In this document: one piece after another, positions 1 through 36,590 of the stretch
How positions within the stretch are numbered: position 1 is the first letter of the stretch
Layout: every line of letters starts with the position of its first letter
Source of the DNA: Candidatus Nanohaloarchaea archaeon
GTDB lineage: Archaea; Nanohalarchaeota; Nanosalinia; Nanosalinales; Nanosalinaceae
NCBI GenBank assembly: GCA_047617745.1
Contig: JBLGBN010000005.1
Coordinates: forward strand, 1-36,590
DNA: 36,590 nt
Reading direction: 5' to 3'
Notes under the pieces: model-generated
What the model was told of the DNA's origin: nothing
Database searches by the model: none
What the model saw: the letters and a program-made list of their open reading frames with translations, nothing else
Translations under genes and position numbers: made by a program

Positions 1-37
1 TTAACCCGGGAAGAGATGGCAAAAAAGGTAAGTTGAT

Positions 38-823
38 ATGATAGAGAACATTCTTTACAGCAACCAGATTTACTTCCAGTTAGCGCGTTTCACAGTGTTT
101 CTGGTCCTCGGGGTTCTTGCCACCAGGCTTATTCTGATGCCGATCGTGGTCAAGATAATGTCTAGACGAGGCACAAGTACGAAGGCCCGGCATTCGATCG
201 AGAATATAGTAACTCTGATAGGGCTGTTTACAGCTCTTTTAGTAGCTCTTCAGGCGGCATCGTTTGGAAATCTTCTGACAATACTTGGAACCCTTGCGGC
301 CGCCGCAACCGTTGCAGTAGGTTTCGGTATGAGAGACCAGGTTGCGTCAGTGGTTGCAGGAGTTTTCATCCACATGGACAACCCGTTTGTCAAAGGAGAC
401 TACATCAAAGTCAATGAGACCGAGGGAATCATCAAAAACATCAGCCTCCGCACAACCACATTGAACGGTAAAAATAATGCGGAGCAGGTTGTACCTAACA
501 ATATTCTAACGACCAATGTGGTGAAGAATTACACGCGTGGGAATGTCACAAAGGTTTCGATCGAGACGTTGATAGAGGCCGATAAAGCTGAAACGGCTTC
601 AGATTTACTTCTGAACTCCATAAATGAAAACGAAGGTACGCTGGACAAACCGGAGCCGGAGATCAGGTACCGGAAAATATCCGAGGGTAAAACAGATATG
701 GAAGCAACGTTCTGGATCAGGGATGCAGGAAAGCTCAAATCAACCCGCAGTAGCGTTCTACAGGACTATTCGGAGAAGGCGGAGAAAGAAGGGCTTTTCG
801 AGAAAAGTGAGGAAGAGGACTAG
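38..823 (+). CDS. mscS: Small-conductance mechanosensitive channel (MscS family)
   Basis: Three N-terminal hydrophobic helices, then AVGFGMRDQVASVVAGVFI..NPFVKGDYIKV..EGIIKNISLRTT..VVPNNIL, the MscS signature. Confidence 0.9.
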   Translation: MIENILYSNQIYFQLARFTVFLVLGVLATRLILMPIVVKIMSRRGTSTKARHSIENIVTLIGLFTALLVALQAASFGNLLTILGTLAAAATVAVGFGMRDQVASVVAGVFIHMDNPFVKGDYIKVNETEGIIKNISLRTTTLNGKNNAEQVVPNNILTTNVVKNYTRGNVTKVSIETLIEADKAETASDLLLNSINENEGTLDKPEPEIRYRKISEGKTDMEATFWIRDAGKLKSTRSSVLQDYSEKAEKEGLFEKSEEED

Positions 824-1047
824 TTCTTCGAACTTTGATACCATACCCAGATTAGGGAGATTAGACCAACCAGAATAAAGCCGGCTGTGAAGAACTTTGC
901 TCTTGTATTGAGGAGCGGGGAAAGACCTAGGAAATCTATTCTATTAATGTAGCCAAGCCCGAAGAATAATCCGATCACAGCTATCGCTGCTCCCAATCTC
1001 ATCCCAAGGTCTTTCAGAAAGTTTTCTACCGTAAACCTGTCAGTCAT
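820..1047 (-). CDS. Small two-TM membrane protein, hypothetical
   Basis: 75-aa ORF with two hydrophobic stretches; convergent with mscS, 4-nt stop overlap. Confidence 0.65.
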   Translation of the reverse strand: MTDRFTVENFLKDLGMRLGAAIAVIGLFFGLGYINRIDFLGLSPLLNTRAKFFTAGFILVGLISLIWVWYQSSKN

Positions 1048-1345
1048 TTTCTCGCATTTGGAAATAGTTAAGGACGTTCTTCTTATAATTTCAATCTATA
1101 TTACAAGCCTTCCTTATAAAGTTTATAGATTGTTAGAAGCTCTAATAAACACTTAAATATAACTGGAGGGTTCCTAAAACATTCTTAATCTGTAGCAAAC
1201 GGTCTGAGGAACTGTTTTAGTGTAAAGCCTTATAAGAGAAGGTTTTCTATACTGGTTTAAGTGAGAGAATGATGACTTACGAAGCTGAAAACAAAGCAAC
1301 CAATGACGCTAAAACATCTCAATATAGAGTTCAAGGTGAGAGCCG

Positions 1346-1570
1346 ATGGATTTAGAGGATCCGGACAGTTTCGTACCGACCCTAGAAGAGGATTTAGAAC
1401 ACGGTTCCAGTAAGAGGGAGGATTACCTCTACGATTTGATAGATTCAAAACTGGATAAACTATACACCGCGGCTAGAAAACAATCTACTGATGAAGTGGA
1501 TGCCCATCAGGAGGAGCTAAGACAGCTTTACCAGAGCGTCGATCCAATAGAACCAGACAGAATAATATAG
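1346..1570 (+). CDS. Small acidic hypothetical protein
   Basis: 74 aa, D/E-rich like the rest of the proteome; GGTGAG SD-like motif just upstream; stop TAG overlaps the tRNA 3' end. Confidence 0.65.
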   Translation: MDLEDPDSFVPTLEEDLEHGSSKREDYLYDLIDSKLDKLYTAARKQSTDEVDAHQEELRQLYQSVDPIEPDRII

Positions 1571-1710
1571 CCCCGACCGGGATTTGAACCCGGGATCTGT
1601 CCCTAGCTCGCTTTCTTGATAGCCATTCGTAGAATGGTTCGATGCGTGCCGCACTGCGCATCTGCAGGCGCTACGAGGGGACCGCTCTAGCCAGGCTGAG
1701 CCACCGAGGC
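1569..1710 (-). tRNA. tRNA-Thr(CGU) with 67-nt intron (1605-1671) at canonical position 37/38
   Basis: Minus strand folds as acceptor GCCTCGG/TCGGGGC plus U73, D arm GCTC/GAGC, anticodon stem GTCCC/GGGAC with CT-CGT-A|A, T arm CCGGG-TTCAAAT-CCCGG; BHB central helix CTCG/CGAG. Confidence 0.95.
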
Positions 1711-1721
1711 GATATGGATAT

Positions 1722-1729
1722 TATTTAAA
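1722..1729 (+). promoter_or_regulatory. TATA box for a probably leaderless gene at 1751
   Basis: TATTTAAA 22-29 nt upstream of the ATG; no SD motif. Confidence 0.5.
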
Positions 1730-1750
1730 CAGGCTGCTGTATTTTTATTT

Positions 1751-1948
1751 ATGGAGCAGAAGATTGGAGAGCTTGCGGGTTATGTCTGGCGTTTCCTTGA
1801 AGATGAGGGAAAGTCCTCGGTTTCAAGCGTCTGCAAGGCTGTGGATGCGCCTCGTTCCAAGGTTAATATGGCGATCGGATGGTTAGCCCGGGAAGACAAG
1901 CTCGAGTTTATTGACGAGGGAAGAGGAACCTCGGTACAGTTGAGCTGA
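1751..1948 (+). CDS. Winged helix-turn-helix protein (DUF2582-like)
   Basis: IGELAGYVWRFL...MAIGWLAREDKL pattern. Confidence 0.85.
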   Translation: MEQKIGELAGYVWRFLEDEGKSSVSSVCKAVDAPRSKVNMAIGWLAREDKLEFIDEGRGTSVQLS

Positions 1949-1983
1949 ACAGTGTTTTAATTCTGGCATTTAATTCTATTATT

Positions 1984-2934
1984 ATGCCGCTTAGAGAAGG
2001 AGCTGAAACAGTTGTCAACCAGTGCATGGATATTGAGGAAAACGAGAAAGTTGTAGTTCTAAACGATGGAAACGACCAGGATCTGATTGATGCGCTTCTC
2101 GAAGTTCTAGATGAAACCGGCGCAGATTACCGTTTGATCGAGTACAGGGAGCCGGAGAACCATGGTGAGGAACCGCCCGAGGAAGTTGCGGAAGCGATGA
2201 AAGATGCGGACGCTGTTATCGCACCAACTCTAAAATCTTTATCCCACACTGATGCAAGACATCAGGCAAACGAGGCAGGAACACGAGTCGCTACGATGCC
2301 GACCGTTACTAAAAAAGTCTGGAACCAGAGCCTTAACGCAGATTATAAAGAGGTCCGAGATCTAGCGAGGCAATACTACGATCTTCTTGAAGATGTTTCA
2401 AGAGTTAGAATCCAGACTCCTAGCGGAACCGATCTAAAGCTGGAAGTTGACCGCGAGTTCTTTGAGAAAGATACTGGTTTTATCCAGGGCGATGGAGAGT
2501 TTGGCAACCTTCCGGCAGGCGAAGCTGATGGCGGGATAATTGATGCAAACGGAACGTTGGTAATCGATCATTTTCCGTTCGCGCCTGAAGGAACCAAAGT
2601 TGAGATCAAGAATGGAAAAGCAGTTGCGGTTGAACACCCTGAAGGTGAGGAGTCTGATTTATCGGAAGCCTTCAACGACTTTGAATGTTCTAGGGTTCTC
2701 GCGGAACTTGGGATTGGAACAAACACTGAGGCAGAGTTGATCGGGAATGTCCTCCAGGATGAGAAAGTGTTTGGAACGATCCATATTGCGTTTGGGGATA
2801 ACTCCAGTTACTTCCCGGAAGGACATGAGAAACGGAACGTCTGTGATATTCACTGGGATACGATATGTGAAGATCCGACTGTTTGGTTCGACGGCGAGAA
2901 GATGATTGATGAAGGCTCTCCAGCCTTCCGCTGA
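1984..2934 (+). CDS. Aminopeptidase, M29 (aminopeptidase T/AmpS-like) family
   Basis: GTDL, GNLPAGE, AELGIGTN, DEKVFGTIHIAFG and IHWD motifs. Confidence 0.9.
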   Translation: MPLREGAETVVNQCMDIEENEKVVVLNDGNDQDLIDALLEVLDETGADYRLIEYREPENHGEEPPEEVAEAMKDADAVIAPTLKSLSHTDARHQANEAGTRVATMPTVTKKVWNQSLNADYKEVRDLARQYYDLLEDVSRVRIQTPSGTDLKLEVDREFFEKDTGFIQGDGEFGNLPAGEADGGIIDANGTLVIDHFPFAPEGTKVEIKNGKAVAVEHPEGEESDLSEAFNDFECSRVLAELGIGTNTEAELIGNVLQDEKVFGTIHIAFGDNSSYFPEGHEKRNVCDIHWDTICEDPTVWFDGEKMIDEGSPAFR

Positions 2935-2975
2935 ACAAAGGTTTTAAAACAGCTGGCGTCAATTGTTAGTTTAGT

Positions 2976-3098
2976 ATGAACGCAGTAGCGGGATCACGTA
3001 CTGTTGATGGAATGTTTATGTCAGCTGCTGCAATGATTAATACCAAGTTTAAGTCTGTTTTTCTGAACTTCGGGACCAAGACTATTAACTGGAAATGA
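2976..3098 (+). CDS. Possible 40-aa leader peptide MNAVAGSRTVDGMFMSAAAMINTKFKSVFLNFGTKTINWK
   Basis: Read manually; ATG lies ~27 nt after TTTTAAAA (2942-2949); below the ORF-track cutoff. Confidence 0.3.
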   Translation: MNAVAGSRTVDGMFMSAAAMINTKFKSVFLNFGTKTINWK

Positions 3099-3147
3099 TT
3101 CTTGGTTCCGGAGCCACGCTAAACCTGATTTAAGGTGTATTTTTTCT

Positions 3148-3849
3148 GTGGTTCTGGAACGAATAAGTGACGGCGCTTCACGGCACTTGTTGGTTCCCGA
3201 CGAGGATGCGAGAAAATTAATTTTCATTCTCTGCCTTCCGCTCGTTGATGGAGTGTTCGCAACGCTCCTTGTAACAGGTGCGGTTGAAACATTCTCGGAT
3301 ATAATAGCGGTGGCGTTAACAATTTTCACAGGAGCAGGTGCGTTAGCTGTTCTATACTCGTGTTCGGAAACTAGGGAACAGGCCACTAAGACAGTTCTCC
3401 AGACAGCACCTTATCTTATGCTGGGTGCTCTAGCGGTTTCGCTAGTTGCACCGATCTTCGAGCAGCTGTTCTTCGTTAACCGGCTGCAGTATGCGGCAGG
3501 TCTTGCGTTACTCACTATAGCGGTTAAGATGGGAGGCCTGGAGATCGGTGAATGGCTTTCAGTTCCCGCGATCCTGATAACAGGCATGATGCTCTCGGTC
3601 AGGAATCCGGGTTCGCTGGCTTTCAGTATGGAGTACATAGCTCCTGCGATGGGTACTGCGGCGGTAGCGGTCGCAGCATTATTCCTTGCATCCAGACTCG
3701 ATACCTCACAGCTTGATCTGAACTATATCAGAAAAGGAGGTGCTCTCGTCCTGACCACCATCGCGCTTTCGATGTACGGTTTCAGTATTCCGTCGGAGGC
3801 AGGGCTTGCAGTGTTCGCACTTTCGGTGTTCGCGTCTTACAGAGCCTAG
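3148..3849 (+). CDS. Multi-pass membrane protein, DUF5794-like
   Basis: LPLVDGVFATLLVTGA motif resembles haloarchaeal DUF5794 proteins; about 7-8 hydrophobic helices; AAGGTG SD before GTG. Confidence 0.7.
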   Translation: MVLERISDGASRHLLVPDEDARKLIFILCLPLVDGVFATLLVTGAVETFSDIIAVALTIFTGAGALAVLYSCSETREQATKTVLQTAPYLMLGALAVSLVAPIFEQLFFVNRLQYAAGLALLTIAVKMGGLEIGEWLSVPAILITGMMLSVRNPGSLAFSMEYIAPAMGTAAVAVAALFLASRLDTSQLDLNYIRKGGALVLTTIALSMYGFSIPSEAGLAVFALSVFASYRA

Positions 3850-4232
3850 AACTGCTGAACCTGGACCTGGAAGTTTGACTTCTCCTTCATTTTTTCCTCC
3901 AGTTTCAGAACTATCCTGATCCTTGTCCACCGGATCACAAACAGGAAGCCTAGTCCATCGGTTATGAATCCAGGGCTTAACAGCATCAACCCGCCAAGCA
4001 CGATAAGGGTACCTTGTAAGAGATTCCTAGATACCTCGTTCGCTGTTACAGAGGTGCCAAGATTCCTCCAGACAGTTCTCGCCTCACGCTTAACGAAGAA
4101 GGCTCCCAGAATACCTGTCAGAAATATAAGACCTAGTGTTTCAACAAAACCGATGTTTCCCGCGACCTCCACCAGAATATACAGGTCGATGAAAGGAAGT
4201 GCCAAAAGCAAAATTACAAGGTAAAGCAGCAT
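3846..4232 (-). CDS. fxsA: FxsA family membrane protein
   Basis: LPFIDLYIL..LTGILGAFFVKRE..GGLMLLSPGFITDGLG. Confidence 0.88.
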   Translation of the reverse strand: MLLYLVILLLALPFIDLYILVEVAGNIGFVETLGLIFLTGILGAFFVKREARTVWRNLGTSVTANEVSRNLLQGTLIVLGGLMLLSPGFITDGLGFLFVIRWTRIRIVLKLEEKMKEKSNFQVQVQQF

Positions 4233-4263
4233 GTAATAGATTGTCTGATTAAACGGTTTAAAC

Positions 4264-4611
4264 CTATTTAGTCCGTTCGATACTGTTCGCTACAAGGCCC
4301 AACTCTCCTTCATAAATCGTTACCTCGCCCTCTATAGATACTTTCTCGCCTTCCCTGAAATTCTGGTTAGCTCCGAAGTTCGATACTCCGATACTCCCGG
4401 TTTCACCCTTTATATCCAGGAAAAGGTTGCCTTCCACAAAAGAGCTTGAAGCAACTGTTCCTTCAACAGTGACTATCTCTCCTGTATCAGTTGTGGATAT
4501 ATTCTCGACAGCTACCGTCTCCGGCTCGATGTTCTCCCCTGCCACATAGATCAAACTCAGCCCGGCTACAGCCAGCACCAGACAGATAAAATACAGCTCC
4601 CGATGTTTCAG
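4264..4611 (-). CDS. Membrane-anchored OB-fold protein (start uncertain: CTG 4611 or GTG 4578)
   Basis: N-terminal hydrophobic helix, then GEIVTVEGTV..LFLDIKGETGSI..GEKVSIEGEVTIYEGELGL OB-fold pattern. Confidence 0.75.
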   Translation of the reverse strand: MKHRELYFICLVLAVAGLSLIYVAGENIEPETVAVENISTTDTGEIVTVEGTVASSSFVEGNLFLDIKGETGSIGVSNFGANQNFREGEKVSIEGEVTIYEGELGLVANSIERTK

Positions 4612-5147
4612 AGATCGTAGCTGTGTAACTCCCTGTATCTTGAACCACCCTGTTTTAGGTCGGACCGGAAAAGTTTGACCTTACTCACTTCCAGTTCGCT
4701 GAAATAATGGTTTTCGAACTCACGCACCATTTTCTGGAGTTTTCTCTTCTCGTTCTTCCCTACGTCTTTGACACGCATCAAGGTAATGTGTGGTTTGAAG
4801 TCGTGCTTGTTATCTGAAGCCACTGTATGGGATGAAAGCTGGTTGTAGATCCTGTGGAATTTTTCCTCCTGGTTTAAACCTGCCCATATGACCCGTATGT
4901 ATTCCCGGGATGGAAAACAACCTACGCCTGAAGCTTCCGCTGTAAAAGGATCGAGATTGATTTTTTCCATCGCGCCTTTCAGTTCATCTATATCCTCTTC
5001 ATCTATATCCCGGAAGAACTGGAGCGTAATGTGCATTTTCTCTTTCTCTACAGGAGAAAAGCCTAGATCCATCCGGTCGCGTACTTCAGCTAGCTCGTCA
5101 AGAAGTTTATCGTTCTGTACATCGATCGCCGAGAAGACGCGCGCCAT
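4608..5147 (-). CDS. thpR: RNA 2',3'-cyclic phosphodiesterase (2H phosphoesterase, LigT/ThpR)
   Basis: MARVFSAID N-terminus, two HITL motifs (KMHITLQF, FKPHITLMR) and FPS..RVIWAG; the track start at 5171 is an alternative. Confidence 0.92.
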   Translation of the reverse strand: MARVFSAIDVQNDKLLDELAEVRDRMDLGFSPVEKEKMHITLQFFRDIDEEDIDELKGAMEKINLDPFTAEASGVGCFPSREYIRVIWAGLNQEEKFHRIYNQLSSHTVASDNKHDFKPHITLMRVKDVGKNEKRKLQKMVREFENHYFSELEVSKVKLFRSDLKQGGSRYRELHSYDL

Positions 5148-5196
5148 GTAAACTTTTAATGTCTCGGCCATAAAAACATGTTACGGAGGAGCAAAA

Positions 5197-5457
5197 ATGG
5201 CTGATAGACCTCGAGGATCACAGATCGTTGGCAAAACAATCGTTTCGGAAGAACACGGTAAAAAATACGGAGAAGTAGAAGACATCTCATTTGTCGGAGA
5301 CACAGGAGAACTTATGAACCTGCTGATCTCTAACACCACAGAGCATATTGACGATGTAAAACTTCAGGAAGACCGGAAAGGAAGAAATATCGTACCGTTC
5401 TCAGCGGTCAGAAGCATCGGCGACTTCGTGATAGTTTCAGAAGACGATATAATTTGA
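5197..5457 (+). CDS. PRC-barrel protein (CdpB-like, putative cell-division factor)
   Basis: IVGKTIVSEEHGKKYGEVEDI..TGEL..VPFSAVRSIGDFVIV; GGAGGA SD. Confidence 0.85.
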   Translation: MADRPRGSQIVGKTIVSEEHGKKYGEVEDISFVGDTGELMNLLISNTTEHIDDVKLQEDRKGRNIVPFSAVRSIGDFVIVSEDDII

Positions 5458-5471
5458 TCTTCCCGTTTAAG

Positions 5472-5795
5472 ATGGATTATCAGGGATTTGTAGAGGAGGT
5501 TCTGCAAGAAGTAGCGGAAGATTATGGTATTGAAGAGTATGAGTTAAACAGTATTGATATCCATATCTGGGATGTCAACGCGATGCTGGAAACCGATGAA
5601 CTTTCTCTTAAAGTCACCTATGGAAGCGTTGGAGGACACCAGAACGAATATGAGGTCAAGGTTAAAGGCGTATATGAATTAGAGGATATGGAGAGGAAAA
5701 AAGATAACAGAATCTCTGGTCTGTCCGAGGATGATTTCCCGGAACACGAAGTAGCTTCAACCATCAACGAAACTGTTGGAAGCCTCCTGGAGTAA
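5472..5795 (+). CDS. Acidic hypothetical protein
   Basis: Acidic ORF; ATG 5472 preferred over TTG 5454. Confidence 0.65.
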   Translation: MDYQGFVEEVLQEVAEDYGIEEYELNSIDIHIWDVNAMLETDELSLKVTYGSVGGHQNEYEVKVKGVYELEDMERKKDNRISGLSEDDFPEHEVASTINETVGSLLE

Positions 5796-5813
5796 AGACA
5801 GATTTTTCCTGAA

Positions 5814-6401
5814 CTATTTGTGTTTTTCTCTGAGAATAACCGCTAAGAGTAAAATTTGTGTTATTATTATCGCAGGATAGGAGTAGATGTTGTAGTAGGG
5901 AGGCCCTGCCAGTATTATACCCATTTCGTCCATGAGTAGCCCTGCACCTATACCGTACAGAATTGCTTTTTTTCTGTATTGATCGCCGAAGCCGAAGTAG
6001 GCCCAGGCCAAGAATAACGGCGCAAGAAAGTAGTGATGGAGGTGAACTCCGCCTATCCATAACTGCTCGATTACGAAAGGTCCGATCTGCCCCACGCTTC
6101 TAGGTGTTCCGATACCTGCAAAACCTACAAACGCTCTCAAACCCGCCACCGTCAGAAAGAAGCTGCTCAGGGCTAGAAAATAGTATCTGGCTTTCTCCGT
6201 ATCTATAGACCTTTGGATCCAGAGCCCTATCCCTCCCAGGCTTGCAAATGAGATGTAGAAAATATTGACATAAACACCTGGTGGAGAATGACTGTAACCG
6301 ACTGCGAGCAGCCCTACTGCCAGAAAAATCGCTGATAGTTTCCAGGGAAAAATAACATAGGCCTTGGAGTTCTTGATCCTGTCAGAAAGTTTCTGGATCA
6401 T
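5814..6401 (-). CDS. Multi-pass membrane protein, hypothetical
   Basis: Several hydrophobic helices; GGVHLHH and GIGAGLLMDE motifs. Confidence 0.75.
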   Translation of the reverse strand: MIQKLSDRIKNSKAYVIFPWKLSAIFLAVGLLAVGYSHSPPGVYVNIFYISFASLGGIGLWIQRSIDTEKARYYFLALSSFFLTVAGLRAFVGFAGIGTPRSVGQIGPFVIEQLWIGGVHLHHYFLAPLFLAWAYFGFGDQYRKKAILYGIGAGLLMDEMGIILAGPPYYNIYSYPAIIITQILLLAVILREKHK

Positions 6402-6450
6402 AAGCTAATTAGCGAATTGTTTTATTTAATCCCTGCTTAAACCTTGGTTT

Positions 6451-7200
6451 ATGGAGGTCTTTGAGTCCGCCAGAAGGAAGTATGAATTCATCGGCTTGAT
6501 CGCTGGTTCTCTGATTTTTGTTCTACTGGCTTATTTCTATCTTGCACCTTATATTGAGTTCTTTTCCAGTCCAACCGAGCTACGTGCCTTTGTGAGTTCT
6601 TTCGGAATTCTGGGTCCTCTGGTTGTTATTGGGATGCAGTTCACTCAGGTGCTTCTGGCCCCACTTCCACCGGTTGTTCCTGGTATAGCTGGCTATATCT
6701 TTGGTTATGTGAACGGAACAGCCTACAGCATGATCGGTGCTTTTCTGGGAAGCTTTCTTGCTATATATGTTTCGCGCAGATACGGCCGTATACTGGTGGA
6801 TTACTTTGTCAAGGACGAGGTCTTTACAAAGTTCCGGAGGTTTTCGGAGAGTAAAGGTATACTGCCTTATGCGGTTCTTTTTGTTCTCCCGGGCTTCCCG
6901 GATGATGCTCTCTGCTTTATTGCCGGTCTTACCGAGATAGATTTCAAGAAATTAGTTTTAGTTGCAACCTTTGGGAGGTTCCCTGGAATATTTGCGCTGA
7001 ACCTTGCAGGTAGTAGTCTGGCTTCATCTCAGAGTCTTGTTTTTATGGCTTCTTCAGGCTCTCTGATAGCTGTTAGTTTGATATCTGTTAGATTTGATAA
7101 TGAGATCATAGAAATAGCACATGCTCTGGAAAAAGAAGGTCTGGAAGTGTTGAGGTTTGCCGAGGGAGTTTCCCTCGGGCTTTTTGAAAGAGTTAATTAA
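6451..7200 (+). CDS. TVP38/TMEM64 (DedA/VTT domain) membrane protein
   Basis: QVLLAPLP..AGYIFG..SRRYGR..LPGFPDDALCFIAGLT..GRFPG. Confidence 0.9.
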   Translation: MEVFESARRKYEFIGLIAGSLIFVLLAYFYLAPYIEFFSSPTELRAFVSSFGILGPLVVIGMQFTQVLLAPLPPVVPGIAGYIFGYVNGTAYSMIGAFLGSFLAIYVSRRYGRILVDYFVKDEVFTKFRRFSESKGILPYAVLFVLPGFPDDALCFIAGLTEIDFKKLVLVATFGRFPGIFALNLAGSSLASSQSLVFMASSGSLIAVSLISVRFDNEIIEIAHALEKEGLEVLRFAEGVSLGLFERVN

Positions 7201-8147
7201 TCCTCGATTATTCCTTCGTCAGCTACCTTGAAGATTGCTTCGGCTTCAGGCATGTAAGGTGAGTCGACCAACCGAGCTACTCTTTTGTCTTTCTTGCCTT
7301 TTCTCAGGTATACTCTTACTGCAGAGTTGTGTGCAACGATGTGTCCTCCGATTGCTTTGGTTGGGTCTCCAAACATCTGGTCAGGGTTGGACATGACCTG
7401 GTTGGTTACAACTACTGCGGCATTATGTGAGTTTGCTAACCTGAGAAGTGTGTTCATGTGGCGGTTGAGTTTCTGCTGTCTCGGTGCAAGCTCCCCTCTT
7501 CCGACATAATCTGCTCGGAACTGTGCTGTCAGGGAGTCGACAATTATGAGTCCGATGTCTTCTTTCTGGCAGATGTCCTGTGCTTCGTCAGCTAGCAGCA
7601 TCTGGTGGTCGGAGTTGTATGCTCGGGCCACGTGGATGTTATCGAGTGTTTCCTCGACGTCAAGTCCTTTGGCTTCCGCCATCTGTTCTATTCTTGTTGG
7701 GATGAATGTGTCTTCTGTATCTATGTATACTACGCCTTTTCCGAGTCCGCCTTCTCCTTCTTCAAGCTGTACGTTAACGGATAGCTGGTGTGAGATCTGT
7801 GTTTTGGCTGATCCGTACTCTCCGTAGAACTCTGTGATGTTCTGGGTTTCAACTCCTCCACCCAGGATTTCGTCCAGATCGTCACATCCTGTTGTGATGC
7901 GGCCCATGTCTTTCCGGGTTTCGTACTTGTCTTTCCCGGTTTCGAAACCAAGGTCGAGTTCCTGTCTTGCTGCTGTTATTATTTTCTGTGATTTCTTCTC
8001 TCCTAGATCTGCTACTTCTCCGAGATCGCCTGAGCTCATTGTGGCGATCGACATTAAGTCGTCGTAGCCGGCTTCTTTGAGTTTGTCTGCTGTCTTTTCC
8101 CCTACTCCTTTCAGGTCTACCAAGTCTTTTTCGTTGTCGTCTGTCAT
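7197..8147 (-). CDS. radA: DNA repair and recombination protein RadA
   Basis: N-terminal HhH (LKGVGEKTADKL), Walker A GEYGSAKT, YIDTEDTF, IIVDSLT, GRGELAPRQQKL, IGGHIVAH. Confidence 0.97.
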   Translation of the reverse strand: MTDDNEKDLVDLKGVGEKTADKLKEAGYDDLMSIATMSSGDLGEVADLGEKKSQKIITAARQELDLGFETGKDKYETRKDMGRITTGCDDLDEILGGGVETQNITEFYGEYGSAKTQISHQLSVNVQLEEGEGGLGKGVVYIDTEDTFIPTRIEQMAEAKGLDVEETLDNIHVARAYNSDHQMLLADEAQDICQKEDIGLIIVDSLTAQFRADYVGRGELAPRQQKLNRHMNTLLRLANSHNAAVVVTNQVMSNPDQMFGDPTKAIGGHIVAHNSAVRVYLRKGKKDKRVARLVDSPYMPEAEAIFKVADEGIIED

Positions 8148-8211
8148 TATGTTATTCTCCCCTTTGCTATTGTTCAGAAATTTGCGTCTTTTCGTTTAAG
8201 TAATATAGTTT

Positions 8212-9219
8212 TCAGGCTTCAAGCATCTCGATCATGTCTTCAAGCTCGTCTTCCGTCTCTACCTCTTCAAAGCTGTTTGCAATAAGCTCAAGAGTCCCAA
8301 AGTAATCGTTGTATCGTGCTCTTCCCTCGAGTTCAATCTTCTTTCCTATTACATCTGCCGCAGCCTTCTCTACAGCTTCGATATCTCCTTCTTTCTCGGT
8401 TTCCTCATCGATGTCCAGAAGTTCTCTGGCGCGATCCCGGAACATTACTACACGGGTATTCCCGGTTCCATCATCGACTACGATAGAGATCGCTAGTGCT
8501 TTATCCGGTTCAACTTCTCCGTGTTCTTCACATACATACTCTCCGTCATCGTCTTCTCTAACTGTGTTCCCGCATTCCGGACATGTTGAGTAGAACGGGC
8601 TGCTGGTGTATACATCCATCACCATGCCCTTTACCTTGTACTCTGCATTCTTACTCCGTACTTCTCTAATTGTTGCCTCGGTTACTCCGCCGCTTCCACC
8701 AGAAGTTTCAACTTCAGGTACTTCTTCGTCGTCAACCATCTTCACTTGTGCGGAGTCTCCAAGCCTTAGCTCTGCGTTACCCTGGTTGTCTTCAACTGTG
8801 TAGGCGCCGGATACACCTATTGCATCACCTTCATCCACTTTGTCGGCGATCTCCGTCTGTTCATCCCACAGGGTTAAACGGATAGTTCCTGTATCGTCGC
8901 CGAGAGTCATGTTCCGGACTTTTCCATCTTCTTCATCGTCGTCTCTCTCGAAGGTATTGATGTCAGAAATATTGGTTACACGGGCCTTTAGGTTGACCTT
9001 TCTCATATCCGGAACAATGTTTTCGATCTTTAGGGCTTGATCGCCTGACTCCGCTATCTGTACTCCTGCTTCCTTTGCAACTAGATGGATTGCACCCTCC
9101 TCAGATACGAGGCCTTCAAACTCTTCCATCTTTTCTTCTACTTTTTCCTCTATTTCGTCTTCGTCGAGGTCTGTTTCCTCTACTATCTTTTCGATTATTT
9201 GTTCCGGTTTCATACTCAA
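8212..9219 (-). CDS. Replication protein A / single-stranded DNA-binding protein (OB folds plus Zn finger)
   Basis: N-terminal helical domain, OB motif LGDDTGTIRLTLWD, CPEC..CEEH Zn finger, second DDGTG motif. Confidence 0.9.
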   Translation of the reverse strand: MSMKPEQIIEKIVEETDLDEDEIEEKVEEKMEEFEGLVSEEGAIHLVAKEAGVQIAESGDQALKIENIVPDMRKVNLKARVTNISDINTFERDDDEEDGKVRNMTLGDDTGTIRLTLWDEQTEIADKVDEGDAIGVSGAYTVEDNQGNAELRLGDSAQVKMVDDEEVPEVETSGGSGGVTEATIREVRSKNAEYKVKGMVMDVYTSSPFYSTCPECGNTVREDDDGEYVCEEHGEVEPDKALAISIVVDDGTGNTRVVMFRDRARELLDIDEETEKEGDIEAVEKAAADVIGKKIELEGRARYNDYFGTLELIANSFEEVETEDELEDMIEMLEA

Positions 9220-9281
9220 AACTTGATCTGGAAGACTTAAATCCGTGGTGTTTTCAGATTGTAAAAAAGAGAAAAACAGGT

Positions 9282-9479
9282 TTATTTGAGGGCTTCCTTG
9301 ACGTCTTCGCCTCTGACCGTCTTCCGGCCGTCTTCTCTGGCTACAGCCACTGATTCTTCAGCTAGGTCTCCTGCGAACATCTCCAGGATCTCCCCCAGCT
9401 CTTCGGCCGCGTCCTCTGAAACTCTTTTGTCTCCTTGGTTCTTGATCATTTCCTTCATTTTCGAGATAGAGAATTCCAT
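9282..9479 (-). CDS. Archaeal histone, divergent variant
   Basis: Histone fold RVSEDA..GRKTV..EDV; 65 aa; T-rich terminator-like tract downstream (plus-strand A-tract around 9263-9277). Confidence 0.9.
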   Translation of the reverse strand: MEFSISKMKEMIKNQGDKRVSEDAAEELGEILEMFAGDLAEESVAVAREDGRKTVRGEDVKEALK

Positions 9480-9532
9480 CTTTAGATCACATATGAGGTT
9501 CGATTACAAGTTATTTAAACAGTTCCAAAGGT

Positions 9533-10012
9533 TCAGAATCCAGGCTCTTCGTCGCTGTATATCTTCGAAACACCTTCCATCACCTGCCCTTGGTCACGGC
9601 TTTCCAGTATATTCTCTGCTTTGCTGGCGAAATCACTCACATCTTCGAACTTTCTTCTTGAAGTATCTATGAAGATGCCCTGAAGATAGTTCTGCCACTC
9701 CTTCTCACGTTCGGCCATCTCTTCTAGTCCTCTTTCCTCATATTCCTCAAGTATCCTTGTGATTTCTTCATCGGTTGGAGGTCTCGCGCTGATATACATC
9801 ACACCGGTGAAATCATCTAGTTCTAATTCGCTGGCGAAGAAACCGGTGCCATCTTCTCTCACAACTGAAAACTCGTTTCCATCGCTCACACCCCAGTTGC
9901 TGGTGCCCCGGGAGATGGTCTCCATGTCGTAGGTCAGTTTGGTTAAGCCGTCATCTACAACTTGTCCTCCGCTGTCTCCGCGGTAAACTATGTTCCTTAG
10001 ATCGTAATCCAT
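9533..10012 (-). CDS. Acidic hypothetical protein
   Basis: 159-aa acidic ORF with GAGGTGA SD upstream. Confidence 0.75.
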   Translation of the reverse strand: MDYDLRNIVYRGDSGGQVVDDGLTKLTYDMETISRGTSNWGVSDGNEFSVVREDGTGFFASELELDDFTGVMYISARPPTDEEITRILEEYEERGLEEMAEREKEWQNYLQGIFIDTSRRKFEDVSDFASKAENILESRDQGQVMEGVSKIYSDEEPGF

Positions 10013-10214
10013 ACCCGTTCACCTCTCTCCAAATGATAAATAGCTCTGTTTTGACTCACATCTGATGTTTATCCTATGTTTGGTTTTAACGAACATTCAA
10101 ACTTATTAAAAACCTTTTGTCTTCACCGTAAGGAAATTACTACAATATTTGAGAGTTCAAACTAAACGAACAACCTCGGTAAACGGTAAAAAGAACCGCC
10201 AGCAAGAAGTTCTC

Positions 10215-10430
10215 ATGAAGATAACGAAGATCCAGGATGACGGCGAGAGATTTATCATACACGGAGACGGCAGGCTTCTCGACCGCCTGAAGGAGGTATT
10301 CGACCAGATGGCTCTTGGTGTTTCGGTTACAGAATCAGAAGAGGGTGTTGCCAATATACTCTATACCGAGAATAACCGCGATATAGTGCTTCGGGTCTTG
10401 AATGATCATACTGAAACAAACGGCAAATGA
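10215..10430 (+). CDS. Small hypothetical protein
   Basis: ORF MKITKIQDDG...; upstream TTG 10149 is a possible alternative start. Confidence 0.6.
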   Translation: MKITKIQDDGERFIIHGDGRLLDRLKEVFDQMALGVSVTESEEGVANILYTENNRDIVLRVLNDHTETNGK

Positions 10431-10826
10431 GTGTTTGGTTTGTTTGAACACTCGTTGAATCTTGAGAATTATGCTGGCATAAAGAAGGTATATCGCAACT
10501 ATACAAGTATACGTTTCTGGATATATCTTTCGCACTTACCCAAGGGGTCGCGAGCGAGATCCGCACTATAATAAAGAAGGTATATTTTCTCCCTCTGACT
10601 TCCAGGCTGAATCTTCAATCTGCTAACATACCTTCTTTGTTTTGGATGTTTTAGACTCTCTGTCCCTAGTTTAGCAAGCTGTACTAGGTGCAGTTTTGTA
10701 AACTGCGATCAATCTTCTGAACCGTTAAACCTGAAAACGGCGTAAATTGCCTTTATAGAGCCTGTAATTTTTGGCCATTCCCGAAGAAATGTCTGGGCGA
10801 GTGTGTTTTCTAGATGAACACTCATT
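10426..10826. repeat. Intergenic region bounded by inverted 25-bp palindromic units, with internal AAAGAAGGTAT repeats
   Basis: GAGTGT-N13-ACACTC at 10429-10453 and 10799-10823; ATAAAGAAGGTATAT at 10479-10493 and 10571-10585; inverted core at 10628-10638. Confidence 0.6.
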
Positions 10827-11106
10827 AAGGTCCTTCATAGCTTGTTCCGTTCCCTTCAAAATTGATTGCAGGATCAAATGCATCAGGCTTGTAATCAGGT
10901 TCGATACCTGGTTCAAGGTATATACCGATTTCTTCCCCCAGCTCCTCGTGATCTCCAGCATATTCTAGAAACATCAATCCTACTCTAAGTTCATCGTAAA
11001 CTCTCTCTATTGCTTCTTTTTCTGTTTCATTGGTTCTCTGAATATATGTGCTGAAGCTTGCCATCCTTTGAAGGATTGCAGTTTCGTATTTCTGCTGGTT
11101 GTTCAT
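10825..11106 (-). CDS. Hypothetical protein
   Basis: 93-aa acidic ORF with an AT-rich promoter-like region upstream. Confidence 0.6.
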   Translation of the reverse strand: MNNQQKYETAILQRMASFSTYIQRTNETEKEAIERVYDELRVGLMFLEYAGDHEELGEEIGIYLEPGIEPDYKPDAFDPAINFEGNGTSYEGP

Positions 11107-11288
11107 TTTATTTACACTCTCAACTATCTCAATTTAACTAAATAGTTGCACCAATAAGTATTTAATAACATTGAATGTTCGTATGAGAAACACTATCCGG
11201 AAGAGAGTTTACGGAGCTGAAAACCTGTGCTATTACCTAGTGATAAATATAAAGTTTTAGTCCAAAGTAGTACCTAGGTGCACACAAA

Positions 11289-12455
11289 ATGTTTGGATTA
11301 GATAGGAGATCAGACTGGTTAAAAGGCGTAGATAAGGATGCAACAAATGCAAGAGATTCTATAGTAAGCGAGAGCGGATCGGATAAAGGTTTAGTACCTG
11401 CAATCGAGGATAATGAAGGGCGGTTTGAAACAAAGAGGGGTGAAAGCCGCGGCCCCACAGAAAAGGAAAGATGGACACGTGATTTGGTAAATTATGATGT
11501 TAATGTGAGTTTTGCTGACGTAGGTCATGAGAATAGTCTTGATGTTGACCTGAAGGCAGATGTAGAAGGGCTTGGCTCAACCGGTATCGAGAGTGCAGAT
11601 CTGGATGGATACCTAGATGAAATTGATAACAAAACCACCGCAGTTAGAGAACAGATTCGGGATGCCAAGGAAGCCAGAGAAATTCTCCGTGGTGGAGAAA
11701 GAGACGCAGAGGAAGGTCTCCTAGACGAGCTTCTCACGAATGTTCCGGCAGATCATTCGCCGGAAGATGTGCGTTCTGATAGACTTAATGAATCAAGAGC
11801 TGGTGAAAGAACTGGAAATCTGAACGAGAGCCAAGACATGACAGAGAACGGTGTTGAACTTCTCGACGAACACCTGGGATCACTTAGAGGCCTAGAAGCA
11901 GCATACGAATCACATGCTGCAGAAACCGCTGCACAGTACCACGATGACGCAAAGGAGAATATCAAGAAGGCTTCAGAAGGAGCACAGGACATGTTTGACA
12001 AGTTTGCAGAAACCGCTGAAGCAGCTAGCGTAGTTGTGGAAAGAGGAATAGAGACAGTAAATCATGAAAACTACTCTCAAACACTGGTGCCAGAAAACAC
12101 AGCAAGACAGGAATCCGTACAGGCTGTCGCAGAACAGACATTGGAGAAACAGCTTGAAGTTCTTGCAGATTACATGGAGCAGATCGACCAGGGTGTCGAC
12201 CAGATCGAAGAAGCATACGAGAGATTCTCAGAAGTACTCGGCGAGGAAGAAGTTGACTACATGAGAGAAACAGTCGAGGAATACAGAGAAGGAATGTCAG
12301 AGCTTGCACAAAACGCAGTCTCAGAGTACGTAGATGTAGAGGAAGGAAAAGAAGTCTCCGAATACGTTCAGGAGATGGTGGAATACACCGGGCTTGAAGA
12401 CGACTGGCAAATCAGCGAACAAGGGCTAGACATGAGTTCTAGAACTGAGGCTTGA
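11289..12455 (+). CDS. Highly acidic, predicted helical/coiled-coil hypothetical protein
   Basis: 388 aa, E/D/A-rich helical composition; AGGTG SD upstream. Confidence 0.8.
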   Translation: MFGLDRRSDWLKGVDKDATNARDSIVSESGSDKGLVPAIEDNEGRFETKRGESRGPTEKERWTRDLVNYDVNVSFADVGHENSLDVDLKADVEGLGSTGIESADLDGYLDEIDNKTTAVREQIRDAKEAREILRGGERDAEEGLLDELLTNVPADHSPEDVRSDRLNESRAGERTGNLNESQDMTENGVELLDEHLGSLRGLEAAYESHAAETAAQYHDDAKENIKKASEGAQDMFDKFAETAEAASVVVERGIETVNHENYSQTLVPENTARQESVQAVAEQTLEKQLEVLADYMEQIDQGVDQIEEAYERFSEVLGEEEVDYMRETVEEYREGMSELAQNAVSEYVDVEEGKEVSEYVQEMVEYTGLEDDWQISEQGLDMSSRTEA

Positions 12456-13261
12456 TATCTATGAGCAAAGAACCGGGAAAGAAAGAAGACATTACAGGAG
12501 AATCCACAGGTATTGACAGAAGAAAGGTTTTAGCAGGAGCTGCAACTGCTCTAGGAGGAATAGTAGTTGCTGGAGACTATGTTGAAGATGGAGAATGGGA
12601 TAGATACGGTATAAAGGGAGGAAAGGCAGATAACCCTACAAATGAAACGCCTATTGGGACCGTAACAGATACGCCAACAGAAACTGCAACTCCTACCGAA
12701 ACACCTACTGAGACTCCCACACCAACGGCTACGCCAACCCCAACAGAGACTCCTGAACCAACACCTACACAGGAGGAGATTTACAGCACTACCATAAACG
12801 CCAGTGAGCCTTACGGGGAAGCCGAATTCAATTTGTCACCGGACGTTATTATGGATGGTGCGACTGAAAATACATTTTTCGGGATCCAGGAAAGCGGTGA
12901 TCTGATATTTGGTGATACAACAGGAGAGGGAATAATTCAGGAGTTTGAAACTGATACATTCCCTGATGACGACTTCTATTCCGAAGAGGATCAGCACCTG
13001 ATTGTCTCAATGGCTCAGGATCTAGATGCGGAAGTCAAAGAGCTGCCGAGACCTTACGCAGAGTTTATTACGGAAGAGGACGAGAGTATAGAGGAAAACA
13101 TAGAATACCTAGACGTTTCGTGGGGAGAAATGATGGAGTATGCACACGAGAAAGGCAGAAAAGATGAACTGGCTGATTATCCGCTAGATGTGGTGTCATC
13201 CTACGAAGAAGATGAACCCGTCCTAGATGATAATTGGGAAAGAGTCCTCAATTGGGGTTAG
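12452..13261 (+). CDS. Exported protein with twin-arginine-like signal and Thr/Pro linker
   Basis: IDRRKVLAGAATALGGIVVAG, then TPTETATPTETPTETPTP; start may be ATG 12461. Confidence 0.8.
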   Translation: MISMSKEPGKKEDITGESTGIDRRKVLAGAATALGGIVVAGDYVEDGEWDRYGIKGGKADNPTNETPIGTVTDTPTETATPTETPTETPTPTATPTPTETPEPTPTQEEIYSTTINASEPYGEAEFNLSPDVIMDGATENTFFGIQESGDLIFGDTTGEGIIQEFETDTFPDDDFYSEEDQHLIVSMAQDLDAEVKELPRPYAEFITEEDESIEENIEYLDVSWGEMMEYAHEKGRKDELADYPLDVVSSYEEDEPVLDDNWERVLNWG

Positions 13262-14557
13262 GTGATAGTTTTGAAACCTTCAGAATCTAAAGCTGCAGCG
13301 TTCCTTGCATTGTTCTTGTCAATTATAATGATTGCGGGGATGTCGGTCGCGATAGTCGGTGGCGACGCCGACAACGAAGGCGATACAGGATCTGGAGGCT
13401 CTGACTATCCTTCTGGTGGCGACGCTGATAATGAAGGCGATACTAACGATGGTACGGACGGTTCTGATTCCGGCTCTACCGGAGATTCAGGTAGCGACGG
13501 CTCCACAGACGATTCTACAGATGATTCAACGGATAGCCCTACAGGCGGTGACGCCGATAATGAAGGTGACACCGGTTCAGGAGATACTGATTCTCCTACA
13601 GGTGGAGACGCTGATAATGAAGGTGATACTAACGACGGAACAGCCGATGATGGAACCGACGGCACGGATGATGGAACAGGTGGTGACGGTACAACTGATG
13701 AGCCTGATGACGGCGGTACCACTGACCCGGGTGACGGCGATGATAATACTACAGATCCTGGTGACGGAACCGATCCTGGCGATGGAGACGATGGCAATCA
13801 AACCGACCCTGGCGATGGGGATGACGGGAATCAGACAGATCCTGGAGATGGTGATACAGATGATGGAGGGACAGATACTCCGACTCAGTCTGATGGAGGT
13901 TCCGGCGGCCGCTGGTTAATACCTGGAGTTGACTTCACAGTCGAGTACCTAGATGTATCCCTGAATCCGGACAGAGTAAATACTGGTGAAGAGTTCCGTG
14001 TAGAAGGGGAAGTTGGAACCCTTGACAGAGAGCAGGTCGATATATACATTGATGGCCAGCATGTAGACCAGTTCGGCACTTACGGAGAGTTCAGCAGAAC
14101 TTTCACAGCTGGAGAACCTGGCTACGAAACTGTAAGAGTTGAAACAGATTTCGACTCCCAGGAACTCCTTCTCAGAGTTGACGGGGAAGAGGTTCCGCCG
14201 ACTCAAGCAGAAGACGAACTGGAGATCACATCAGTTGGTTATCCGGTACATGTAAGTCCGGGTGAAAACTTCGAGATATGCGTTGAAACAGAAGGAGGAA
14301 CGACTCCTAGCATAACTCTGAGCAAGAGCGGTCAGCAAGTAGCACAGAGAACCGCAAGATCGACCTGCTTCGAGCAGTCTGTAGAGGAGGGTATTCACGG
14401 CTTCACTGTGGGAGCAGAATCGGCTGATGGAAGTGACTCCCGATCGTTTACAATCAGGTCAGGTCAAGAGCTCACTTCAAGAATCTCTCAGAAAGTGCCG
14501 GGATCCAACATGGGAATTTTCGAGAGAATAGGTAAAGCGATCGCAATCTATGTATAA
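13262..14557 (+). CDS. Secreted/surface protein with 4x GGDADNEGDT and DPGDGD repeats and C-terminal Ig-like domains
   Basis: Signal-like hydrophobic N-terminus, D/G/T low-complexity region, beta-rich C-terminal half; start may be TTG 13271 after AGGTGA. Confidence 0.8.
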   Translation: MIVLKPSESKAAAFLALFLSIIMIAGMSVAIVGGDADNEGDTGSGGSDYPSGGDADNEGDTNDGTDGSDSGSTGDSGSDGSTDDSTDDSTDSPTGGDADNEGDTGSGDTDSPTGGDADNEGDTNDGTADDGTDGTDDGTGGDGTTDEPDDGGTTDPGDGDDNTTDPGDGTDPGDGDDGNQTDPGDGDDGNQTDPGDGDTDDGGTDTPTQSDGGSGGRWLIPGVDFTVEYLDVSLNPDRVNTGEEFRVEGEVGTLDREQVDIYIDGQHVDQFGTYGEFSRTFTAGEPGYETVRVETDFDSQELLLRVDGEEVPPTQAEDELEITSVGYPVHVSPGENFEICVETEGGTTPSITLSKSGQQVAQRTARSTCFEQSVEEGIHGFTVGAESADGSDSRSFTIRSGQELTSRISQKVPGSNMGIFERIGKAIAIYV

Positions 14558-14578
14558 GAGGAAAATGTTTTAGCTCGG

Positions 14579-14959
14579 CTAGGGATTGCTCCTGCCGAGT
14601 ATCTCGACCTCGTATCCTTCCGGATCCTTCACGAACGCATAATTACCAGGACACTCCTCCGGAGGTCTATAGTCTTCTCCTCCGGCTTTAACAGCTTTCT
14701 CATATGCTTCCTGGAGAGATTGATCCTCGTCTGTGTAGATCGCGATGTGGCCGAATCCCTCACCTTTGTCATACTTGTCGTCTTCACCGTGGTTATATGT
14801 GAGCTCAAGTTCAGCGGTCTGATCTTCAGATCCCAGGAAGTAGAGCGTGAATGTTTCCTGCTCTGATTTTCTTCTAAGTTCAAAACCGAATGCTTCCTCG
14901 TAGAACTCGATAACTTTTTCCGGATCGGATACCCGGAGCATGGTGTGTGCGAGTTTCAT
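14579..14959 (-). CDS. gloA: Lactoylglutathione lyase (glyoxalase I, VOC family)
   Basis: HTMLRV, ELELTYN, GFGHIAI, FVKDPEGYEVE; all four metal ligands are present. Confidence 0.9.
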   Translation of the reverse strand: MKLAHTMLRVSDPEKVIEFYEEAFGFELRRKSEQETFTLYFLGSEDQTAELELTYNHGEDDKYDKGEGFGHIAIYTDEDQSLQEAYEKAVKAGGEDYRPPEECPGNYAFVKDPEGYEVEILGRSNP

Positions 14960-14986
14960 GTTTTCCCTGTTTGTTCTCCTCAGGTA

Positions 14987-15373
14987 TTAATTCTGTGGGA
15001 GGATGTTCACGGATTCCGTGTTCTTGCTTCCTTCAAGCTCGTTGTAGAACTTGATGACCCGGTCAGCAGCTCCGTGTGTATGGAATACTTCCAGACAGTT
15101 TTCCCCGTCCAGCTTGCTGTGGAGCTGGGTTGTGATAACGTCATCGTATTCGTGAGCTATCTCCGCTATTTTCTGCTCACGTCGGTGCGGATGTCTTGTA
15201 ACAATTACCGCGTTTAGATCTCCTTCCAGTTTCTGGTTGTTCTGGGTGTCCTGATGCAGCTTCTCGACTGCTTTTCTTATCAGTTCGCTTCTCCCGTTGA
15301 AGCTGCTTTCCTCCTGTATCCTGTTGATTTTTTCCAGTGTTTCTTCATCAAGGGAGAGACTTATTATTTCCAT
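14987..15373 (-). CDS. NikR/CopG-family ribbon-helix-helix metal-responsive regulator
   Basis: IISLSL..GRSELIRKA RHH domain plus NikR C-terminal domain (AHEY..QLHSK..NCLEV). Confidence 0.88.
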   Translation of the reverse strand: MEIISLSLDEETLEKINRIQEESSFNGRSELIRKAVEKLHQDTQNNQKLEGDLNAVIVTRHPHRREQKIAEIAHEYDDVITTQLHSKLDGENCLEVFHTHGAADRVIKFYNELEGSKNTESVNILPQN

Positions 15374-15424
15374 AAAACCGAATTAATAGTATTCTTTAAA
15401 AAGTTAATAAGAAACTGTGTGGGT

Positions 15425-16159
15425 ATGGTCCAGACAAATATATTTGCAAGCCTAGTTTTGGCCTCCCTGTTCTCAGCAGCAGGCGCATTTTTCCTCTACA
15501 TATCAAATGACGATTTCGAGAGGATTACACCCTACCTGATTTCCCTCTCAGCAGGCACAATATTCGGAGGAGTATTCATACATCTAGTTTTTAGACTAGC
15601 TAACAGGTTCAGCTATGGCAGAATAACAGGTTTACTGATTATCGCAGGTATGATGGGCTCATTCCTGCTTGAGAAGATTATACACTGGCACTGTCACCAC
15701 AGCGGTGAGCATAAAGAACCGCTGCCGTATGTGCTGGCTGCGGGAGACTCCGTACATAACATTCTGGACGGAGTTCTGATCGCCACAAGCTTCCTTGCCT
15801 CGACCTCAGCAGGTATTGCAGCTACAATCGCCATAATCGCGCACAAGATTCCAAAGGAGCTGGGAGATTTCGGTGTAATGGTTGACTACGGTTTCTCCAA
15901 GCTGAAGGCGTTAGGAGTCAACATCGGTATCAGCGCATTCATGTTCATCGGGGCAGCCTTGGTTCTCGGGATTTCCCAGATTTCTGCCTCAACAGTTCCA
16001 ATCCTGCTTCCGCTGGTAGTAGGCAACTTTGTGTTCATCGCGGGAAGTGATCTTCTTCCGGATTTCAAGGGAAGCGAGAACTGGTTTCAGCACCTGGTAG
16101 TATTCTCGATCGGCGTCGCGATAATGTACGCCATCCCTTACATCAAGGCGATGGTCTAG
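15425..16159 (+). CDS. ZIP family divalent metal transporter
   Basis: HWHCHH loop, [36 protein letters not shown] 15425 preferred because the track start 15254 overlaps the NikR-like gene. Confidence 0.9.
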
Positions 16160-17241
16160 CTGACGAAGTCCTTGACGGTCTCGAAGAACGATTTATCTTT
16201 CTCGCCTTTTTCTCTCATCCCATCTAGAACTTCTCTCTGCTCATCAGTCACTTCTTCAGGAATGTGAACATCTATCTTAATATATAGATCTCCTTTTCTC
16301 CGTCTTCTTCTCTGCGCAGGCATTCCTTTCCCCTCCAGCCTCAGCACCTGGCCGGGCTGAGTTCCTTCAGGGATTTTGACCTGAATATCCGATTCCGGAT
16401 GCTCTAGCTCTACCTCTGTTCCCAGGACTGCGTCACCGATACCGACTGTTAGGGTTGTGAACAGATCGTTGTCTTTCCTCTCATAGACGTCATGTTCTTC
16501 TAGGTTGACATACAGGAATAGATCACCTGCTTCTCCCGATATCGATCTGTTTCCTTCACCGGAAAGTCTTAATCTCTGGCCATCCTTCACCCCCGCCGGT
16601 ATATCGACGGTTATCTTGCTTTTTTCCTCGACTAATCCCTCGCCGCTGCATTCTGAACATTTCTCCTCAGGTATTTCGCCCCGGCCTTCACATTCAGGGC
16701 ATTCCGTTACTGATCTAGCTCTCCCTAGAGGTGTTCTTTGAACCTGTTCCACTCTTCCTCTACCGCTACATCTTGAACAGGTTGTAGTATTTTCGTTTTC
16801 AGCTCCGGTACCGCTGCATTCCGAACATTCGACTTTCCGTTCAACTTCGAAAGTCTTCTCTACACCGGTATATGCTTCTTCTAGGGAGATTGTGGTGTGC
16901 ATCTTGAGGTTTTCTCCTTTACTTCTCTGTCTTGAACCTCCGAATCCGCCGCCACCAAATATCTGCTCGAAGATATCCTGAAAGTTCTGCGCTGCTCTCC
17001 TCTGACCTCTTCCGGCGTGACCTTCTACCCCCTGCTTTCCGAACTGATCGTACTTCTTCCTCTTATCCTCGTCAGATAGAACGTCGTAGGCCTTGTTTAT
17101 CTTCTTGAACTTCTCCTCGTCAGCAGTTTCGGAATTAGAATCTGGGTGGTATTTTTTGGCTTTCTTCCGGTAAGCCTTCTTGATCTCCTCCTGACTTGCG
17201 TCTTCAGAAACTCCAAGGAGTTGGTAGTATTCTTTCGGCAT
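16156..17241 (-). CDS. dnaJ: Chaperone DnaJ
   Basis: J domain with HPD, G/F region, four CxxCxGxG repeats. Confidence 0.97.
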
Positions 17242-17693
17242 TAGCTTATCACCTTCTCCAGATCTAGGCGTGAATTTATTAGCTGTATCCTGTCACCTTT
17301 GGAGAGATCCTCAAGCTCGCTGTGCGGGATGGAAGCGTCCAACCTGAGGTTTTCGTTGACTTGTAGGATGATTTCTGTATCGCTATCATCTTTTTCCAGG
17401 TGTTCGGTAGTCCCTGTGATGTTATAGTGCCAATTGTCTGATGTTTCTTTAGCCCTTTTCAATCCGTTACTGTCTTCCGCTTCTCTAACCGCGTTTACTA
17501 ATGCGGATATGGATAGCTCTTTTTCCTCACCAATATCTTCCTTTTCTAGCAGACCATCTTTATCGAAAATCTTTACCTCTTCCCCGTAGGAGGTCTCTAA
17601 CGTTGCCATCTTGGTATAAACAGCCCCCTGGTATGAAGCCATATCTTCTAGGTCAACGACCGTTCCGACAAAGGAAGAGGTTCCGGAGGACAT
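17241..17693 (-). CDS. Hypothetical beta-rich protein between dnaK and dnaJ
   Basis: 150-aa acidic ORF with TAATG stop/start overlaps at both ends. Confidence 0.8.
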
Positions 17694-19621
17694 TATTCCT
17701 CTTTCTCCTCGTCCTCTTCGTCTACTTCTTCGTAGTCGGCGTCGACTACTTCATCGTCTCCTGCAGGGTTTCCTCCTCCTCCTGCTGCTCCTCCCATGTT
17801 CTGGGCTGCTTCTTTCAGGTCTTCCTCGCTCATGTTGCTGGGGTCGAACCCGCCGGGTCCTCCGGCCTGGTCGCCGTAAATCTCTTTACCGATTTCCTGG
17901 AGCTCTTCCTGAAGTTTTTCGATTGCGTCTTCAATCTTCTCGGCTGCGGCTTCTAGATCGTCCATTTCTTCTGCTTCTTCTTTTTCTTCCTCTAGCTCTT
18001 CGATTGCATCTTCTACTGATTCTATGATTGATTCGTCGTCAATTTTGTCTCTGTGTTCGTCTATCTGTGTTTCTGCTTGACTGATGGCGGAATCTGCCTT
18101 GTTCTTCGCTTCGATGAACTCTCTTCTTCTCTTGTCCTCTTCCTCGTGTTTCTCTGCTTCTTCTTTCATATCTTCGATTTCGTCTTCATCAAGTCTAGAT
18201 GCGTCGTCGATTGTAATTGATGCTTCTTCCCCGCTTTCCTGTTCTTTTGCGGATACGTTGAGGATTCCGTCCGAGTCGATCTCGAAGGTTACCTCGATTC
18301 TTGGCTGTCCTGCTGGTGCTGGCGGTAGTCCTTCGAGGTTGAACTGACCGAGCGACTTGTTGTCTTTTGCCATCTCTCGTTCACCCTGCACGACATGGAC
18401 AGTGACCATCGACTGGTTGTTCTGTGCCGTGGTGAATGTCTTGGATTCCTCTGCAGGGATGGTGGTGTTTTTCTCGATCAGTGTCTCGGTTAGCCCTCCC
18501 TTCACCTCTACTCCTAGCGAGAGCGGTGCGACATCTAGCAGTAGGATATCATCCATTTCTCCAGAGATCGATCCGGCCTGGATTGCTGCACCCTGTGCAA
18601 CAGCTTCATCCGGGCTGACTTCCTTGTTCGGTTCCTGTCCTGTGATAGCCTGGACATGCTCTCGAACAGCCGGAACTCGTGTTGTTCCTCCGACCAGAAT
18701 GACTTCGTCGATATCGGATTTGTCGATTCCTGCGTCTTCAATTGCTGTCTCGGTTGGATCTGTTGTTCTCTGGATCAGGTCTTCGACCAGATCCTCGAAT
18801 TTGCTTCTTGTAAGCTCGTAGTCTATGTTGTATGTTTCGCCGTCTTCCTGATGGATGAACGGGATATTGACCTTTGTGCTTTTTCTGGAGGAGAGTTCTT
18901 TCTTAGCTTCCTCCGCGTTTTCTCTTATTCTCTGTAGGGCTTCGTCGTTTTCGGATAGATCGATACCGTTTTCGTCTTCGAATTTTTCGAGCACCCAGTC
19001 AATTATTTCCTGGTCGAAGTCATCTCCCCCCAGGTCGTTGTCTCCTTCTGTTGACTGTACTTCGTAGATTCCGTCCCCCATTTCTAGGACTGTTACGTCG
19101 AAGGTCCCGCCTCCGAAGTCGTAGACTAGTACTGTCTGGTCTCTTTCGTCATCAAGTCCGTATGCTAGGGATGCTGCGGTAGGTTCGTTCAGTATTCTCT
19201 CTGTTTCAAGCCCGGCGATTTCCGCTGCGTCTTTTGTTGCCTGTCTTTGTGTGTCGTCGAAGTGGGCTGGAACTGTGATCACTGCTTTCTCAACTTGTTC
19301 TCCTAGCTTGTCTTCGGCATCGTTCTTCAGTTTCTGGAGTATCATTGAGGAGATCTGCTGTGGGGTGTATTCTTCTCCTTCAAGCTCTACAGTATATTCT
19401 TCTCCCATGTGTCGTTTGATTGACTTGACTGTGTTCTCTTCATTGGTTAGCATCTGGTTCTTAGCAGGTTTACCGACTAGTCTTTCTCCACCGTCAAAAG
19501 CCACTACTGACGGTGTTATCCGTTCTCCTTCACTATTTTCCAGAATTTTTGGTTCTCCGTTTTCAATGACTGACATTGCGCTTCTTGTCGTACCGAGGTC
19601 GATGCCGATTATCTTTCCCAT
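17693..19621 (-). CDS. dnaK: Chaperone DnaK (Hsp70)
   Basis: [43 protein letters not shown]; short archaeal/Gram-positive-type N-terminal domain. Confidence 0.98.
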
Positions 19622-19722
19622 TTTTAGTTTACACCTATGTTACAGTTTTAATCACAACATTAAAAATTTTTAAAGCAGGTCGGAGAAAAACTCCTGCTAG
19701 ATGGTCCGTCAGGAAATATGCT

Positions 19723-20223
19723 TTATTCGGTTCCATCTTTGGATACTACTACTTCTGCTTCTCTGAGAACTTCATCGTCGAACATGTATCCTTTCCGTTT
19801 CTGCTTCAGCACCTTGTTTTCATCTTCATGCTCTTCTGTATCGACCGCTTTGTGTAGCTCAGGGTCAAACTCTTCTCCTTCGGCTTCTATTCTCTGAAGC
19901 CCTTTCTTCTCCAGTTTATCGTATAGCTGGTCGGCGACCATTTTCACACCCTGAACCACTCCGGAGTCTTCATCTGCCGAGGCTATCGCCCTCTCAAGGT
20001 TATCCATGATTTCGATCATTTCTTCGGCCAGATCTCTTTCGGCCTCTTTCTTCCATCTCTGCTTTCTTTCACTCTCGTCTTTCTTGTAGTTCTCGAAGTC
20101 TGCCTTTACTTTCTTTGCTTTCTCCTCCCAGTCTTTTTTCTCCTCTTTCAGCTCGTCTACTTCCTCTTCTAATGTTTTCAGGGCTTCTTCAAGCTGTTCC
20201 CGGGAGAGTTCATCGTAGCTCAT
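19723..20223 (-). CDS. grpE: Nucleotide exchange factor GrpE
   Basis: ADFENYKK, DNLERA, FDPELHKAV, GY..VLREAEVVV; upstream of dnaK. Confidence 0.95.
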   Translation of the reverse strand: MSYDELSREQLEEALKTLEEEVDELKEEKKDWEEKAKKVKADFENYKKDESERKQRWKKEAERDLAEEMIEIMDNLERAIASADEDSGVVQGVKMVADQLYDKLEKKGLQRIEAEGEEFDPELHKAVDTEEHEDENKVLKQKRKGYMFDDEVLREAEVVVSKDGTE

Positions 20224-20306
20224 ACTGGAGAAGTTCTGTGTGAAATATTTTAAGATATAGAGATCTTGAGGTAGCTTTAATTTTATGTGAAACTAGTTTC
20301 TTTTTC

Positions 20307-20912
20307 ATGCATCTGGCGACTGCATTCCTGTCTTTTTTCGTATTTTTTACTGCGGTGCTAGGATTTGCTTCCGGCGATGTTGTAACGGATTCAGGCGCTT
20401 TAACCTCTCTGGATGTTTTCTGGGTTGAAAGCACAAATAACTGGGCGGGTGTTTACGGCCAGGTTTCAGGTGTTAGAGCGGTAGGAAGCCAGAATCCAAT
20501 ATTTGAATGGGATTCAAGCGAGGTAAACCATATTTACTTCTCTGAAGAGGCAATAAACTTCACGTCTAACTGGAAACCTGGCAATAAATCGCTTCTGCTC
20601 AACGAATACAGCTTCCTCGGGAACAAATCTGACGGAGTAAACACCTTTAACTCCTCAATTAATATTGATACTGTCTATCAGGAGAATACTATAGAGAACG
20701 TTCCTGCAGCCATGACGTCTAACTCGTCAGGTCAGCCTTACTGGGGAACAGGGTATCTTCATGACGGTTCAAACGGTTTTTTCGCAGGTGAGGTAGATGA
20801 GGGAGAGGCCTTTGACGGTCAGCAGGCTAACTATCAGGTTCTGCTCCCGGAGAACGGTACAGACCAATCCGCTACCAGTTTCCAGATATGGATAGAGCTT
20901 TCCGAGGGCTGA
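20307..20912 (+). CDS. Secreted hypothetical protein
   Basis: Signal peptide, N/S/T-rich beta-type sequence with several N-x-S/T sequons. Confidence 0.8.
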   Translation: MHLATAFLSFFVFFTAVLGFASGDVVTDSGALTSLDVFWVESTNNWAGVYGQVSGVRAVGSQNPIFEWDSSEVNHIYFSEEAINFTSNWKPGNKSLLLNEYSFLGNKSDGVNTFNSSINIDTVYQENTIENVPAAMTSNSSGQPYWGTGYLHDGSNGFFAGEVDEGEAFDGQQANYQVLLPENGTDQSATSFQIWIELSEG

Positions 20913-20925
20913 AATCAGATATTTA

Positions 20926-23205
20926 ATGCGGAGAAACGTTAAATTAACTATGGTGTCCCGACTCAAAATTTCTAAGCTCGTCTTAACGGTTCTGCTGTTG
21001 ACGTTGACCGTGTCCGGATATCAGATTGATCTTGATGGTGGAAATATAGAGCAGAAAGATCTCGCCTCCCAGCAGGCCAGCCAGAACTGGATAGGTATAT
21101 CTGGGGACGTGAACAGGTTTGGAGACGGTATTTTAGATCAGAAGGTCGGCCAACTGACTTTTGATAGCTCCCAGACCGGGGAAGTAATTGATACAGACCT
21201 GAAAGGGCTTAGCGGTGGAGGTTTTTACTTCGCCTTCGCACCGTATAACCAGAAAGTTGAGGTCTCCAATATTTCCAGCCCTGAACCAGGGGATCTCCAG
21301 AAAAACGGTATTTTCGGAGAAGAAGACTTCCCGGCTTTCTACCCTGACTACGCTAACATAACAGATACTCCGGATGAAACATTTACACAAAGCGAAACCG
21401 TTATGCTGGAAAACCAGCATATTAACCTCTCCAAGGCAGTTCTGAGCAGCGGTGTAACTCTCTATCTTGGAAAGTTTACCCGTAACGGTTCCGAACTTCC
21501 CGTGTTTATAGCACCTATTGACGGGTTGCAGTATAATGGTGAAAGATATCAAAGCTGTCACGATGGTGGGAAATGCAGCCAGGAGTTTATTCTGCCGACA
21601 TATGTGCACGAAGACAATGCCTACTCGATTAATTTTCTGAGTTCCGGGAAACCGATTTCTGGATGCGGAGAGATAGATTACAACGGATCTACATATGTTG
21701 AAGACGGAGCACTTTCCAGCTCTACAGCTTCATGTCTGAACCTGACCTCACAGGACCTGATGGTTGATATGCTGCACCAGTCGGTCTCCGGCTCTGGAAA
21801 ATGCGGGGTGCGGATGAACGACGATCGGCAATATCTGCGAGGAGCGGAGATAAGCGGCTTTGAGAACGGGGTTTGCGCCAGTGATTCCTCGTCAAGCGAG
21901 ATAATGAAAGCCGAGATAGACGCGGAAACCGCCGTTAACACCTCAGACTCCGATCTGGAGATCTGGGATCTTAACAGTCTTGGTAACCTGATGGTAAGCT
22001 CGAGAAACGCAAGCGTTAATATGGATACTTTCCGCGTGGGAAGCGTTGAAGTGGCAGGTATGTACAGAAATCTGGATGTCGCTCCAGCAAGTATTTCACA
22101 GCAGGTTACAGGACAGACAGAACTGAAACCGTTGAACCTGTCAATACAGGCATCTGACCAGGGCAATGGTTCTGCCGAGAACATAGGTTTCTACTATCCG
22201 CCTGTGAACGATACCGGCGTCGAACCGACTGATATAATGCATATAAAACAGGTTAATGGAAGCTTTGAGGTCGAACAGATGGAGAATGTAAAGGTTGACC
22301 TCTCCAGCGAACGTCTTATATTCAGTGAAACCGAGGTCTCGGATTTCTCATACTTCGCTGTTTTCGGGGAAGAAGTAGAGGAGAAGGAGGTTGTTAGAGA
22401 GGAAGAAGTGGTGGAAGAAGTGGTTGAGGAGAGAGTTGTGGAGGAGACAGTAGTCCCGCCTCCACCTCCGCCAGCACAGTCTCCTGAACCTATAATGCTG
22501 GATCTGAATGCTACGGAAGAGAATGTAACTGTTACAAAAGGCGGAGTCGCGGAAATAGGTTTTGAGGTGGAAAACTACGGTGATATTTCGTCCGGCCAGT
22601 TCTTTGTCGGTGCTACTCTGCCGGAAGGATGGTCTATAGTATCGGAGCCGGTTGATCCTATTTCACCGGGTGATTCTGCAGAGGTGCAGGTCCTGGTCGA
22701 AACTTCAGAAGAGATTGAGGTGGGTAGATACACACATAACTTCCAAGCTTTCCGGAACCGCAGCACATTTGACATAGCCCCTGTTGATATGGTTGTACAG
22801 CCTTCTGAAACAGATATCAGCCTTGATATACTGAGCGGGCCAAGCTATCTAACCCCTAGGACAGGTGAGGAGCATACGATAGGTATTCTGGTCAGGAACT
22901 CAGGTCCTGTAGATATAGAAAATGCTGAACTTGGTTTCCGCAATCTCGAGGAATGCGGGCAGTTTGATTCCGACAGTTACCAGGTTGAAGGAGGAGGTCA
23001 GGAAACCTTCAGGTTTGATTACCGGGCCGCAGATCAGGCGCTCACCTGTACAGGAGCTCTTACAGTTAAGGAAGGGAACAGAACCCTGGCTTTCCATCCG
23101 ATGAAGATCGATGTGTCAGGGGCTCCTGACAGAAGCTCACCTGTTGTGCTGCCTTTAATCTTATTTGCCTGGACGATCATAACTGTGTATGAGGTGTTAA
23201 TGTGA
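20926..23205 (+). CDS. Large membrane-anchored surface protein (domain related to the upstream ORF, beta-helix-like region, Ig/NEW3-like domains)
   Basis: Signal peptide, paired Cys, EEVV/poly-Pro linker, ATLPEGWS..ISPGDSAEV NEW3-like motif, C-terminal TM helix; start may be ATG 20950. Confidence 0.8.
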   Translation: MRRNVKLTMVSRLKISKLVLTVLLLTLTVSGYQIDLDGGNIEQKDLASQQASQNWIGISGDVNRFGDGILDQKVGQLTFDSSQTGEVIDTDLKGLSGGGFYFAFAPYNQKVEVSNISSPEPGDLQKNGIFGEEDFPAFYPDYANITDTPDETFTQSETVMLENQHINLSKAVLSSGVTLYLGKFTRNGSELPVFIAPIDGLQYNGERYQSCHDGGKCSQEFILPTYVHEDNAYSINFLSSGKPISGCGEIDYNGSTYVEDGALSSSTASCLNLTSQDLMVDMLHQSVSGSGKCGVRMNDDRQYLRGAEISGFENGVCASDSSSSEIMKAEIDAETAVNTSDSDLEIWDLNSLGNLMVSSRNASVNMDTFRVGSVEVAGMYRNLDVAPASISQQVTGQTELKPLNLSIQASDQGNGSAENIGFYYPPVNDTGVEPTDIMHIKQVNGSFEVEQMENVKVDLSSERLIFSETEVSDFSYFAVFGEEVEEKEVVREEEVVEEVVEERVVEETVVPPPPPPAQSPEPIMLDLNATEENVTVTKGGVAEIGFEVENYGDISSGQFFVGATLPEGWSIVSEPVDPISPGDSAEVQVLVETSEEIEVGRYTHNFQAFRNRSTFDIAPVDMVVQPSETDISLDILSGPSYLTPRTGEEHTIGILVRNSGPVDIENAELGFRNLEECGQFDSDSYQVEGGGQETFRFDYRAADQALTCTGALTVKEGNRTLAFHPMKIDVSGAPDRSSPVVLPLILFAWTIITVYEVLM

Positions 23206-23453
23206 GCCAGCAACTGTTCGACGATCAGGAAAAACAGGAGAAGCAGGTCCAGGTGAAGGATATTGAGGAAAAAGGTTCTATGCTGGACAGATTAAGCATC
23301 CCGAATATATCGTTCTCTACACCGTCTTTACCGACTCCAGATGTTTTCGATGGCAGCGGGATATCGGATAGAGGCTTTCTTTTTATATCGGTCGAGCTCT
23401 TGCTGGTTATCTATCTGGCTCTTGGCTACGCAGGGCTGGTCCCGTTGTTCTGA
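23202..23453 (+). CDS. Small tail-anchored membrane protein
   Basis: GTGA overlap with the upstream stop, GAGGTG SD, C-terminal hydrophobic helix. Confidence 0.7.
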   Translation: MSQQLFDDQEKQEKQVQVKDIEEKGSMLDRLSIPNISFSTPSLPTPDVFDGSGISDRGFLFISVELLLVIYLALGYAGLVPLF

Positions 23454-23883
23454 TTAGCTTGAAAGCTGCCTGTCTTATTAATGCTTTCTGCTCCTCTGAA
23501 ATCTCCTTGTCGCCGTAATCTATCTCGGTAACGTACTCGAAAAGGCTTTTGAGGGCTTCCTTCCGGTCTTCGTCCTCTACCTCCATTTCTTCAATCTTGT
23601 CTATAGCCTCGTCGTAGGTTGTGACCTCAAGATCGTATTTATCTTTTAGGAGGTGGAATAAGCGCTCCGACAGGTCGGATAGATCGTCCTCGAACTCCTC
23701 GAAGTCGGTTTCCTCGTCAAATACTCTTTCCTCGAACTCAAGTATTTCATCTATTCTCCTCGAGTTTTGGTCAAGTTCTTCTTTAATCCCGTTCAGCTTT
23801 CTTCTGTGCAGGATATATACGGTTCCTGCGGATATAACTGCGCCCGCGGATAAGGCAAGGCTGGCGTAGTCTACTAGAGCCAT
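23407..23883 (-). CDS. Single-TM acidic helical protein
   Basis: N-terminal TM helix, then acidic helical region. Confidence 0.75.
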   Translation of the reverse strand: MALVDYASLALSAGAVISAGTVYILHRRKLNGIKEELDQNSRRIDEILEFEERVFDEETDFEEFEDDLSDLSERLFHLLKDKYDLEVTTYDEAIDKIEEMEVEDEDRKEALKSLFEYVTEIDYGDKEISEEQKALIRQAAFKLIRTTGPALRSQEPDR

Positions 23884-23918
23884 AGGGTAATTAATAATCT
23901 TCTAATTCAAATAAGTTA

Positions 23919-24855
23919 ATGGCGGAGATCATGGACAAACGGTTTTTGAGGCTGGTTTTTTGCCTACTGGCATTTTCGGTGCTGATTTTCCCCCTAGCTG
24001 GTGCAGAGCAAGCTCACATATTGAACTCTGGGGACTGGAAGGATACTGTATCTGCTGTGACGTTTTTTCCTGGCGAGAAATTTCTGGTGAGAAATCCCGG
24101 CGAGGCTGAGAGAGCTGTAACAGAGTATAACAGTTCGGCTGTTGTGGTTAATTCTAGAGAAAATACAGGCTTTACAGGTCTGGCTTCAAGAATAGGGGGG
24201 GAGAAAACCGGTTACTCCTATGAGGATGTCTACCAGAATTCCTCGGACCTTGAGAAACTCTATATTGTAAATCCTGGTCTTGCCTCGGAAGCGCTTACAG
24301 CCCTACCGGAAGCCCTTGAGAAAGATAAAGCTTTGACGTTCTACTCGTCTGAAAGTCTGGAGAACCTTGACAGCACTGTAAAGACTGTCTTCCTAGGATC
24401 ATACATAGATAAGCCATGGAAAAACAGGGAGAATTCCAAGGTTATTTCCTCAGGTAGTTACCAGGAGCTGAACCGGGAGTTCAGCGAAGTCTAACGGTAT
24501 CGCAATAGGAAGAAACGCAAAAGCTGCCGCAGAGAACTCTCTAGCTCTCGGTAAAAGTGCAGTTGCGGATGAAACCGGACTTGCTGTAATCGGGAGTGAG
24601 CAGAACAGGATGGACCTTAAAGTTACAGGAGATCTGGAGGTTGAGGGCAGCTCGGAAGTCTGGACAACCTCTGTCAATCTAACCAGTGAAGCCAAACATG
24701 TCAATTTAACTAAAGTAAGCTCCGAAGGCGGTTACACAGTTTCAGCCACCCCTGTAGGTAGTATGGAGAGAGTAGGCGTTTTCAACAAGACTTCTACCGG
24801 TTTTGATCTCAGATCTACAGGTGAAACCGGAGTTGACATCGCTGTATTCCACTGA
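23919..24855 (+). pseudogene. Interrupted or chimeric surface-protein gene: signal-bearing ORF 23919-24494 plus +1 frame 24472-24855 with YadA-head-like repeats
   Basis: The second frame is open from 24472 and reads SNGIAIGRNAKAAAENSLALGKSAVADETGLAVIG upstream of its first ATG (24610). Confidence 0.55.
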
Positions 24856-24893
24856 CAGCTATAAAATTTGAGCTATAATTAACTTACAGATTA

Positions 24894-25301
24894 ATGGATT
24901 ACGCTTTCGGTATCGTTGAACCCTGGAGTTATGAAAGGACTTTACCTTCAGCCCATGAAGAATCTTGGAACAGTTTTCCGGTTGAAGCCGCCAAGTTCAT
25001 TCTAACATCGGAGCCGGATCAATACTATAATGGTCCGTTCGACGTTATTAAGCCGGAGGAAGTAGACGACTACCTTGAGTTTGTCGATAAAGAAGGTGTA
25101 TTCCTTTCAGGAGATCCGGAAGATGTAGTTGATGCAGAGATTGAGGGCGACCTCCCGGAAGACAAGGTTTTCCACCTTTACCCTCTTGAGGAGCATATAG
25201 ATAGATACGGTGCTGAGGTCGGGCCGGAGGGAGTCCTCTCGGCTGTAGGTCTCGGCGATTATAGAGTAAAATCTCTTGACGATATTCTTGGATACCAGTA
25301 A
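24894..25301 (+). CDS. Acidic hypothetical protein
   Basis: 135-aa acidic ORF. Confidence 0.7.
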   Translation: MDYAFGIVEPWSYERTLPSAHEESWNSFPVEAAKFILTSEPDQYYNGPFDVIKPEEVDDYLEFVDKEGVFLSGDPEDVVDAEIEGDLPEDKVFHLYPLEEHIDRYGAEVGPEGVLSAVGLGDYRVKSLDDILGYQ

Positions 25302-25331
25302 TTCATATACCTCCTTTGTTAAGAAAACTGT

Positions 25332-25802
25332 ATGTCGGAAGAACATCCGTTTGTCGATGAGGAGGCCAGGAAAACCTCGACCATTGTAACCAAAAACTCT
25401 ATAGCTATTCCCAGGGATACTCAGAAGTTCAAGAAGAGCGAGCGGGCGTGGAACTGGGAGAAAATAGTTGATTTATTCTTCCCACATGAGCAGTCGCCTA
25501 AAAGGAACAAGTACGCCAAGATATTTCTACGGGAACTGAAAGACGAAGGTGAGATAGACTCTGAAAAACTGAACAGTTTCGATAAGTGGGGACATGAGAA
25601 GGGCAAGTCCAACCTGAAGAACAATATTCTTCCCAAGCTGAGGCGTCTAGGTGTTATAAAGTACGAATACCTGGAGTACAGAGGGAATAATGAGGGGGAG
25701 AAAGGCAGGAGAAAGCTGATTAAGCCGGCGAAGTCTTTCACTTCGACTCTGGATTCTATGGCGAATGGCTGGGCTGCTTACGAGTCAGCTGCCTCTGAAT
25801 AA
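25332..25802 (+). CDS. Lys/Arg-rich hypothetical protein, possible winged-helix nucleic-acid binder
   Basis: NLKNNILPKLRRLGVIKY..GRRKLIKP resembles a wHTH recognition helix and wing. Confidence 0.7.
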   Translation: MSEEHPFVDEEARKTSTIVTKNSIAIPRDTQKFKKSERAWNWEKIVDLFFPHEQSPKRNKYAKIFLRELKDEGEIDSEKLNSFDKWGHEKGKSNLKNNILPKLRRLGVIKYEYLEYRGNNEGEKGRRKLIKPAKSFTSTLDSMANGWAAYESAASE

Positions 25803-25812
25803 AAAAGAGAAA
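25801..25812 (-). terminator. Pyrimidine/T-rich terminator
   Basis: Minus strand TTTCTCTTTTTT directly after a three-helix domain. Confidence 0.6.
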
Positions 25813-25924
25813 GAGGAGGTTGACAGGACGCGAGTATTATTTGTTGTCCTGTTGCCGGAGGTGTGGAAAAGCACTAGGTCTGGCGGTAAAGATAATATAA
25901 AGTTCTCCGGCGTTTGCTCCTCTT

Positions 25925-26050
25925 CTAAAGTGCTGTTGCGGTTAAGACCGTTGCTTCCGGGCTGAGCTCTGTCTGTGGTCGGCTGTTTCTCTCTTCCTGT
26001 GCCTGAAGCTCGGCTTCGAAGTCTCGTGTGTTTGCGTTAATTGTTGACAC
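25925..26050 (-). CDS. Possible 41-aa acidic peptide inside the candidate RNA (MSTINANTRDFEAELQAQEERNSRPQTELSPEATVLTATAL)
   Basis: Read manually, GTG 26050 to TAG 25925; Glu-rich like the host proteome. Confidence 0.4.
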   Translation of the reverse strand: MSTINANTRDFEAELQAQEERNSRPQTELSPEATVLTATAL

Positions 26051-26408
26051 CTGGCTTGTTTGATCCTGGGTTGATCTCGTCTGAGTATATGTTCCGGAGG
26101 ATGACCATCACCTTGCAAGCGATAGCCATCCTCTTGGATTTCCCCTACGGCGTGGAGATGGCAGGTATGTGGAAATCCTGTCCAGTTGTGGTCTTGTGTT
26201 TTCGCGGTCGGCTCGAGACTGGCTCCAATTTGGGAGCCAAGGCGTCATTCCGCTTCACTCTGCCAGAATGCCAATATTATAGAACTTGGTAAACTTAGCC
26301 TTGGCCCTGTTGCAGCTATAGCTCACGGGCATCATATGCATACCGGTGAACCAGGATGTGTTTGCTAGGGCCATTTTTGACTTTCAACCGATAATTGGGG
26401 TCAGAGTC

Positions 26409-26424
26409 TTATAAATATTTCTAT
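26409..26424 (-). promoter_or_regulatory. BRE/TATA promoter for the candidate RNA
   Basis: Minus strand ATAGAAATATTTATAA immediately after the exonuclease stop codon. Confidence 0.65.
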
Positions 26425-27179
26425 TAACCCTGGATGTGTGGCCGGTAGAAACGGCTTTCCAGCCTCTGATGAACTATTTTAGCCAGTTCCTGGAGGTTAC
26501 GGGCATCGTAGCCGTTGTACTCAACCAGTTTGTCTAGAGCGTTCTCGTCGTTCTTGTTCTCGTACTTCTTCCATAGCCTTACAGCTTCTCTTCCGTCAAC
26601 ATCCTCTAGGTCTCTGTCGATCCCGATCTGTTTCTCTATCTTCTTCAAACCGCCTGAAAGCCCGATTCTTTTGCAGGGGTACATCAGATCGAGATGTGGT
26701 GTTTCGATTTCCATGCTGAAGTTGTGTTCCAGAAACGGTTGATCAAATTTTTTGCCGTTGAATGTTACCAGCATGCTTGAGTTGGAGATTTCTCTCTGGA
26801 TATTTTCTTTAGTCAGATTGTCGCCTCTAACCAGGGTTTTTGTCTCGCCGGCTCTGTGGAATGCGATAGTTGTTACTTTGTTTCTCTGTTTGTCCAGTCC
26901 GGTTGTCTCGATGTCAAAGAAACAGGCGTTCTCCTCAAAGTTTCTATATGCTCTCCAGAGGCTTTTGTTCGGCAGTTTATCGCCGAAAAAGTAGCTGTTA
27001 CCGACCTCTAGGTTCTTCCGGGCTTTCTCAAGAAACGACTCAACTGTTTCGCGTCTGGAATCTCCTATGACATCTGCCTGAGAAACATGGTCCCAGTGGG
27101 TGACATCGTTTTTCCATAACTTTTGCTCGGTTTTTTCCCCGATTCCTGGTGCGAGAATGAAACTGTTCTCCAACTTCAT
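26424..27179 (-). CDS. YprB-like RNase H-fold (DEDD) 3'-5' exonuclease
   Basis: N-terminal HhH-like PGIGEKTE; FFDIETTG, TFNGKKFD, GGLKKIE, YNGYD. Confidence 0.9.
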   Translation of the reverse strand: MKLENSFILAPGIGEKTEQKLWKNDVTHWDHVSQADVIGDSRRETVESFLEKARKNLEVGNSYFFGDKLPNKSLWRAYRNFEENACFFDIETTGLDKQRNKVTTIAFHRAGETKTLVRGDNLTKENIQREISNSSMLVTFNGKKFDQPFLEHNFSMEIETPHLDLMYPCKRIGLSGGLKKIEKQIGIDRDLEDVDGREAVRLWKKYENKNDENALDKLVEYNGYDARNLQELAKIVHQRLESRFYRPHIQG

Positions 27180-27218
27180 AATAAAAAAGAAAATAGTGAA
27201 ATAGAGTTAAGAAAGATT

Positions 27219-27416
27219 TTACTGAGATGCTTTGACGTCGTCAGCTTGCACTGTCTTCCGTCCAGCGTGGGAAGCGAATTCTTTTGCTTCTCTTGCTCTG
27301 TCCTCAGCGTAATCTTCCAGCTCATCTCTGAGTTCCTCTACTGCTCCTTCTGAAACTCTGTGAGCTCCTGCCTGTTTGATGATTCTCTTTACTGGTGCAA
27401 GTGGTAGTTCTGCCAT
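27219..27416 (-). CDS. Archaeal histone (HMf-like)
   Basis: [37 protein letters not shown] at 27423-27430. Confidence 0.96.
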
Positions 27417-27626
27417 GTTGATTCACCTCCTTGTACAGAATAGATGTTTATTCTATAAAGAAATACATCAAGCTCCCTTATAAAGATAGTGTGGCTTTAG
27501 TGAACCTCTTCAGGCAGGAGCCGGGTTCTGAAATGGCTGGAAGCTAATCCAGTTGTTTAAACCGGCTAAAAATGTAATAAGGGATTAAAGAGAAAACTGA
27601 TTGAGTTTTCGGCGGTAACCCGGGCA

Positions 27627-28283
27627 CTAGACCTTTTTCATCTCGATTTCGAGCCCTTCTTCAGTATCGGCTACAGCATAGTAGCCCTCCATGACCGGCC
27701 CAGGATTGACTATTTCAGTCCCTGCTAGACGGTCTTTACCTCTTGATTCATGGATATGACCTGTCAAGATGAGCTCGAAGTCTTTATCCATGATCAGTTC
27801 TCTTACATCTTCACTTCCAACATGGTTCCCATCCGCAATATCTAACTCTGTATTTGCGGGAGGCTGGTGGATAACCCCGAACTTTCTGTCGGATTTCATC
27901 CGGCCGTAAAGTGTTTCAACGGCATTTTTGATCTCCTCACCTTCTGGTTCAAACGGTGTTCCGAAAGGAGTGATACCTCCGCCAAATCCGACGACTTCAA
28001 AGTCGTCAAAGCTTGCGATCTTCTTGTGGATATTCATTCTCCTCTGGATCAGTTCTCTAACACATTCTTCTTCTGGATCCATATTGCCGGGAACGGCCTT
28101 GGTCATAACTCCTTGCTCGTCGAATAGGTCAAGTACTTCTCCCAGTTGAGCTTCGTAATCGCTGAACTCGTTTGCGTCGCTTAGATCTCCGCCACACAGA
28201 ACTGCGTCATGAGGTTCTTTTTCCAGGATTTTCTCCAGCTTTTCTGTATCGCCGTGGATATCAGTAATCAGTAACAGTTTCAT
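27627..28283 (-). CDS. Calcineurin-like metallophosphoesterase
   Basis: TDIHG, GGDL, PGNMD, IHQPP, GHIHE, NPG motifs. Confidence 0.92.
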   Translation of the reverse strand: MKLLLITDIHGDTEKLEKILEKEPHDAVLCGGDLSDANEFSDYEAQLGEVLDLFDEQGVMTKAVPGNMDPEEECVRELIQRRMNIHKKIASFDDFEVVGFGGGITPFGTPFEPEGEEIKNAVETLYGRMKSDRKFGVIHQPPANTELDIADGNHVGSEDVRELIMDKDFELILTGHIHESRGKDRLAGTEIVNPGPVMEGYYAVADTEEGLEIEMKKV

Positions 28284-28388
28284 AACGGGTTATAGTAACT
28301 GCAGGGATTTATTTTTGATTGGTATATCAGAATACAGGTTCAACAAAAACTAATGCTTCCAGCAGCTAGCGGTTTCTCCAGGTTTCCT

Positions 28389-28913
28389 TTATGAGTTTTT
28401 CATGTAGAAAATAGCTCTTGACATAATTTCCTGGAGAACTATAATAGATGAGAGCCAGTATCCGAGGAACGAGGCTACATGACCTATTCCTTCGATATGT
28501 GGGAGTCTCAGGTATAATCCATTATGTGATATCTGAATGTAGAGAGCACGAATAGAAGCGCTGACTGGCTGACATTCCGGTCCGCCTCCTGTGAAATTAC
28601 AGCTGACATAGATGAAATAGAGCGGTATAAATGACACAATGGCGGCTAATATAGTTGGGAATAACCCTGTAACCCACTCGTTCTGGTACTTCTTTTCAAG
28701 TCCGGTTTTCAATCTAGGGTAGACTAGTCTAGAAATTAGGTAAGAGAACCCAAAGGACAAAGAGAGTAGTATTGCTGGACCTATAATATAGAGAGTTGAA
28801 AACTCAGAGGCTGCACTAGGTGCAGTAGAGACGAAGGGAATTACTATACGGGGCAAATAGTATCCTAATATCGGAAGCGCTAAAGCTGCAAAAACCTTAC
28901 GAAATACACCCAT
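28389..28913 (-). CDS. Multi-pass membrane protein, hypothetical
   Basis: About 4 hydrophobic helices with a Cys pair in a loop; AT-rich codons. Confidence 0.65.
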   Translation of the reverse strand: MGVFRKVFAALALPILGYYLPRIVIPFVSTAPSAASEFSTLYIIGPAILLSLSFGFSYLISRLVYPRLKTGLEKKYQNEWVTGLFPTILAAIVSFIPLYFIYVSCNFTGGGPECQPVSASIRALYIQISHNGLYLRLPHIEGIGHVASFLGYWLSSIIVLQEIMSRAIFYMKNS

Positions 28914-28998
28914 AACTGAAAAAATATGAGATAGGGCTACTTAAATCTACTTCCAGATTCCACCTATTTCTTAACTTTCAATCTCGGTTAGTTATCCT

Positions 28999-31407
28999 AT
29001 GAAACAGAAAATCCAGGTAATCGATGCCGACTACAGAATTGAAGATGAGGAAGTAACAGTCCGCTGCTTCGGAAAGTCGGAGAATGGAGAAAATGTTCTC
29101 TTCACTGACTCCGGTTTTCTTCCTTATGTCTACGCTATCCCTGCTGAAGGCGCTGAAATCGATGATTTGAGGGAGAAGATTAGAGAGGCTGAGTTCGAGG
29201 AGGAAGGAGAACCTCTACCTGTCAGAAAAGTAGAAAGAGTAGAGATGGTTGACGGGAAAGAAGAAAAAGAAGTACTAAAGGTTTATAGCAACGTACCGCC
29301 TAAAATACCGAAACTGAAGAACAAGCTCTGGGAAATGGAAGAAATCAGAGAGTGCAGAGAGTTTGATATACCTTTCTACAAGCGTTATCTGATAGATAAA
29401 GGTGTCAAGCCCGGTACCTGGATAGAGATCGAGGGCGATAAAGTTGAGTCAGACTGGTTTGATGTTCGGCTGAAGGCTGAAGAAATACGGACCGACATCG
29501 GTTTGGATGATGAGGTCGACTGGAACACTGCCGCTTTCGATCTAGAGGTATACCAGGATCGAATAATTATGGCTTCGATCTATTCGGAAGACCGTCAAAA
29601 GGTTTTCACCACAGAGAAGATTGACCGCGACTTTGTTGAAACTGTAGATACCGAGAGAGAAATAATTGTCCAACTAATAGATCTGGTTAGAGACCGGGAT
29701 ATCGATATACTGCTTGGATATAACACTGACGAGTATGATTTCGATGTCCTCAGGGAAAGGTCAGATGAGTACGGGTTGGAGCTGGCAATGGGACGGGATG
29801 GAGAGAGAATGAAGTTCAACAGGAGAGGAAGATTTTCCGGGGCAAGACTCAAGGGAAGGATGCACCTTGATCTCTATCCTTTTGTTTCCCATGTTCTTTC
29901 TCCCGGACTGGATTCTGAGACACTTGATCTTGACTCCGTCGCCAACGAGATGCTTGACATGAACAAAGACGAACTGACCTGGGAGGAGATGAAGGCTTCA
30001 TGGAGAAACAAAGAGGATTTAGAGGTTTTCGCTGATTATGCATTGAGAGACTCGGAATTAACCTACAAACTTGGAAAAGAGATTGCGCCGCAGATACTGG
30101 AACTCTCAAAGATCACAGGGCTTATTCCGTTCGATGCCTGCCGGCTTACATATGGTCAGCTGACGGAGAACTATCTATTGAGGGAGGCTCACGAGAGAGG
30201 TATGCTCGCGAGAAACAGGCCTTCCCGAGATAAGAGAAGAAACAGGAGAAGACAGGGTGCGTACTCAGGTGGTTTTGTCTACACGCCGGACGCAGGTTTA
30301 TACGAGAACATAGCTCTCTTCGACTTCAAATCTCTTTACCCGACTGTAATGGTCGCACATAATATCTCTCCCGACACATTGAACCTGGAGGAGTGCGATA
30401 ACAGGTTTAAGCTGGAGGAGTTCGACTATGATTTCTGTCAGGATCAGCAGGGTTTCTTCCCGGAACTGGTTGAAGAGCTGGTTGAGGACCGTTCCCGTCT
30501 GAAAGAGGAGATGGAAGAGCTTGATGAAGAGAGCTCCCGTTACAAGAACCTGAACAACAGGCAGCAGGCAGAGAAAATACTGGCTAACTCTTTCTACGGC
30601 TATCTTGGTTATAACGGAGCTCGCTGGTACTCCCGAGAATGTGCAGAAGCAACGACCTATCTAGGGAGAGAATATATTCAGGATACTATCGAGCTGGCTG
30701 AGGAGGAAGGTTTTGAGATCGTATACGGAGACACTGACAGCGTGTTTCTGAAAGGTGAGAACATCCGTGAGCGAATGGATTCGTTCCTTGAAAAAGTGAA
30801 TGACGACCTTCCGGAGTTCATGAAGCTGGAGTTTGAAGGCTTTTTCGAGACAGGATTCTTTACCTCGACCGACTCTGGAGAAGGCGCCAAAAAGAAGTAC
30901 GCGCTGATGGATGAAGATGGAAAGATGAAGATCACAGGCTTTGAACATGTAAGACGGGACTGGTCTCCTATCGCCAAGAAAACGCAGAAAAAGGTGTTGC
31001 AGAAGGTTCTTGAGGGCGATATCGATGAGGCGGTTGAAATAGCTAAGGATACCATAGAGGAGCTTAGAGAGGGAGAAGTTCCTGTGGAGGATCTGAGGAT
31101 TTACACCACTCTGAACAAGAAGCCGGAAAACTATGATTCCACTGCTCCGCATGTAGAGGCTGCCAAAAGAGCGATCGAGAGAGGTTCCGATATCTCCCCT
31201 GGTTCCACGATATCCTATGTTATAACTAGAGGTGGAGGAGGGATATCTCAGAGGGCTGAAGTGCTTGAATATGCTGACAGCTACGATGCTGAATACTATG
31301 TTGAGAATCAGGTTCTCCCTGTCGTTCTCAGGGTTCTGAAGGTGTTCGGTTATACAGATGGTCAGTTGAAGGGAGAAGGCAAGCAAAGCGGTTTAGACCG
31401 TTTCTAG
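28999..31407 (+). CDS. polB: Family B DNA polymerase with proofreading domain
   Basis: Exo motifs FDLE, YNTDEYD, YALRD; pol motifs DFKSLYP, KILANSFYGY, YGDTDS, KKKY; C-terminal PIP-like QSGLDRF; no intein. Confidence 0.97.
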   Translation: MKQKIQVIDADYRIEDEEVTVRCFGKSENGENVLFTDSGFLPYVYAIPAEGAEIDDLREKIREAEFEEEGEPLPVRKVERVEMVDGKEEKEVLKVYSNVPPKIPKLKNKLWEMEEIRECREFDIPFYKRYLIDKGVKPGTWIEIEGDKVESDWFDVRLKAEEIRTDIGLDDEVDWNTAAFDLEVYQDRIIMASIYSEDRQKVFTTEKIDRDFVETVDTEREIIVQLIDLVRDRDIDILLGYNTDEYDFDVLRERSDEYGLELAMGRDGERMKFNRRGRFSGARLKGRMHLDLYPFVSHVLSPGLDSETLDLDSVANEMLDMNKDELTWEEMKASWRNKEDLEVFADYALRDSELTYKLGKEIAPQILELSKITGLIPFDACRLTYGQLTENYLLREAHERGMLARNRPSRDKRRNRRRQGAYSGGFVYTPDAGLYENIALFDFKSLYPTVMVAHNISPDTLNLEECDNRFKLEEFDYDFCQDQQGFFPELVEELVEDRSRLKEEMEELDEESSRYKNLNNRQQAEKILANSFYGYLGYNGARWYSRECAEATTYLGREYIQDTIELAEEEGFEIVYGDTDSVFLKGENIRERMDSFLEKVNDDLPEFMKLEFEGFFETGFFTSTDSGEGAKKKYALMDEDGKMKITGFEHVRRDWSPIAKKTQKKVLQKVLEGDIDEAVEIAKDTIEELREGEVPVEDLRIYTTLNKKPENYDSTAPHVEAAKRAIERGSDISPGSTISYVITRGGGGISQRAEVLEYADSYDAEYYVENQVLPVVLRVLKVFGYTDGQLKGEGKQSGLDRF

Positions 31408-31477
31408 GAACGTATAGATCAGGTTTTCTTCCAGCTACTATCTGTTTAAAAGATTTGATTCAGAATCTGTTTCTGTT

Positions 31478-31750
31478 ATGAGCATTAATTTAACTGGAGC
31501 AGAAGAGATCAAGCCGAAGTACGATCAAGAGGTCGAAAGTCTGGCTGATGAAGTAGAGAATTTGATATCTTGGGGGATCAATACCCAGGAAACGATCAAG
31601 GGTTATCTTAGCAGTGAAGAAACATGGAACTCAGCTAAACAGGTCGGTAAGCTTGAGGACGCTCTGGATTATCTAGAGACTGAAGGAAGGATAACTAAGA
31701 CTTTCAAGAAATACGACGACTTTGATATAGGGTATGTCTCTCTAGATTAA
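31478..31750 (+). CDS. Small hypothetical protein, possibly wHTH
   Basis: LEDALDYLETEGRITK pattern; TATA-like TTTAAA ~27 nt upstream. Confidence 0.65.
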   Translation: MSINLTGAEEIKPKYDQEVESLADEVENLISWGINTQETIKGYLSSEETWNSAKQVGKLEDALDYLETEGRITKTFKKYDDFDIGYVSLD

Positions 31751-32410
31751 TCATTTGAAAACTTCCCCGGTCTTCATCGACCAGAGAACAAGATCCAGTG
31801 CCTTGATTTCTATCCCTATTTCTTCTGCAAACTCATTAAGTTCTTCCTCCATCTTCAGGTATTCCTCTCTGTTAGCAGGGTTTTCAGATTCCCCTATAAC
31901 GCCTAGTTCATACATTTGTGAAACTATGTGGGTTGAAATTATTGCGAAACTATCTCCGTAACCTATATTCCGCAGGAAGTGGGAGGCTCCTTTCCAGCTT
32001 ATACCTGATATATTATCCACTAACCATTTCCGGGTTTTCTCCAGGTTCTCTTCGTCCAGCTTCTCTCTAAGCTTGAGTTCATTAGTTGGGTTGGAAAGTG
32101 TAGGCTGTGAGAGCTGTTCCCGGTTTTCTATAATGTAATCGGCTTTACTCTTCTCATACTGTACACCATTTCTTTCCAGAACTTTAGCTATCTGCTCTTT
32201 GTTTCCCTCTATCAGAAGGTTCTTGTCGTCAAGTTCTTCTGTCGCCTTCCAGGCTTTCTGAGCCTCTGTCTGGGATGTTAGAATCACGAAAACGAGTTCC
32301 ATGAAGAGACGGTAGTCATTCTCATCTCTCAATTCGTCGAACTCTGACAGACGTTTTTCGATCTCTTCTTTTCTGTCCCTGTAATTTTCTTTAACTTTCT
32401 CTGCTTTCAT
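31751..32410 (-). CDS. ogg: 8-oxoguanine DNA glycosylase/AP lyase (OGG2 family), with atypical active site
   Basis: ELVFVILT, HhH GISWKGASHFLRNIG, LDLVLW, terminal GEVFK. Confidence 0.85.
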   Translation of the reverse strand: MKAEKVKENYRDRKEEIEKRLSEFDELRDENDYRLFMELVFVILTSQTEAQKAWKATEELDDKNLLIEGNKEQIAKVLERNGVQYEKSKADYIIENREQLSQPTLSNPTNELKLREKLDEENLEKTRKWLVDNISGISWKGASHFLRNIGYGDSFAIISTHIVSQMYELGVIGESENPANREEYLKMEEELNEFAEEIGIEIKALDLVLWSMKTGEVFK

Positions 32411-33219
32411 CAGTTCAGTTCCTGTTCTATAGCTGCTCTGATTGATGAGTACTCGTTGCTTGGAATTCTCTGCCCGTTGACGAAGACTGAAGGTGTTCCT
32501 GTAACACCGTTACTTGATCCCTGAGATCTATCGGACTGTACCTCGTTAATTGTTTCCTGACTTGAGATACAGGATCTTAGTTCGTCAGTATTCACATTCT
32601 CGGTAGCTTCTTCCGCGATTTGAATGAATAGATCTGTTGAACCCCAGTCAGCGTCATTTTGATGATTGAACATTTCGCTGTGGAAACTCCAGAACTCTTC
32701 ATTGCTTCCGGTTTGCTGGTAGACGCATTCGCTGGCTACTGCTGCATCAGTTGATTCCGGTCCGAGGAACGCGTAGTTAATCCAGTAGAACTTGACCTGG
32801 CCCGTACTGATGTAGTTCTCCTCAAGCTGCTGGTGTGCGCCAGCCTCAAATGTTCTGCAGTGCGGACAGGAGTAATCTCCAAACTCGACTACTGTGACGT
32901 TGGCATCAGGGTTGCCTTGGAAGGGCTCGTCTTCAAGGTCGAATTCCCCTGATGTTGTTCCACCTACGTTCATTGCATTGTATGCTTGGTAGCCGAGCAC
33001 AGCTACCACCAGTAGAGCGCCTCCAATTGCCAGTGCCTGACCGCCAAGTTTCTTCCTTCTTCTCATTTTCTCGGATTTCTTCTCCTCAAGTTTTTTCTCC
33101 GCTTTCTTTACTTTCTCTTTGTCGTGGGAGCTAAGCTCTTCTTCGTGCTCTTTGCCCCAGTGAACGTACATGTCCTCTTCGGAGTCAAACTCTTCGTCAC
33201 AGTATTTGCAATCTTTCAT
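32410..33219 (-). CDS. Membrane-anchored DsbA/BdbD-like thioredoxin-fold protein with N-terminal C2H2 zinc finger
   Basis: CKYC..H....H, TM helix, GNPDANVTVVEFGDYSCPHC, GVTGTPSVFVNG. Confidence 0.9.
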   Translation of the reverse strand: MKDCKYCDEEFDSEEDMYVHWGKEHEEELSSHDKEKVKKAEKKLEEKKSEKMRRRKKLGGQALAIGGALLVVAVLGYQAYNAMNVGGTTSGEFDLEDEPFQGNPDANVTVVEFGDYSCPHCRTFEAGAHQQLEENYISTGQVKFYWINYAFLGPESTDAAVASECVYQQTGSNEEFWSFHSEMFNHQNDADWGSTDLFIQIAEEATENVNTDELRSCISSQETINEVQSDRSQGSSNGVTGTPSVFVNGQRIPSNEYSSIRAAIEQELN

Positions 33220-33274
33220 TATATTCCAAGATTGTCACGGCATGTTTTTAATTCAATTTGTGTATGTACTTAAT

Positions 33275-33805
33275 ATGAGCTTAGTTACCGAGATTCTCGC
33301 AGCAGGAGTGCTTCTGGTCGATATCGGTCTCCTCGCCAGTTTGATTATTTTTGGACTGAAAAAAGCAGGTTACAGTTTTGAAATAGTATCTAGAATCGAG
33401 GAGTTTATATCGGATTACTCAACCGAGATAGTGTTTGGTTTTGCCACAATTGCAACCATTGGAAGCCTGTACTTATCAAATATTCTTGGCTATGAACCTT
33501 GCAGGCTCTGCTGGTTCCAGAGAATCTTCATGTATCCTATTGCAGTTCTTTCAGGAACCGCTTTATTCCTTGATAAATCCGATCTGAGAGATTATGTTCT
33601 GCCTCTTGCAATGATAGGATCCCCGATTGGGTTTTATCATTTCATGATTCAGAGGTTTGAACAGTTCTCGTCTGCAGGTTGCTCTATTACAGCAGTGAGC
33701 TGCTCGACCGAATACACTTTCCACTATGGTTACATCACGATTCCGGTGATGGCTTTCACAGCTTTCATGGCTATAATACTGGTGCTCTGGAGATTTGACG
33801 ATTAA
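33275..33805 (+). CDS. Disulfide bond formation protein, DsbB/BdbC family
   Basis: GSLYLS..PCRLCWFQRIFMYP, second Cys pair, ITIPVMA; ATG 33275 preferred over the overlapping 33170. Confidence 0.92.
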   Translation: MSLVTEILAAGVLLVDIGLLASLIIFGLKKAGYSFEIVSRIEEFISDYSTEIVFGFATIATIGSLYLSNILGYEPCRLCWFQRIFMYPIAVLSGTALFLDKSDLRDYVLPLAMIGSPIGFYHFMIQRFEQFSSAGCSITAVSCSTEYTFHYGYITIPVMAFTAFMAIILVLWRFDD

Positions 33806-33838
33806 AGGAAAAAACACCTTTAGGATAGAATCGGGAAG

Positions 33839-34117
33839 CTAGTTGATGTCAAGATGTTTCTCGTACATGAAGCAGACATCTTCATCTATGTCTTCCAGTA
33901 CTTCAACCACCTTGTCTCTGATCTCTCCGCTTGTCACTACATCGTCTTCGTGTTCATGGACCCATTTGATGACTCGATGCTTGGCTTTATCCGCTAGCTC
34001 TACAGCCTGGTCCTCGTTATAATGTGATTCTCTTGCAGGATAGTAGATCGAGTCCCAGAGCTTTCCTTCATCAAGTTCTTCCTTGAATCCTTCCTGTTTC
34101 ACGATCTTTTTTCCCAT
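33839..34117 (-). CDS. Stand-alone ATP-cone domain protein
   Basis: IVKQEGFKEELDEGKLWDSI..VTSGEIRDKVVEVL. Confidence 0.75.
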   Translation of the reverse strand: MGKKIVKQEGFKEELDEGKLWDSIYYPARESHYNEDQAVELADKAKHRVIKWVHEHEDDVVTSGEIRDKVVEVLEDIDEDVCFMYEKHLDIN

Positions 34118-34121
34118 TTAA

Positions 34122-34850
34122 TCACCCGAATCTGATTATACCTGTCGCCAGTACCAGCAGGATCCAGCCGAGGTAGATCATCAGGAGTCCTGCGGTCATT
34201 CTCATCTTGGCTTTGTTCATGTGTTTCCATTTCTTCATATCGTCTACCTTCTTGCTTCCGAAGTAGGAGAATACTACTATCGCGATCAATGGTGCTACGA
34301 AGATCAGGTTGTATATTATCATCAACCCGACAGCTATCAGAGGGATTCCGGTCGCGCCCTGCATCATTGTCTGCTGGATGATCGTCAGTATAGCCAGGTA
34401 AGGTCCACCTGTGCAAGGAAGCTCCACTGCAGCCACAAAGATACCGAGCACTACTGCGGCCGGAACGGTGAGATTCTCCATCTTGTCGGCTATCTTCTCG
34501 GCGTAATCCTCCGGTATCATCAGGGAACTACCCTTACCGTACCAGAAGAAGTCCTTGACCTCAAGTAGCCCTCCGAATATCACGATCAGGGCTACAAATA
34601 CCGTTACGTAGTTGGCTACCTGAACCGGTATACTTGTTAACGCGTAAAGTATTCCGATCCCTGCGAGCAGATAGGTCAGGAATACGAAGAATATGTAGAT
34701 TGCTCCGACTTTTAGTATGTCTTTCTGTCTGTCCTGCTTGATCAATGTAGCAACCAGTAGAAGCGCTACACCAATTGCACATGGGTTGATTGAGTCAACT
34801 GCCGCGGTTATAATTACTGCTCCGAGCGTTGGAAGTGTTGCTGTTACCAT
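34122..34850 (-). CDS. CcdA/DsbD-type transmembrane electron transporter
   Basis: DSINPCA and ELPCTGGPY Cys motifs within about six TM helices. Confidence 0.85.
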   Translation of the reverse strand: MVTATLPTLGAVIITAAVDSINPCAIGVALLLVATLIKQDRQKDILKVGAIYIFFVFLTYLLAGIGILYALTSIPVQVANYVTVFVALIVIFGGLLEVKDFFWYGKGSSLMIPEDYAEKIADKMENLTVPAAVVLGIFVAAVELPCTGGPYLAILTIIQQTMMQGATGIPLIAVGLMIIYNLIFVAPLIAIVVFSYFGSKKVDDMKKWKHMNKAKMRMTAGLLMIYLGWILLVLATGIIRFG

Positions 34851-35744
34851 CTAGAAGCCCTCACCTTGCTTGGTGATACCCATGCCCTCGTACTTATCGT
34901 CATCTCTAACATCCTGGAGAGCATCTTCAACAGGTTTTGAGTCGTATACAATGAATATATCGTCCAGTGTTGGACCTCTCTTGTAGGGAGAGATAACATA
35001 GTTTGAAGGTGTTGTGGCAAGTTCTCCCTCTGATGTTCTGCATATGTCTTCTTCGCTCAGGTTACTGCTCTGCTCTATTGCACACCATTCACGGTTTCCT
35101 CCAGCCCCTCGCTTTACAAGAATCTTCAGGGTCTGACCGCTTCCTTCTGCTTTCTGAACTACCCTATCATTTGTTGGGTAGACCAGTTCGGTGTTGCTAA
35201 GTTTTCCTCCGAATGTCTCGAAGTATGCCGAAAGTACTGCGTCCTCTCTTTCCTTGAATATTCCCTCGAGATGTATTCTATCATCGTTATGCTCGTGGTA
35301 CTTGGTGCTTCCTGTTCTATCGTTGAGGGAACACATCGTAGAGGATTCATGTGTTGTTTCGTCACAGAAATTGGTAGGGTCGATCAGATCTAGCTGGTTG
35401 TACTCACCGTTTTCTTCTACTATTACCTCGTAGTCGGCGTGCCAGTGGATTTCGCCGCCACTCCAAGAAGTCTGGCTCTGGTGGACGAAGGCGCCTGCTG
35501 TATAAAGTGAGGGAACAAGCACTGCTACAAGAAAACCGTTCATAAGCAGGTTCTTGTCTCTCAGCGTCAGGTCTTCCTCTCTGTAGAAAGAGATAGCTGC
35601 GAATAATATACTGGAAATGAATCCTGTGTAAATTACAGGCATAACGTAATTAATCAGGTTTAACTCGGGTAAGTAAAGGATAGCTGCGACTGTTGCTAGG
35701 ACTGCTATTACTACTGATCCGGCTATCCTGTTTGGAATGTTCAT
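34851..35744 (-). CDS. Membrane protein with a His-rich extracytoplasmic domain
   Basis: Three TM helices, then IHWHADY and YHEHNDDRIHLEG motifs, paired Cys. Confidence 0.8.
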   Translation of the reverse strand: MNIPNRIAGSVVIAVLATVAAILYLPELNLINYVMPVIYTGFISSILFAAISFYREEDLTLRDKNLLMNGFLVAVLVPSLYTAGAFVHQSQTSWSGGEIHWHADYEVIVEENGEYNQLDLIDPTNFCDETTHESSTMCSLNDRTGSTKYHEHNDDRIHLEGIFKEREDAVLSAYFETFGGKLSNTELVYPTNDRVVQKAEGSGQTLKILVKRGAGGNREWCAIEQSSNLSEEDICRTSEGELATTPSNYVISPYKRGPTLDDIFIVYDSKPVEDALQDVRDDDKYEGMGITKQGEGF

Positions 35745-35761
35745 TCAATCATCTCGTGTAT

Positions 35762-35926
35762 TTAACAGAACTGGCAGACTTCTTCCTGTTCGCCTTCCTG
35801 TTCCTCGTATTTTTCTTCACAGTTCTCACAGCAGAACTTTTTACCGTCTTTTTCCACATGGTCGTCCGGGTCGATTTCTTTGCCACAGACGTAACATTCG
35901 TCTCCACTGCTTCCGAGTATTCCCAT
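35762..35926 (-). CDS. 54-aa Cys-rich metal-binding protein (TRASH/YHS-like), missed by the ORF track
   Basis: MGILGSSGDECYVCGKEIDPDDHVEKDGKKFCCENCEEKYEEQEGEQEEVCQFC; CxxC..FCCxxC plus terminal CxxC; fills the gap between two same-strand genes. Confidence 0.85.
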   Translation of the reverse strand: MGILGSSGDECYVCGKEIDPDDHVEKDGKKFCCENCEEKYEEQEGEQEEVCQFC

Positions 35927-35952
35927 ATCCAACCCTTGTCAATACTTGATTA

Positions 35953-36590
35953 TTAAACTTGCCCGGCAAAGTACCGGTTGAAGATTTTGGTCATTCCTAC
36001 AGAGAGAACCCAGAATCCGGTTACTCCTAATCCAAGCACTACCCACTGTTCCAGCCCGAGTACGGAGGTTTCAAAGTAGCTAGATAGCGGTGTGTAAAGC
36101 ACCAGTAGCTGGAGAAGTATTGAAGATCCAAGCGCTCCTGCCAGCCATTTATTGGAGAGGATCGACTGGTCATAACGGTTCCTGATGATCTGTATTCTGA
36201 TCATCTCCACCATCACCAAGAAGGTGAATAGCACTGTTTGAGCTACTACAAGCCCTAGACTGAGGGAATGGAAGAACAGTGGTAGACCGGTCAGAGTCAT
36301 TATAACACCGATTCCGGCTATCGAGGCCATCATTCTCCTACTGATAACAGGTTCATCCTGGCCACGTGGATCTCTCTCCATTATCCCCTCCGATTTTGGA
36401 TCCGCTCCAAGCGCAAGAGCCGGCAAACCGTCTGTTACAAAGTTGATCCATAGGAGCATTATGGGTGTCAGTATCAGTGCTTCGGAGCTGGAACTGCTGA
36501 AAACTTCAGGGAAGAAAGCGGTTCCCAGCAGTATTCCGAAGAAAACCACAAGCACCTCTCCTGCGTTGGCTGAAAGCAGGTAGTTCACGA
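35953..36590 (-). CDS. Cation-transporting P-type ATPase (type II, Ca2+-like), C-terminal part; 5' end outside the window
   Basis: YLLSANAGE (M5) and LLWINFVTDGLPALALG (M6), IMERDPR. Confidence 0.92.
   Translation of the reverse strand, partial: VNYLLSANAGEVLVVFFGILLGTAFFPEVFSSSSSEALILTPIMLLWINFVTDGLPALALGADPKSEGIMERDPRGQDEPVISRRMMASIAGIGVIMTLTGLPLFFHSLSLGLVVAQTVLFTFLVMVEMIRIQIIRNRYDQSILSNKWLAGALGSSILLQLLVLYTPLSSYFETSVLGLEQWVVLGLGVTGFWVLSVGMTKIFNRYFAGQV

Follow-up and report, generated by a model that had tools for sequence, protein, structure and literature searches.

In the bacterial attenuators, i.e., trpL and hisL and the stalling leaders tnaC and ermCL, a short leader ORF overlaps mutually exclusive helices upstream of the regulated gene. 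K-turn riboswitches and T-box leaders are cis-regulatory, multi-helix RNAs in which a K-turn is located upstream of the Shine-Dalgarno (SD) sequence. L7Ae is reported to repress mRNAs via K-turns in their leaders and coding regions (PMC5539422), including autoregulation through the 5' UTR of l7ae itself (PMC5539422; PMC6298567). The locus that we describe shares with this last system an mRNA K-turn that is predicted to be L7Ae-dependent and is placed to affect translation. However, in comparison with those L7Ae-regulated mRNAs, its K-turn comes after the stop codon of a leader ORF that is predicted to be translated, ~200 nt ahead of the start of the next ORF; it is set inside a larger covarying RNA, and the target is a 38-aa orphan and not L7Ae or an sRNP protein. 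The locus resembles the bacterial attenuators in having a leader ORF that overlaps mutually exclusive helices, but it is archaeal, we found in it neither sensing codons nor a hairpin-U terminator, it carries at the stop codon what by its sequence would be a protein-binding type of K-turn, and its target is a micro-gene. Unlike K-turn riboswitches and T-box leaders, it has no Rfam match, T-box bulge or specifier loop, and no metabolic gene is found downstream; a T-box or known riboswitch was rejected, since there was no Rfam match and no T-box or aptamer core in the alignment.

The window, i.e., the whole stretch of 36,590 nt that was analysed, is contig JBLGBN010000005.1 (GCA_047617745.1), contig C5 of an archaeal assembly (834 kb, 89% complete), and all coordinates are positions in it. 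Genome size, acidic proteins and the DPANN distribution of a neighbouring gene suggest a Nanohaloarchaeota-like lineage. The element is encoded on the minus strand, flanked on one side by the gene of an RNase_H_2 nuclease and on the other by a convergent gene for an orphan of 156 aa, and has the following features:

26424..27179, minus strand: RNase_H_2 (YprB-like) nuclease gene (Pfam PF13482, E 1.6e-43)
26409..26415, minus strand: TATA box TTTATAA, seen in the sequence
26255..26374, minus strand: ORF-A, 39 codons, near-leaderless (MALANTSW...ILAE), from coding signatures and homologs
26302..26373, minus strand: helix that buries the ORF-A start (arms 26373-26367/26308-26302), from complementarity and homologs
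26235..26306, minus strand: alternative helix of ORF-A codons 26306-26298 with the K-turn strand 26243-26235, from homologs
26204..26253, minus strand: K-turn domain, present in 62/62 homologs
26253-26250/26207-26204, minus strand: C stem of the K-turn, with AAU bulge, tandem GA/GA and NC pairs
26239-26233/26226-26220, minus strand: capping hairpin of the K-turn, from complementarity
26136..26178, minus strand: P2 stem with pyrimidine-rich loop, of variable length (8 bp in the window)
26097..26133, minus strand: P3, a 15–16-bp hairpin with a conserved G-U near its UGCAA loop
26096-26092, minus strand: CCGGA directly after P3, seen in the sequence
26048..26052, minus strand: SD sequence AGGUG, 6 nt upstream of an AUU start
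25925..26041, minus strand: ORF-B, 38-codon orphan peptide with AUU start (ANTRDFEAEL...TATAL), from coding signatures and homologs
25801..25924, minus strand: 3' trailer with a three-way junction and U-tract, lineage-specific (fold z -4.16)
25332..25802, plus strand: convergent gene of a 156-aa winged-helix-like protein, a constant neighbour
26302-26308/26367-26373, 26236-26243/26298-26305, 26246-26252/26264-26270, 26220-26226/26233-26239, 26136-26143/26171-26178, 26020-26026/26214-26220, 25811-25818/25917-25924, 25823-25829/25846-25852 and 25854-25860/25905-25911, minus strand: nine helices proposed by the initial annotation in addition to a 16-bp hairpin, all fully complementary

Homologs of the element were found by DNA search in 19/24 genomes of the same family, and a covariance model gave one copy in 44/49, the same 44 that have the convergent winged-helix gene. 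The five genomes without a match are 68–85% complete, and the cassette was present in every genome of the family that is at least 90% complete. With the addition of 52 metagenome loci, and after dropping six matches truncated at contig ends, we obtained 76 distinct elements. ORF-A was called automatically in 68 of them, and removal of 95% near-duplicates left the 62 host-family homologs to which the counts out of 62 refer (kin among them are not independent). The genome G039, classed in another family, has a locus of the host-family type on contig C114 (L005) and another of its own type on contig C8 (L119); the former contig may be misbinned. No relative was found in the viral contigs searched, and no description of the element was found in a literature search limited to largely open-access papers without their supplementary motif and small-protein tables. 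The element is real, conserved and, in the literature searched, apparently undescribed.

The initial annotation had taken the region as a large non-coding RNA of ~590 nt with no credible long ORF, with its own promoter and with an elaborate secondary structure. The TATA box was confirmed, TTTATAA at 26415-26409 defining a predicted minus-strand transcription unit, and a TATA-like box is found 28–41 nt upstream of the ORF-A AUG in 68/76 distinct homologs; at one locus (L020), where the upstream neighbour is an inserted, unrelated gene, the element has kept its TATA. By the spacing typical of archaea, transcription would start near 26385. Against the absence of ORFs, two conserved small ORFs occupy ~240 of the 590 nt. 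ORF-A was intact in 73/74 homologs with complete upstream sequence (two of the 76 loci are cut off upstream), the exception being the frameshifted L093. Locus extraction demanded a stop 1–3 nt before the K-turn, and therefore the independent result is the in-frame upstream AUG in those 73 of 74. The dN/dS values were 0.41 for ORF-A and 0.19 for ORF-B (55 sequence pairs), compared to 0.87–2.1 for the shifted sense frames, and the other two sense frames of ORF-A were open in 0 and 1 of the 62 homologs. On this comparative evidence both ORF-A and ORF-B evolve as coding sequence, and ORF-A is a conserved and presumably translated leader. Since its dN/dS is 0.41 within the family, the ORF-A peptide may also act itself. 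No residue dominates in it (Ala 10.8%, Asn 10.2%, Met 5.2%) and it contains no run of sensing codons. A third frame from the AUG at 26248, inside the K-turn, varies from 3 to 106 codons without a fixed frame and was rejected as a gene, and splicing of ORF-A to ORF-B was ruled out on layout, each ORF having its own start and stop.

Much of the structural description did hold. The minus strand folds above chance (z -3.66, vs. +0.31 for the plus strand), the 16-bp hairpin at 26097-26133 was confirmed with its four G-U pairs and UGCAA loop, and homologs support both a conserved, covarying structure and alternative folds. Of the nine helices, 26246-26252/26264-26270 cannot coexist with the conserved K-turn, a motif that the initial annotation overlooked. 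The 3' end fared less well. The U-tract (25801-25812) is there in the sequence and a U-rich tract follows ORF-B in 17/62 homologs. The 3' three-way junction can form in the window, but only 3/62 homologs have room for it (at least 115 nt), and outside the genus its arms are seen at just one further locus. Pairing of the two ends (GGUUGA/UCAACC) is likewise possible in the window, but UCAACC follows ORF-B in 1/62, and therefore this pairing is local. Both copies of the repeat AGCCGACC are present, but a second GCCGACC copy in ORF-B was found in 1/62. The conserved structured part is thus ORF-A plus the ~200-nt spacer and not all of the 590 nt. As the initial annotation supposed in calling it novel, the element has no meaningful Rfam match, with nothing at gathering thresholds and otherwise only matches of E 0.9 or worse (best C/D match, E 6). 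Nor is the element RNase P or SRP RNA, both of which were located on other contigs, with no match at the element. For SRP RNA (RF01857) the match is on contig C7 with 121.6 bits, and for RNase P RNA (RF00373) the best match of the genome, on contig C1, has an E of 3e-10 and is below the cut-off. The probable RNase P RNA at G000 contig C1:15898-16309 (L027) is 412 nt long, exceeding the model length, and scores 39 bits against the Rfam cut-off of 84, with the conserved motifs recognisable. A purely non-coding RNA of ~590 nt would explain the strand-specific folding, the promoter and the covariation. It is nevertheless largely refuted by the coding evidence and we consider it scarcely credible: there is coding selection on both ORFs, with purifying selection on the two peptides and frame-preserving indels (multiples of three in 20/22 cases in ORF-A vs. 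38/258 in the spacer), ORF-B is unstructured (median z -0.4) and neither the 3' domain nor the end pairing is conserved. The architecture is very probably that of an mRNA with two ORFs and a K-turn module.

The spacer between ORF-A and ORF-B (~210 nt) is structured, and the window copy alone folds at z -4.89. In 31 sampled of the 62 homologs the median z was -3.3 for the spacer and -0.8 for its antisense, compared to the value already given for ORF-B. The order along it is K-turn, A-rich linker, variable P2 and P3. A canonical K-turn begins 1 nt after the ORF-A stop in 62/62 homologs, with GAU (54) or AAU (8) as its bulge, and the NC pair 26242/26212 alternates between C-G (45) and U-A (17), exceeding all nulls. 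Among 24 sequences both stems were 100% paired, with double-sided changes. Genome-wide the pattern occurs at just 2 sites, and only the one described here follows a stop. A box C/D or H/ACA guide RNA, which would have guide regions between box pairs or, beneath the K-turn, a pseudouridylation pocket with a lower stem, was rejected, the K-turn enclosing only a paired hairpin and being itself followed by the A-rich linker. P2-like stems appear in many homolog folds, the alignment being poor in that region. In P3, 11/15 pairs change on both sides with 92.9% of the cells paired, and six of the seven strongest covarying pairs belong to it. Of the 21 named pairs in the 24 sequences, 94.9% were paired and 14 had double-sided changes, a result matched by 0/500 shuffles in a test that is inflated by the relatedness of the sequences. 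In a tree-aware test of all positions against all, the top seven pairs all belonged to P3 or the K-turn but only two beat every null, and none of the long-range pairs reached significance. Downstream of P3 the linker is rich in A and C and poor in G (12%), and a UUUU run follows P3 in 17/62.

The genome encodes an L7Ae gene. According to PMC6298567, a G:C at -1b:-1n is rare and prevents ion-induced folding of a K-turn, which L7Ae can still fold, whereas C at 3b favours ion-induced folding. The -1b:-1n pair is G:C in 62/62 homologs, so that the sequence predicts folding by protein only; C at 3b, found in 19/62, points in the opposite direction. A ribonucleoprotein, as previously suggested, is therefore plausible with L7Ae as the protein, but it would be formed on an mRNA.

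Two mutually exclusive helices overlap the leader ORF, in the host family only. The helix that buries the ORF-A start reaches at least 7 bp in 59/62 homologs, vs. 12.0 expected under synonymous recoding, and the own partner is better than that of a distant homolog in 44/60. The alternative helix pairs the K-turn NC strand with the Lys-Ala-Lys codons of ORF-A, the same codons that pair with the ORF-A start; it excludes the NC stem of the K-turn and overlaps the start-codon helix. It reaches at least 8 bp in 47/62, vs. 10.2 under synonymous recoding, 0.7 in shuffled sequences and 1 with ORF-B, and the own partner was better in 52/60. It was not found in 8/62, and by eye none was seen in other families. 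In the models the two states are near-isoenergetic, lying at medians of 4.0 and 4.6 kcal/mol over the ensemble, and the alternative is the favoured one in 27/54 cases. Compared to the K-turn state, the alternative state exposes the ORF-A start more in 35/54 cases and less in 7/54. The modelled accessibility of the SD barely shifts between states (medians 0.20–0.27), being more open in the K-turn state in 9/54 and less open in 14/54. No cognate advantage was found for pairings of ORF-A or P2 with the post-P3 region, nor for those of the K-turn strand or P2 with the SD (in the P2-SD case, 34/62), and a bacterial-type scan found no hairpin-U terminator.

ORF-B is preceded by a true SD, complementary to GAUCACCUCC at the 3' end of the 16S rRNA (contig C1). 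The start codons in the 76 elements were AUG (56), AUC (9), AUU (7) and AUA (4), and 17 of the 20 near-cognate ones are exactly 6 nt from the SD, the AUG starts being 6–13 nt away; in L007 the frame is closed by a stop five codons upstream, so that no AUG, GUG or UUG is available. Loss of aIF1 as the cause of the near-cognate starts was rejected, since SUI1 was found in 36/41 genomes, although it gave no match in the present assembly, which is 89% complete; two copies in tandem are found at G017:C1:780976-781481. ORF-B belongs to no Pfam or NCBIfam family and had no usable match in the ESM Atlas. A protein search with the ORF-B alignment gave 22 matches, none with a Pfam domain or informative name, and the 12 examined all belonged to the ORF-B peptide family. 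Several genomes encode, at other loci, paralogous peptides of 32–47 aa that share the N-terminal motif of ORF-B (L095–L109; e.g., G012:C3:16116, G008:C14:20945 and G020:C1:988751), some with near-cognate starts, with none clear in this assembly. Several adjoin winged-helix regulators and some are just downstream of a second winged-helix family. The K-turn leader was absent from 12/12 paralogs checked, and therefore a single copy would have acquired the leader as its control module.

The winged-helix gene is convergent with the element in 76/76 and its product is 75–90% identical across the host family. Its model (pLDDT 72) gave weak fold matches, nearly all to winged helices and none with E of 0.001 or lower. 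It has no Pfam family, the ESM Atlas returned only hypothetical archaeal clusters, and distant homologs are found in Altiarchaeota, Micrarchaeota and Woesearchaeota. In the first two groups the gene often neighbours KaiC-like ATPases and that second winged-helix family, and among the 80 loci kept out of 204 the ORF-B profile had no match. On the other side, the nuclease gene lies directly upstream of the element in 65/76, and in the window a histone gene lies upstream of the nuclease gene. Pilin-like genes recur beside the winged-helix gene (L011, L015, L020, L091 and L092; one confirmed as Pilin_N), and elsewhere in the window (13262-14557) there is a secreted-looking protein with repeated acidic units of the GGDADNEGDT and DPGDG types.

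The host-family covariance model misses known copies in the families f3 and f4 and is therefore unfit to test other phyla. The layout, i.e., promoter, ORF-A, K-turn, SD and ORF-B, was found in 6/8 f4 genomes and in one f3 (3 of 10 f3 genomes examined). ORF-A has there 25–32 codons and its stop lies within the K-turn C stem or at most ~2 nt before it in 7/7 K-turn-bearing loci, all with G:C at -1b:-1n (7/7). The spacer is ~140–175 nt, the f4 copies carry a P3-like hairpin, and a winged-helix homolog is convergent in those loci whose output was readable. The ORF-B of f3/f4 always starts with AUG, begins M-C-x-x-C and is homologous to that of the host family (hhalign 94.7%), whereas the ORF-A peptides are not detectably homologous (hhalign 2.65%). 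In these loci the position of ORF-A is conserved more than its product, as in regulatory leaders. At two f3 loci ORF-B and the winged-helix gene are present but the K-turn leader is missing, and the single f5 genome has neither ORF-B nor K-turn beside the winged-helix gene. A UAGCGC motif recurs in f3/f4 spacers, also in those without K-turn (L111, L112, L119, L280 and L281).

We give about an even chance to the reading that this is a small mRNA with a built-in leader switch, coupled to L7Ae and to the ribosome, that would control ORF-B. In its favour are the coding signatures, the K-turn placed at the ORF-A stop in the host family and in f3/f4 although the ORF-A peptides differ, the G:C at -1b:-1n together with an L7Ae gene in the genome, the excess of both competing helices over synonymous recoding, the similar energies of the two states with their effect on the ORF-A start, the 6-nt SD distance of most near-cognate starts and the paralogs without leader. 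Against it are the P2-SD pairing and SD accessibility, the small number of pairs above every null, the homologs and families without the alternative helix, the C at 3b, the two f3 loci without leader, a possible role of the ORF-A peptide itself and the frameshift in L093. Several other explanations account for part of the data. The K-turn, P2 and P3 could be a trans-acting L7Ae ribonucleoprotein, stable or excised, in a dual-function RNA with the peptides as co-expressed products. The fixed length and conserved tip of P3 despite heavy covariation go beyond the needs of a simple switch, the models show no cis effect on the SD of ORF-B, and there is one copy per genome in 44/49, yet we consider this unlikely: the K-turn is fixed to the ORF-A stop and competes with pairing inside ORF-A, which makes sense in cis only, and the spacer shrinks to about 140–175 nt in f3/f4. 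It is perhaps a little harder still to believe in an element without conditional switching, in which P3 and an L7Ae-bound K-turn would protect the ends of separate ORF-A and ORF-B messages, or define them, and so set the ratio of the two. The nuclease gene directly upstream in 65/76 and the G-poor linker after P3 would fit such a stability or processing role, but the conserved helices that compete at the start of ORF-A are left unexplained and UUUU follows P3 in just 17/62.

The tags of tmRNA, a structured RNA with a short ORF, resemble ORF-B in having Ala-Asn near the start and a hydrophobic end. A tmRNA-, IRES- or bypass-like device, by which ribosomes would reach ORF-B other than by normal initiation, with ORF-B as a tag ending in a hydrophobic degron, would account for the invariant Ala-Asn after two codons, the hydrophobic C-terminus and the non-AUG starts (20/76). 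However, unlike tmRNA the element has no ARAGORN call and no tRNA-like domain was seen in it, SmpB was found in 0/41 genomes, and initiation is anchored by the SD, with AUG in all of f3/f4. In addition, AUU and Ala-Asn are one codon further apart in L053, and therefore the start follows the SD and not a resume codon, and paralogs without the RNA encode the same N-terminus. We regard this explanation as very improbable.

In the switch reading, the K-turn would need L7Ae to fold. With L7Ae bound, the K-turn strand would be locked and the ORF-A start codon buried; in its absence, this strand would pair into ORF-A and open the start. A ribosome completing ORF-A would have to unwind the C stem of the K-turn, and therefore the leader would read both free L7Ae and ribosome traffic. 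Its state might then set the output of ORF-B, the putative effector, through P2/P3 or through coupled termination or decay, an output that would be kept low by the near-cognate start in about a quarter of the members. What the element resembles in its workings is a leader attenuator joined to L7Ae control, and it is filed as a member of neither class because sensing codons are absent, anti-SD pairing (34/62) goes with no consistent shift of the SD, and L7Ae binding is putative. From gene context, the likeliest partner of ORF-B is the winged-helix neighbour. That the K-turn switch at the stop codon sets the level of a small protein, with CxxC in its ancestral form, and that this protein in turn modulates a conserved winged-helix regulator in a histone gene neighbourhood, is a tentative and rather doubtful extension.

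What the element adds is a new motif of structured RNA, two families of unannotated peptides, and AUU, AUC and AUA as natural start codons in an archaeon. If it is indeed such a switch, L7Ae would act not only as a repressor at 5' UTRs but also as the partner of a sensor in a leader ORF. Little regulation is left in these reduced genomes, and even so the cassette has been retained, with a layout that spans three families. If true, the extension to the winged-helix regulator would mean that translational capacity is coupled to transcription in a lineage of nano-sized symbionts.

Follow-up and report, generated by a model that had tools for sequence, protein, structure and literature searches.

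Structured RNAs that carry short reading frames are familiar from bacteria, where they include dual-function RNAs and uORF or leader-peptide switches (SgrS/SgrT, RNAIII/hld, attenuators). In archaea, the l7ae mRNA leaders contain a kink-turn with a GAU bulge followed by G.A/A.G pairs, and a G:C pair at the -1b:-1n position prevents ion-induced folding of such an element, so that L7Ae is required, according to passages of Huang et al. (2019, PMC6298567). L7Ae feedback through such a leader is described in parts of Daume et al. (2017, PMC5539422). For tmRNA, passages of a 2025 survey (PMC11915505) state that no archaeon is known to produce one, and attribute 73 tmRNA genes found in archaeal metagenome bins to probable misbinning.

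The DNA analysed here, referred to as the window, is a stretch of 36,590 nucleotides from Candidatus Nanohaloarchaea archaeon (assembly GCA_047617745.1, contig JBLGBN010000005.1, positions 1-36,590 of the forward strand). A first-pass annotation of its sequence had pointed to tmRNA-like features on the minus strand, namely a tag-like reading frame and a small acceptor helix. To find a tmRNA in an archaeon would have been most surprising, but the candidate is not one. What the ∼1 Mb genomes of this symbiotic family keep, almost without exception, is an unannotated unit of ∼0.5 kb, consisting of a multi-helix kink-turn RNA and two short frames. No account of this locus was found among the papers listed for nanohaloarchaea.

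The 38-codon small-protein gene

The downstream part of the locus contains the reading frame, its ribosome-binding motif and the helix that had been proposed as an acceptor stem:

25925 to 26041, minus strand: small-protein gene of 38 codons plus TAG, INANTRDFEAELQAQEERNSRPQTELSPEATVLTATAL; an in-frame GUG at 26050 is an alternative start that would give 41 residues
26048 to 26052, minus strand: Shine-Dalgarno (SD) motif AGGUG, 6-11 nt upstream of the 38-codon gene
26141 to 26158, minus strand: UCUCC-A...GGGGA, the proposed 'mini acceptor helix', rejected as a conserved feature

Open reading frames of at least 30 residues are common in this region, with 49 overlapping the 5 kb around the site, and it is because of its conservation that the frame ending at 25925 stands out beyond chance. 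At the DNA level, 21 genomes out of a set of 41 related ones (this includes the window's own) have matches to the 621-nt intergenic stretch. A peptide profile made from alignment A1 was then applied in a six-frame search of all 70 genomes of the class, giving full-length matches with E ≤8e-8 in 46 genomes: the window's own (G000), 44 of the 49 others in the same family (f1) and one of the 10 f3 genomes. Each of these genomes has one copy and none of the 46 matches contains a stop, whilst the weaker matches (E ≥2e-6) were partial and lay at other sites. The 38-codon gene is single-copy and nearly universal in one nanohaloarchaeal family, f1, and is also present in public records of Nanohaloarchaea, Candidatus Nanosalina and Candidatus Nanohalobium.

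Variation within the frame was analysed over a set of 46 distinct loci, including 14 additional fetched regions. The frame to 25925 is open at full length in all 46. The entropies at codon positions 1, 2 and 3 are 0.91, 0.62 and 1.45, the third position being the most variable, and the median dN/dS is 0.25 for the 666 sequence pairs with usable estimates. An earlier subset of 20 loci had given entropies of 0.82, 0.49 and 1.36 and a dN/dS of 0.24. The frame is under purifying selection, and its codon-periodic variation is a coding signature. The encoded peptide is acidic (pI 4.4, charge −5), matching the composition of the proteome, where the long ORFs of the genome have a median pI of 4.6.

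Exact look-ups of the 38-residue form showed that gene callers had annotated it in two of 10 cases, as 'hypothetical protein'. Searches for relatives of the peptide found none in Pfam, NCBIfam, the ESM Atlas or viral contigs, none of near or longer length in the protein collection, and none among PDB sequences, where the best E-value was 0.053. As far as sequence comparison can tell, both the RNA and the 38-residue protein appear to match no described family (Rfam 15, Pfam, NCBIfam, ESM Atlas, PDB, protein collection).

We conclude with good confidence that this frame (26041 or 26050 down to 25925) is the conserved gene of a small protein, likely with ordinary initiation, and not a tmRNA tag. 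The same conservation could in principle arise if the frame were untranslated and owed its openness to constraints acting at the RNA level. The neighbouring uORF, described below, illustrates how RNA helices can mimic peptide motifs, since its MAL... and ...KAKA... are the two strands of helix P1. For the 38-codon frame, however, we regard such an explanation as very improbable. The codon periodicity and the dN/dS value both speak against it, and the consensus fold has no covarying helix within the frame, containing just two very short hairpins (3 and 2 bp) that do not truly covary. In addition, an SD motif and a start codon are present and the composition is acidic, like that of the proteome.

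Initiation and the tmRNA question

An SD-like word (GGTG, GAGGT or GGAT) is found no more than 22 nt upstream of the 38-codon gene in 45 of the 46 loci. Of the 16 AUU/AUC/AUA loci, 14 have this word starting at −10; in the AUG loci the start ranges from −10 to −17. The 3′ end of the 16S rRNA of the window's genome is GGAUCACCUCC, and upstream of 481 long ORFs of this genome there is an excess of GGTG at −15 to −9, confirming both the use of SD motifs and the anti-SD. When the sequences are folded singly, the SD tends to be paired (median unpaired probability 0.17), and no conserved pairing partner for it was found across the loci.

The first codon of the gene, two before a GCA, is ATG at 29 loci, ATC at eight, ATT at five, ATA at three and ATT with an extra codon at one. 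Eight of the ATG loci have a stop 0-3 codons further upstream, so that their N-terminus is fixed. The 17 non-AUG loci, among them the window, would need to use AUU/AUC/AUA or a GUG located within the SD. Tallied from positions, 15 of these 17 have the SD's GUG in frame, versus roughly a third of the AUG loci. At L007 and L045, both from one genus, the SD GTG is out of frame and there is no in-frame ATG, GTG or TTG, so that ATT is the likely start. In the window, the sequence leaves either the AUU at 26041 or the GUG at 26050 as the probable start; the in-frame GTG, with its 41-residue option, had been pointed out in the first-pass annotation and is present as described there.

The tmRNA reading of the locus was that of an archaeal rescue RNA, charged with alanine through UCUCC/GGGGA and resuming translation at GCA 26035, with the peptide as a degradation tag. 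The letters on which it was built are where they had been placed on the minus strand: GTG 26050, ATT 26041, AAC 26038, GCA 26035 and the TAG stop at 25927-25925 for the frame, and UCUCC 26158-26154, A 26153, a 7-nt spacer 26152-26146 and GGGGA 26145-26141 for the helix. The arrangement has some resemblance to a tmRNA, in that a structured RNA lies upstream of a short frame ending ...TATAL, and 17 of the 46 loci are without AUG at the first codon. The comparison across loci, however, contradicts a tag frame resumed at GCA. Besides the nearly universal SD motif, there is an AUG two codons before GCA at the 29 ATG loci, with stops just before the AUG in eight of them, and the codon immediately before GCA varies synonymously (GAC 19, AAC 18, GAT 6, AAT 3, for Asn or Asp). 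The frame is thus conserved, in the majority of loci from a normal start codon, an outcome named beforehand as refuting the tmRNA reading, and the reading is refuted because of it.

The proposed acceptor helix fared no better when examined in 22 homologous sequences sharing the local architecture (alignment A3). Over its five pairs, 54.5% of cells are paired and compensatory changes are absent; this pairing was equalled or exceeded in 458 of 500 shuffles, and sliding the helix by −1 or −3 gives better pairing. The third pair is U-G in five of the 22 sequences, and the 'discriminator' column is A in 18 and G in four. In the window there are 38 instances of the identity-set pattern TCCA-N3-15-GGG, compared with 44 ± 7 in shuffled sequence. 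The claim of a G3-U70 alanine-identity helix is therefore not upheld, its pairing being no higher than that of controls, its U-G pair confined to a minority of sequences and its pattern at chance frequency. The GGGGA arm overlaps the 3′ strand of the covarying helix P4 by 3 nt.

Searches for the remaining parts of a tmRNA system were negative. Neither the window nor the 46 homologous loci gave a tmRNA or tRNA with ARAGORN, so no tRNA-like domain was detected by this route, and Rfam 15 at the gathering score gave no family in the window or in 18 homologous loci. The Rfam tmRNA models had no match in 25700-26500 at E up to 10; across the genome they matched only below the cut-off, on contigs other than this one. 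A search for SmpB (PF01668) that was positive in 10 bacterial controls gave no hit in the window's genome (88.6% complete) or in any of 41 genomes, of which 21 have a completeness of 90% or more. The locus lies outside the tmRNA family: four defining features were tested and none was found. We give a tmRNA-like rescue RNA at this locus essentially no credence. The more conservative suggestion made at the outset, a structured mRNA for a small peptide, is the one that the evidence favours.

The probable transcription unit and its RNA fold

Upstream of the small-protein gene, the following features were assigned, listed from the promoter onwards:

26409 to 26415, minus strand: TATA-like promoter box TTTATAA, identified with a promoter matrix from the genome's own upstream regions
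26255 to 26374, minus strand: uORF of 39 codons, MALANTSW...GILAE, with the stop TGA at 26257-26255; open in 43/43 loci
26367 to 26373, minus strand: P1 5′ strand UGGCCCU, which overlaps the uORF AUG and pairs with 26308-26302
26322 to 26349, minus strand: P2 hairpin inside the uORF, UCACCGG ... CCGUGAG; 90.0% paired, with changes on both sides at 6/8 pairs
26298 to 26308, minus strand: S2, AGGGCCAAGGC, the P1 3′ strand, also complementary to S3, GCCUUGGC (26243-26236), as judged by pairing across loci
26204 to 26253, minus strand: kink-turn with C stem GCGG/CCGC, bulge AAU, tandem G.A (26246-26245, 26209-26208) and NC stem GC/GC, enclosing P3; assigned by invariance and covariation
26219 to 26240, minus strand: P3 hairpin, UUGGCUCC - CAAAUU - GGAGCCAG; 93.8% paired, 8/8 pairs compensatory
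26136 to 26178, minus strand: P4 helix, GGAUUUCC (26178-26171) with GGAAAUCC (26143-26136) and a conserved loop CCUGCCAUCUCC...; assigned by covariation
26097 to 26133, minus strand: P5 hairpin, capped by conserved GCUUGCAAGGUG; 97.3% paired (45 sequences), 11/14 pairs compensatory

Upstream of the uORF, 33 of 43 loci have a promoter-matrix score above the 95th percentile of random windows, and in 31 of these 33 the matrix start was 34-48 nt before the uORF ATG. This consistent distance predicts an RNA 5′ end a few nucleotides before the uORF AUG. The uORF is open at all 43 loci, with a length of 35-43 codons, from the ATG at the P1 5′ strand to a stop 1 nt before the kink-turn stem; the other two frames of the region are open in one and none of the 43, against a shuffle expectation of 6.3. 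Its coding signature is weak (dN/dS 0.57, entropies 0.79/0.86/0.93) and its product would be basic, with a pI of 9.5. Judged from the alignments, the 'conserved motifs' of the uORF are RNA helix strands, and there appears to be little constraint at the protein level.

The structured RNA invariably precedes the 38-codon gene by 190-330 nt. Searching with the 5′-domain model gave a single copy, each time next to the small gene, in 43 of the 49 f1 genomes and in the f3 genome G039; the three cases in which this search and the peptide search disagree are contig ends. An internal promoter upstream of the small gene was considered and rejected, the matrix passing in just one of 46 loci. A terminator after the small gene was likewise rejected, since a T run of at least four within 100 nt of the stop is found at only 18 of 46 loci. 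With no promoter-like site ahead of the small gene, we infer that the promoter, the uORF, the ∼280-nt structured RNA and the 38-codon gene belong to one transcript of ∼0.5 kb.

The locus could instead comprise two genes, a stable non-coding RNA of ∼290 nt, in the form of an L7Ae ribonucleoprotein ending after P5, and a separate short mRNA. Such an arrangement would suit the CCGGAAC and U-rich or AU-rich stretch that follow P5 in many loci, the linker of variable length and poor conservation between the P5 region and the SD, and the lack of strong protein-level constraint on the uORF. We consider it unlikely, given the contrast between the promoter scores before the small gene and before the uORF, the fact that RNA and gene are never apart except at contig ends, and the absence of a U run after P5 in the window.

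Folding was assessed with covariance model R2 for the 5′ domain (43 sequences aligned) and model R1 for the 3′ domain. The 5′ domain is 93.1% paired and 19 of its 31 pairs are compensatory; none of 500 shuffles was as high, in a type of control that overstates significance because the genomes are related. P1 (AUG-GCCUUGG with CCAAGGCCA) is 90.4% paired over 43 sequences and has 7 bp in the window's own register. The sequence of P4 varies freely between loci with its complementarity retained: at least 5 bp form at 43 of 45 loci, the helix is 75% paired on the model alignment, and P4 flanks taken from the same locus have a mean pairing energy of −10.1 kcal/mol versus −6.0 kcal/mol for flanks from different loci, with none of 2000 permutations as low.

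The fold does not correspond to a catalogued RNA. Rfam at E up to 10 gave only toga_FSE, which coincides with the P5 hairpin (E 0.74), and sR15 (E 4.8). Identity with RNase P RNA was rejected, a below-cut-off candidate for that RNA lying elsewhere (C1:15898-16309, 39.4 bits), and so was identity with SRP RNA, which is on contig C7 (121.6 bits).

The kink-turn has the sequence pattern GCGG-(G/A)AU-GA ... GA-CCGC, with GAUGA and GACC invariant in 43/43 loci. The C stem is 100% paired, two of its four pairs being compensatory; the 2-bp NC stem is also 100% paired, with C-G replaced by U-A in 10 of 43, and the -1b:-1n pair is G:C in all 43. The motif is unique in the window's genome. By the definition given in passages of PMC6298567, the sequence is that of a kink-turn, having a 3-nt bulge, tandem G.A pairs and Watson-Crick C and NC stems. 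An L7Ae gene is encoded in the window's genome, on contig C32, and by analogy with known kink-turns L7Ae is predicted to clamp this one.

A candidate switch and comparison with known systems

The word GCCUUGG that follows the G.A pairs (S3) is nearly the same as S1 (AUGGCCUUGG) at the uORF start, and both are complementary to S2 (CCAAGGCCAAGGC); the RNA could thus switch between two states. S2:S3 forms seven or eight of its eight pairs in 42 of 43 loci, and compensatory variants occur at L005, L007, L045, L020, L072 and L073. The mean of 7.53 pairs is weakly above that of the permutation control (7.27), and because this control is weak we retain S2:S3 as a putative switch helix.

In the first state, the kink-turn and P3 would form, and S1:S2 would bury the uORF AUG. 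In the second, S2:S3 would pair and the uORF AUG would be free. Translation of the uORF, and possibly the fate of the mRNA through the uORF, would then depend on L7Ae. A ribosome that halts on the uORF stop codon, with the C stem 1 nt further on, would need to unfold the kink-turn as well. Put together, these elements suggest an L7Ae-gated switch shared across the nanohaloarchaeal family, in which a kink-turn 1 nt past a leader ORF would compete, by means of a triplicated GCCUUGG/CCAAGGC word, with a helix that hides a start codon, and would set the output of a 38-residue acidic protein that would start at AUU/AUC/AUA in about a third of lineages. We offer this complete scheme as a tentative proposal, and a doubtful one as it stands.

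Translational coupling through an anti-SD in the last uORF codons was also considered and rejected. It fits the window, where the duplex is strong (−16.6 kcal/mol), but fails family-wide: the mean duplex energy is −8.5 kcal/mol versus −7.85 kcal/mol in control windows, and the duplex ranks first or second in only six of 43 loci.

The locus offers a compact natural case for L7Ae-dependent RNA switching beyond the l7ae and nop5 leaders, if the predicted binding holds. It equally bears on the role of a leader ORF that ends at a kink-turn, and on possible archaeal initiation at AUU/AUC/AUA behind a well-placed Shine-Dalgarno motif.

Among known systems, bacterial tmRNA (SsrA, including the two-piece permuted forms, with SmpB) is similar in combining a structured RNA with a short frame that encodes small hydrophobic residues at its end. 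The archaeal locus, in contrast, lacks a tRNA-like domain, a conserved acceptor helix and a conserved G3-U70 pair, SmpB was not found, and the frame comes with a Shine-Dalgarno motif and a start codon. The bacterial dual-function RNAs and leader switches share with this locus a structured RNA with short frames and, if the switch exists, mutually exclusive helices over a start codon; they differ in lineage, and at this archaeal locus no trans target, ligand or terminator was identified.

Archaeal box C/D sRNAs resemble the 5′ domain in having a C-like box (GGAUGA/GAAUGA) and a D-like box (CCGA), a kink-turn and a short terminal stem. The present RNA, however, has no C′/D′ boxes, and the stretch before the D-like box is the covarying P3 3′ strand, with no conserved guide. 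Assignment to the box C/D sRNAs was rejected, the only C/D match in Rfam being the sR15 hit already mentioned, at 15.8 bits against a cut-off of 40.

The strongest likeness is to the archaeal l7ae and nop5-fibrillarin mRNA leaders, with which the locus shares a GAU-type bulge, tandem G.A/A.G pairs, a G:C pair at -1b:-1n and a position beside translation signals. Unlike in those leaders, the kink-turn here sits within a multi-helix RNA of ∼280 nt, is placed 1 nt after a uORF stop and ∼155 nt before the downstream SD, and precedes a gene for a 38-residue protein that is no known L7Ae partner, the binding of L7Ae itself being a prediction. By analogy, the locus would work most like the L7Ae-responsive kink-turn leaders, differing from them in its size, in the uORF running up to the kink-turn and in the gene that it would regulate.

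The 3' domain and the surroundings of the locus

In about half of the family, the locus alignments show the loop of P4, CCUGCCAUCUCUACACCGU, swapped for an inner hairpin whose loop reads CCUCUGUGGAACA (L011, L012, L015 and L017-L020 among the loci, plus others), and the 3' domain therefore occurs in two architectures. A further hairpin is also present in some of the CCUCUGUGGAACA loci. Downstream, an open reading frame converges on the small gene, and a complete f1-type locus was found in one of the ten genomes of another family, f3.

25332-25802 (+), window: 156-aa ORF, convergent on the small gene, C-terminus conserved in relatives
C114:602-1064, genome G039: complete f1-type locus (L005, L034), 67% DNA identity

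No Pfam or NCBIfam family was found for the 156-aa ORF; since its conserved C-terminus lies at the same position in most related loci, synteny is kept. The G039 contig is only ∼2.5 kb long; possible reasons for a locus of this type there are that the bin is misplaced, that the locus was transferred, or that it was retained from an ancestor.

Reading frames and Shine-Dalgarno-like words

Three further elements lie on the minus strand of the window.

26121-26109 (-): P5 apex loop, GCUUGCAAGGUG, invariant
26273-26259 with 26054-26045 (-): uORF end and Shine-Dalgarno complementarity, duplex of −16.6 kcal/mol
26108-26248 (-): 46-codon frame from an AUG within the kink-turn (GGAAUGACG)

The CAAGGUG of the P5 loop is the word also found in the real Shine-Dalgarno context and in the l7ae leader, and might serve to hold the 16S 3' end on standby or act as a decoy for it. 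Complementarity between the last uORF codons and the small gene's Shine-Dalgarno region is present in the window and in about one-third of the loci, and is not conserved family-wide. The frame that opens in the kink-turn is not preserved among relatives; its N-terminal residues, MTPW or MKPW, appear conserved solely because the underlying nucleotides are.

A candidate RNase P RNA and the l7ae leader in the window's genome

C1:15898-16309 (+): RNase P RNA candidate (L021)
C32:2117-2392 (-): l7ae gene (L075), with ∼70 nt upstream

The sole RNase P RNA candidate in this genome scored 39.4 bits, where the gathering score is 84, and has a length of 412 nt, whereas the model has 288 positions; this marks the candidate as a divergent, expanded RNase P RNA. 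Within the ∼70 nt upstream of l7ae, the leader reads CCUUGAUGAUCC...GUGAAAGG, adjoining two AAGGUG words. Read in this way, a GAU bulge with GA lies next to the ribosome-binding site, an arrangement also seen in the published l7ae autoregulatory leaders.
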